Positions 1 to 64,000 of a DNA stretch of 64,000 nucleotides are shown piece by piece. The stretch comes from Octopus bimaculoides (taxonomy: Eukaryota), in NCBI RefSeq assembly GCF_001194135.2, contig NC_068990.1:4152502-4216501 (forward strand), read 5' to 3'. The first letter of the stretch is position 1. The number at the start of each line of letters is the position of its first letter. Position numbers and translations under genes: made by a program. Below the pieces are notes generated by a model, which did not search any database, was not told the origin of the DNA, and saw nothing but the letters and a program-made list of their open reading frames with translations.

Positions 1-721
1 AATATATGCCGTTTGAAAAGTATTTCTATAAAAATTTCATTGAAAAAAAAACAAAACATTTCCGTAAAAGTTACGGGGGAAAAGCTCGGATCTTGTGAAT
101 TTTCCGAAGTAACCGAATAAAATGTGACTTTTGTTTTTCTAGCAAACTTTGACTTTTTTCCGGACACCAAAAGATTAATCGAAAGCATTTTTTTTTTTCA
201 GAACCTCATTTATACTCTTGATTATCTACTTTCATATATTTCAATCGTTGCAATTCTTCCTGACAAGATATTCATTGATGTACCAACTTTGAAGGACCGG
301 TGTAAATCGTCGAAAATGAGATTCTCCTTTCGCTTTGTTTATATTGATTTCTCGACACGTCAATTCCTTTTGCAAAGAAATTCATTGATATACGATTATG
401 AAAATCATCCGAATAATCCGCTATAGTTGGAACCTTAGAAGTGACATTTTATCGTCACATTTTGTTGATTTTCTTATAATACATTTATTTATCACCATTT
501 ATATTTTATCTCCAGCAAAGTATATATACGAAAATCGTTATGAACACTTGCAATCGTAGAAATTTGCATTATTTCCGAACATCACTGGTAATCTTTCATT
601 TTTGATGGCCTGTGGTATATAAAACTTTCGCCATATTTTAAGTAAGGAATATTTACAAGATTTTGTTGCTAATGAAGATTTCTAGCATAGTAGAGGCAAG
701 ACGATTTAGTAAGAGCCGTTT

Positions 722-925
722 AAGATGGCGAGCTAGCAGAATCGTTAGCACACTAGGCAAAATGCTCAGCGGCATTCCATGCGTCTTTACGTTCTGAGTT
801 CAAATCCCGCCGAGGTCGATTTGACCTTTCGAGGTCCATATAATACCAGCTGAGGATTGGGTCGATGTAATCGACTTACTCCCTTATCCCAAAACTGCTG
901 GCCTTGTGCCAAATTTGAAATTTAA
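722..925 (+). mobile_element. tRNA-derived SINE, family A, diverged copy
   Basis: Homologous to the 10880-11112 copy: head GGCGAGCTAGCAGAATCGTTAGCAC, B-box-like GTTCAAATCCC, body GGGTCGATGTAATCGAC. CpGs retained. Confidence 0.8.
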
Positions 926-1367
926 AACCAATAAGACAGCCTTTCATCTCTTCTTGGCAGAGGTTTTGAATTGGTCGCCCATATAAGTTCAGTTTTCTTC
1001 GTTTTGACACGGATTTTTCAAAATTTTTCCCTACGCACTTCAAAATGATGTGTGGGAAGGAGTAGCTTTCGAAAATTTATCTTCCTTTTATCTCCTCCTC
1101 CTCGAGGTCAACAGGAGGGATTTTTCAATTCTTTTTTGCATTACGCCCTTAAAAACGAAGGAAGAAGCCCTTTTTTGTTTTTTTAATTTCAAAATCCATC
1201 ATTTTGGAAGTCCCGCCAACGCAGTTACGACAGCGATCGTCATTACAGCCATCTAAAAGAAAGATCGAAGAAAACACTGATGGACAGTTTTATACCTCGA
1301 TCGCTGATTATGAAGAGTGAATTAAATGGGTCAATATACAGTTTAAGCCGCGGTCACGAAAAAAAAT

Positions 1368-2237
1368 AAAAACCCAGCCTACGAGGTGTAAAATAATGTG
1401 TAGAAAATGAATATGAAAACAAAGCTTTGCGCAAACGAATGGGAGTGGGGGGAGAGGACTTTCGGAAAATTCACCAGATCCAATTTTTCCCTCATAACTT
1501 TCAGGAAAATGGATATTTTTCAATGAAATTTTATAGAAATACCGTTCAAATGGCACAAATTACGATTATAAAGTAGTTTCTGGGGAAAATGTTTTCCGAA
1601 GGGGCGGGGAGAAGATTTTGGAAAATTCACACGATCCGTTCCCCGCCCCTCATAACTTTCAGGAAAATGGATATCTTTCAATGAAATTTTACTGAAATAC
1701 CTTTCAAACAGCATAGATTACGATTATAAAGAAATTTGTGGGGAAAATGTTTTCCGAAGGGGTGGGGAAAGAGGCAACCAAGTTATACCTTCCTCTCTCC
1801 AATCGTTGCTGTCAATTACCAACCAAGACGAAGGTATGTACATAGTATGTCTGCGCAAATTTTTTTCATATTCGATTTTTATACATTTTTTACACCTATT
1901 AGACAGTTTTTTTTTCGCTTTGATAACCAGGCGCTAAACTAGATGCTGAAAGTTATGAGGGGAAAAAACGGATCGTCTGAATTTTCCGAAATCCTCTCCC
2001 CAACCCTTCGGAAAACATTTTCCCCACAAATTTCTTTCTAATCGTAATTCGTGCCATTTGAAAGGTATTTCTATAAAAAATTAATTAACACATCCATTTT
2101 CCTGAAAGTTACGAGGGAAAAATCGGATCTTGTGAATTTTCCGAAAGTCCTCGCCCCCACTCCCGTTCGTTTGCGCAAATTTTTGTTTTCATATTAGTTT
2201 TCTACACATTATTTTACACCTAGTAGGCTGGGTTTTT
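1368..2237. mobile_element. Foldback-type non-autonomous element: ~290-bp inverted arms built from internal subrepeats
   Basis: 1368-1662 is the near reverse complement of 1948-2237 (ACCCAGCCTAC..GGTGTAAAATAATGTGTAGAAAA versus TTTTCTACACATTATTTTACACC..GTAGGCTGGGT). The module CTCATAACTTTCAGGAAAATGGATAT occurs at ~1491 and ~1650. Related pieces lie at 1-115 and 2870-3280. Confidence 0.75.
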
Positions 2238-4795
2238 TTTTTGGTTTTTGAAAAGACCCCGTCAAAACGGAGAAAATGCCAACTTGTATGTGCTACTTAT
2301 CGCTGGTATGGTCATTACATTTAAACACGAAGAACAGCGAAAACAACACTTTTTCAATTTTTGTTTTCTTCGCATTCTATAAAGATAAGAGTACTCCTAA
2401 CCATTTTATAATCCGCTCTAAATACATTTTGAATCATTTAATGTTCCTAGAATAAAAATAAAAGGCATCAGAACATCTAAAACGAAATTATACGAACCAA
2501 CGAAGCCAATAAGTTGTCGATCATCCTACTACAACACACAATTAAAATATTTAGGTTAAATGAAAGAGGATCTTGGGAAAACTACATGATATGAGAGTAA
2601 CGCAATTCGACTAAATCTAAAACTCAACATGAAATATTCTCCATAGCATCTTCAGTATCTGCTGGAGTGGATCTCGCCGTGATATATTTAAGCATCATGC
2701 TGTTAAAGAGAATAAACTATTGAAATTGGTCACCAATTATTTTGCCCCACTTTAGACGATTTTTTTTTAATTGGAAATTATCAAACTAGAGAATGTGTGG
2801 AAAAAATTGACTTGGAATCCAACAGTGAAAAGAATTTTTTATCAAACTCCAGTGTTTGACCCGAGCAAAAAGAAAAAAAGTGCAATAGGTGTAAAACAAC
2901 ATGTAGTAAACGAATATGAAAAAAAAATGCGCGCTGGCGAACGGGGAGGGGGCAGGAGAGAGGACTCGGAAAATTCACATTGGGAATGTTCCGAGTCCTC
3001 TTAACACTTCACCATTCGTCGGCGAAATTGATTTTCTTCATATTCGTTTACTACACATTATTTTACACCTAGTATACTATTTTAACTTCAATTTTTGTGA
3101 CGGGGTGGGTGGGGCGCGGACTCGGATAATTCACACGATCCAGTAACCCCAGTCCGACACCCAGTCACAAAAATGAAAAAAATAGTGCAATAGGTGTAAA
3201 ACAACATGTAGTAAACGAATATAAAAAAAGGCTCGCTGGTGAACGGCAGGTGGGGGGGGGGAGAAATCAGATTATTCATTTTGCCCCGGCCACTTACTCA
3301 GATTTAGCTAAATGGACGGGAGTGACATGAAACGAAATACCCTTGCCTAGAGTCTCAACGCGCAGTTTGGTCCAGGAATCAAGTTCACGTCCTTACAATT
3401 CATGAGTCCAAAACCCGATCGACAAGCAATACATCTTCACAATAGCTGGAGTCAAATAAATCGACGCCAGTACTTATTTTTTTAAATCTGCTACTTATTT
3501 TTATCAGTTTCTTTCGCCGAAGCACTAAGTTATATGGACGTAAACAAACCAATATCGGTTGTAGGTAACATACATGTATTCACATGCATGTGAACAGTAA
3601 TTAAAATAAATATCGATTTCCTTTTAAAAAATAAATACTTTGTATTTTGTTTTTGAATGTTTCTAAGATTCTTCACATGTATTGTAGTTTTGAAACAGAA
3701 AACGTCATAATTCGAAGCAGTCATTCTACCAACAAAACATACGGGTCTACTTTCAGTTTCCGTTTACAAAATCCACTCACAAGGATTCGATTAAACTCAG
3801 GGCTATAGTAGAAGACACCTGCACGAGGTGTCAAGGAGTAGAACTAAGCTCAGAACCAAAAGGTGGGGGAAGCTAAATGGAGATAGAATCCCATAAGAGA
3901 AATAGGTGTACATAGTGAGACAACATGAAAAGGAAAAATCTAGAACCTTCTTGTTTGGTAATCATAAAGAAAAACAAAGTAGGGAAATAAGTAAAATGAT
4001 TTAAAAAAAAAACTTCTGAGAAAAAGACAAATAATGAAGTTGTAAGTTAGAAATTGTAAAAAGGAAAAATAAGAATTTTTTAAATCAAGAAAATAGAGAA
4101 AGCTAAACGTTTGTAAATGTAACACACTGGAAAGGTTACATTAAGGATTATTTTATAATTCTAATATTTTTATTTGAAGAATGATATAGTTAATTTTTAC
4201 CAGTCCACGTAGTAAATCAGTGACTTGTTTTTAAAGCTCCGAAAGCAAGCACTTTGGTAGCATTTTTAATACAAAGTTGCGCTCTGAGAGAATAAAACGC
4301 GTAGAGATTGTATTTTACTTCAGTTTTATCAACTGATTAAATATTTAGTTAATTAATGAACTAACTAATTAATAAAACTGAAGTGAAATACAACCCGTGT
4401 GTTTTGTTGGTAGAATGACCGCCTCGAATTATGACGCTTTCCGTTTCAACACTAAAAGCCATGTGAAGAATCTTAGTAAAATTCAACAACAAAATACAAA
4501 GTATTTATTTTTTAAAAGGAAAAAGATATTTATTTTAATTACTGTTCACATGCAGTCGCTTTTCATGAATGCAAAACATTGTATATAATCATCTTTTTAA
4601 GAGCTCTTCATCCAAACTAGTTATAAGGAATAAAGAAAAAAAATTTCATCCAAACGAGTTCATTTAATTTAATTATGAATGAAAACTACACTTTATGCAT
4701 TAATGGATTTAAATTCTTTGAAGTGGCGTTGTTCTTAAAATAAATCTAAAAGTAATTATCAAAATAAGCACCAGCCGAGCGGCGGAGTTAAAACC

Positions 4796-4805
4796 NNNNN
4801 NNNNN
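4796..4805. other. Assembly gap (10 N); other gaps at 27772-28087, 32823-33457 and 33836-33845
   Basis: N runs in the sequence. Confidence 0.99.
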
Positions 4806-5731
4806 TATATATACACACACACATACACGTATGTATACGTAGGTGTGTGTCTGTACTAGTGTAACAGGGAAATCTCCAGTTTTGTCTTCTTGAAAGTAGT
4901 GGTAGCTATTTAATATATATTAACAGACAGAAATGAATACTGAGATCTATATGGAGACGTAACCCTTGCCTTACCGCAGTCCATTGACTGAAGCCAATAA
5001 AAAAGTAAATGGATAAAACAATATTTAGTGATGAATTGATAAAAATATAGAAAAGTGATATACCCTGAAACTGTTCATTTGTGAAACGAGATGTCAGGGC
5101 ATACCGAACAAACGTAGGAGTCTTCCATTATAGAGACGTGTTTATATTGCATAATTTCTTTAGGAGACCCGCCATCAATCTTTTAGTTATTAGTTTTGAT
5201 AAGTATAATATTCAAGTTAGTTGGAATAAAATACTGATTTTACGCAGGTACAAATTTTCAAATCTGTACTAGAACCTTATGCTGCTGATTTTATTCATAG
5301 AAGTATTATAAGAGACAGTACCATCTTAACGAATGGACACAGTGCGTAGTTTCCTAGGGACACCCGCAGGTCGAGGTGGGGGGTGGATGCTAATCTATGC
5401 ATGCCATAGTCGCGTATGGCAGGAGTCCCAAGCCACCGGGCTGCACACAAAAAAAAACATTGAAATTTATTTCAATTTTATGCATTAGTCTTTAAGTTCT
5501 GAGTTCAAATTTCTCCAAGGGTTCGCTTTTGCCTTTTATCCTTTCGGGGTCGATGAAATAAGTACAAGCTGAGCAAGCACTGGGGTCGATGAAATAAATA
5601 CCAGCTGAGCACCGGAGTCAATGTAACCGAATAACCCCTACTTCCATATCCTAAAAAATTTCAGGCCTTATGCCTATAGTAGAAAGATGAAACAGGTTAT
5701 ATACGCGTCATATACGAGTGATTTTGTGTGC

Positions 5732-5768
<37 letters not shown>

Positions 5769-7942
5769 CAAATTATATATTTTGCACTTTGTTCTATTTT
5801 GTTATGCGTGTGATCCCGGTTCGTGGGAAAATTGCATGAAACCAGTCCGTGGTGCAACAAAAGTTGGGAAGCGCTTGGGACCCCTGCACTGTTTTCCTTG
5901 GAGAGTTGTAATGTTGTTAAAACGGCCCTAATAGAAGGTGCTCAATTTTTCTCACCAGCCTCGGAAGAGTAAAACTCAAAATCGACTCAGGAAGAAAGAT
6001 TTCAACTCATAAAAGTTAGAAGTCTGAATTAGATAGTAAAACGGTATTTAGTCCGCATATGTTTTACATATGTCTTCTAATGTGTTCTATTGTTTGTGTC
6101 ACTAAATGACAAAATTGACAGAACGGTAACAATAATTCACTTCAGATTCGTGTTGGTTTTTTATCCCACTAAGATCAATTATATAAGTTTAGATATGTAC
6201 TGGAATCGATTAACAGTCGCTCTATACCGACTATATTCATCCCATGTATATGTTTTTACTTAGTACTAATGTGAAAAGCTATTATCATAATCTAGAATTA
6301 TTACACATCAATAGAAATAACTTTGCGGTTTTCACAAATATCATCGAAATAAATATGTTGAAAGTTACTGTTCATTTCAAAAGGGGAAAAACCTACCTTT
6401 CTGGGCCGTTTTTTCTATTTCATCTGGGTTTTTCTCTTTCGTAAAAAAGAAACTTTCAGTGAAGGTGACTGAAAACAGTAACATACTTAAAATAATCCAC
6501 ATGTTTAATTTTTCTTCAAATCTTGACAATGTTCTCCTTTACTTCGATTCTTTATTTTAATTTTATTTTTCTGGTCCCAACACTAGGTCTTACATAGCAG
6601 AATGAATGTGTGAGTCTACTGTTACTAAGATGACGCAAATTTTAACAAAATCTAGTTGACACGTACTATGTGGAACTAACTGTCGTGTCTTTCTCTTGTA
6701 AAGTACAATGAGTTATTTGAATGGAAATTTCGTAAACATATGGATGCACAAACGGTCTACAAACTTGACGTCTTACGTTAATAATTGATAATTTTCTGCG
6801 CCAGAAACTTGATAACGGATATAAATAATTGTTTCTTAAAGATAATTAGGTTAAGAATATTTAAGTAGGGAAAATTTCTCAACCATGCATGCTTTAAAAA
6901 TGATTTCTTGCTTTCGTAGTCTACAAGTGAAATCATAGAATTCGAAAGTTATATTTATTCAAGAATTATTAACTACTATATATTCGACATACATGTCGAA
7001 TTTTTTAGACCAAAATTTACAGTAAAAAAAAAAAAAAGGTAGGTCGACTTGTACACCAAAATGGCTGAAGAGGACCAAAAATTTCATGTGAAATGCAGCA
7101 GGATTCGGAAAGATAGTAACGAAATTTGAATGTTTACACTATATACTATACATTTGGTGGTGGATGGGTGAATCAGCAAAGCTACTAATATTCAGTAACA
7201 GTGCTTTATGCTCGGAGTTCAAAATCCTGCCAATTTCGAGTTTTGCCTTTCATGCTTCTGAGGTCGATAAATAAAACATGGTTGATTTATATTACTATAA
7301 TGCATCTCAGATGTTAATGGGATGACTATCAAAAATGGTTGCTTACATTAAGGTCCTTGTTCCAATTCTACTGCCTTATGACATCTTGGCCAACTACATC
7401 TATCATACCTTTGAAGTGACCCATACCTTATTAGTGAAATTGAACAGATGGAACCTTTATACTAGCCTATTGGATGGATATATTTGTAATCCAAAGGTCT
7501 AGCGTTGCCACTCTTGTGTCACACTGACTGAGAATTCTATTAAGAGTACAAGAGCATGAGGAATAGTCGCTCAGCACGCTGATTCAATAGGCAGGGACTA
7601 CAGTACATTTATCGGTCGAAAGTGACGTGAAAGCCCATCATCATTATAATAGAAGACAAGAACTCACCAATCTTTTCCTCTTCTATCCGACATTTCAATA
7701 TCTGTTTGTTCAGCAGACGGGAAGGTGAACTAAATATCAGATTATCAAAATTTGTCTCCTTACGATCGGTGTTCAAAATGTAACCTGGGTTATCTTGCTT
7801 TTAGCCTATATAGGATTGGTCTACCAGTTATTTAACTACTGGACAACCCTAACCAAACAGGAACATGATCAAGTCGATTACAAATGCAATCATCCGTAAA
7901 TTTCAGAGGTCTGTCTACCATTATTACATCATCTAATGCTTC

Positions 7943-8337
7943 TGTAGTGACGCCTCAATAGCAGACGACATTTCCGGAAAGTTTATCCACGCATGCGCAG
8001 GGACTAGTTCCGGAAGGAATACAGGAAGAGTCTCATGCGCATGCGTGGAGTTCGACATCCAAGCTTTGGCGCTTCTTTTCAACCTCCTTCTCGCTGGCCG
8101 ACGAAGGGCCTAGACGTCGTCAACAGACACTCTCCAACATTCCAACTATGGAGCTACACAAATAACCATGCAACTTCATTGACGGCGTCTCAGTAACCAA
8201 AGGGCGAAGTGCTGCCGAATTCTATTGTAATAAATATTGTTGTGTTGATAGTTCAGAATCTGCGTTCCGTTGTTTCTTCAAGAAAATTAATGTACGGAAG
8301 CGGAGTACACCTAATGGTGTATAACCAGCTCCCTACA
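7943..8337 (+). mobile_element. Solo LTR, probably Ty3/Gypsy
   Basis: Starts TGTAGTGA and ends TCCCTACA (TG...CA with short terminal inversion). Exact 4-bp flanking duplication CTTC at 7939-7942 and 8338-8341. AATAAA at 8229-8234. Confidence 0.75.
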
Positions 8338-9384
8338 CTTCCTTTACTCATTTAGGCTTGGTTATAACAGCACCGTTAGGACATCCAACAATATGCTCGG
8401 TGCTATTTTAGGCACGTTCCTTTTCGTTCTGAGTTCAAATAACGCCGAGACGAATTTTATCTTTCATCCTTCTTGGACCGCTAAAATAAAGTACCTATGA
8501 AGTACGAAAATCACTTAATATTTTGATAATGCATCCCTGATGCGAATGAGATATATAATAATAACAATAATAAAACTGCGTAATTTGGGGAAGATTTCTA
8601 GCCAAGTTTGGCTTTGTAGAGGTTCCTCTATTGCCTTTCTTATGTACCAAATGTGTTCTAGTGTAGATTAAATTGACTGCTCCTTTATAACAAATATGTA
8701 ACCTTATATGATTCACTTCCTCTCTTTGGGTTCTGAATTCAAACACATATGACATTCGATAAAAGAAAATTCTTCTCTAAAGATGAGGTTATAAGTCCGA
8801 AAATATAAAAAATATTCTATGAACGTGAAGTTTACCATCGTAAAAAAGTGAAAGTAAATTTTCAAAAAAAAAAATAATAAAATAAATAAATTAGAGTAAT
8901 TTGCAATAAAAACTGGAAGTCATGACTGATACCAGAATTTTATAAAAAGAACTTTAACTCCCTCATTATGTCACGTCCACTGGCACTAATATTTGTTGTA
9001 CCAACTTGAAATATGTTGAGTATTTCAGAAATAGCATCAGAAGTATACCGTTCCAACGTACTACACCTAGCAACGAATACAACTTCAACAAGTGTTAACA
9101 TATCGTTGAAGCTTAAATAAGCTCATAACAGCTTGTACGCCACTTTTCTGGAAGTGGTCATATGACCTAACCTGTTCGTGCCGGTTGGATGCTTTAAGTT
9201 ATCCAATCAAACCACTTGCCAAACCAGTAAAGCGTGGTAAGATTGTCAACTTGCAAATCACAATTGATTTCATCTCTTGTTACGGTGAGTTATATAACTA
9301 TTATCAAAAAGCTTATTGCTGTGAATTACTGATGATTTTTGTTGCAGGTTTTCCATTTGGGGCTACCTTTGTTTAAGAACTGTT

Positions 9385-10790
9385 AGTGTCTTGCAACACA
9401 TTATTAGCCTTTACGGGCTTGTTTTCCTATTGTTTTGCCCCGTTTAGGGGCGAATTGCTTCAATTTTGTGTAGGCGGCGAGCTCTGGGAGAGCGAACAAG
9501 ACACGGAATACTCCAGTGATTCTGGAGAGAACACCGACGGATATACAGCTGCGGTATGCAGACGTCGAAAACGGTTTTCCATCAAGGCCGTGAAGAAATT
9601 CCACACCATTACAGGAGAAAAGCAGAAGGCCAATGTCCTGCAGGAGGAAGGAGCTAACGTAAGGTTAACTTCCTCCAAGGAGATAATGGAAGAAATAAAG
9701 AAATGAAGACGAAAACGGTGATATACTGGACGCTATCTCTGAAGACCAAAAAGATAGAGGTAGCGTGCATAGAAGAAATAGAAAAGGCATCGAAGACTAT
9801 TATGTATAAAATTGCTGGCACTACTTAAATACAGAGGTCCCGACGTAACGATGTTTTTATACTGCACACTCGTTAGGGTTTAGGGTTACGTCGGTGCGTC
9901 GAGACCTCTGTATTTAAGTAGTACCAAATTGTTTTTATAAAATGTGGAAAGAAATATGGTACAGTGGAGGCTCAGTTCTTAGCTGAGAGTGATGCTCGTG
10001 TCAACTCTGCAATCGCCCTGGACACCAATGAACTAGCTCTTTTGCCGACATACCCCGGCAAAAGAACAACAAAAATATTTATAGAAGGTTTCGCACCGGT
10101 AATCAAACCGACATGGCTTTTGGCAGCCGCCTTCGCTATTATAAAAGAAGTGACATTTATGGAGATGCAAGAGAGAAGTGTCCTGAACTGGTGTGACAGG
10201 GCCATAAGAGCAACGATTTAAGCCACACCAGCAGACATTGACAATATACCAGAATTCATCATTCTTCCGGAAGATACGAACCTGAAAGTAGCCGTACAGG
10301 GCAAAATTCCAAAGTGCTTCGAGTGCGGACAGAAGGGGCACATGAGAAAAACATGCCCCGAGGCCCTACAACCTGAAGCAGGGAGAAAAGCAGAAGGCCA
10401 GTGTGCAGCAGGAGAGTGGAAGAGATCCCGGAGGACAAGGAGAAGCAGGAAGAAGTAATGGAGATGTTCTCGACAAAAGAACATACTGTCGACTTCAACG
10501 TCTACAAAGGAAGTGATGGTGGAGAGAGAGAGAGAGATGGTGGCGACGAAAGGGGACACACCGTAGAGACTTCTAGTAAGGTAAGTGACGGTGATTTGGA
10601 ATGTTGCTATGTTGCTGGGAGCAAGAGAAAAAAAAGCATTCGTTCTCTCTCTCCCACAAACAAAAAAAGTTTAAAAACAAGATCACAAAATATCAGAGAT
10701 AATTGAAAATACTCCAAGAAAAGACAAGACAAAAACTGTAGCAACACCAAGCAAAGTTAAAAATAAACATAGATTTATGTACGTTTAAAA
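9385..10790 (+). mobile_element. Decayed retroelement with ORF1/gag-like CCHC protein; no RT visible
   Basis: The frame of ORF 9964-10221 continues through one TAA into ...VAVQGKIPKCFECGQKGHMRKTCPE (CX2CX4HX4C at 10315-10356). An acidic/basic N-terminal ORF lies at 9386-9706. Interrupted by a hairpin MITE. A-run near 10786. Confidence 0.75.
9822..9920. mobile_element. Small hairpin MITE containing TTAGGG-like repeats
   Basis: TACTTAAATACAGAGGTC (9822-9839) is the exact reverse complement of 9903-9920. Inner pair CCGACGTAAC/GTTACGTCGG. GTTAGGGTTTAGGGTTA at ~9872-9888. Confidence 0.8.
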
Positions 10791-10879
10791 AAAATGATCA
10801 TTTCATCTGTTGCAAACTGTTAAGAGGCGGAGAGAGAACGTAAGTTCGTTTGCCCGAACATGAGAAATTATGGATTTCT

Positions 10880-11112
10880 TATTTCTTTATTGCCCACAAG
10901 GAGCTAAACATAGAGGGGACAAACAAGAACAGACAAAGGGATTAAGTCGATTACATCGACCCCAGTGCGTAACTGGTACTTAATTTATCGACCCCGAAAG
11001 GATGAAAGGCAAAGTCGACCTCGGCGGAATTTGAACACAGAACGTAACAGCAGACGAAATACTGCTAATCATTTCGCCCGGCGTGCTAACGTTTCTGCCA
11101 GTTCGCCGCCTT
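10880..11112 (-). mobile_element. Young tRNA-derived SINE, family A, with 15-bp TSD
   Basis: Identical AAATTATGGATTTCT at 10865-10879 and 11113-11127. The minus strand has an A-box-like TGGCAGAAACGTTAG and a B-box-like GTTCAAATTCC. About 16 CpGs intact by hand count. Confidence 0.9.
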
Positions 11113-12533
11113 AAATTATGGATTTCTCATTGGTTGGAAATTACTGTCCATATACGAATTCTGAACTTCGTTGAAGAAGTTTTTCACGTGGATTCGTGTA
11201 TGAACGGTTATAAAAACCCTGATTTTCGGCAAACTCTCCAGTGATCGTTGGACGACCACTCAAATCCACGACACTCACCCTCTTGAGTATCGGCTAATAT
11301 TTATGCAATGTTCAATACTCAAATCTGACAATATTGAATTGTTGTGAACTCTTATAGCTAGAATGAAAAATTAGTCAATATTAAATTTAAGTCGTAATTC
11401 TCTACGACGAAATGACTTGTTTCTAAATGTTCTATAAATGCCAAAAAAATGTATATAATAAATTTAGAAATTTAATTCCTTTCACTTCTCGTTTCTTTCA
11501 GCTTGTTGAATTTATTTCTGTATATTAATGAAACTGTATTTTTTTATGTGTAACGGTCAAAAAAATATAATCTATATCTTCAACATACATGCACGTAATG
11601 AACGTACGTTCAGCGTCTTGGTATGTATACATCATAACATTTACGCAGCCTAAACTAAGAGTTATGCTTAGTGATAAATACTTATAATCAAGTTATAAGT
11701 AACGAGATTATCATTGTAGCTTTTAATTAAGAAACAATAATATTTGTTATAACTTACGAATGAAAACATTGTAAATAAAGATATAGTATATCTCACACTT
11801 CAACGACCTGTTATAAACCACATAGAATATCTTTCTCATTTTTTAAATCATTTTCATTCGATGTTTTTAAAACCCATTTCTAATGTCCTGTACTGCCTCC
11901 TCTTTTAGTCCCTTCGTGGCCAAGCTATAAAGAAATAATTTCCTCTAAGCTAACTCCGGAGAGAATTGTCAGCAGAATACTTTGATGCCATGCCGCGTTC
12001 TATTCCCGCGCGCATCATCATGTACAAACTGCACGAGGAACCGATGTATATTTGCTAACAGTATTATTCATGTACCAGTTTTCGCTATCTTCTATTAGTG
12101 GAGAAATAAATGTGGCCGTCAGTTATAACCTGTCTTTGTATTTCTTGGTGCTCTTAATCTTGACTCGTTTGGAACCAAAATATAATCTTACCAGGGCCGT
12201 AGTCACATCACCTTTTCACCGCGAAAACTGGGTGACTTGACTCAGAACTGCCAATACGTCAGTTCTTCCTTTATGAAATATTTATATTTTTTAGCAGCAA
12301 ACCCAGTTATATTCGTGAATTACCGTCTGAAGTGTTGAGATCATAAACAGGCAATAAGAAACTTCGGTCGAAAAACTCCATTTCAAAACTGTTTTCAGCA
12401 GTTTTCTATCGGATAGCGTCATTTTTATTGCCTACTGCTAGAAATGGCAGTCAAATCTGGTAGTGGGATTTGCCGAGTTAAGTACCTGCCAATTTTCCGT
12501 CCTGTGCAATTCATTTCTAGTAACTAATACAGT

Positions 12534-13460
12534 GTGACATGCTCTCCAGTTTCTTCCGGCGCTTCCGACATCTCTGACGCGTTACCATTTCAAGCTGCTG
12601 TATCTTTCGCTTCTTCTCCTTTTACTGGCGATCCGGCCATTTGGTTTTCACAGCTAGAAGCCAATTTTGCTGCCAATAACATCACTTCTGATGTCAGGCG
12701 ATCACATTTATTAGTCAGCGTTCTGCATCTTGCTTTAAGCAGCGAGGTTACAGACATTATTACAGCTAACGCGGATCAACTATCTTATTTAACCGTGAAA
12801 TCTGAAATATTGTGCCGTAAGCGTTATCATCAGTTGATATTTAAAGAAATCCTAGGCGATAAAAGTCCTTCACAATTGCTTCGCAGAATGCGGGACTTGG
12901 CTGAGAGTAATCCTATGGACGAAGATATACTCAAACACTTATTTTTCTCTCGCCTTCCCAATAATGTCCAAGCTATTTTGACCACCATCAATGAGCACAG
13001 TTCAAACCAACAGCCAGTGGATTTAGCTGATGGTATTATGGACATTTCATCTTCACAAACTGCTAAGAATCTCCCCCCCATCATTTCTTCCTCATCGGCT
13101 GAGTTATCCTTTTTCCTCAAGGAGTTCGACAGGAAAATCCAACTGCTTACTGAGCAAATCTCTTGTTTATAGTTTCCTTCCATTTCTTCTCGGGCAAGAA
13201 CGCGAAATCATTCGTTTTGTCCTCATCGTACACGTTCCTTCAGTAGAAGCCCGATGCAGTATTGCTGGTACCACCAGCGTTTTGGACCACGTACGCACAA
13301 GTGTATGTCGCCATGTGCTTTTTCATCTATTCAACTCCAGGAAAACACGATTCCCAGGGATTAACTGCGGCTACATTTCTGGATAGATCATTGGAATGCA
13401 GCGGTTTTTTCGTCCACCATTCTAACTCCAAGCAGCTTTTATTAGTCGCTCACATTGGAT
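12534..13460 (+). mobile_element. Truncated Ty3/Gypsy gag remnant with possible protease start
   Basis: ORF 12534-13172 contains PFTGDPAIWFSQLEANF, EILGDKSPSQLLRRM and LFFSRLPNNVQAIL, typical of this invertebrate Gypsy gag class. In another frame CWYHQRFGPRTHKCMSPC starts at ~13263. No RT or integrase follows. Confidence 0.85.
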
Positions 13461-13640
13461 ATAGTCAAGACTATTGAAAAGGTTGCAAGACGCAACGAAA
13501 ATTTTAGGAAAATAAAAAGTGGAAATTTTAACGGTGAGTGTGTTAAATTTTAAGGCACGATAAGAAAATGACTCTCCCCAGACACAACAGAATATTTATC
13601 TATTGTTTTATGATTATTTCTGTCGTATATCATATAAAAT

Positions 13641-13971
13641 GGGCAGTAAGTTTTCAGATTAACACTCGCACGATATTCACTACGGTGTTAGGGTTAGGGT
13701 TTTAGGATCAGGGTTAGGGTTTTAGGGTTGGGGTTAGGGTTACGGTCGGAATTCACTAACCCTAACACCCTAGTGAAGATCGTGCGGGTGTTAATCTGAA
13801 AAATTACCAAACGGGCGAAGGTAAAGCGGGTGCACACCATCTAACCCTAACCTTAACACCTACCCTAACAATAAAAATATCTGAATGAATGCAATCAAGA
13901 ATTTGCAAACGATATTGTCAGGCTCCTCGTATCATTAATAATACCTAACAGGTAAAAGTAAATTACTGCCC
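13641..13971. mobile_element. Non-autonomous TIR element with nested hairpin and telomere-like repeats
   Basis: Outer inverted GGGCAGTAA (13641-13649) and TTACTGCCC (13963-13971). Inner ~35-bp inverted arms (13646-13682 versus 13771-13808) enclose degenerate (TTAGGG)n. CCCTAA-like units at ~13755-13770 and ~13842-13869. Confidence 0.65.
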
Positions 13972-15503
13972 CTCTACAGTCCGACAGGTTTGTTTATATT
14001 CCACGGTTGCCCGTTTCCCATTTCTGTTTTATTTTTTAGTATAAAATATTTAAAAATGGATGAGTCTTTCTAATTTCTTTTGCATGCATAATTTATTTTG
14101 TATATATTTTCCGTTTTCATAACTTCTTTTTAAATTGCATTTCATTTTCTTGGAGAGGTGCGTTTCTAAAGGAGCGCCAATGAGTCATTAGAACGTGTGA
14201 GTCAAGAAGACTTAGTGTATCATTCTGCTTTGTTTGTATTACTCAATGTCTTTAGTAGAAACTCTTGGAAAAGCTTCCCACACTCAATGACTCAAGGAAC
14301 CAGTGAAATATATTTTACTTCATCTACGAACAAGCTGTGTATATTCAAACAAATCAACGAAGTGGTATATATCTTATATATTATAACAACTTGCATTATT
14401 TATTTTCAACATTGCAACAACATAATTTATGAATGATAAATGACCATATTAATAATCAAGCAAATAATATTGTTCTTCAATCGTTTCTCTGATGCATCTT
14501 ACACATTAAATTCTGTCGCATTATGACATAAAATTTCCTTGTTACATATTTAATTAGCGATTCTTCCATCATTACATGGTCAAATATAGCGAAGTCTATG
14601 CTTCGCAGACAATAATCCTAAGATATACGTTGTGTTCCATACATGTCAATATCATTAGAATAAAATAGATTTCTGAGGCACGAGCACCATAGCCTTAAGG
14701 CAGGGACCCCATGGGTCTGGTGGGTCCAATTCCTTCTATATAGGCTTTGCCGTGTCTATGAATACCCAGTACATTGATTTGTCCAGGGGCCTACAGTGCT
14801 GCTAAGATGGCCTTGCACAAAGCCACGCATTTTGTTGAGATGAATCGATTAAATCGACATCATCACTTCCCTGATCTTTTATTTAAATCTTTGAAGGATG
14901 TAAGCAAAGTCGACCTCAAACGGGATCTGAACTCCGTTCGTTTAAGTACACAGCGAAATAACACCACAGTTATTCCACTAATTTTTCCAATCCACTACAC
15001 TATAGTCAATTCAAAAAAATTATAAATCGATCTTTTTTTTAATGTAATATAAAAACCTGTTAAAATTCATGTATCGAATTATCATTGATTTTATTAACTC
15101 TTCATCTGCATTCCTTCTGCCATCCCTATCTTTCCCTTCACTCTAGTTATTGCGTTAGTTTATACTTTTATATAAGGGTTATATTTTCCTCAGTCTCGCA
15201 TGGCTTACTTGCTTTACAAGAACGTTTAAATCGATTAAATAAATTATTTAAATGAATAAGCAAGTGGGGTGGTGACTGGTAGAAATTGTAGTATCATAAA
15301 TTAAATGCTTTATTGTATTTAATTGGGTAATTGGGGAACAATAGTGTCGTTAGTCAGATTTCCAACCAAGTCAATCGATTTTTGCAAGGGAAGATAATTA
15401 AAAAAGTTTCTGTGTAACTTAAAGCACAAAAAACTTAGTCCGGAAAAGCGTTAGGTTTTCAGTATTCCTCCCAATGTTTAAATACTTCGTCGATATACAT
15501 CAG

Positions 15504-15643
15504 GCATGGATAACCTTTTTCGAGCAGAGGGCCGCATGAGGACCTGTCTCATAACAGGTGGGTCGCACTACTGAAAGAATTCAAGGTAATTTTTCGTTGG
15601 TGTGCCATTCAGAATGTCCTGCAGGCCGTAGCTTGCCCCTGAC
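15504..15643. mobile_element. hAT-like MITE
   Basis: Begins CAGGCATGGATAACCTTTTT..GGGCCGCA and ends GGCCGTAGCTTGCCCCTG, resembling hAT MITE termini from recall. Confidence 0.5.
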
Positions 15644-15984
15644 TGACATGCATGCGTGCACACAGCCAGATAGAATAGTCGTTTGAGCGTCAGAATTCGC
15701 ACTATTCATTATGGCTTTCTGCTCTCTGTATTTAAATCGCGCCGATGTCAACTTTACTTTTCATCCTTTTGGAGCGGATAACGTTCTAGTTCAGTATTGA
15801 TAACAATTCTTCTCGCACTTGTTTTTTTTTTTTTTCATGAGGAAGAAACCAGACTGTAATGTCCAGTCGGAAGGGTACATACACAGTTTCAGGTATTTCA
15901 GACTTTACGAGTAAATTTCTCGCTGGAGTATGTTGTCTTTTGTAATATGAAAGACTTGTTCACAAGTCAACAAGGAAATTGCAG

Positions 15985-16450
15985 TTAAATATCTTCGCAA
16001 TTGTATGGTGTCATATTCGAGATCTTTATAAAATCTTTCCTGCCATCAGAATTTATGGTACACATAGGGTTAACATGCTGCTTACCATTGTAAAATACTG
16101 ACAGTATATTGTCCTTTAAAAATGAAAGTACATTGCGATAGAAAACGAATGAAAAACGTTTGACATCCGATGGGTAGCCTCCTATGTGGGTTTCGTCAAC
16201 TTCCCTACTCGTAAGTTGTTGACAGTTCACTCAATTTTGTTGATCCAAACGATGACAGTAGCCATACACAGACTATAGGACAGTGATGGATGTTCGCCAA
16301 GAAGAAATTCAGGCAACAATGTGGGACAGTGATGATTTACTTACATCATATCTTCATAAGCATGTGTGGCGAAACAAATTAAGAGATCGTGAAAAAAACT
16401 ATTTACGAATCTCATTTCATGCATCAACGATTGTTGTTTTCCCGTAAAAG
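15985..16450. mobile_element. Merlin/IS1595(ISXO2)-like transposase remnant, apparently internally inverted
   Basis: Plus strand from ~16215: LTV-HS / NFVDPNDDSSHTQTIGQ*WMFAKKKF / DDLLTSYLHKHVWRNK (Merlin C-terminal motifs, with frameshifts). Minus ORF 15985-16230: EVDETHIGG and KQHVNPMCTINSDG (upstream catalytic-like motifs). Confidence 0.7.
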
Positions 16451-17843
16451 TAATTGTTTTCATCTTATATAAGGCATATGTGCGGTTTTCATGTTATATT
16501 AAATATGTGTACATTTACGTATTGGCTGCATTGGTATGTAACACTGTTTATAGGAAATTGCAGATTGTCTCTATCGTCACTTCTGGTTTCTATTGCAATA
16601 TTTTTTCACATTTTAAGGACAATTTACTGTTTTACGCCTGTAAACTGCATGTTTGCACCACAAAGATAATGATTTCAAATTCTGGCACAGGGCCAGCAAT
16701 TATTGACGGGGTGGGGGAGAGGAAGTCGATTACATCGAACCCTAGTACTTGACTGATATTTGTTTTATTGACCCTGAAAAATGAGACGCTAAGTCGACTT
16801 CAGTATTTGAACCCAACGTGAAGACAGACGAAATGCCACTAAGTATTTTCTCTGATGTGCAAACGATTCTACCAGAGCGCGCGCACACACATTGTTTGTT
16901 TTTGTGTTGAGTTATAACAAAAGCAAATTTATATGAATCTGGTGGGTTACTCAATACTTTTGTGGTGTACAAATTTATTCTTATACAGTCCGACAATGGC
17001 TCAGCTGGTCGAGATTTCAAAGTCACTGCCAAGAAATATATGTATAGATATCTTAGAATAAAACACAATGCGGTCCTGTCGGTCAGGCTAGGGAAAGCAG
17101 AGTAAAACAACAAACTGGGTGGGAGTGAGTGAGTCAGAGGCGGTAAAACAAGCGGACAGCATTCAGAGGTTTTGCTATAAAAACTTTGGTATTTTAATGA
17201 AAACAAGAAAATTGCAGCAAAGCTGTGATAGTGATGTAAGAAGTGGCATGTAGACCATCATATGATTTTTTTAAACATATCTTCCTTGCTCCACTTTTTG
17301 TGGTGCATCTTCCCGGCTCCTTTTTTTATGGTCAGTAGCAATATATCGGTGCTAGGAAACTGTCCATGAACCCAATAATGTAGAATTTAAATTTCTAATA
17401 ATTTTAATGAAGTCATATAATAAGCTGTTTAAGCTTTGCTGTTCAAGTTTGTCTTAAGTTGGCAGTGGGAATGGTAACAAATCCAACAACTGCTGATGGA
17501 CTGACTGATTTAATGGTCGAATTGAAATTTTTCAATTTATGAACAATATCCCAGTTGTGAGGGAAGACAAACAGACATCAGCTGAATTTTTAGTTAGAAT
17601 ATCATTAATACCAACTGCAATCTTAATGAAAAATTGTTTATGGACATGTAAAGAATTGAGAATATTACACATTTTTTGTGTTAATGTGTCAGTTGTGGCA
17701 TCCTGCCTGATAGTATAAAATATATCAATATCCTCTGTTTGCTTGTAGTTGTCAAAATTATTGTTTCTATATATAAGAATAGTATTGTCATCTTGTTGTA
17801 TAACCTTTAATTATGGGGTTATTTTTTGATGTCACTGACATTT

Positions 17844-17857
17844 CCAGTAGGTGGCAG
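17844..17857 (+). promoter_or_regulatory. Candidate CTCF-binding motif
   Basis: CCAGTAGGTGGCAG fits the CCASYAGRKGGCRS core consensus. It lies in apparently non-repetitive sequence near the CpG transition. Confidence 0.35.
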
Positions 17858-20800
17858 TGTAGTTGCATAGAAATGGGGATTTCTTTTGTCAAGATAAACA
17901 ATTCTGTTTTGCTATCTGCATAATTAAAACAATGGGATAAAGTGAGATGTGACATGAACATTGCATTTTTATTCTTCTCTTCTGTTTTATGAATCCAGTG
18001 TGTACATGAGCATTCCATGTTCGTACTTTTCTTTCTGGTTCATATTCAAAACAGTTTACAAGTCACTACCATCTCATGGACCTACGGTTGTGAGGAGCGC
18101 TTCGAGCTCTGATGGTTGTAAATTAAAACTGCAGATTTTTATCATAAATTGTATGTAGTTTATCAGTTTCACACACAGATATATAAATTTGAGATTAAAT
18201 ATTAAACACCTTTGTTTTCAAAATATTATCATTCACATAACACAGCCTATATATAATTGTTGTATGAAGGATAATATATGTATGCTTTCATTTTTTTCTT
18301 TCTTCATTTTAGTCCATTTTCCTATTATTGCCTTTTCTGATACAAGCCCTTATTTCCTTTTCCAAGTAAAAGATAATGTTTTACTGATTTTATCAATCTA
18401 AGTGTAAAGAAACGTGCGTGCACACACATTCATACATGCATTCACATGTATATGCATGTACATGCAAAGGTTTATATATAAACGTATGCATATGTATGAG
18501 TGTGTGAGAGAGAGATGTTTGTATGGAAATGTATGTATAATGTATATATAAACATGTGTATATATATGTCTGCCTGTCTGCCGTGGGGCCAACCAAACTC
18601 TTGTGAGTAAATTTAGTAGATGGAAAGTGAAAGAAGACCTCCATATGTATGGGTGCTGCTTTGGAGTGTGATCTACAAGGGAAATTACTTTAGATTGCTT
18701 TTTATGGATTTTGTTATTTAAGTCAGTATAATAGAAAAAAAAGTGATTTTCCTTGTAGATCACATGCCAAAAGCAGCACCTATGTATGTATGTATATAAT
18801 ATGCATGCTTGTATGTGTATATAAACATGTATGTGTGTACGTATATATGCATACACACACATGTATCATGTGGACGATATTTTCAACTGAGACATTACAA
18901 CCATATCTGATTCTTCAAGTGCATCAGTTCTGTGTATGCACACATACATATATACAAGATTGCTTACATTTATTAATGGTTTCTCCCACTGTGTTGATTC
19001 GTCATTTTGTATTGCTAATAAAATTGTCAACATCGGTATGCTAGTATATATATAATACCTTGTGAGTGAATTTGATTGGCAGGAACAACACGTTATGTAC
19101 GACATTGTTCATTCCAATCTAATTCATTCACAAAGCATTGATTGCCCTCGGGCTATAGCAAAAAGGGACTTGTCCATGTTGCCGCTCAGCGTGACAGAAC
19201 CCGAGATTATGTGATAGCAAGTCAGAGCATAGATACAGGTATAACTATTAACGACATAACCAGACCTGCACCTCTGTCCTACTTTATAGAAGAAAACTAG
19301 CCTGTTATAAAGATCAGTTTTAAGTTTTAGATTTCTGCTGAATGTCAAAATAGACAGTGAAAATTATTCTATATAAATTACAAAAAATAAAAATATGAAA
19401 AAGCAAGGCAATATGTTTGTCACTTTATATAAGAAGTGACTTACACATTTTCTCCTCCCAATTTTTTGCCTTTTTTTTTTGTTTTTGCCTTTATACAGAA
19501 TAATTTTACTGTTCATGCTTTTCCTTCCAACCGATATTGATTTTGTTACGCCATGAATGAATAGCAAAAGGAGAGTTTTCCTAAAATGTCTGCCTGCTAT
19601 TGTGAGGAAATTTTGATATGTCTAGACTGAGAGCTACAGTAACGGTTTCTTATTCAATCTTATAATGCGTGTATGTATATGAATGTCAAATCTAATTTGA
19701 GACACTGTTTACTTATCAATTTATCAAAGTTTTATTAAATACAAAAATTTAACATGACATTGAAGCTGTATTTTCGATCGCAAACTAATTCATGTATGGT
19801 TCTTTTCTTTTCTATTTTTGTGTTTATATTCTCTCAACAAAAGTGTACCAAATACACCATTCTAAAAGTTCTATTTATTTTATAAATAATAGTTTCTTAT
19901 TTAATCATAAGCCCAGCAATTTTAAAGGGAAGGGTTAGTCGATGCAATTGATTGACCTTCAAATTTGATGGGCACTTTATATTATTGATCAAGAAAGGAT
20001 GTGAGGCAAAGCTGACCTCAGCAGAATTTGAAACCATATTCTACAAATAATGAAGTCTTTCTACTATAGACACAAAGCCTGCAGTTTTGGAGGAGGTGAG
20101 ACAGTCAATTACAGACCCCTGTGCATAACTGGTACTTATTTCATTGACCCAAAAAGGATGAAAAGCAAAGTCAACCTCGGTGAAATTTGAACTCGGAATG
20201 TAAAGATGGACAAAATACTGTCAAGCATTTTGTCCGTGTGCAAACGATTCTGCAGCTTGCTGCTTCTATTTCACAAGAAATTAATAAACTAGAAATAATT
20301 TAATAAACATTTTCAACAGTGTGAGGAAAAAGGTGGTTTTAGTATAAATGTTTATATATCTTTGAATGTCAATAATTATAGCTGAAATATTTTTGGGAAC
20401 GAAAGATAGCGCGATGTTTTAACATCTAAATGCTGATATAAGGGAACAAAATGTCAAATAATGTTAACCTTGTGATAACGTATGCCAGATTACAGTTAAT
20501 ATATTTATTAGTTTTTGCAAACTAAATTAATCATTTAGAAGCAATTTCGCTTTAAAATAGCAAACTGACACCAACTTCTCTCCCCCACCCCATATATGTG
20601 TGAGTAAATTTCTCTCTTTGTAAACACACGAATATATATATATATCATGTGTGTGTGTGTGTGTGTTTGTAAGTAGGTAGGTAGGTATCTGTGTTAGTGT
20701 ATGCCAAGCATCATGTTTACATTGGTTATTAGGTCGGTGCAGTTATGTGGTTTACAGGAAAGTGTCAAAATAATATTTAAATGACAAGATGGAAAAATAC

Positions 20801-21059
20801 TAATGGGAAGCTGTGTTGCTGGTTGAAGTTTTATTACTTAACTGTATGTAGAGGGAGAATTGAGTGATTACACACGTGCGTGCATACAATTATTTGGATG
20901 GGTAGATAGTGAGGAACGAGATATAGAGAGATAAGTTCTGTTGAAAGTGCTATCTATCTACCTATCATCTCTGTGTGCGTGTGTATATCTGTACACACAT
21001 ACATACACATATGCATATATATATATATATATATATACAAACAAACTTTCAGATCAGTT

Positions 21060-21485
21060 CAAATACATTTAGGACATATTTGACCTGTAAAAAGGCCATC
21101 TTCATTGTGATTTGCCATGAAGAAAATTCCTTGCTAAAAGCAACAGATATTAAAATGGCAACAATAATTTCAAAGCACTGCCTGTGGACCGATGAAAGCT
21201 CCTTTGCCATCATTAGTTTCAGAAACCAAGTGGGACAATACTGAAATGACTTTAGAAGTCATAAATTCCTTATAGAAACTCAATGTCTGCGAGGTTCAAA
21301 CAAATCATACAGTAGGCACACGGAGCAGTGTTGTGAAACAAACTTTGATATAGACTTCCAAAGTGATGGAAAGATGAGTCAAAAATTTCCAACCTAACTG
21401 AAAGAGAAGTCTGCAATCAAAGAGAAAATAAAAGTGCATTGTAACTAGCGATGTGTAAGGACACCTAATATTTTGGTTGACAGTG
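21060..21485 (+). mobile_element. Highly decayed Tc1-like remnant
   Basis: LWTDESSF resembles the first catalytic-Asp motif (VLWSDESKF). The 3' end GGACACCTAATATTTTGGTTGACAGTG resembles a Tc1-type TIR. Confidence 0.45.
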
Positions 21486-21838
21486 CAATAAGATATACTC
21501 GCGCATTTGTTTCATGCTTGCTTTTTCTTTTCCATGTTAGCAAGCATTAGATGAATGTTATTGTGTCATTATATAGTGGTAAACTTTACCAGTTTTCAAG
21601 CAAGAGATCTTTTATTCTATATAGTGTACATACTAGAGTATATATTCTAATGTATACTAGTGCGAACATGCTGTCTTTAAGATTGCATGTTTTATATTGA
21701 TTTGATATCATTGTATCATATATTCCTATAGTGTATATATGCATAAGTATACATATGGCATAGATGTAGGAAGAACACTGACCGGACACGTAACATGTAG
21801 GAAGCTCAATGTGAATAGCGGAAAATGTGAAATACAGC

Positions 21839-22267
21839 ATATTAATAGTTATCACCGTAGTCTTCTTTAGAGAGACTTAGAAATATTAATATTTGTATTT
21901 TTGAAAACCAGTGGATGTATTCCATTGAATTAAGGTAAATAATCCTTTGAACAGATGATCAGTAGCGATGCCTGCTGGGTTCGGCTGCTCTACATTGATA
22001 AGGGGAAAATAACCCGAAACTAGTCTGTAGATGCCAGAGCAGCAAGGGGAAGCGGCTGACCTCCCCTGTTCGAAGGTTATAATGGACACAGGTTCGTGTG
22101 TCAAATAGCTAGCTAGAGGTGATGGCCTCTTGGAGCTCATCAATGGCAGCATTCGTCCTATTTTCCTGGACTGCCATATTAGCTTAGCGATAACTATTAA
22201 TATCCAGTACTGCTGCCATAGTCTCCTTCTGAGAGACTTAGAAATATTGATATTTCTATTTTTGTAA
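21839..22267 (+). mobile_element. Retrozyme-like or Penelope pLTR-like unit carrying the hammerhead
   Basis: Imperfect ~50-bp direct repeats at 21855-21906 and 22216-22267 (period 361 bp). 15-bp inverted pair at 21839-21853/22189-22203. Interior is a chain of hairpins. Confidence 0.65.
21984..22043 (+). ncRNA. Type I hammerhead ribozyme, U3-A8 core variant, palindromic stem III
   Basis: Stem I TCTACA (21989-94)/TGTAGA (22026-31) plus distal GCTGC/GCAGC. Core TTGATAA (21995-22001). Stem II GGG/CCC with loop GAAAATAA. GAAA at 22016-19. Stem III palindrome ACTAGT (22019-24). GUC triplet with C17 at 22025. Confidence 0.8.
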
Positions 22268-22746
22268 AATAGAGCTATATGATGAAATGCAATTATGTTA
22301 AAAGAACATGCTTTTATAAAGCAGTGAAAAATTACTACCTAAATACTGTCAATAATTATATATATATGCACACATACTTCGATGCATTTTAAATATAGTT
22401 AGTATTTGTTACTAAACACGATATCATCATAAATACCATTATCCTATTTATATTTGTGTAGTGAAAAATTGAGCCCATCACATTCTGTCACCCTTTTGAT
22501 GCAAACTGGACAAAAGAAGTATATTGTTTGTTTATATATAACGTGGAGTTATGTGATCAAATAGTTACATACAAAATGAAAGTGAAATGAAGCAAGCCCA
22601 TATGTAGATATGTAAAAGCAATGTTATCTTAGTATTACTTATGTCAAAATAAAAATTATAATTACGGTCGTTAAAGCAATATGGCAATAGGTTAAAGCAA
22701 TATGGTTGTAATGTCTCAGTATATTTACGGTCGTTAAAGCAATAGG

Positions 22747-23445
22747 CATACCTACACAATTGTGCCCCCTATTTTGTTTCCTTATAACTTCCGGAAAAAT
22801 GGATATTTTTTAATGAAATTTTCTACACAGAGATTTCAGATGGTCTAAATTCTGATGACATCAAAATTGGTTGTGAACAAAAAGTTTTCCAGGTGAAAAG
22901 AGTTTCAGAAAATTCACTGGAGTGGCTTTGTCTCCTCATCACTTTTGGAGAAATGAGAATTTTCCTTAATGAAATTTTCTGCAAATATCTTTCAAAGTGT
23001 CATTTACGATTATATTGGAATTTGATGTGGAAATAAAAATGGGCTCACACACATACATACTCACATCATAATTTTTTTTTTCAAAATTTCATGTTCCATT
23101 TTGTAGATACATGCGATGTGTATCAGTATTTGTGTGTGCAAGCCCACTAACTTTTGCATATTAAATTTTGATATAATAGTAATCTACACACTCTGAAAGA
23201 TATTTGTAGAAAAAAGTATCAAAAAGTATTCATTTTTCTGAAAGTTACATGGAAATAATGTCAACTCATGTGAATTTTCCAAAACTTCTCTCCCCACCCA
23301 AAGAAAGACATTTTCGCAACAAATTCTGATATAGTTGGAATCTACACTATCCGAAGCATATTTTGGAAAAAATTTCATTCAAAGATCTCCGTTTTTATGG
23401 AAGTTATGAGGAGACAAAGTTATAAGGAACACATGTATAGGTATG
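22747..23445. mobile_element. Older, CpG-decayed foldback element related to the 1.4-2.2 kb family
   Basis: Ends CATACCTACACA.. and ..ACATGTATAGGTATG. Arms contain ATAACTTCCGGAAAAATGGATATTTTTTAATGAAATTTT and a diverged reverse complement, the same module as at ~1491. Confidence 0.65.
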
Positions 23446-25001
23446 TCAAGCAAAGCATGCAACAGTTGAAAATGTAAAATTTGAAGCAGACAGTTATAAG
23501 ATGAAATACTGCAAAACATTTAACAGAACATGCATTTTAATATTAAAAAACGACGAGGAATAAATGAAGAATATTAAAAACAATGAAACATAAGCTTTAA
23601 TAGAAGTCAGAGATATTTGAACATGTAATGTTTGCCAAGTAATTCAAATGACAGTTACTTGTGTTTGTACATGTGCTTAAACTGTAATTCAGTCATGACC
23701 TCTTCACTCCAGCCAGGATAAGTTATATCAGTGCACACATATTACTGGAATACTCGAATAAACAGGAATTAAAAAAAAATTATATCCAAGATGTACACAC
23801 ACACACAGCCTGAGTTCCTATCCACCACCCCCATTTCAACGATATGTGTGATCAAGATGAACTCTTCCATTAATTTTGAGATACCTGATGAGATAGAGGG
23901 CAGTTCAGCATATTAAATAATGTGATGATGTAATACATTAAGGAAAAATAAACTGCCATGCTATTGAAATATTTGTAGCATATATAGAACTGTTGAATAT
24001 CAATTCACCTTCATTATATATATCTATATCTATAATGAATAAATAAGGATAAAGTATCCAGGTGTGTACTGTACATGCATTCACTTATAATCTGGGTAAT
24101 GGCTAACTGCATTGAGTTGTAAGGAGCACTTAGCATTGCTTAAATAAGCAATCTCACTGTATTTCATCTGATGGGTAAATCCTGGGTCCATTTCACTAGA
24201 TTTTACTGGGTGTATATTCAAGACAATTACAATGAATGCAGAAACTAACACATCGGCATATTTCTTTTTTAGTTTCTGCAGTATATACAGCATATTTGAA
24301 TCAAATGCAGTTGCTAGTTGTCTATGCTGCAGAAACATGCATCAGACATATTTAAACCAAATACGTTGTATAATTGACTATAGAAATAAAATGTGTGTGC
24401 ATGCATGGATGTGTGTGACTCACTCTCTCCCTCTATCTCCTTATCAACAACACTCAAAATGAGGGAAAGTGCTTCTTTTTTTGCATATACAATTTGTATT
24501 TCACTCATTCTAAACAGCCACCCTCCCACCTGTCTGTCTTCTGTCTGTCTGCTTCTTTTCTGCTCTGTGTCTCTCTGGTTAAATATTAAAACTGAAACCA
24601 ATAAAAGGCTTCCAGTCAGAAGTTAATGTTATTTTGCTATCTTGTCATTTTTAATGTTAATTTGACACACTGCTGTCAACCACACATATCACTATATCTA
24701 TCAGCACACACATACATTTATATAAGGTGAGATAAAGAGATACAGAAAGTATTATTGAAAGCAAGATAAGGTAAAACATAATAAAAGAAATGGAATTCAA
24801 GGAGATTGGTGTTGGTTTATTGCTATAAAAATAAAATTATTCTTCATCTTATCTCTTCTACTCTAAGGAGTTGTCTGAAACTTCCCTTCAAAACATTAAA
24901 GTTTAAAGTTCTATTTTTACACATGCATGTATGTATGTACGTACATAGATGCATTTGTATGTAGGTATGTATGTGCATAGATACATACATACATTTGTAT
25001 G

Positions 25002-25635
25002 TACAAAAATAAGAGGAATGACCAGCAAAAGTGGACTCCTATATGCTAGAAATAGATGTCGAATTGATTAATATCAATTTCTACCCTCATTAATAAATTT
25101 TATATAATAATGTTCTCAAACCGGTAAATTAACTGCAAAAATTTATCAACTGCAGAATTATTTGCGGACTTAGCGCGCCAGATTGAAGACATTTGAAATG
25201 ATACACTGAATGTAATTTGTAGAACTCTACACGTGCTCCCTTTCGGTTGGAGTCTTGTGTCTAGTTCTGGAAATTGCATTGCGAATCGACGGACTACGCT
25301 GACGATCTTGCAGATATTTAATTATGTAAATTTTAACAGGTGAAACCATGGTACGTAGGTTAATGGGTTTTTTTTGGTTTTTATTTATTTGGTATTTTTT
25401 CATTTGTCTTGCCCTTTTACAAGCTGTTGTGTCGCTGAATTTTTACTGAGAACATATTTTTTTTTTCGAGGTTAGATGATTCGGCATCTATTTCTAGCAT
25501 ATAGGAGTTCACTTTTGCTTGTCATTCCTCTTATTTTTGTATGCAATATAATTTTAATCTTCGGATTTTTTTAATATGCTAAACCTCTGGTTTTAATTGA
25601 TTAATATCAATTTCTACCCTCATTAATAAATTTTA
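25002..25635. mobile_element. Unclassified non-autonomous element with combined inverted and direct terminal repeats
   Basis: 63-bp inverted pair at 25002-25064/25479-25541 (3 mismatches by eye). Identical 41-bp direct repeat at 25062-25102/25595-25635. CpG-rich interior. Confidence 0.7.
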
Positions 25636-25667
25636 CATTTGTATGTATATATATGTACATAAATACA

Positions 25668-26377
25668 TACTGAGGTGGTATCAAAAAGTTCCCAAATGAG
25701 ATGGCAGCACACAGTTGCATCTGTTGTGAGAGCTAACAGTGACATTCAGTGCACCAAGAAACATTACTGTTTCCTTCGCATGTTGTGAAATTTGTGTTTT
25801 TGCGATCGTATGTATGTTTTAGTCTGTGACTTTGTCATGGACAGGAAGCTGGAACAAAAAGCTGACATGAAATTTTGTGTTAGACTTGGGAAGTCTGCTA
25901 TGATGACGTTGAGCATGCTTTGGCAAGCTCATGGCAATGGGTCATACACAACGTTTTGAGTGGTTTGGATGCTTCAAAAGTGGAATAACATTCCTGGAAG
26001 ATGATGAGCGATCTGCAAGATCTGCCATGAGCATCACCCCTGGAAACGTGGAGAAAATTCCTCAGCTTTTTCATGAGGATCCTTGGAAGACAACCAACGA
26101 CATTGCTGATGTTGTTGGTCTGTTGTATGGGTCCATACAGACAATTGTAATGTCTGAATTGAACACGTGGTGTGTCTTTACCAAGTTTGTCTCCTACCTG
26201 CTGACCACTGAGCAGCAAGAGCATCTTGTCAAAGTCTGTTAAGATTTCTGCCAGCATGCCGCTGATGACCCATTTTTCATGTCAAGGATCATAACCAGTG
26301 ACGAGAGTTGGATCTATGGGCATGACTCTGAGATGAAGCAGCAGTTGTCACAATGGAAGAGCCCTTCATCTCCATAG
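25668..26377 (+). mobile_element. 3'-truncated mariner transposon remnant
   Basis: From ATG 25837: MDRKLEQKADMKFCVRLGKSA / QRFEWFGCFKSG..LEDDERSAR / TKFVSYLLTTEQQEHLVKVC* / RIITSDESWIYGHDSEMKQQLSQWKSPSSP. Frameshift and stop present. Left end TACTGAGGTGGTATCAAAAAGTTCCC is TIR-like. Confidence 0.92.
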
Positions 26378-27129
26378 TTGCTTACATTGGTTTGTATGTA
26401 TGTATGTACATTGTACATTTGTACAGTAATGTTTTGATATACAAGTTAATTTGTACCCAGTGACTGCTCATAAAGCGAAAAGTTGTAAAGCAGAGCAATA
26501 ATTTCCCATCGTGGCAATGTTATGAATCATAATTCCTTCCCAGAAAAATATTTTACTCATAAAGTTTATAATACTCATAAATAAATGACTGTAAAGCAAC
26601 AGTAGAATGTAAAGAATATTTTATATAAAGTGAAAAGAATGTCAAGATCATTTACAATAAAAAAATATTGTTTTCTGAATCACTTTCACTCGCACTAGAC
26701 AGGATCACCGATTTGCAAGCACTCATAGGTGGACTTGTAGATTTCTTTTTAAAAAAAACAAGTCTAGAATTGTTTGCCTAGAAGAAGCTTTTTCAGTCTC
26801 TATATATTTCTAGGTAACACGCAGAGGCATTTTTTATAGTAGTAGAAACTTTTGCACTTTGTTCAAATTTTGGATCTTGTGCTTGAAAAATAAAACTCGT
26901 AAATCTGGGGTCTCATAAAGTGGGTCTTCACAAAGTGTTACTGTATTTGTTTGCAGATTCACTCTGTGGTGCTACTGGTAGTTTATTTTATGCATTCATC
27001 CATTTCATCCATAAATGTGTGTGTGTTGGTGGTGGTGGTGGTAGTAGTGATTCTGGACCAGCTTGTAAGCCTGGTCTCTTGGGACAAAGGCTAACTTATG
27101 AGGCTTATCCAGATCAGAATTCCTCTCCT

Positions 27130-27700
27130 ACAAGAAGGAGCAGCCCTTTGGTACTGATAGCTTTTGCTTTGGAGAGTGAGTGCTTTCTCTCATCAGTAGC
27201 AGCATTTCTCTTTCTTCTGTTTGGGCATCACTGTGAAGTGAACTTCATCATTTGTGTTAGTTTTGAACAAGCAACTCCCAGTAGTCAACCACAATGCTGA
27301 GGTCTTATAAAAAAAGGCTTTTTAGGTTGTCATTGAACCCTTTGCTTTCCAACAGCATACTGTCCTTCACAGAATTCACCCTAGAGGAGCGACTTTGGGA
27401 TGCAATGGTTAGGCATGCAACTGTTCCATTTCACTTGAATCTTTTACAAAAGTAAGGTGAACAAGCTTAGGATGTTGGCTTGCTGAATCACGTAAGCGTC
27501 ATAGATACTGTCCTGCTAGTTGATGTGAAAATGGTTGAGATGCCTTAGATGTGTGTCATAAACCATCCAGGATTCACAGTCACAATAGTTGTGAGAACAA
27601 CTGCACGGTAGACCTTCAACTTAAAAGTGAAGCTGATTCCCCTATACTCTTACACATTCTCCTGCAGTCTGCTGAAAGCAGCACTGGCTTTGAAGATACA
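27130..27700 (-). mobile_element. RTE-clade LINE ORF2 3' remnant
   Basis: Minus strand reads IFKASAAFSRLQENV*EYRGISFTFKLKVYRAVVLTT..CESWMVY..HLNHFH, matching the RTE RT C-terminal region (KASAAFGRL..KLKVYRAVVLTTLLYGCETW). Many disablements. Confidence 0.85.
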
Positions 27701-27706
27701 GTAGAG

Positions 27707-27771
<65 letters not shown>
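27707..27771. repeat. (CT)n microsatellite abutting an assembly gap
   Basis: Seen directly. N-gap at 27772-28087 is followed by (TA)n. Confidence 0.95.
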
Positions 27772-28087
27772 NNNNNNNNNNNNNNNNNNNNNNNNNNNNN
27801 NNNNNNNNNNNNNNNNNNNNNNNNNNNNNNNNNNNNNNNNNNNNNNNNNNNNNNNNNNNNNNNNNNNNNNNNNNNNNNNNNNNNNNNNNNNNNNNNNNNN
27901 NNNNNNNNNNNNNNNNNNNNNNNNNNNNNNNNNNNNNNNNNNNNNNNNNNNNNNNNNNNNNNNNNNNNNNNNNNNNNNNNNNNNNNNNNNNNNNNNNNNN
28001 NNNNNNNNNNNNNNNNNNNNNNNNNNNNNNNNNNNNNNNNNNNNNNNNNNNNNNNNNNNNNNNNNNNNNNNNNNNNNNNNNNNNNNN

Positions 28088-28125
<38 letters not shown>

Positions 28126-29459
28126 TATAATCTGTATTCAGGGGCCCTGTTCATTACTTGAGTAATTGAAATACATATAAGGGTAACCTGTCCCAAACCA
28201 AATCCAGACTCCACATAAAAGTATGAAATTGTTTTATTTGGACATCTGTCAATAACAACTTCATAAATGTAATTCGTGTGTGTGTGTTTTCCTTTGTCCT
28301 CCTGTTAATCTGTAATTGTTTTTTTAGCAAAAAATATAAGAAATATTGTTTTCAATATAAAATCTGAAATTTTTCAAGCTTCATGAAATACAAACATGGA
28401 TTTTAATGAGCCACTTGCACACACTCGACTTGTCACTTGTACTATTTTCTATATAAAATATGAAATTTTGCAGGCTGCATGAAATACAAGCAGGGATTTT
28501 AATGAACCGTATGTGTACACTCTCCCAGCCACTTATATGCATTCATAGTCTACTTGAAGTTTGTTCTTCAAATTTCTGCTCATTCACTGAATACAATATA
28601 CTTGAGAAAATGCTCGACCTGCTAGAAGTAGCAGCCAAATCTACATTAATGTGCACCTCTACCATCATAAATGTGAAAGAACAATGTAGTTCTAGATATA
28701 TTAAATGACAGGATGATCTCAGTTGGGTGTTTCTGATCGTAATTATGTTTGATCAGGGCTGACCTTCAGCTGAACAAGATAAACCTAAAATATTTTTGTT
28801 CCTTTTTCATTATTTTTGATGTTCAGATTTGCATATTTTAATCTAAAGAGTGTAGTGTTTTGCAATGTCAGTGTCAATAGCTCTTGAAGTGCAGTTGGGC
28901 TTTTAAAGGAACAGCACCTAAGTATCACGACCAGAAGAAAGAAAGCAGTTGAAAGATAGAGATGAGCATTCAAACTCTTGAATCATTTGGTAATGCTGCC
29001 TGTGCAAAGAATACTGAAGAGAATGTAACATTGATTAAACGTTCGAGCTTCTTCATTAGTTGCAAAGATGGTAAGAATCTTAATGAAGGACCATTCTTCA
29101 TTCAGAATGTAGATTAGCCCTAAATACATATTTATATAAGCAATATATATATATATATATATTGTTATAGTTAGCTAGCTAATTACTTTGATTAATAGCT
29201 TGATGGACTAATGCATACATTGATATATTGACTAATAGATAGGTAGACAGATTGGTTAACATGCTGTTTACCGTTATAAATAGTGAAAGTTAACTGTCCT
29301 AAAAAATGGAAGTAAATTAAGATAGAAAGAAGAAGTGATGACGGTAGCATACCAAAATTTCATAAAAAGAACTTAAAGAACCCTCTCCTTATGTAATGTC
29401 CACAAGTATGTTACCTTCCAGTAATATGTTGAATATTTCAGAAATAGCTCAGATATACC

Positions 29460-29762
29460 ATTCGAGTGTGGTCGTTGCTAGTGCCACCTGACTGGCTTCC
29501 GTGCCAGTGGCACATAAAAAGCACCATTCAAGCGTGGTCGATGCCAGTGCTGCTTGACTGGCCCTCATGTTGGTGGCACGTAAAAAGTACCCACTACACT
29601 CTCAGAGCGGTTGGCGTTAGGAAGGGTATCCAGCTGTAGAAACTTTGCTAGATCAGGTTGGAGCCTGGTGCAGCCTTCTGGCTTGCCAGCCCTCAGTCAA
29701 ACTATCCAGCCTGTGCCAGCATGGAAAGCAGACATTAAACGACGATGTTGTTGATGATGATA
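29460..29762 (+). mobile_element. 3' UTR/tail of an RTE-associated retroposon
   Basis: Tandem GTGCCAGTGGCAC(A/G)TAAAAAG(C/T)ACC units, GGCGTTAGGAAGGG motif and a (GAT)n tail. Related copies at ~37805-37945 (-), ~41245-41470 (-) and ~48150-48260 (-). Confidence 0.7.
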
Positions 29763-32692
29763 CCATCTCAGAGTACTATACTCAACAACAAACACTACCA
29801 AGAAGACATTTCATTGGCTTACAATGTCAAAGCATGATCACTAACACAGTTACATGTGAGCAATGCAATAATTCTGCATGATTAATGAGCTGTAGAGAAA
29901 GAACTGATGTGAAGCAGTAGCATTATTCTTGTGAATTCTCTCAGACTATATTTTCCTTTTCTTGAGAAGAGGCATTTGCTTCTACCAATACTAATTCAAC
30001 TGACAATGTACATGTGGGTAAGAGAGTGTCACATATATTGCTTACATGAAATTATGGGTTGTCACTGTTGCCACTTCTGATTTCTATTTATCATCTTTTT
30101 TTTTTTTTTAGGACAATGAATTTCACTTTTTTACGATGAAAATAGTTGTGAAAACTGTCAGACTGATGTATAGATTTATGTCCTGACTCACATATAAGGA
30201 ATCTTGCATGTACACAAGGATGCATGCATATTTACATTCTATAATATTTCAATTTTTAAAAAGCTATCCTTAATCATTTGTTGGTAAATTTAATTCAGAA
30301 TTTATGAGTTACAATTACACTGCTATGTATAGAATCTAAGAACAGCAATAAACTTGTCAGTAAAATTCAACTGAATAGAGTTTCACATTACGATTGATAA
30401 AATTTAAAGGAAAAAAAAATGTAAAGTCGTTAAGCAAGCACAGGTATGTACACATACAGGTACAGCATACACACAGATATATTCACATTTGTTTGCCCAT
30501 TAAAAAAATAGATACCAATGTTTACATCAGAACTTAAATGAAATTTTGTTTTGTTTTCTCTAAATATTACTATCGATAATTGTCAGGTAAAAATTCTATA
30601 TTGAAATGCATGTTTATAAGGCAAGGTAGCTGCCTTTCGCAAGCATTCCTAAATAGCTTTTCTAATTTAATGTTTGTTTTCGTGTGCAAAAAAAAAAAAG
30701 AAGTAAAAGAGAATCCAAAAATTATAGATATAAATAAAAGCAAGCTGAATAAATCAAAACTGTTATAATATTGGAATTTAAAAAAAATTTTTTATCCTAT
30801 TTGGTGTATCACGAAAGTTACTGATATGTTTGGTTATTTTCTCTGAAAAATCAAATCAAATACAATTGAATTAAAACAGAACTTAGCTTTTTCATCATCT
30901 TTCAAGCAGCAGTGGTAACGAGTTTTAATGAACTTTTAGGTGCTTATTGCAAGGTGAGATGGACACCCCATTTAATAGTAACTATTTCTGCAATTTTATT
31001 TTGAAAATATAATTAAAGAAAACTAAAATGTACAGATAGACTGAAAGAGAATATATGTAAATTATTCCTGACAGCAATGTTTATTTGAGTGTGTGTGTGT
31101 GTGTTATTTATATACCATAAATATAGCCTCATAACAGCCAAATTATGTTACTGAACAGTTTCATGCTGAAAGACTGCAAAAATGGAGAGGTAAATTAACA
31201 ATCATCAAAGAGAGAGAGAGATGCATATATGTTTAATATAGATGGGGATAGGTTAACATTGACTGAACATTATCAGATAAAGAACTCAATGCAAAATTAT
31301 ATAGTCAAATATGCATTTTTGTATATCATATGAAACTGAGAGTTTTCACCATATGGTCGAACTGTAGTTTGGAAAATTCAACAAAGCAGTTGCAAATATC
31401 TTATCAAAGATTAACAAAAGTGTGCCTGTTTTGATAAATCTAATTTTGATAAATTTAGTTGCTGTTGCAGATTTGGACATTTTAAAAAAATTATATAAAA
31501 ATTTAAAAATTTGATGTATTGATGTAATTTTTCATGTTGAATCTAGTTTCAGAATTCATTTATGCCATTGAAAATTCAGAATAATGTTACTGAGATTCAG
31601 AGTTTGATCATTTTTAGCCAATGAGAAAACAAGAATCGGAAACTGGCATTTTCTGTGATAGCTATCTGTCACAAAATGATTTTCATCAAAACTTGTACTC
31701 AAGTAAGAGGGTGCACATTCCTCTTTTGTATGCAATTGTGTGTGTATAGTTTATGCATAAACAATCATTATATGTTCATTCCAGGGAATTCAATAGAGGG
31801 AGAATACCACTAATCAATTTGATTGGATAGATAGATATGGAAAGCTTCAGCATTTCTAGGATGCTATGCTAAATCTATCATTACATAACTCCAGTGAACC
31901 TATGGTAATAGGCATGTATGAGAACCTATAACTGGGATATAGAGTTGTAAGTCCTGCTTTAGTTCACATAGATGTTTTTTTGGTTTTTTTTCATAACTTC
32001 AGACGATTGGACAGTTGACTTCCAAAATGCATACTTTTTCTTCCCTGTCTCATAAAGAAATATTAGGTCTGTTATGTCTGCACCAGATACCTGTCTTTAT
32101 TGAAATATTCCATGAGCATTCTTTATTTTGAAAGGTATGGATATATTCTAGTGCTAGCATTCTTTATTTGTATGTCTGTCAGGACAATCCTTCTTGCACA
32201 CAACATAATAAATAGTTTTTGAAATGTCATGCCTCATAGAAAGGTAGTACCTTATGGATGTTTCTAGGCAGCTGCTGCTGATGTGTGTTATATGTATGTA
32301 TGCACGTGTGTGTGTGTGTGTTTGTGTAGAATAACCCCCTGCCACTTGCTTTGTCCACAACCCCAGTTACTTTCTTTTGCTCTTTTTCACTTATCTCAGG
32401 ACTATATTATCTAATGTGTCCTTTACCTTTTTAAGATCTAGGTATAGATCTGTGTATAGAACTGTGTGTGTCATTCTCACAGACACACATACGTATATGA
32501 CACATGAATGCAATAACATACAGATATAAACACACATGCATTTGCAGGTATGTACACAGATACACACGTGAACTTTTAAGCTCATTCCTTCTCACTGAAA
32601 GTTGTGATTATATTAACACTTTCTGTATACATACAAATATCTACATCTGTCTTTCATTGTATATGCATATGCATGCATGTATGTATGTATGT

Positions 32693-32703
32693 ATAGATGG
32701 ATG

Positions 32704-32743
<40 letters not shown>

Positions 32744-32822
32744 TGTAGATAGATGGATAGATAGATAGATAGATATGTAGATATGTAGATAGATGGATGG
32801 ATAGATAGATAGATAGATAGAT
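32693..32822. repeat. (GATA)n tetranucleotide repeat abutting an assembly gap
   Basis: Seen directly. N-gap at 32823-33457. Confidence 0.95.
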
Positions 32823-33791
32823 NNNNNNNNNNNNNNNNNNNNNNNNNNNNNNNNNNNNNNNNNNNNNNNNNNNNNNNNNNNNNNNNNNNNNNNNNNNNNN
32901 NNNNNNNNNNNNNNNNNNNNNNNNNNNNNNNNNNNNNNNNNNNNNNNNNNNNNNNNNNNNNNNNNNNNNNNNNNNNNNNNNNNNNNNNNNNNNNNNNNNN
33001 NNNNNNNNNNNNNNNNNNNNNNNNNNNNNNNNNNNNNNNNNNNNNNNNNNNNNNNNNNNNNNNNNNNNNNNNNNNNNNNNNNNNNNNNNNNNNNNNNNNN
33101 NNNNNNNNNNNNNNNNNNNNNNNNNNNNNNNNNNNNNNNNNNNNNNNNNNNNNNNNNNNNNNNNNNNNNNNNNNNNNNNNNNNNNNNNNNNNNNNNNNNN
33201 NNNNNNNNNNNNNNNNNNNNNNNNNNNNNNNNNNNNNNNNNNNNNNNNNNNNNNNNNNNNNNNNNNNNNNNNNNNNNNNNNNNNNNNNNNNNNNNNNNNN
33301 NNNNNNNNNNNNNNNNNNNNNNNNNNNNNNNNNNNNNNNNNNNNNNNNNNNNNNNNNNNNNNNNNNNNNNNNNNNNNNNNNNNNNNNNNNNNNNNNNNNN
33401 NNNNNNNNNNNNNNNNNNNNNNNNNNNNNNNNNNNNNNNNNNNNNNNNNNNNNNNNNGTGTCTCCTACTATAGTCTGAGGCTGACCAAAACCTTGTGAGT
33501 GAATTTGATAGATGGAAACTGAAAGAAGCCCATCGTATATATATATATATGTATGTATGTGTGTATATATATATGTATTTGTGTGTCTGTGTTTGTCCCC
33601 ACACCATTGCTTGACAACCGATGTTGGTGTGTTTACATCCCCCTAACTTAGTGGTTTGGCAAAAGAGACTGATAAAATAAGTACAAAGCTTACAAGTCCT
33701 GGGGTCGATTTGTTTGATTAAAGGTGGTGCTCCGGCATGGCTGTAGTCAAATGTCTGGAACAGAGTAAAAGAATAAAAGAACACATATATA

Positions 33792-33835
<44 letters not shown>

Positions 33836-33845
33836 NNNNNNNNNN

Positions 33846-33906
<61 letters not shown>

Positions 33907-35149
33907 CACTGGTCAACAAATTCTAACGTTTTTCTGACCCAGGTTTGAGACTTGTTTTGGGGTAATTTGGGGTCATTGAATTTAGAAATGGCAATAGTTT
34001 TTTTTCTCTCCCGTCAATCTTTTTTTTTTAATGGGCTGGCCCATATTGGCTTTACCTGTAGCTCCATATTTCAGAAATTTCTCAATGTGTTTATTGTAGT
34101 GTATGTTAGCAGTAAGAGTTCAGTGAGTGAAGTTGTGACACTCTGTTGGCCTAGTGTATATACCTGTGTAGAAATGTGTTTGCTAATATCTGTGTGTTCG
34201 AATGCCTGGTCATTGTTAGTCTCTTCTTACTATCAACAAATGTACAAAAGATATAGTTAAATATTTCTGTTGAATATTTATTCTGTCTATGTATTTTGAT
34301 ATTTATTTAGACAAACCAAGTTATATAAATATGTTCCTTATTATTTTCTCTCTTTTCACAGTTGATATAGGTTGAGAACTCTTCATCTGCATTCAGATTT
34401 GAAGCAGGGGTTGATTACCATCACTAAAAACCCACGCAGTAAAAAACCATTTTAAGCCTTAAGCTCAAAGTATTAATTTAATGTATTAGACAGTGAATTG
34501 GTAGTAGATAGATTGTCTCAATATTTGTTCTAACTCTGTACTTTAAGTTCAAATCCCAATGTAGTCAACTTTACCTTTCAAGTTAGTGATGTTGATTAAA
34601 AAAAGTACCAATCCAGGATGATGAATTGGTGGAGCTGTTACAGCATTGGACAACAAAATATCTTGCAGTATCAATTCTGGCTTTTTGTGTTCTGAAAGAA
34701 CCCACTTGCAATAATACTAGTGCTAAGCTGTAGTTGCGTTTAGCAGGATGTCTTCACCTTAGACAACACTGGTAGCATAGATAGGATATATTTCCATGTG
34801 TGGCGGTAATGGTTATATTTTCATGAAAAAATCCTTGCTCTGGCCTATGTTTAGAGGTGCAGATACATCATAGTTATAAATTTGTAAAATTAATGATTTA
34901 TTAATTTCTTCTGTATAGATGTACAATAACAGCTTCTTATATATTTGCAATTCAATTCAGGCACTAGAAAAAAATTCCCTCACTGATGCTAGAAGCTTCC
35001 ACAATTTATTCAGTGAAGTCATTTAATTATGTTATATGAACAAACAAATCATGCAAACTTCCAAACAGAAATCTAATAACAACTGCTATGAATCATTCAT
35101 ATGTAACCTACATCTTATTGAACTAAGTTAATTGTAAATTTGTTTTAAT

Positions 35150-35400
35150 GAACATTATAATTATCATATAAATTATAAATTGAGGTTTTGATATAAAATA
35201 TAATTTTGATAGAAATTACAAATCAGTGGTTTAATATAAATTATAATCATATAAATTATGTTTCAATATACATTATACTTTATAATTTTAATATAAATTA
35301 TAAATTGTTATTTTGAGTTGAATTATAAATTTAATATGACTTTATAAACTGATGTTTTAATGCATATTATAATTTAAGTATGAATTATATATTGAAATGA
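35150..35400. repeat. Extremely AT-rich degenerate tandem repeat
   Basis: Recurring TATAAATTATAAATT-like units. Confidence 0.6.
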
Positions 35401-38004
35401 CTATATTAACAATAACAAATATTACGTATTTTCATTCCAATGTATTGTCAGAATCAGCAATGCATGAGACAAAATATCTGCAGTATTTAGTTATGGTGTG
35501 TTATGTTCTGAGTTCAAATCCTGCTTAGGACAGCCTTTCCTCCTTCTAGGCAATATGAACCTCCGAGTCAAGTTGCCTTTCATTTAGTTCCAACAATTTC
35601 TCATTTCTTGGATTGAACTTTTCATCTCATTGCAGTATGTGCTGACTGATTTTATTCTCTGTCAACTTTGGTGTATGTTAAGAATTATGATACCCTTCAC
35701 AGTCTTACCTCTGTATACTTAATGACTAATTGCTATGATTTCTAGCCTCATGATATTTACACATCTTTTGTAGTTATGCCATCCTTTGCTTCTCTTGAAT
35801 ATGTCCAGGTCATGATATACACTGCACTTATAAACAATGGGAATAGGACAACCATTTTGTTCCTTCAGCAATACCAAGATGCAATCACAGCACATACTAT
35901 ATAGCCTTATGTCACACTATTTCACCCTTTAGTATTCAGATTATTGTGTCAAATGAAAAGCTTATTATTTATATTGTTTTGAATTAATCATTCATTATTT
36001 TGTAGCTTTGACATTTTAATGATGTGATTGTTTATCTTTTAGAATGATATTGTAAGATAGGCATAAGCATGAGAAACTGGTTCTGACTGGTTTGAACAAA
36101 AAGCAGGTGAAATACTTTGGCTGGATATGACAAGTTTTAATGCTAAAACATTAAACATGAACATCTCACTAAAGTCACAACAAATTACTAGGTATCACAA
36201 TCTCTTGTGACAACTTCACAAATGTAAACGCGCACACACATACAACAAGCTTCCATATTCACTCACAAGACTTTGGTTTTCCCAGGACTATTGTGGAAAA
36301 CACTTATCTCTCTCTGTCACTCTCTCTGTCTTTCCCCTTCACCCTCTCAAATGAGTCAATGAGGAAACCTCTGTGTTAGTGGTCCTTAAATAGTGTATCC
36401 CGGTGTACTAATATATCATAAGGTGTATCAAGGTGTGCTACAGATTTTAAAAACTATTATTTAAGACTTCAGAAAATCCACACTAACATTTGAGCATCTA
36501 TAAAATGCATCATTCATGATTTTCTTAGTCACAAATGTGATGAATAAAAGTAAACCATAATTTCCTAATTTTTTTCATAGTTTTTAACTTTAAAATAGTT
36601 GTTAACATTTCATGTGAAGTAAACTAGTGATCTTTTTGTTTTCTGTATGAAGTGCACTAGAATTTTATCCTATTGATCTTCTGTACATCATGAAATCAAA
36701 CGGACTGTTAACTACTGCTCTATCTGGTCACACAATCTACAAGAAATAGTACCTAAATATCACTCATATCTCATTCTACCACCTTAAAAAACCCTAACAT
36801 ATTGGACAATAAATATAGTTCAGGCTCCTTGTACATGAAAAACATGGGATGATCAGTCAAGAATACTTTTGATCATAAGTCTGTTTCAGGAGGGCTGACC
36901 TGGGGTTAAACAACAGCAACTTTCTGCAAAGAGGGTCCTGGAAAAGATTCATCTCCTATCTTGTTACAACTAGTGGTCTATAGATGTGCTGTTTCTTTGT
37001 TTTTCTAACCCTTTTATGATGGCCTCTACACCCGAATTAGTTAATTCTGACCATCTTCATCCAGCCCAAAACAACCCTCCTACTTCACCATATAGACTTT
37101 TCGTAAAGCATTTTTCCAATCATTCCTTATACATCTCCAAGCCTCTGGAATTCCTTCTATCACTATATTTTCCTGTCTAACATTGATCTACTGGTGTTCA
37201 AACTAAACACTACAAACCAAGGAGAAAACCTCTATTGGGTCTTTTGACTCACAAGAAACAGCAACCAATTATACTGTTGATATATAAGAGTATATTCAAG
37301 GATTAAATTTGAGAAAAATTTCATCTCTGTCTCAAGCAGATAAGCAAGTACATAGAGGCTCTAATCTATTCACAAATGTGGACACACTCACAAACTACAT
37401 ATGTCATATACTGGGCACCGAAGTGACATAACAAATTTCAACTGTCAAAATAAGAAACTTTAAGCTAGAAAGTAAACCGTTTTTTGGTTTGCATAAAACA
37501 CTGAGAAATTGAATACAAATCTTCTTTAGAAACCGTTAGAGCATAAAAGAAGCTATAAACAATTATTCCGTTTGTGCATCAAGTAAATTATTCAACACAC
37601 ACACACGCACGCACGCACGCACGCACACACGCACGCACGCACACAGATAGATTGAGAGGTAGATGCATAGCTGATACAGTAGGTTCGTTCTCTGAGTCTA
37701 CGAACACACATCTAGCACACCCACAATATATGCCCCTGATATATACACATACATACATACATACTTATATAAATATATACGTACACACATTTATATATGC
37801 ATATCATCATCATCATCATTTAGGGTCCCTTGTTCAGGGGTTGGATGGCTTGACCAGGGCTGGCAAGCTGGAATAGGGCACCAGATCCCAGTCTGATTTC
37901 GCATGGTTTCTATGGATGGATACCCTTCCTAATGCCAACCAATCTACCACAGATTCCCTCCACAGTTAGAGATCAGCTCTTTTTTGGGTCCTCTCAATCT
38001 GTGG

Positions 38005-38440
38005 TAGAGGTAGACCCAGGATGACGTGGGACAAGGTGGTGAAGCATGATCTTTGAACTTTGGGCCTCACAGAGGCAATGACTAGTGACTGAGACCTTTG
38101 GCAATATGCTGTGCTTGAGAAGACCTGCCAAGCCAAGTGAAACTGTAGTGGTGGCTGATGCTAGTGTCATGTAACTGGTACCCATGCCAGTGGATTGTAA
38201 AAAGCACCTTTCAAGCATTGAGCCTCATAGAGGCAAAGTGGCTGATGCCGGTGGCACGTGAAAAGCTCCTTTTGAGTGTTGGGCCTCATGGAAGCAATGA
38301 CTGAGACCTTTCGTATTATGTTATGCTTGAGAAGAAGACCCATCAAGCCATATAAAATTGCAGTTATGGCAGATACTGGTGTTATGCAAATGGCTTCCAT
38401 GCTGGTGGCATGTAAAATCAACCATTACACTCTAAAACAA
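38005..38440 (+). mobile_element. RTE-type LINE 3' end with local duplication
   Basis: CGRGRPRMTWDKVVKHDL*TLGLTEAMTSD*DLWQYAVLEKTCQAK*. The segment TTGGGCCTCA..GCAATGACT..GAGACCTTT recurs at ~38279. Confidence 0.75.
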
Positions 38441-38444
38441 CATA

Positions 38445-38487
<43 letters not shown>

Positions 38488-38933
38488 ATTAAGTATACAT
38501 GTGTGTGTGTGTGTTTGTAGACAAAAATGCTGGAGAGCTTTAAAAAGAATTTTTCAGCTAGAGGAGTGTTTAGGACAAAGAATGATAAATAGGCTACAAA
38601 ACAGATGTTGAGAAAATAAATAGATAAAAATGAAAAAAAAACAAAAACTAAAGTGATAATGAAGCATATGCCATGGAAAGAGGGCAATAAGGAACTGGTT
38701 TCTTTGAGTCTTTTATTCCAATGACAGTTTTAATAATGAAAACATTATTATGACATTCCACAGACTCCATTTTAACAAGTTCCTGAGTTCGTTGCATACC
38801 TGTATTATGTATCTAATTCGAAGGGTGATTTACCTGTGTGTATATGTAAATATGTATGTTTCTAAACACATGCATACATACATTAGATATATGTGTGCAT
38901 TTGTAAGTATGTGTTTGCATGCATGTATGTATG

Positions 38934-38979
<46 letters not shown>

Positions 38980-39656
38980 TACATACGTACATATACATGT
39001 ATGTGTATGTATGTATATACATACATTATATAAAAGTGTGTATTTGTATGTGTGTGTGTGTGTGTATTTAGTTATTCAAATCCGTGCAAAAACTTTTCAA
39101 AAGTTTCTATGACTGACCTGAAAGTTTTTTTTATGTCACCTATTTCTATCTGTTTCAATTTCTTTTCATTTTAACACTTTACACATGAAATAATTCAATA
39201 AAGCTTGAAGTTTTTACCTCATAAAACAACAATACCTTGATTAACACTACAAATGCCAGGTAATGCATTGGGAGAGTTGTTTCAGCATTGAACACATTGT
39301 CTTTCCTTATTTGCTTCAACATTCTATGTTTTGAGTTCAAATCCCACTGAGGTCCAGTGAACAAGTCTGTATCTAGTTGCTTGACCTGCTGTAAAAAAAT
39401 AACCACATTTCCCTTAGTTCACACATACCATTTTAAATAAAGAAATCATTCTTTTATTTGTTTCCGTGGCTATGCAAAGGCATTGCCTTGAAGAATTTTT
39501 AGTTGAATGAATCAACTTCAGTACTTATGTTTTTTAAAGCCTGGTACCTATTCTAGCAATTTCTTTTGCTGAACCATTAAGTTACAGGAATGTAAGCACA
39601 CCAACACCGGTTGTCAAGCAGTGGTAGGAGACGAAAACACACATACATGCATCCAT

Positions 39657-39688
<32 letters not shown>

Positions 39689-40660
39689 GATGGGTTCTTT
39701 CAGTTTCCAGCTACCATATTCAGTTACAAGGTTTTGGTCAGCTTGAGACTAAAATAGAAGACTCTTGTGCAAAGTGTCATGCAGTGGGACTGAACTCAGA
39801 ACTATGATGTTGAGAAGCAAGCTTCTTATCACACAGCCACACCTGCATCTATAATCATTAATTTTCATATTTCTTTTGCTTACAGTGTTCATAATTATCT
39901 CCATTCACAGATATGGAAATAATTTGCTGTTGGTTTCGAGAACATGGTAGACTTCACATACTTTTTGTTCAGCTCTGTGTATATTGTATGTAAATGTATT
40001 CTAGTGATGTGACAGTATTTGTCTAGATGGATGAACAACCATATAGAGGCTTCATTATTGGCTTGAGATGGATTACATAGTTGAAAGAAGAGTATGTTCC
40101 ACCACAGATACTTTGCAAGTGATGTGACAGAATATTTGAATATCATCTATCAACACTTAGTCAAAATGTCTGCTTCTCTGTCAACTCAATCACCAGCAAC
40201 TGTATATTCAATAGCAATGTTTAATAAATAACAGCATTTAACACTTTTAAACAAAATTGGAGACATTTATATGGTTAACAGAAGAAATTCAAAGAAGAAC
40301 CATTTCTTATATTTCTCTCACTTTCAATCAATAGATTTTTCCAAATAAGACAGTGAGAAAACATGGAGTCACGAAAAACTTAGAAATTCATTTCACAATA
40401 TTAGCCAGAGGCATGTGATTAGAGAGTTGCGATACAATGAGAACATAGAATAAATCTGAGTTATAGTGCACCTTCTGATTGATATATTTTCTTATTATAT
40501 AATTTACTGCACTTCTCTTTTTATCAAAGTAATATTAATACAGCCCTGGGGTTTATTTATGTACAATTTATGTTAGATAGATTGAAACACCATACCAAGT
40601 TTATTTATATTAACAGAGTCCCTTGTACTTTAACACAAACACACACATGTATGTGCGCAT

Positions 40661-40701
<41 letters not shown>

Positions 40702-43700
40702 CATGACTGATTTATTTCTATTTTTCATGTCTTGTTAAAGGAAATCTAAGTCAAAGACACAGGAACACAGAGTTTACTTAAATAGCTGCACTGTCCATGT
40801 GATTAATTACTTGCTTGCTTGCTTGTTTATTTGCTTGGCTGGCTTGGTTGGTTGCTTGATTGGTTCTCTTTAAAATATATTTGCCCTTTTGTCAGAAGAC
40901 AGTGTCCATGGCCATTTGCAGGTAAACTACAAGTCTATTTGAGGGTAGACAGAATTGGCAGAGTCATTAAATCATTAGATGAAATACCTTGTGGTATTTA
41001 CTCTAGCTTCTGTTGTTCTGAGTTCAAATTCTGCTGCAGTCAATTTTGTGTCATTTTCCAAGTCAATAAAGTACCACAGAGAGAGAGGACCAGCCAAGAG
41101 CTATGAACTAGCAGAATCATTAGGAAATTTTTCTATGGACTAGGGGATCATGTACACAATAAAACTCAAATATACATTGTATAATATATATATAATGTAA
41201 ATATGAAACCTATTTCATACAAAAACACCCTGAAAGCTGCAATAAACATCATCATTTAACATCCGTTGTCCATGCTGGCATGGGTTGGACAGCTTAATCA
41301 GAACTGGCAAGCTGTGGAGCTGCACCAGACTCCAATCTGATTTGACATGGCTTTTGTGGCTGGACGCCCTTCCTAATGCCAACCACTTTACAGAGTGTGC
41401 TGGGTATTTTTTACATGGCACTGCATGGCTGCTTTTATGTGGCACCACATGGGCGCTTTTACATGGCAATAAAATAGAAATGAAATTAAAAAATATATTC
41501 TTGCAGTGTGACCAAATACTACATGGACCTGGTTCTGGTATGTCGTCCTGTAGTTAGGAACCCCTGCACTTCAAACTATGTGGCTTTGAATTGAATCACA
41601 CTGTAACACACACTTTGGCCAAGTGTTTTCTGTCATAATATCAAGTTAACCAAAACCTTGTGAGGGTAATTTGGTAGATGGGGACTTTGTAGAAACATGT
41701 CTAGAGAAAGTGTCCCAGATAATGGGTAGCAAACTTTATCTATTGCCTGGTTCCTGGGTACTGGATGACTTCAGCTGAGGTCAGTCTGTTGCAAATAATT
41801 GGATCAGGTCTTTAGTTTGAAGTTAATTTTTCCACCTTCCTCCACCAGTCCAGGTAACTCTGAAAAGAGTCATGGGCACGACTTTTATTCTTCCCTGTTT
41901 CTCTCTCTCTCTTCATGTGTCTTGCCCACAAGTATCACCGATTATATACCTCCATGCCAAAGTTCGACAATTCGTGATTTTTCTGGGAAAAGGTACAGCA
42001 GTGGCATCTTGAATCCTTCTGCTAGTTTATTTACAGTTTACTCTGCTAGTTTGCTGCTCCACTGAACTTATTGTTGCAGTACAGGGCCTGTTGAGGTAGA
42101 GTGGTTCATGTGACATCAGGTATATCCAAACACCAGTAGGCCAGAGTGATATGTTTAGAGGCAAGTCCCATGCCTGAGCCTGATATACCTTAGTCACAGG
42201 CCTATATGCTGTTAATTGATCCATACCCAAGACCTTTAACAAGTACTGGCTCACCAGCCAGAATACAACTGGAAACAGGGACAGCTAAAGGATGACTGTA
42301 TACACCTCTACACTCCTGAACTGGGTCTTAACCACTGGCTGCAGTTTGATATCTTCTCCAGAACATCTGACTAAGGCATTTTAAAACAAAAAACAATGAG
42401 AGATTGCGCTGCAATCTGAGTTCTAGTGATTGCATCAGAGTGGACTAATATAATAACCAGGCAGTATCTATCTTTTACTGGTTTCAGTCATTGGACTGTG
42501 GTCATGATTGGGCACCATCTCACTACTTATTTTTCCTTTAAGTCTATTACTTATTCTATCAGTTTCTTATGCTGAACTGTTAAGTTATGGGAGCATAAGC
42601 AAACTAACATCAGTTGTCAAGCAATGGTGATAAACATAGACACACACACATCTACAATAATAGATGTAAAATTCTGTCTATCCAACCATCTGGGACTCCC
42701 TGTATCTCAGTCTACATTTGCTCTACATAGACATGTTATACCTTTTTGGAATCAGGATGATCCTGGGATTGAAAATCTGCCCTTCGTTTGGTTTTCGAAT
42801 ATCCAGCATTGGGATCAGGTCTGGATGAAGATTTGTTATATGTTAACAGTGGAAAATTCATATTTTTTTAAATTTGAAATCCCAAAATTTGTGAACTTAC
42901 AAGTTTTACAATTAAACTAAATTTAAAGTAATACTATATTACTAGGGTACCAATAAATGCTTTATTATTATTATTGCACTTTTTAGTTTTGGGCCGCAGA
43001 CCCAATTAGCCCTCTGCAGGTGCTATCTTAAAAGTCCACATGGAGTACAGCTTTTAAGCCAGTGTATATATATACATACACACGCACACACAATGGTTTT
43101 CTGTCAGTTTCCATCTACCAAATCCATTCACATGACTTTGGTCAGACCAGGACTATAATAGAAGAAACTTGCCCTAGGTGCCATGCAGGGGGACTGAACC
43201 TGGAACTGTGTGGTTGGGAAGCAAACTTCTTACCACAAAGGTATGCCTGCACCTCTGTACAATTTATGTTTACCCAGTTTTACAAAGAAGTGTCTAGAAT
43301 TACTACATCACCTAAAGTGACCTTATATTACTCATTTGAGGAAATTTTGCCAGCTATTACTAACAGGTTAACTCACCACTTATGCTTTTTAGTCTTGATT
43401 ATGTTATTATTTACATGAGTGAAATGTTCTTACTCCATAATATCTGTTCACATCTGGCTTGTTTGTACCATTTAAAAAATTAATGTTTTAGTAACAGACG
43501 CAAATGCCATGCTGATAAAGAAGGCTAAAATTACTGAGATGTCATTCTCATATCTCCCAATGTATTACTGTTACTCAATTTGTTTTACTAACCCTAGACA
43601 AGTATTTCAAATATTCAGCATTTGATTCCTTTTGTTACAGAAATGATAATGCAAGAGCCAAAGACATTCGATCTGAGGATTTGAGCAAAGGCCATAGATA

Positions 43701-45020
43701 CAGGTCCTTCCACAAAATTTTTTTATTAAATTAATAAAGCCTCAATGAAACAGACCAATATTCCAAGGCATTCCAGCAGGGAACATTCCTTTTATCATTT
43801 GTACATTAGGGACAAAATTATCCAATATATATTTTTATCATCTTTTTTTTTTTTTTTTTTTGAGACAGGAGTGCAAGAAGAGTGTTATTTAAGTGAGATT
43901 AGATTTCTATATCTAGTAGAAAATCCTGTGCTGATGGAAAAACTTGTTAATTTGAGACAAAATTTTATCAGAAAGTCTTTAAAAGTCTTCATCTGACAGC
44001 TCAATCTTATCTCATCTTCTCAACTCATTAAGTTTGACATAAAGGAATTTATTGATTTTGTCCAAAAAATAAATAAATAAAGGTTGGTTAACTGATGTGT
44101 GATTTTTCAGTAAATTTAATTCAAAATATTTTTATGAATTCCACACATGATTTAAAAAAAAAAAAAAACGGGAAAAGAATATTGTCTGCAACTCTAAGAT
44201 TGCATTATTCAGTTTTCATGATGGTTTACACAACTATTTCTTTGTTGATAGGTTTAAAATCTCATCATTTCAATAATCCTATACTGTCTGATTAATCTTT
44301 TCTCTATCATCAGTTCCTAAAGTATTTTTGGGTTCTTTTTTTTTTTTAGTTTTTACTGCTTTTGAGTTTTCCTATTTTTTAATCATTTTTCCATGCAAGC
44401 TTGAACTAGATATTATTATTTATTTTTTACTTTTCATTTTTCTGTGTGCATTGATGTTTGGGTGGAGGCATGTGGTCTTATGGTTAGCGTGTTGGCTCAC
44501 AATAATAATCTTTTCTGCTATAGGCACAAGGCTTGAAATTTTGCAAGAGGGGGCTAGTTCATTACATTTGTCTGCATTTCTCAACTGGTACTTATTTCAT
44601 CGACCCCTAAAGGATAAAAGGCAAAGTTGACTTCAGCAGAATTTTAACTCAGAACATAAAGACAGATGAAATGCTGCTAAGCATTTCATTCAGTATGTCA
44701 GCTCACAACCAAGATCCCACTCTTAATTTGTATTTGTGTGAATGTCATTATAAAGAACATCCTGTAGGGAATAAGTTCCCCATAAATACAATCCATAAAA
44801 TGATTATTAACCTTTTTGTCACCAACTCATCTGAAACTGCTTCTGGCTTTATGACAGAAAAATCTATCATTTTAAAGCGTTCATACTTAGTTCAAAACAC
44901 TCCCAACATGATTTTATGGAAAATCTTTCACTGTCTTCGATTTATCAACTATCCTCCATTTATCACTATCTTCCAGTCATCAACAATTTTTTAGTATCTT
45001 TTAAATAAATTGAAACATAT

Positions 45021-45192
45021 AGGCACAGTAGTGGCTGTATTGTAAGAAGCTTGTTTCCAAACCACATGGTTCCAGGTTCAGTCACACTGCGTGGCACCTT
45101 GGGCGAGTGTCTTCTACTATAGCCTTGGGCCGACTAAAGCCTTGTGAGTGGATTTGGTTGACAGAAACTGAAAGAAACCCATCGTGTGTCTG

Positions 45193-45224
<32 letters not shown>

Positions 45225-45437
45225 CATGTATTTGTGTGTCTGTGTTTGTCCCCCACCATTGTTCTTGACAACCAATGTTGGTGTGTTTATGTCCCTGTAA
45301 TTTAGCAGTTCAGCAAAAGGATATCAATCGAATAAGTACTAGACTTACAAAGAATAAGTCCTGGGATCGATTTGTTCGACTAAAGGCAGTACTCCAGCAT
45401 GGCTGCAGTCAAATGACTGAAACAAGTAAAAGAATAA
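45021..45437 (+). mobile_element. tRNA-derived CORE-like SINE, family B, near full length
   Basis: tRNA-like head GTGGCTGTATTGTAAGAAG..GGTTCAGTC, CORE-like CACCTTGGGCGAGTGTCTTCTACTATAGCC, central (TG/TA)n and tail GAAACAAGTAAAAGA. Other copies at ~33460-33780, 39480-39850, 43080-43255, 48500-48720, 57000-57240 and 63255-63420. Confidence 0.8.
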
Positions 45438-47156
45438 ATGAAGACAGGTTTATGTTACTGTGAACATATTTAATACCTATGAAGGACTCTCTGTGTGTAG
45501 TCACTCAATCCGCAAGAAATAGCAGCCAAACTGCCTCAAGTCACACCTATCTCATAAAAAGAAGAAAGATATTGTCTAAGGTGGTCCTGTTGTCCTAGAT
45601 ACATCATGACTAAATAAAAACTGCAATGGTTATCGCTAGAATGCCCTCTCTTGTACATCACAATGACCTGGAACTAATCAACAACATTCAACAATGGAAA
45701 CAGATTTATATTTATTGTTTTTATCTTATCACATTGTCAGAGGAAGAGAGACAGCACCAACAACCTTTATATTGGACTCTGTAATTAGGGGGACAAAAGG
45801 TAAGGGTAAAAGAGTAAAGACTCCCTTCAGTCATGAGTGACCCTGGGATTGCACCTAGAAAGTTCCCCTCCAAAGCACAAGTCTTGGCAAAGTTGTTTAT
45901 GGAAGACCAACAGTTTCCCATACATATCAGCCTCCTCTCACCATGCCACTAATGTTATCCAAGGGATAAGGCAAAGGCCAATACAGCTTGGCACTAGTGA
46001 TGTCATGACTCATTTCCACAGCTGAGTGAACTGGAGCAATGTGAAATAAAATGTCTTGTTCAAGAACACAACAAACAGCCCTGTCTGAGAATTGAACTCA
46101 CTACCTCGTAATTGTGAGCCTGATGCTCTAACCACTGAGCCATGCAGGAAACTACTGTCAAATTATAGACCTGGCACCAATGTTGACACTACTAAAGGCA
46201 CCAAAGAAACATGTGATGGCTTAAATCAGGTGCTTACCAAGGAATGGTCTCTCTCTTACAGATTTCCACATAGTTACCATAAGACTTTGCTCAACCCAAG
46301 GCTATGGTTGAAGACATTTGCTTGAAGTGCTGTACAGTGAGACTGAACTTAAAACTACCAAGGTTCACAGCGAGGTTTTTAACCACATGCCATGGTTCTC
46401 TATCTATCTCACATTTCAATTCCTGCTGTGTGCAGGAATTGAAACTTTGTTAGGCTAGGGTTTCAATTCCTGCACTATGCCACATAACATGTCTTCTTTA
46501 GCAAGATACTTCAATCCATGTTGCTTCAGTCAACTAAGCTGAAAATGAATAGAAGCAACATCTTGTACAGGTTATCCTTGCAACAGACTGGTGCCCCATT
46601 CAGAAGGGTATCTTCTACTTTCATTTACTCAAATATCATGAAAACTGGGATAAACTCTAGCCTAATGGACCTGTAGGCTTCATATTAACAATCATGGTAG
46701 AATGAAAACATGGTTATGAAGTCAGCTTTGTAACTACGTGATTTTAAGTTCAATCTTACTGTGCAACTCTTCAGATGAATGTCTTCAACCATTGTCTTAG
46801 GTTGACCAATATCTTATATGAACTATGTGGAAGTTTGTTAGGGAGGTCATTCCTTAATTTTGTTTACTGTTGTATTGTAACAAGTCGTATTTGCCAATAA
46901 TAAATGGCTCTCAGTCAGTTTTAATGATGAGTATTCAGTTGTTCAGTCAACTGAGATACCTACTTATTGAATTAGCATGGGAATCAGGGAGTGGGTATTC
47001 TACAGTCATGTGAATACTTTACATAATCCTCAGGTAGAATCAGTGTTATACAGTGTATGACAAAACCAATCCCTTTGAATAATGAGTTCATCTGACAGGC
47101 TTCCACATAATTCCATCTACCTAATTTCACTCACAAGGTTTGTGTTAATCCACAAC

Positions 47157-47539
47157 TACCATATATGCTTGCAAATAGGTCACACACTTTTCACCAAAAG
47201 TTTTGATAAAAATCAGGAGTGTGACCTATCCACTCAACATTACAGGGATCGGAATTAGACAGCAGCGTATTAGTAGTCCAGGTGCACACCCTGGGCTTTT
47301 CAGTTTTGAAATCGTTATGGAAACATTTTTGTGACATTTATTTATTAGAAAGCGGAAACCAGAAGTTTGCATACTGGTCTTTTTGACAACATCGATTCAA
47401 ATATTAGTTATATTTATGGTAAAAAAAAGGGTCATGTAACTCCCCAAATTATAGAGTGACCTATCTGCAAGTCAACTGCAAATACCTACTTTGACAACCC
47501 CAAACTAAGATTGTGACCTATCTGCAAGTATATATGGTA
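47157..47539. mobile_element. TA-flanked MITE, pogo/Tigger-like
   Basis: 28-bp TIRs TACCATATATGCTTGCAAATAGGTCACA (47157-47184) and TGTGACCTATCTGCAAGTATATATGGTA (47512-47539), 2 mismatches. Internal GTGACCTATC subrepeats. Confidence 0.8.
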
Positions 47540-48981
47540 TTATAAAAGACAAAAGATATTTATCCAAAATAAAATGCTGAGAGATCATGCCTGGAACCTC
47601 CTGATTGTGAAGCAAACTTCTTAACCATTCAGCCATACTATAGCCAATAGTAAACACACACACACACACAGATTATAATTTTTCTTTCAATTCTTTATTA
47701 ATTAATTAATTAATTATTTAATTGATCAATTGGTTTTATTATATGCATCAAAGCATTTTATCACACCTCTGTGACCTGCTCATAGATAGATACATCAAAG
47801 TGAATAAAAGTATGAAAAGCAAAAACTGAATTTGTTGAAAGACTGCATTGGTATAGAATGAAAAATTAAAACATTTACAAGCCAACAAGAAAGCCTCTAC
47901 ATGGTCATTTGAGTATCCAGAAATAGGAGTCAAATCTTCCAATCACTTTACTGAGCTAAAAAAGAAAGAGACACAAATACCCTAAAAAGATACATACCCA
48001 CAAAAGATGGTATGGTAACAGCAGGAATGACTTTGATCACAGATCTACTTCGTCACAGCATACTTGGGTCTAAACAACAACAGCTAAAGACTCTATTCAT
48101 AGATACTAATAAACAGATCACATTGTGAGATGAAAGATTTTGATACAAATCATCATCATCATTGTTTTAATATCCTCATTTCCATGTTTGCAAGAGTCAG
48201 ATGGAATTTATTGAGACAACTTTTCTACAGTTGGATGCATTTCCTGTTGCCAACCCTTATTTGTTTTCCAAGTAAGTGTGCACTGGATGCTTTTCTTGCT
48301 CCACTGGTACTAGCGAGTTTAACATGCAGCTTACAGGTTTCATGTTAGTAGATGAGGGTTAAGGGATGAAAGAAGTTGGTGAGTCAGAATAGGTTCTTGT
48401 TTTAGGGAAGCTACATGACTACTCACATATAAGAAAGAGTCAGAAATAAATCGGTAGAAACTGCAAAAGGACCAACAGTGATGGATACAAGTATATATCT
48501 ATTTGTGTTTGTTATGTTTGGTCTCCCACCACCATTTGACTACCAGTTTTTGTTTGTTTACATCCCCATAACTTAGCAGTTTGCTAAAAATAACCAATAT
48601 AATGTGACGGGCTTAAATTAAATAATAAGTACTGGGGTTGATTTGTTTGACTAAAACCTTTCAATGTGGTGCCCTAGCATGACCACAGTCCAGTGACTGA
48701 AGCAAGTAAAAAATAAAACAAAATGATATGAAACATTCTAAACACAGAATTGAGATGGAAAATTGAATTAGTTAAAATAGCGGAAACAAATGATAGTGTC
48801 TACCTTGAGAAAATGGAATTGCAAGTGCTCTGTAATACAACCAGTTATGAGACCACCCACCTATATCCCTTCTCTACCCTTAAATTGTTGTTTCTCATGT
48901 CTAATATTTATTTTACATAAAAAAAATCTAGTGTTAATGAATAATCATTTATAATTTTCTAAATCAACATCAACCTCCTGC

Positions 48982-49085
48982 TCATCATCGTCTTCATTAT
49001 CATCTTCACCACCACCACCACCACCATCATCATCATTATCACAGTTACCACTATCATCATCATCACCACCATCACATCATTGTCA
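48982..49085. repeat. (CAT/CAC)n trinucleotide low-complexity tract
   Basis: Seen directly. Confidence 0.85.
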
Positions 49086-51723
49086 TAATTTTCATGTCCC
49101 ACTTTTCAATGCTAGCATGAATTTGATGAGATTTGTTGGGGTCGTATTCAACCACAGGATGCCTTTCCTGCAACCAACACTTACATATTTTACTTGTAGG
49201 GCATTTTTATTCTATTGGTCTTCATACACAGAAACTGATAAAACTGCTGAGCAACAGGGCATTCTGTTTACAGGATGTATAAATATAACAACTACTACAC
49301 AGAAATAAACACACTCACACACGATTACATGTGCACATCTGCACAACAGGCTTCTGTACAGTTTCCCACCACCAATTTCACTCACAAGGCATTGGTCAGT
49401 GTTCTATCCAGGGCCATAGTAGAAAAAACTTGCACAAAGTGCCACATTGTGAGATTGAACTCGAAACAACTTGATTACAAAGCAAACTTTGCAACTACAG
49501 ACTTGATATTTAATTTAAAATATATTTATGAGTTCCACAAACTAAAATTGAAAAGAATACTACCTGATATTATAAGATTGGACTATTCAGCTTGCAGGCT
49601 GGTTTTATATCAGTATTTCATAGTTGATAGGTTAAAAATTAGCTGTCTCCATAATCCTCTGCTTCCAACTGTAAATTGGTTGGTTATTAGAAGTTAAAAT
49701 GAAATAAATCTGCAGCTGTCAGTTTAATCTTTCTTCTTTTTTTTTCTTTCCCCTCACTCAGCTTGTAAAGAATGATTTAAAATAAAATATAAAATGATTT
49801 GTCCAAAATGGAGGTAGAATACTTGATTATTAGGAGGAAAAAGTAATTCTGTGTGGTTTCCAGTAAATTTAATTTAAAAACATATTTATGAATTCTACAC
49901 GTGAAAATTGAAAAATAAAATACTGCCTGCTAGTATGTGATTGTGCTATTTGGCTTTCAAGCCATTTTTTATATCAGCACTTCAGAGCTATAGCTGATAG
50001 GTTAAAAACTATCTGTTACCATAATCCCTTATTTCCAGCAATAAATTGATTGGTTATTCTTGACAGGCACGGATTCCATGCCAGTCAAGGATTAACTATT
50101 ATTCTTCAGCTTAACTATTCTTTCTTAGGGAGTAATGAAGATTTTCTGACAGGACCCAAAATTAAATATGTCTAAAAATCAAAGTCAGATTCATTACCAC
50201 CCACTGAAGCAAACTCTGTTATCACCCACTGAAGCAAATCCTGTTTAACAGCAAATTAAAGCTACATTATGCTATCATTAATCTTTATTTTCCTTTTATA
50301 ATTTATAATTCAGTGTTGCTGGATAGAAAGGGTTCTTTCTGTTTGCCTGCCTGTCTCACTGTCTGTCGGCGAGTATTGGTTCTTCTGAGAGAAAAAGGGA
50401 TGACTGTGTTTGTGATGTTCTTATTACTGCTATGCTGCTCTTAGTAATGCATCTGAGATAATTAAATACATGGATAAAAGGAGATAATTAGTACATTTAA
50501 TCGCCTATTTGAAGTAATGCAATATGTGTGATGTTTAAACAGTCCATCAACCATTGATGAGTGAATTTCGAATTCATTGCATATTTGTTTTGTTTGTATT
50601 TTTACTTGTTAATCTTTTCTCCTTTGTATAAAAGAAAAATTAAAACCTAATTTTATATTGAGTTTTATTTTTTTTAATACAAAATTTTACTTTAAAATGT
50701 TTTTAGGTCAGTTAGAAATCCTAAGGTGGAATTGTTTTTAGTGTAACATTTTAACCCCCCCCAGTTCAATTCTGATCAAGCAGGCATGCAATCAAAGGCA
50801 TTCCAGCCATGACCATTCGGTTTTCTTTCTTCTCTTTGTGTGTGCGTGTGACCTACTTGTTCAATATGTACTTAGTTATTTAAGACAGCAGGCACTGTTT
50901 TGAGGGAGATGTGGCTATTATTCTAGCATGTCTAGTGATCATACAGAAGCCCCTCATTAGTTTGTTACAACAGTAGATATTTACATAATTAAGAAAATCG
51001 GTTTCCTGTAGTTGGTAATTCAGGAGATATACCATCTTTTCTGGCCAAGCTAGATAAGCAACTGAAATTTGCATAAAAAAGCAGGAGAGAAGCAGGATTG
51101 CCAAATAGCTTTTAGAATTGCAATTCTGTTACTTTACAAGATTGTGTGTTGTCATTTCATTATAACTATCTGAGATGAGTTCTTAGTTTCTGGTTATTTT
51201 TTAGACTAATTAAATTTGTATTTTTCTCATTTACATGTACATAACATTTTGATAGGTCTGATCTCTTATTATTAGGCAGTGTATTCAGCTCGTGATCATA
51301 AGGCCATGAGTTCAATACCTGGCAGTACATTGTGTCCTTGAGGAAGACCCCGTATTTCACATTTTTGAGTCCACTCACATACCAAAAATGTGTTGTACTT
51401 GTATTTCAAGGGTCAGCCTTGTCACAATCTGTGTCATGCTGAATATCTCTGAGAACTACATTAAGGGTACACATGTCTATTGAAAACTCAGCCACCTGCA
51501 TTTTAGTTTCATGAGCAGGCTGTTCTATTGGTTGGATCAACTGAAACCCTCATCATCATAACTGGTGTGCCATTTAAAAAAAAAAAAATGATTACATGGT
51601 CTATTCTTTTAGAGGCATGGCTGTGCAGTGAGAAGTTTGCTTCCCAGCCACATGGTTCTGGGTGCGTGGCATCTTGGGCAAGTGGATTTGGTAGATGGAA
51701 ACTGTAAAAAGCCCACCGTATAT

Positions 51724-52118
51724 ACTCTTTATTCTTTTTACTCTTTTACTTGTTTCAGTCATTTGACTGTGGCCATGCTGGAGCACTGCCTTTAGTCGAG
51801 CAAATTGACCCCAGGACTTATTCTTTGTAAGCCTAGTACTTATTCTAACGGTCTGTTTTGCCGAACTGCTAAGTTACGGGGACGTAAACACACCAGCATC
51901 GGTTGTCAAGCGATGTTGGGGGTACAAACACAGACACACAAACACATATATATACATATACATATATACGACGGTCTTCTTTCAGTTTCCGTCTACCAAA
52001 TCCACTCACAAGGCTTTGGTTGGCCCGAGGCTATAATAGAAGACACTTGCCCAAAGTGCCATGCAGTGGGACTGAACCAGGAACCATGTGGTTGGTAAGC
52101 TAGCTACTTACCACACAA
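51724..52118 (-). mobile_element. Family B SINE, relatively young copy
   Basis: Reverse complement of the 45021-45437 family. Retains about ten CpGs despite lying in the CpG-poor domain. Confidence 0.85.
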
Positions 52119-53044
52119 GCAAAACATTCAAGCACTGAGATTTGAAATCAGATGTCACTACTGTTCATATCATCTATGGATAAATTTTAAAATTGATGAT
52201 ATCACCAGCAGTGATATAGGTGGATCACAGGTGCAATTGCATTAAATAGCTATAAATTATAAATTTGCACGAAGTGTAATGATGCTTAACAAGTATCTGC
52301 CTGCTAAAAATAAGAACTAAAGTCTTAAATTAATCCACCATACTGCACCAAGATAACAGAGAAAAACATTATGCAAGGAAAACAGAGTTTGACTTTGCCT
52401 TTCATCCTTTCGAGATTGATAAATTAAGTACCAGTTGCATACTGGAGTTGATCTAATCGACTAGCCCCCTCCCCCAAAATTCCGGGTTTTGTACCTAGAG
52501 TAGAAAAGAGTATCTCTAATACCCTGGATGTATTGAGTACAGCAAGGCACCATTTTTACTATTTTTCTTTTTTTACTGACTTATGTGCATACATCATAAA
52601 ATGATAAAAGAGAAATAACCAGTACATTTGTTTTGGGCAAATAACCCTATTTTAGACCTAATTACTTCTCTGAAACATTTCTCACAGAATTTACACCAAT
52701 TTCCCAAGTAGAATTGAAACACATTATTTTGAATTGGTCTGTTCAATTAAGATTTCATGAATTTTCGGGGAATAATAGCTTTCACTGGGAAACTGGGAAT
52801 AGAAAATGGATTTACTCTGCAAAATACCCACACATTCTAAAAACAGGAAAAATCACTTTAAAAATATCACTGAAACATCAATATCTACAATAAGCGTTTA
52901 TGTGTAGTTTGTGTGTAGACTATATTTGTTCAAATTTAGATTACTTCTTTTGGAATCATATCGCTTATAGAATCTGGTGATTGATTATGAATTACAAAAA
53001 TAATCAACAATTTGAAGGGATTTTGTAAAATGACATGTTTTCAA

Positions 53045-53516
53045 TAACCATTTATTATTTAGATTACTCTGTCAATGTAATGCATATTTATGCTAGTGAT
53101 TCTCAACCAGGGTCGACGTGGCCCTTGTGGGGTTCATATTAGATTTTGTTGTTAAAATTTATGTGTAATAAGTTGGTTAGATTTCTACAAATACACAAAG
53201 TATTTTAACAGTCTTTTAATACAATTCCCAATGATATTTAATCATAATTATGAAATGGGATTTTTTAAAATATTGAATGGCTATAGGGTTCCACTAGAAT
53301 AAAACAGGAATCAAGGGGTTCCATAACAAAAATGGTTGAAAACCACTGATTTTCACTCTCTTGAATTAATCATGCAATATCTTGTAACTTCAAGATTTTG
53401 ATGATACAATTGTGACAGTGTAGGGTAAGTGTAAGATGCCAGATCTGGTTGGTTAAAACATAAACCAAATAGAATATTTGAAACAGGTATGAGCAGTTTA
53501 AATGCTAAAGGGTTAA
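53045..53516. mobile_element. piggyBac-like MITE interrupted by a hAT MITE
   Basis: Ends AATGCTAAAGGGTTAA. Its body matches copies at ~35930-36150 and ~62830-63028 once 53094-53348 is removed. Confidence 0.5.
53094..53348. mobile_element. hAT/Charlie-like MITE
   Basis: TIRs TAGTGATTCTCAACC and GGTTGAAAACCACTG (CAGTG-type ends). The 8-bp flanks are only partly matching. Confidence 0.7.
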
Positions 53517-55220
53517 GCTGATGTGCAAAAGATGGTGAGTTGGCAAAAGCATTACAAGATTGGTAAAATACAATATTTTTCCCCACTCTTTACAATCTGT
53601 GTTCAAATTCTGCTGAGATCAGTTTAGCTTCTCATCCCTCTGAGGCTGATAAAATAAGGCACTGATCTATTACTGGAGTCGATGCAATTGACTAATTAGC
53701 TCCCTTCAAAATTGATGGTTTTATGCCTAACTTGGAAATAATTATTAATTTGGTGTTTGAAACCAAATTTCACAACAGGTTTTTAATAAAGTTATGATCC
53801 TAATTTCATGAGCCGGCTGTTCTATTGATTAAATCAATTGGAACCTTCATTGTTTCAACCACCAGAGTACCAGTTATATATATATGTATGTATGCATATA
53901 TGTATATACATGACAGGCTTTCAGTTTTCATCTACCAAATCTACTGACAAGGCTTTGACTGACACTTGCAAATGTACATGCATACAAGTACATATATAAT
54001 AGTAACGCGGTTGATGATGATGATGACTAGTAGTGGTAGTGGTTATAACAATGAGGAAAAGGAGGAAGAGGATGAAGCTGGTGAGGAAAGGGAAAAAAAG
54101 GAAGGAAAAGAAGAAACTGATCATATTGGGGGTGGTGGAGTTAGGTGTCAATAGTGATGATGATGATTTAGTTAGTAGCCTCATATTTAATCTACCAATA
54201 AGTTTTACTTTCTTAAGTAAATTACCTGGAGCCAGAAATAGTATCTCTACACAAAATTATTCTTGTAGTGTTTATGTATGTATATATATATATATAACTC
54301 AGGTGATTTTCTTTATGTGCCTGCCAGATATTTTCATCACTGAAAAAGAAAAAACAAAAATAAACAAACCATACAGAACAATTCGAGGTTGTTGGCTGAA
54401 GGTAAATAACAGAGGGTAGTGGCACGTTAAATTGATAATGGGTTTGATAAACCACATAAGTGTAAGACAACTGGCATGATGTATTTTAATCATGTCATTA
54501 AAAATATATAAAAAAAAGAACACAAAAAATATAAGATTTTGGATTTTGATGATGTTGCAGAGGAAATGAGAGAGCAAGAGACAACAAAATCAAGGTTAGG
54601 ATACTGACACGTGCACGTGCACACACACACATGTATTTGTGTGCCTATATGTATATATATATGAGTGTGTGTATGTATATATATATATATATATATATAT
54701 TCACACACACATATAAGATTTGCACACACTCATATATGATGTATATATATGAATATATATATATATATAAATATAAAAAATGGAACAAAAATGCAAGAGG
54801 ACAATGAAACATTCAGACAAATAGACAATACAAAGATGAACAGGAGAAACAACAATTAGAAGAACCGGGAAAAAAGAAAGACAGGTTATTCATGGCCTTC
54901 TTTCTTCAGTCAAGTTACCAGATGTCCTTACAGTTTCGGGCAGTTACATTTGAGACAGTTCGATCTGGTTGCCCCCACCAAAAATCTAAGCTAAAAGCAT
55001 TAGATTTTTCTGTATGAAAGCTCGCAAATGTGTATGGCAACAAAGACAAAAAATGGAGAACATGGTACATAATTACAAATGCAAGCAACAAGAATATAAC
55101 AGGTGTCTTTGGCTCTGGGGGGTAAGGCTAATTGGTTGTGGAGGAATCAGCCTTATCCACCAGAGCCAAAGCCAAAGCCGCATACATGAGATTGCATGTA
55201 TAAACAACAGCTGTGGCTAA

Positions 55221-55827
55221 GTGACCGACAACGCCGTCAACACCAAGTTCCTCGTAGACCTAACCTGGAATGGCTACCCACCATCTTTAGCCAAACAATG
55301 GTGCCTGAAGAACATCAGGGTCAATAAACTCCGGAAGACCCATCATACTCCCAAGTCTGGCATGTGCTTTCTAAAGCTACCACATTTTGGCGACAGAACT
55401 ACTGCAGTGATATAACATGCAGTCCACAGGGAAAGACTTGACATACAGATAGTGCACACCAGCCCTTCCATAAAAAAAGCTCTGTCCACTTCTCACTACT
55501 CCGAGGAGAGCATATTTCGAACTGCCCCATCAATGACCCTGAATTGTACCAGAGGACCTATGTTGTATACGAGATCATCTGTGGCAAATGTGGTGCATCC
55601 TACATAGGAAACAAAGAAAACTGCATATATGCATGAAGGAACACATGTAAGCAGACACTTCCATGAAGAAACATTGACAGAAATGCCAGATCCAGGAATT
55701 CACAGTGCACATCAGGGCAACACAGCAGAACAGGGGTGACCTTAGAATCTCTGAGGCCATCTTCATACACCAAAGAAAACCAGAAATCAACAGAAGAGAG
55801 TTACAGGAAACTAGCTGGTTGCTATAG
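55221..55827 (+). mobile_element. Penelope-like element 3' remnant: RT thumb region plus GIY-YIG endonuclease
   Basis: FLVDLTWNGYPPSL (55221 ORF), then CPINDPELYQRTYVVYEIICGKCGASYIG (VVY ~55562, YIG 55601-55609) and LRISEAIFIHQRKPEINRRE..* ending at 55827. Frameshifts and stops present. Confidence 0.88.
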
Positions 55828-56055
55828 CAACACTTTTCTGCACATGTCCACTCCACACATGCTCACACATGCACATTGGCAACGTTGATTAATTTCTTGA
55901 AAATGGAATCATAACCCTGAAATATTAAAAGCAAGGTAAGTCTACATTAATTCATATACTGTGATTTGCCTTGCATTTACTTCGCATTTCTCTGGCCTTA
56001 TCCACAATCCTTTATACAATATATTCTACACAATGCTGCATAGTAATTATTCTAT

Positions 56056-56101
<46 letters not shown>

Positions 56102-56128
56102 CATATGTATATATATATATACACATAC

Positions 56129-56172
<44 letters not shown>

Positions 56173-57789
56173 ATATATACACGTATAAGATTTGTGTATC
56201 TGTCTATATATCTTAAAGATCTGGAAGGTACCTGCTTTGCTTTTTAAAACTATTTCTCTGTTTAGTATTGTTAATTCACAGAGTTGTTTCAAACATACTT
56301 TCTAATACTCTTTTCTCTTTTTTTTTCTGTTTTTACCTTTTAAAAAGATTCATTACTGTTAAGTTAGCCATGACTAAGTATATATTATTTTTAGCTAATT
56401 TTCCCCACAAGTTCAGTGAGATGTAAACTTATTTGGAGGGATGATGGAGTTTGAAAATGTTCAGCTTTAATTATGTCCTTTGTTATTTTTTCTTGATTAA
56501 CATTTTCAAGGTTGTTAACTTAGAATAGAACTGATTTAAAATACAAAAAAAAAAGAAAAAAGTTTGGTATTTTTTGTTTATTTTATTTTATTTTCCAGTA
56601 TTATTGGCACTAATTAATTTGAGTGAAAAATATTCTTGTGAGCTTTAATATTTTGAATATTTTTTTTCTGAAGTAAGTGAAAAAAAAAAAAAATCTTTAT
56701 GAACATCAAACACATTCACGCATACACGTGAACACACAAATATATATGTGCACACACACACTCTTGCAGTTGATTGTATATGTATGTTTGTGTATCTGTC
56801 CTTTGATGTAAAGCCTTACAAATGAGATCCCTTGAGATATTTATTCTGCATCAAGTTACAGACACTCTACTGTTACTGACATCATCAAAAATGCAGTGAA
56901 TCAGTAAGTCATACATTGGAGACTTGTAACTAACAATCATTGTTCACAAATTTCAGCATCAAAAATAATATTGGTGTAAGCACTGGCATAGCTGTGTTGC
57001 AACAACTTTGCTTCTCAACCACATGGTTCTGGGTTCAGTCTCACTGCATGCCATCTTGCGCAGGTGTCATCTACTATAGCCTCAAGCTGACCAAAGCCTT
57101 TTGATATGGTTTTGGTACACAGAAACTGAAGGAAGCCTATTGTGTGTAGAGAGTGAAAATGTTTGTGTTTGTCTTCTACAATTATTTGACGATTAGTGTT
57201 GATTTGTTTATATCTCTATAACTTAGCCTGTTCAGCAAAAGAAACTGGTCATAGCTAGAATGTTTTTTTATCATAAAACTACTCAGTCTGTGCTAATCTG
57301 TGGCTACATAATGAAAACCTGTGTATGTATGTCTTTTGTGAAAATTATCTATGCACAGACGTGTTAGATTTCTAGAAAAAAATGGGGGGAAAAAACAGAA
57401 AATGAAATAAAGAAAACTGAAGTGAGATTCCTATGTTCAGGATATTAGAGATATTGTAACATAAATAAGGCTACATATATAGAATATTTGTAGTACTTCC
57501 CTTGGTAGATGCAGATACTAACAGATATTAGCAAGTGCATTTGTCAAGCAAAGCTTCAGCTGTGAGAGAGAGAAAGAAAGAGAGAGAGAAATTATAGAAA
57601 TATCTTTGCTCTCTCTCAAACAAATCAACATTACATTGCTCTCTATATACAGTTACTAACAGACATTATCAGTAAAGTATAGCTTCGAATATGTGGAAGA
57701 AATTATTAAAATATTGTTTTGTCTCTCAAACAAATCAACACACATATTTGAAAGTCAGTTAAAAGTATAAGTTAGTTATAAATGTGTTG

Positions 57790-58428
57790 GTACTCACCAC
57801 TGATGCAGAAGACAGGAAAGTAGCATGAAAGTGCTATTGTGAGAGGTTGCCAAATGTGGAGAATGCATGGGATAAACAGGGGTTACTGCATGCTGACCCT
57901 ACAGAGGGAGTAGCAAGGTAATTAAAGTGATCAAGGGAATGAAGAAAGGAAGTTGTGAGTCGATCAAAGATAGTTGCAGAAACACTCAAAATATCTGTTG
58001 AAGTAGGATGCATGATTACAATCTGTAGAGTTGATTTAATTTAGTCATATAGGAAGGTGTCATATCCAATGACTAGTACAGCAGAATTATTATAGACTGT
58101 TACAAAATCAAAGGCGATGCCTATGAGAGAAGCAACTATAGAGAAATCAAACTGTTTGTTCAAGTTATGAAGGTCACAGAGAAAGTATTAGCAGAACTGG
58201 TCTATGACAAAGTAGAGATAGATGAGATGCAGTTTGACTTTATCCCCAGAAGAAGCGCTACAGATGCACTCTTTCTAATGAGACAACTGTGGGAGAAACG
58301 CTTGGTTAAGAATAAATTGCTCTACCTGGTTTTCATTGATTTGGAGTTGTTTGACAGGGTACTACACTCAGTAATTAGATAACCACTGAGGAAGCTAGGT
58401 GTAGACAAATAGCTTGTGAGGGCTGTAG
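57790..58428 (+). mobile_element. RTE-type LINE RT N-terminal fragment
   Basis: KGDAYERSNYREIKLFVQVMKVTEKVL..DEMQFDFIPRRSATDALFLMRQLWEK..LYLVFIDLE-FDRV matches conserved non-LTR RT domains. Stops present. Confidence 0.9.
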
Positions 58429-58621
58429 GTAAGAAAGAAAACAAGACCTTGGTATCTTCATGAAAATGGCCATACATGATGTGTAGAAAAGGAGTAAGTA
58501 AAACTCTACACATTGTGCCCAATGTGTGGAGCACTTTAGTCAAATGACTTTTATCACGGACAATACCTAGTGAGTGGAATTTGGTAGGTGGAAACTATGC
58601 AGAAGCTTGTCACTAATGCAT

Positions 58622-58670
<49 letters not shown>

Positions 58671-58818
58671 ATTAGAAGGTAAAGCTTCTTGAATTATAAA
58701 TGAATTTCACATTACTGAACATTCAGATGATTGAAGTAAGGAAGCAGCAAGATTTACGAGCAAAAATATTTGTAAACACATCAAAACTTACAATTCTATA
58801 TTTAAGAAATGAGGAATT

Positions 58819-59112
58819 ATGTACATTATTTACATTTGATGGATATTTGTCCTCATCTTGTTTGTTGTTAACACGTTTCAGCTGATATACCCTCCAGCCT
58901 TCTTCAGGTGTCTTGGGGAAAGTTCGAACCTGGGCTCTCCTCATTCCTAAGGTATTTTTCGATGTTATTATTTTTATCCTTTAGGAATGAGAACCCAGGT
59001 TCGAAATTTCCCCAAGACACCTGAAGAAGGCTGGAGGGCATATCAGCCGAAACGTTGTGTTAACAACAAACAAGATGAGGACAAATATCTGTCGAATGTA
59101 AATAATGTACAT
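58819..59112. repeat. Inverted pair of ~135-bp hammerhead-bearing repeats, Penelope pLTR-like
   Basis: 58819-58952 is the near reverse complement of 58978-59112, with a 25-bp spacer. Confidence 0.9.
59016..59061 (+). ncRNA. Minimal type I hammerhead ribozyme motif
   Basis: GACAC / CTGAAGA (59021-27) / extra A / GGCTG-GAGGGCATAT-CAGCC / GAAA / palindromic ACGT / GUU triplet / GTGTT pairing with GACAC. Confidence 0.7.
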
Positions 59113-60458
59113 CAATACTTGATGAATCTGAGATTTGATTGGTTGCTGAAAACCCATTTGAAAATGCACCACACATTCATCTAGTCAAGTATCATATCCA
59201 AAACACTTTACACACACACACACACACATGCACTTATGTTTACACGCAAAAAAACTGATATTCCATGCCTTCAGTATTATATGTGTGAAACACATAAAAG
59301 CAGCAAGGTGCTTGTTGTTAATGAAAAGTAATTGAATAATGTTTCCATATGACCAATTTTCAAAGTATGCCAAATTCACAGAGTAGAATAAATATACTAT
59401 TTTATCCAAATTGTGAAAGGTTGTCATCAGATGTTACACTTTTCTGTGAGACAAATATTACAGCCATTAATATAGAGGGACATGTGTTTTATCAGATTTA
59501 TAATTGTTCATATCACCACCTTTTAACCTCAATATATTTACATGGTGATGTATCTTTTTCAGGCTTACCTACCGACTTATGCATGTAAAGACTGGATATG
59601 GTGGTCTCCGAAAAAGAAACTTTCATGATTCAATGGAGGGAGAGGAGGCTGCAGCAATTTATTCTGTAGTGAAGGGAGCAAAATGAGGCAAGTAAGACAT
59701 TTTGGTCATCTACTGTATTTGTCTCCATCCATTGTTATCTTCATCAGGCCTGGCCACTGGATTGAAGATGATCATGCATGAGGGAGTGAAACTGACAGTG
59801 CACAACTCTTCTTCACTTTAAAAAAAAAAAGCCACCGCATAAGTTATGAGTCAGCGTCAAGGATGCCTAAATGATCCTTACCGCTCTGACTGATGAGCAT
59901 GATGCCAATAATACAGAAGACATGACAATATTACATATCTTTGAATGTGAGTAGATGAATACATTATGGGTTCTGCATATGATAATTGAATTGATGAATG
60001 TGTGTTACATTCCAAAATGCTTGTCGACAACCAATCAAATCTCAATGATTTATCATATTTTGTTGTGTTTATGAATCACTTATATATTGTCACACTGTTT
60101 CCCTAATATAATGGCTGGAATAATCTGAAACATGAATGTAATTGTCACAACTTAGGACCCTTTAACTTCAAATAAATTAAACAAGCTTTAATTCAAATGC
60201 TGAGCACTTTTTTTGTTTTGTAAGCACAAATCTAAGCAATACATTTTTAAGATGTGTAATTGCTGACATCAAGTTTACGAATCACTCAAGGTTGAGCCTC
60301 TATGTGGCGTATGTCTATAGCAAAAACCAAATTGATTCTATTTCAGTTTTGATTCTCATAGAAACTGATGTATTCACTTTTATATTCTATTATATTATAT
60401 CTCTAAGCCTTACGTTTATGAACAAAAATACAAATCTATATATGTGTGTGTGTATGTG

Positions 60459-60504
<46 letters not shown>

Positions 60505-60702
60505 TTCTGACCAGCATATCTGAAGAGTTGTCTATATTACCAAGAGCAATAGTAGACACAAAACCAGTGGTGACTTTTTGGATGGTTATATGACATAACC
60601 AACCATCACAAAAAATATACTATTTGACTGCATAAAAGTACAACTGCTCAAAATATCTTTCAGAGGGGATTTTTTTACTTCTGACTTATGGACAACTGAC
60701 TG

Positions 60703-60703
<1 letters not shown>

Positions 60704-60794
<91 letters not shown>
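60704..60794. repeat. Pure (TG)n microsatellite
   Basis: About 90 bp, uninterrupted. Confidence 0.97.
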
Positions 60795-60797
<3 letters not shown>

Positions 60798-61439
60798 ATT
60801 CATCATCATAATAATCACTGATTATTATATCTTATATGTTATTGAAGATATATACTCCTTCAATCCTTATGTAGTGATATAATGACATCTGTACAATGGC
60901 TATATACACATTTTAGTAGAACCATTGCTGGAGAAAATGAATGTCTTTCATGTGGAAGATGAACTCTAATGATAAAGTACTTATAGAACGTAGAGAAGTC
61001 ACTGGAATGGTTTCCCACTGGCTTATCCTACTTTAGCAGTAGTCTTTAACTCAGTACTGTTAATTTTACTGTGTGAGGGCACATGGCCTAGTGGTTATGA
61101 TGATCTACTCCTGATCATGAGATCATGGCTTTAATTCCCTGATTAGTGATGCATTTTCTTGAGCAAAACATTTCGTCTCACATTGTCCTGCAATCACTTC
61201 TACACCTGATGTGTGGTGCACTGTGCACCTGTTCTCACAATGTCCATTTGATGGAGGGAGTGAGCTAATGGACAGCACAAGCATTTGATCACTATAACAA
61301 AATCATTTGCACAGGCCATTCAGCAAGAAAGCAGGTTGTTCAACGATATTGATAGCATAGAATGCTATTGGTATTGTCTAAGGGAAAAGTAAAGACTTAT
61401 ACAGCTTAGTACAAATGTTGTTACAAGCAAATTCAGAAT

Positions 61440-62000
61440 GTAAAACTAGAAAATCAATTAATTTCATCACTCTTGACTTTTGTGTTATTTATTAATCTCA
61501 GAAGAATGAAAAGCTAAGTTGACCTTGGTAGGATTTGAACTCAGAATGTAAAGAGCTAGAATAACTTCATCAGATTATTTCGTCCAGTGCATTAGCAATT
61601 CTGCCAGTCTAACACCCTGGGTTTATACTTTATCTCTTTAATATTGGTTTCAAATTTTTTGGCACAAGGTCAGCAACTTTGGGGTTGGGGGAAAGCCAAT
61701 TACATCAATACCAGTGCTAGATTGGTACTTATTTTATTGACCCCTAGAAGATGAAAGGTAAAGTTGACCTCAGTGGAATTTGAACTCAGAACATAAAGAT
61801 AGCAGAAATGCTGCTCCAAGTATTTTACCTGGCTTGCTAACAATTCTGCCAGCTCACTGCTGTTTGCTTTCTCTCATTGATATTGACAGGATGAAAGGTT
61901 AAAGTGACCTTGTTGAGATCTGAATTCAGAACATAAAATGCTGGCACAAATACCACAAGACATTTTGTTTGAGTCTTTAACAATTCTGCCAATCGACCAT
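61440..62000 (-). mobile_element. Cluster of three CpG-depleted family A SINE fragments
   Basis: Three successive copies of AAAG(C/G)TAAAGTTGACCT..ATTTGAACTCAGAA-like sequence. Family CpG positions read TG or CA. Confidence 0.75.
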
Positions 62001-62291
62001 CATTATTGAAGCATGACATCATAATTGGAATTACTTGAAAGTTGTAACTTCATAGAATAAAATAATTGCTTTATATTGCATTGAACACTGCGATTTGACA
62101 CTATGCTGACTCAGCCATCTGCAACTGCAGCCTGTTCACCATAAATGCTATGTCATAATATCATTGACGACATAACTGTAATAAAATGAAGGATTTACTG
62201 GATATTTAAAAATTGCTATTCAACATCTCAATGAACTTTCTTGTTGAAAGAATTGAGTGGTCATATACTGAATGAATGAATCACTCTTAGG

Positions 62292-62296
<5 letters not shown>

Positions 62297-62338
<42 letters not shown>
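62297..62338. repeat. (AG)n microsatellite
   Basis: Seen directly. Confidence 0.95.
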
Positions 62339-62341
<3 letters not shown>

Positions 62342-63223
62342 AGTGAGGCAGACAGATAAACAGAGGAGGAAGAGAGAACTATGGACAGCAGAATGAATAG
62401 AGTGATTGACAAAAAGCCTTGGAGTATTTAGTCATTTCTCTTCATGCTCTCTGTTCAAATCTGACTAAACTCAACTTTGACTTTCTTACTTCCAGAGTTG
62501 ATAAAATTAATTAGGTGCCATTTAATTGAATGCTTCCCTCTCCAACAAAATTGTGGCTTTGTGTGTCTATGCTAGAAATATATTACTTTTAGAGAGTTGG
62601 GTGGTTTGGTAGTTATGGTAAATGCTTCAGTCTAAATGCCTTCCAGCAGTTAATCTTGACCTATGTTCTGCCAGGCTTAATTTTACTATTCACTGTTTTA
62701 GACTTTATATTATAAATATCAGTAATGTGATGAGGATTGATTCAAATAGCTGAGTACAGTACTGGCTGTGAGGTTGAAATATTCACTTTGAAACTGGACG
62801 GTTCTAGGTTTGATTCTGCTACTTGACACTCAGAGTATTCGGTTTATTTATTCACATTGTTTTCAATTAATCATACATTATTTTGTAGTTTTGAGATATT
62901 GAAGATGCATTTGTTTAATTTTGGAATGACATTGCAGAGTAGTTGTGAAAAGCTTGATTTAGTCAGTTTGAACACAAAGCAAGTAGAATATCTGGACCCG
63001 AAATGGCCGGTTTGAATGCTAAAGGGTTGAACAAATATTAGAAAATTAGCAGAAGTATGTTATCGTTAGCAACATTGGTGTTGTAAGAAGAACAAAGGGA
63101 AGGAAATTCAATACATGTATAGAGGTATAGAGTATATATTTATGATTTAGGGAATTGAAAACAGTTTTTTTACAGTGACCGATTAGTTTCATCTCAGAAT
63201 AAAAACTTATTGCATGTGTGTGT

Positions 63224-63258
<35 letters not shown>

Positions 63259-63421
63259 ATGGGCTTCTTCCAGTTTCTGTTTATGAAATCTACTGATAAA
63301 GCTTTATCCAGCCTAGGACTATAGTAAGAAACATGTATTCAAGGTGCCACACAGTGGGACTAAACCCCAAACCTTGCAGTTGGGAAGCAAACTTTTCAAG
63401 CATACAGCTGTGCGTGTACTT

Positions 63422-63468
<47 letters not shown>

Positions 63469-64000
63469 CCTTTTCCCTTGGTTTGTATAGATCTCTGTCT
63501 CATGCTCCTTGGTTTGTGTATGTGAGATATTGCCGTTTCGAGATTAAGTGATTGCTCTACTTTACACCGGGAAGATTTTTCTCACCACTGAACTTAATGA
63601 AACTAGTAGACAAGCAAATGAGTAATCCTGTATTTGATCGCTCAGCTTGCTTGAAATAACAGCCAAATGTCCATCAAATTTCACTTTGTCCCATCATCTG
63701 AAAAAAAGCAAGGTACATATTAGATGATGTAGTCTTAGATATGCAATGCCAGTATGAAGAAAGATTATCATGGCAAAAATACATTTGATTATAGATCAGC
63801 TAAGTCATGATTGATCAATGATTAAACTATAAAAACAAACAACAGATCAAAGGAGAATCCACCGGAGTCTGTTGCTTTGCCATCAGCTGAATAATTTGAA
63901 AGCCAACAGGCAATATATGAGAGGAGCTGTGGACCAGGGGATCAAAGCATCATTGGCAATGAGCTACAAACAGTATATCAAGGAATAGACTTCCCTTGCT

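What the first reader, a model, noticed from the sequence alone, without database searches (positions are those of the whole stretch)
21839..22267. Retrozyme-like 361-bp unit with a compensated U3-A8 hammerhead ribozyme
Seen: all type I hammerhead elements in register at 21984-22043. Stem I is 6 bp plus a 7-nt bulge plus 5 bp, stem II is G-C closed with an A-rich loop, and GAAA and a GUC site follow. Stem III is the perfect palindrome ACUAGU, which cannot fold as a monomer. The core reads UUGAUAA, so C3 and G8 are both changed. Established: C3-G8 is a Watson-Crick tertiary pair in the active hammerhead, and U3-A8 double changes can retain cleavage. Minimal type I hammerheads with palindromic stem III cleave as dimers and occur in Penelope-like pLTRs and non-LTR retrozymes. 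Also seen: ~50-bp direct repeats 361 bp apart and consecutive hairpins (AGGGGA/TCCCCT, GACACA/TGTGTC, AGAGG/CCTCT, ATGGCAG/CTGCCAT), with no recognisable protein. Inference: a slightly-more-than-monomer insertion of a self-cleaving, possibly circular-RNA retrozyme family with a non-canonical core. I cannot tell whether it is already described.
Basis: partly seen in the sequence, partly recalled or inferred. Interest (0 to 1): 0.85.

Follow-up and report, generated by a model that had tools for sequence, protein, structure and literature searches.

The report
Hammerhead-ribozyme retroelement relic in octopus DNA
The sequence really does carry a hammerhead self-cleaving RNA motif with a compensated U3-A8 core, but it sits in a single old insertion of a short non-coding Penelope-like/retrozyme-type mobile element in an octopus genome, a kind of element and a core variant that are both already described.

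Summary
At 21984-22043 (+) every element of a type I hammerhead is in register: helix I, core UUGAUAA, a 3-bp G-C helix II, GAAA, the palindrome ACUAGU and a GUC site cut after 22025. A covariance model built only from four experimentally validated animal retrozyme hammerheads ranks it first in the window (26.7 bits, E about 1e-5; next hit 12.6 bits). Descriptor scans on shuffles expect at most 0.003 such motifs per window. Rfam finds nothing, but it also misses bona fide tandem hammerheads, so that says little.

The window is octopus DNA. The "361-bp unit" is a 424-bp insertion (21839-22262) with a probable 13-bp target-site duplication, a short inverted fragment at its 5' end and a 53-nt partial tandem repeat. 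A younger hammerhead-bearing element 3 kb downstream (25004-25634, perfect 13-bp duplication) has the same layout, which matches Penelope-like integration. A third, inverted pair of minimal hammerheads lies at 58.8-59.1 kb.

The locus has one ribozyme and no tandem array. No second copy was reachable, so a circular-RNA family is unproven. Natural U3-A8 covariation was reported in 2014. Verdict: a real feature and a new member of a known kind, of modest interest.

The parts
21826..21838 (.). Probable left target-site duplication, TGTGAAATACAGC
   Evidence: It matches 22263-22275 (TGTAAAATAGAGC) at 11 of 13 positions and directly abuts the element ends. The length equals the perfect 13-bp duplication of element B. 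On its own it is modestly significant (local-alignment null p about 0.05).
21839..21853 (+). 5' inverted fragment (a1), the reverse complement of 22189-22203. The repeat finder reports the arm as 21833-21853.
   Evidence: repeat I5: 21 nt, 90% complementary. Element B has the same position and order (repeat I1).
21855..21907 (+). Upstream partial copy of the element's 3' end (direct repeat 1, pLTR-like)
   Evidence: 53 nt, 87% identical to 22216-22268, spacing 361. A weaker possible extension is seen.
21939..22080 (+). Long imperfect hairpin with the hammerhead at its tip
   Evidence: 163-nt segment, -52.2 kcal/mol, z -2.4 (1 of 200 shuffles fold as well). The plus strand is more stable than the minus strand (-46.1 kcal/mol).
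21984..22043 (+). Type I hammerhead motif with a U3-A8 core. Helix I 21984-21994 pairs with 22026-22043; core 21995-22001; helix II 22002-22015; GAA 22016-22018; palindromic helix III 22019-22024; predicted cut between 22025 and 22026.
   Evidence: 26.7 bits, E 1.4e-5; positive control. The two-strand fold forms an intermolecular ACUAGU helix, at -43.2 kcal/mol against 2 x -17.8 for monomers.
22045..22177 (+). Four consecutive short hairpins (22045-22067, 22085-22102, 22115-22130, 22143-22177) in the element body
22189..22209 (+). Internal segment a2, the source of the inverted 5' fragment
   Evidence: repeat I5.
22216..22262 (+). 3' terminal region of the element (direct repeat 2, called to 22268), ending in a run of five T
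22263..22275 (.). Probable right target-site duplication, TGTAAAATAGAGC

Best explanation
The locus 21839-22262 is one old, solitary insertion of a short (about 355-bp unit), non-coding, hammerhead-bearing retroelement in an octopus genome. It belongs to the class that links Penelope-like elements (PLEs) and animal non-LTR retrozymes.

Shown:
- The hammerhead motif is real in form and carries U3-A8 in place of C3-G8.
- The copy has a partial tandem repeat of its 3' end, a short inverted fragment at its 5' end and a probable 13-bp target-site duplication.
- The same layout recurs in a younger hammerhead-bearing neighbour.

Inferred:
- The element was transcribed from a source copy and reverse-transcribed in trans by a PLE-type RT/endonuclease.
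- Template jumping would give the partial tandem. Priming on both DNA strands, with internal initiation, would give the inverted fragment.
- In source arrays or multimeric transcripts, two ribozymes would pair through the ACUAGU palindrome into a double hammerhead and cut after C17. This would release roughly 355-361-nt RNAs with 5'-OH and 2',3'-cyclic phosphate ends, which an RtcB-type ligase could circularise.
- At this locus there is only one ribozyme, and the repeats have diverged by 13%. The copy is therefore most likely an inert relic (a 'monomer derivative') and not a producer of circular RNA.
- U3-A8 was probably already present in the source element and did not arise by two private mutations.
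For: Motif significance:
- It is the only descriptor hit in the window.
- Shuffle expectations are 0.003 or below per window.
- The independent covariance model gives 26.7 bits, E 1.4e-5, 14 bits above the next hit. That is within the 20.9-34.5-bit range of bona fide canonical tandem hammerheads.

Features not imposed by my descriptors that match published hallmarks (PMC4209133):
- a G10.1-C11.1 pair;
- palindromic positions 15.2-16.2;
- a possible extra nucleotide after A9;
- a 6-bp helix I followed by a loop and a closing stem.

Genome context:
- Three hammerhead-like motifs occur in this window against 0.01 expected.
- The window is octopus DNA. Octopus genomes carry Penelope families (PMC13282606).

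Architecture:
- Element B (25004-25634) has a perfect 13-bp duplication, a 63-nt inverted 5' fragment (95%) and a 44-nt direct repeat (98%), in the same order as here.
- Partial tandems plus an inverted 5' copy are the described PLE insertion signature.
- A PLE enzyme nicks and extends both strands and initiates reverse transcription internally (PMC11167929).
- No coding capacity is present.

The U3-A8 pair:
- U3-A8 is a natural covariation in PLE hammerheads.
- Swapped 3-8 pairs partly retain cleavage.
- With about 7% divergence per copy, hitting exactly positions 3 and 8 with pairing-preserving transitions has a probability of roughly 0.002 (inference).
Against: - No second copy of the unit could be found: none in the window and none in 20 kb of Octopus bimaculoides DNA. 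No eukaryotic genome database was available.
- The hammerhead lies in the unique body, not in the repeated (pLTR-like) part where canonical PLEs carry it.
- No RT or GIY-YIG remnant lies within about 4 kb.
- The target-site duplication is imperfect and only modestly significant.
- Rfam hammerhead models give no hit even at E up to 10, though they also miss the canonical control set.
- Catalysis by this U3-A8 sequence is untested.
- A 13-bp duplication and a 3' T-run would also fit a SINE mobilised by a LINE.
Confidence: 0.7

Rival explanations
1. The unit belongs to a currently active retrozyme family whose consensus hammerhead is U3-A8. The family exists elsewhere as tandem arrays, self-cleaves as dimers and accumulates as circular RNAs of about 360 nt. 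This locus would be a rolling-circle cDNA copy slightly longer than one unit.
For: - The unit size, GC content (43%), lack of coding capacity and self-paired fold (z -2.8) fit animal retrozymes (170-400 nt; mussel 350-390 bp; PMC7229834).
- Helix III is like that of axolotl HHR_Amex1, which works as a dimer.
- The insertion ends do not coincide with the cleavage site. This fits a circular or multimeric template.
Against: - The locus has one ribozyme and no tandem array.
- The repeats are 13% diverged.
- The inverted 5' fragment and the target-site duplication shared with element B point to PLE-type integration, not to a special rolling-circle product.
- The protein-word trick found no related ORF in public assemblies.
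- No expression data were reachable.
Confidence: 0.2
2. This is a decayed copy of a canonical C3-G8 hammerhead element in which two private transitions (C3 to U, G8 to A) happened to fall on the two paired positions. Under this reading the pairing is coincidental and the ribozyme is dead.
For: - The copy is old: the repeats are 87% identical.
- Both changes are transitions.
- All 14 motif instances with the same helix II and III found in metagenomes have CUGAUGA.
Against: - With about 7% divergence per copy, the joint probability of exactly these two compensating changes is roughly 0.002 (inference).
- The other 11 core positions and all three helices are intact.
- U3-A8 families are documented in nature.
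Confidence: 0.12
3. This is a SINE-like, Pol III-transcribed element mobilised by a LINE and not by a PLE. The 5' inversion would arise by twin priming. The hammerhead would be either functional, as in the Schistosoma Sm-alpha SINE, or incidental.
For: - A 13-bp target-site duplication is typical of LINE/SINE integration.
- Both elements A and B end in a T-run.
- Three GTTCG (B-box-like) motifs lie in the unit.
- LINE and SINE families are the dominant repeats in octopus.
- Hammerhead SINEs are known in schistosomes (PMC6765202).
Against: - No tRNA-like region is detected.
- The B-box matches are imperfect.
- Twin priming does not explain the direct partial copy of the 3' end lying between the inverted fragment and the body. 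PLE insertions typically show that feature.
Confidence: 0.1
4. This is a chance match to a relaxed hammerhead pattern in AT-rich intergenic DNA.
For:
- A general descriptor with any helix III and any of the tried cores expects about 0.17 hits per window.
- Many windows are screened.
- Rfam is silent.
Against: - The independent covariance model gives E about 1e-5, with a 14-bit gap to background.
- Candidate-like hits occurred in 0 of 1000 shuffles.
- There is a closing distal helix of five Watson-Crick pairs.
- The motif sits at the apex of a 140-nt hairpin, inside an element with insertion hallmarks, on the same strand as the element's polarity.
- Two further hammerhead-bearing elements lie in the same window.
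Confidence: 0.03

Closest known systems
Animal non-LTR retrozymes (Cervera & de la Pena 2020, PMC7229834), especially the axolotl Rtz_331 / HHR_Amex1 hammerhead and the mussel 350-390-bp repeats
   Same: - A type I hammerhead with a 6-bp helix I followed by a loop and a closing stem, and a short G-C helix II.
- Helix III is a single A-U pair capped by a palindromic tetraloop (GAAACUAGUC here, GAAACAUGUC in Ax330).
- The unit is about 355-361 bp, GC is 43%, it is non-coding, and the predicted fold is highly paired with the ribozyme inside a long hairpin.
- The target-site duplication is longer than 4 bp.
   Different: - There is no tandem array and only one ribozyme at the locus.
- The core is U3-A8, not C3-G8.
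- There is no sequence similarity outside the ribozyme.
- Copy number, cleavage and circular RNA are unknown.
Penelope-like element hammerheads and insertion structure (Cervera & de la Pena 2014, PMC4209133; Craig et al. 2021, PMC8557442; Frangieh et al. 2024, PMC11167929)
   Same: - The natural U3-A8 covariation.
- A palindromic helix III implying dimeric cleavage.
- G10.1-C11.1.
- Motifs mostly found as solitary copies.
- A partial tandem (pseudo-LTR) plus an inverted fragment at the 5' end.
- Co-occurrence with classic minimal PLE hammerheads in the same genome (element C at 58812-59119).
   Different: - There is no RT/GIY-YIG ORF within 4 kb.
- The element is only about 0.4 kb.
- The ribozyme has the 'canonical' retrozyme-type architecture (3-bp helix II, 8-nt loop, long helix I), not the minimal PLE form (6-8-bp helix II, 4-5-bp helix I).
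- It lies outside the repeated part.
Schistosoma Sm-alpha / Sj-alpha SINE-like hammerhead elements (Ferbeyre et al. 1998, as summarised in PMC6765202)
   Same: A short, non-autonomous, dispersed element with an internal type I hammerhead and a possible Pol III-type T-run end.
   Different: There is no convincing A/B box or tRNA-like part, and the terminal repeat and inversion structure differs.

Membership tests
Hammerhead ribozyme, type I | A three-way junction with open helix I, closed helix II and helix III in the order I-core-II-GAAA-III-H-I | tested here: met
   The full-length match to covariance model R1, positions 1-44, scores 26.7 bits with E 1.4e-5.
Hammerhead ribozyme, type I | Invariant core C3 U4 G5 A6 (N7) G8 A9 ... 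G12 A13 A14 ... A15.1-U16.1, H17 | tested here: inconclusive
   All positions are met except C3 to U and G8 to A, which together keep the 3-8 Watson-Crick pair. The same natural covariation is reported in PLE hammerheads. A swapped 3-8 pair partly restores cleavage.
Hammerhead ribozyme, type I | Score above the Rfam gathering threshold for a hammerhead family | tested here: not met
   There is no hit at gathering or at E up to 10. Control: Rfam also misses 13 canonical CUGAUGA tandem hammerheads with the same helix III, so this test has little power for this architecture.
Hammerhead ribozyme, type I | Site-specific self-cleavage after H17 | not testable with these tools
   This needs in vitro transcription of monomer and dimer constructs.
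Animal non-LTR retrozyme | Tandem repeat with at least two consecutive units each carrying a complete hammerhead | tested here: not met
   There is one hammerhead. Only 53 nt (perhaps about 70) of the unit is repeated.
Animal non-LTR retrozyme | Unit of 150-450 bp, GC below 50%, no ORF, no LTR/PBS/PPT | tested here: met
   The unit is 355-361 bp with GC 0.43. No protein homologues or Pfam domains are found.
Animal non-LTR retrozyme | Highly self-paired predicted RNA | tested here: met
   The fold is -110.4 kcal/mol, z -2.8, with 1 of 100 shuffles as stable. The ribozyme sits at the tip of a long hairpin.
Animal non-LTR retrozyme | Multi-copy family in the genome, expressed as linear and circular RNA | not testable with these tools
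   No eukaryotic genome or transcriptome collection was available. The unit is single in the window and absent from one 20-kb O. bimaculoides locus.
Penelope-like element (autonomous) | ORF with a TERT-like RT and a GIY-YIG endonuclease | tested here: not met
   103 stop-to-stop ORFs from 17.5-26.5 kb and 56.5-61.5 kb give no RT or GIY-YIG Pfam match.
Penelope-like element (insertion signature; also expected of non-autonomous derivatives) | A partial tandem forming a pseudo-LTR, often with an inverted truncated copy at the 5' end | tested here: met
   The direct repeat and the abutting inverted fragment. The identical order is seen in element B, which has a perfect target-site duplication.
Penelope-like element (insertion signature; also expected of non-autonomous derivatives) | The hammerhead located within the pseudo-LTR | tested here: not met
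   The hammerhead, 21984-22043, lies in the unique body between the repeats.

The most novel reading that the evidence does not exclude
U3-A8 is the consensus of a living octopus family of short PLE-derived retrozymes. These would have a full-architecture (not minimal) type I hammerhead, cleave as dimers and give abundant circular RNAs of about 360 nt. That would be the first retrozyme family described in cephalopods, and a natural test of how far the 3-8 tertiary pair can be exchanged in a tertiary-stabilised hammerhead.
Probability: 0.2. Interest if true: 0.5.

Novelty: new member of a known kind. Interest (0 to 1): 0.3.

Why it matters
If the family is confirmed genome-wide, it would add cephalopods to the animals that carry hammerhead-bearing non-autonomous retroelements. 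It would also give a natural U3-A8 example in a canonical-architecture type I hammerhead.

The shared layout of elements A and B is a target-site duplication, an inverted fragment, a partial tandem and then the body. This gives a compact natural substrate for testing the dual-strand, internally initiated integration model proposed for Penelope-like elements.

As a single old copy it has no obvious consequence for the host locus.

Tried and rejected
- **Rfam.** Searches at gathering and at E up to 10 found no hammerhead. I do not count this as evidence against the motif, because Rfam also misses bona fide canonical hammerheads with the same helix III.
- **Looking for family members through spurious ORFs.** The 88-aa minus-strand ORF has no exact record and no homologue. 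This is uninformative, because octopus non-coding ORFs are evidently not in that collection.
- **IMG/VR pattern scan.** It found nothing.
- **Metagenome pattern scan.** It found real hammerheads, but they are unrelated outside the ribozyme.
- **Sequence homology of the unit to coral, mussel and axolotl retrozymes.** There is none beyond the ribozyme.
- **A larger duplication of about 640 bp around the locus.** It is not significant.
- **tRNA-like or SINE head.** ARAGORN finds none. The GTTCG motifs are only weak B-box matches.
- **Full-text search for printed sequences** of the motif or of the octopus repeats. It returned only primers or nothing.
- **PLE coding remnants near the locus.** None were found.
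- **Organism identification via the gag-like ORF.** It gave only 34-40% sea-urchin hits. The mariner fragment and the shared repeats then pointed to Octopus.

Full report
**1. Observation**

On the plus strand:
- GCUGC (21984-21988) and UCUACA (21989-21994) pair with UGUAGA (22026-22031) and GCAGC (22039-22043), around a one-sided 7-nt bulge. This is helix I.
- UUGAUAA (21995-22001) occupies core positions 3-9.
- GGG/CCC (22002-22004 / 22013-22015) closes an 8-nt A-rich loop. This is helix II, with G10.1-C11.1.
- GAA (22016-22018) is G12-A14.
- ACUAGU (22019-22024) is a perfect palindrome at positions 15.1-16.1.
- C17 is at 22025.

The 53-nt direct repeats (21855-21907 and 22216-22268, 87% identical, 361 nt apart) and the four downstream hairpins are also there. 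A 21-nt inverted repeat (21833-21853 against 22189-22209) abuts the direct repeats.

**2. Is it more than chance?**

- A descriptor scan of both strands allowed canonical, compensated and single-mutant cores. It returns this site only.
- Dinucleotide shuffles expect 0.003 hits per 64 kb for the minimal helix III with U3-A8, and 0.17 for a very general descriptor over all cores.
- With a palindromic helix III descriptor, candidate-like hits occurred in 0 of 1000 shuffles.
- The strongest test is independent of the sequence. I built covariance model R1 from only four experimentally validated retrozyme hammerheads: coral, mussel and two axolotl, taken from Supplementary Table 2 of PMC7229834. With filters off, the candidate is the top hit in the window: 21989-22031, 26.7 bits, E about 1.4e-5, full model length. 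The next hit scores 12.6 bits.
- As a positive control, the same model gives 20.9-34.5 bits to canonical hammerheads found in tandem repeats in metagenomes.
- Rfam gives nothing. It also gives nothing for those canonical controls, so its silence is uninformative for hammerheads with a 1-bp helix III.

**3. Where the window comes from**

The window is animal DNA. It has microsatellites, N gaps, a DUF7041 gag-like ORF, a mariner fragment and a LINE-like RT fragment.
- The only database hit of the mariner fragment is an Octopus bimaculoides protein.
- The O. bimaculoides locus that encodes that protein shares the window's interspersed repeats at up to 90% identity, with 83 HSPs.
- Repeat motifs I recalled from octopus genomes occur with 0-1 mismatches. 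This is a lead from memory and not a test.

Octopus genomes carry Penelope families (PMC13282606).

**4. What the unit is**

- No other copy of 21800-22300 exists in the window.
- No protein is encoded.
- No RT or GIY-YIG remnant lies within about 4 kb.
- The 361-nt unit folds to -110.4 kcal/mol (z -2.8), with the ribozyme at the tip of a hairpin of about 140 nt. The minus strand is weaker.

The decisive clue came from the second-best hit of model R1. At 25294-25358 (+) the sequence reads CUACG-CUGACGA-U-CUUG-(26 nt)-CAGG-U-GAAA-CCAUGG-UA-CGUAG. It has a canonical core, a 5-bp helix I, an 8-nt palindromic helix III, and a U-U mismatch at the base of helix II like that described for axolotl HHR_Amex2.

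This motif sits inside a young insertion, element B (25004-25634). Element B has:
- a perfect 13-bp target-site duplication, ACATTTGTATGTA (24991-25003 and 25635-25647);
- a 63-nt inverted fragment at its 5' end (25002-25064, the reverse complement of 25479-25541, 95%);
- a 44-nt direct repeat of its 3' end (25062-25105 and 25595-25638, 98%).

The order is duplication, inverted fragment, direct repeat 1, body with hammerhead, source of the inverted fragment, direct repeat 2, duplication. The candidate has the same order. Its ends, defined the same way, are flanked by TGTGAAATACAGC (21826-21838) and TGTAAAATAGAGC (22263-22275). These match at 11 of 13 positions, about the same decay as its 87% repeats. 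The candidate is therefore a 424-bp insertion, 21839-22262.

A third element, C (58812-59119), is an inverted pair of arms of about 130 nt, 92% identical.
- Each arm carries a classic minimal PLE hammerhead: CUGAAGA, an extra nucleotide after A9, a 6-bp helix II and a palindromic ACGU.
- The right-arm copy is intact at 59016-59061. The left-arm copy has lost G16.2-U16.1-H17.
- (CA)n runs lie on both sides, about 90-140 bp from the element.

With one relaxed descriptor the window holds three hammerhead-like motifs against 0.01 expected.

**5. Mechanism**

Published PLE insertions are partial tandems (pseudo-LTRs). They often carry an inverted truncated copy at the 5' end and show a bias for microsatellites (PMC8557442 and its preprint). 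A purified PLE enzyme nicks and extends both DNA strands and starts reverse transcription internally on the RNA (PMC11167929). Retrozymes have been argued to be non-autonomous PLE derivatives, with dispersed 'monomer derivatives' that can no longer move (10.64898/2026.07.22.740005).

My reading is as follows; the steps are inferred.
- The candidate is such a monomer derivative.
- Bottom-strand target-primed reverse transcription copied the RNA and jumped back onto a 3' end. This made direct repeat 1.
- Top-strand priming at an internal site made the short inverted fragment.
- In source copies, the ACUAGU palindrome would let two ribozymes form a double hammerhead. A two-strand fold gives an intermolecular helix III at -43.2 kcal/mol, against 2 x -17.8 for monomers.
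- Cleavage after C17 followed by RtcB-type ligation would give circles, as shown for axolotl and mussel elements.
- Here, one ribozyme and 13% repeat divergence argue for an inert relic.

**6. The U3-A8 core**

- C3-G8 is a pair in the active fold.
- C3G/G8C double mutants partly restore cleavage, both in a classic hammerhead and in a PLE hammerhead.
- That U3-A8 double changes retain activity is from my own knowledge of the hammerhead literature (Martick & Scott 2006; Przybilski & Hammann 2007). I could not read those papers here.
- Natural U3-A8 covariation was reported in Schistosoma mansoni Cercyon PLE hammerheads, with about 1,300 hits against about 2,000 canonical ones (PMC4209133). The variant is therefore not new.
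- With about 7% divergence per copy, two private transitions landing on exactly these two positions is a roughly 0.002 event (inference). U3-A8 was probably inherited from the source element, but only a family alignment can show that.

**7. Comparison and verdict**

- It works like an animal type I retrozyme/PLE hammerhead. Helix III is identical in design to axolotl HHR_Amex1.
- It fails the operational retrozyme criterion of two tandem ribozymes, and the autonomous PLE criterion of an ORF.
- It meets the PLE insertion-signature criterion.
- I file it as a solitary copy of a non-autonomous PLE-derived, retrozyme-like element.
- No paper in the searched library links hammerheads or retrozymes with cephalopods. 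It is thus a new member of a known kind, and not a new kind.
- Interest is modest, at 0.3.

**8. Limits**

- No eukaryotic genome or transcriptome collection was available. Copy number, family consensus, tandem arrays and expression are therefore untested.
- E-values from the short calibration of R1 are rough.
- The relaxed descriptor that captures element B was written after seeing it.

Noticed in passing
window 25004-25634 (+), motif at 25294-25358: Element B is a young, non-coding insertion of about 630 bp. It has a perfect 13-bp target-site duplication (ACATTTGTATGTA) in a TGTA-type microsatellite, a 63-nt inverted 5' fragment and a 44-nt direct repeat (98%). It carries a hammerhead-like motif with a canonical core (CUGACGA ... 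GAAACCAUGGUA) that has a U-U mismatch at the base of helix II and a 26-nt loop 2. Its layout matches that of the finding.
   Followed up: partly
window 58812-59119: Element C is a head-to-head inverted pair with arms of about 130 nt, 92% identical. Each arm carries a minimal Penelope-type hammerhead. The right-arm copy at 59016-59061 is intact in form, and the left-arm copy has a 3-nt deletion at the cleavage site. (CA)n runs lie on both sides, about 90-140 bp away (58618-58674 and 59210-59236). An RT-like ORF fragment at 58077-58379 lies about 640 bp upstream, but it has no Pfam match.
   Followed up: partly
loci L001, L002, L004-L010 (JGI metagenome contigs): These contigs hold canonical hammerheads, CUGAUGA-GGGGG-CAAnnA-CCCC-GAAACUAGUC, with covarying helix I. 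They sit in tandem repeats of 603-634 nt (GC about 0.42, no long ORF) on contigs of about 1 kb. Rfam misses them. They are unrelated to the window outside the ribozyme. They may be retrozyme-like repeats of an unidentified eukaryote, or viroid-like RNAs.
   Followed up: partly
window 12528-13169 (+) and 13687-13746: There is a gag-like ORF with DUF7041, whose best relatives are 34-40% identical sea-urchin proteins. It is followed about 500 bp downstream by a short TTAGGG-like telomeric-type repeat.
   Followed up: no
window 25634-26374: This is a degenerate mariner-type transposon fragment. Its protein is 65% identical to O. bimaculoides LOC106874790, and its DNA is 74% identical to that locus. 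It lies immediately 3' of element B.
   Followed up: partly
window 22774-23411 and 1449-2157: This is a satellite-like repeat of about 150 bp, present in direct and inverted copies about 500 bp downstream of the finding and again near the start of the window.
   Followed up: no
window 21977-21987, 22073-22079, 22091-22097; 3' ends at 22258-22262 and 25630-25633: There are three GTTCG (B-box-like) motifs inside the unit, and both elements A and B end in a T-run. This may hint at Pol III transcription, or it may be coincidence.
   Followed up: no
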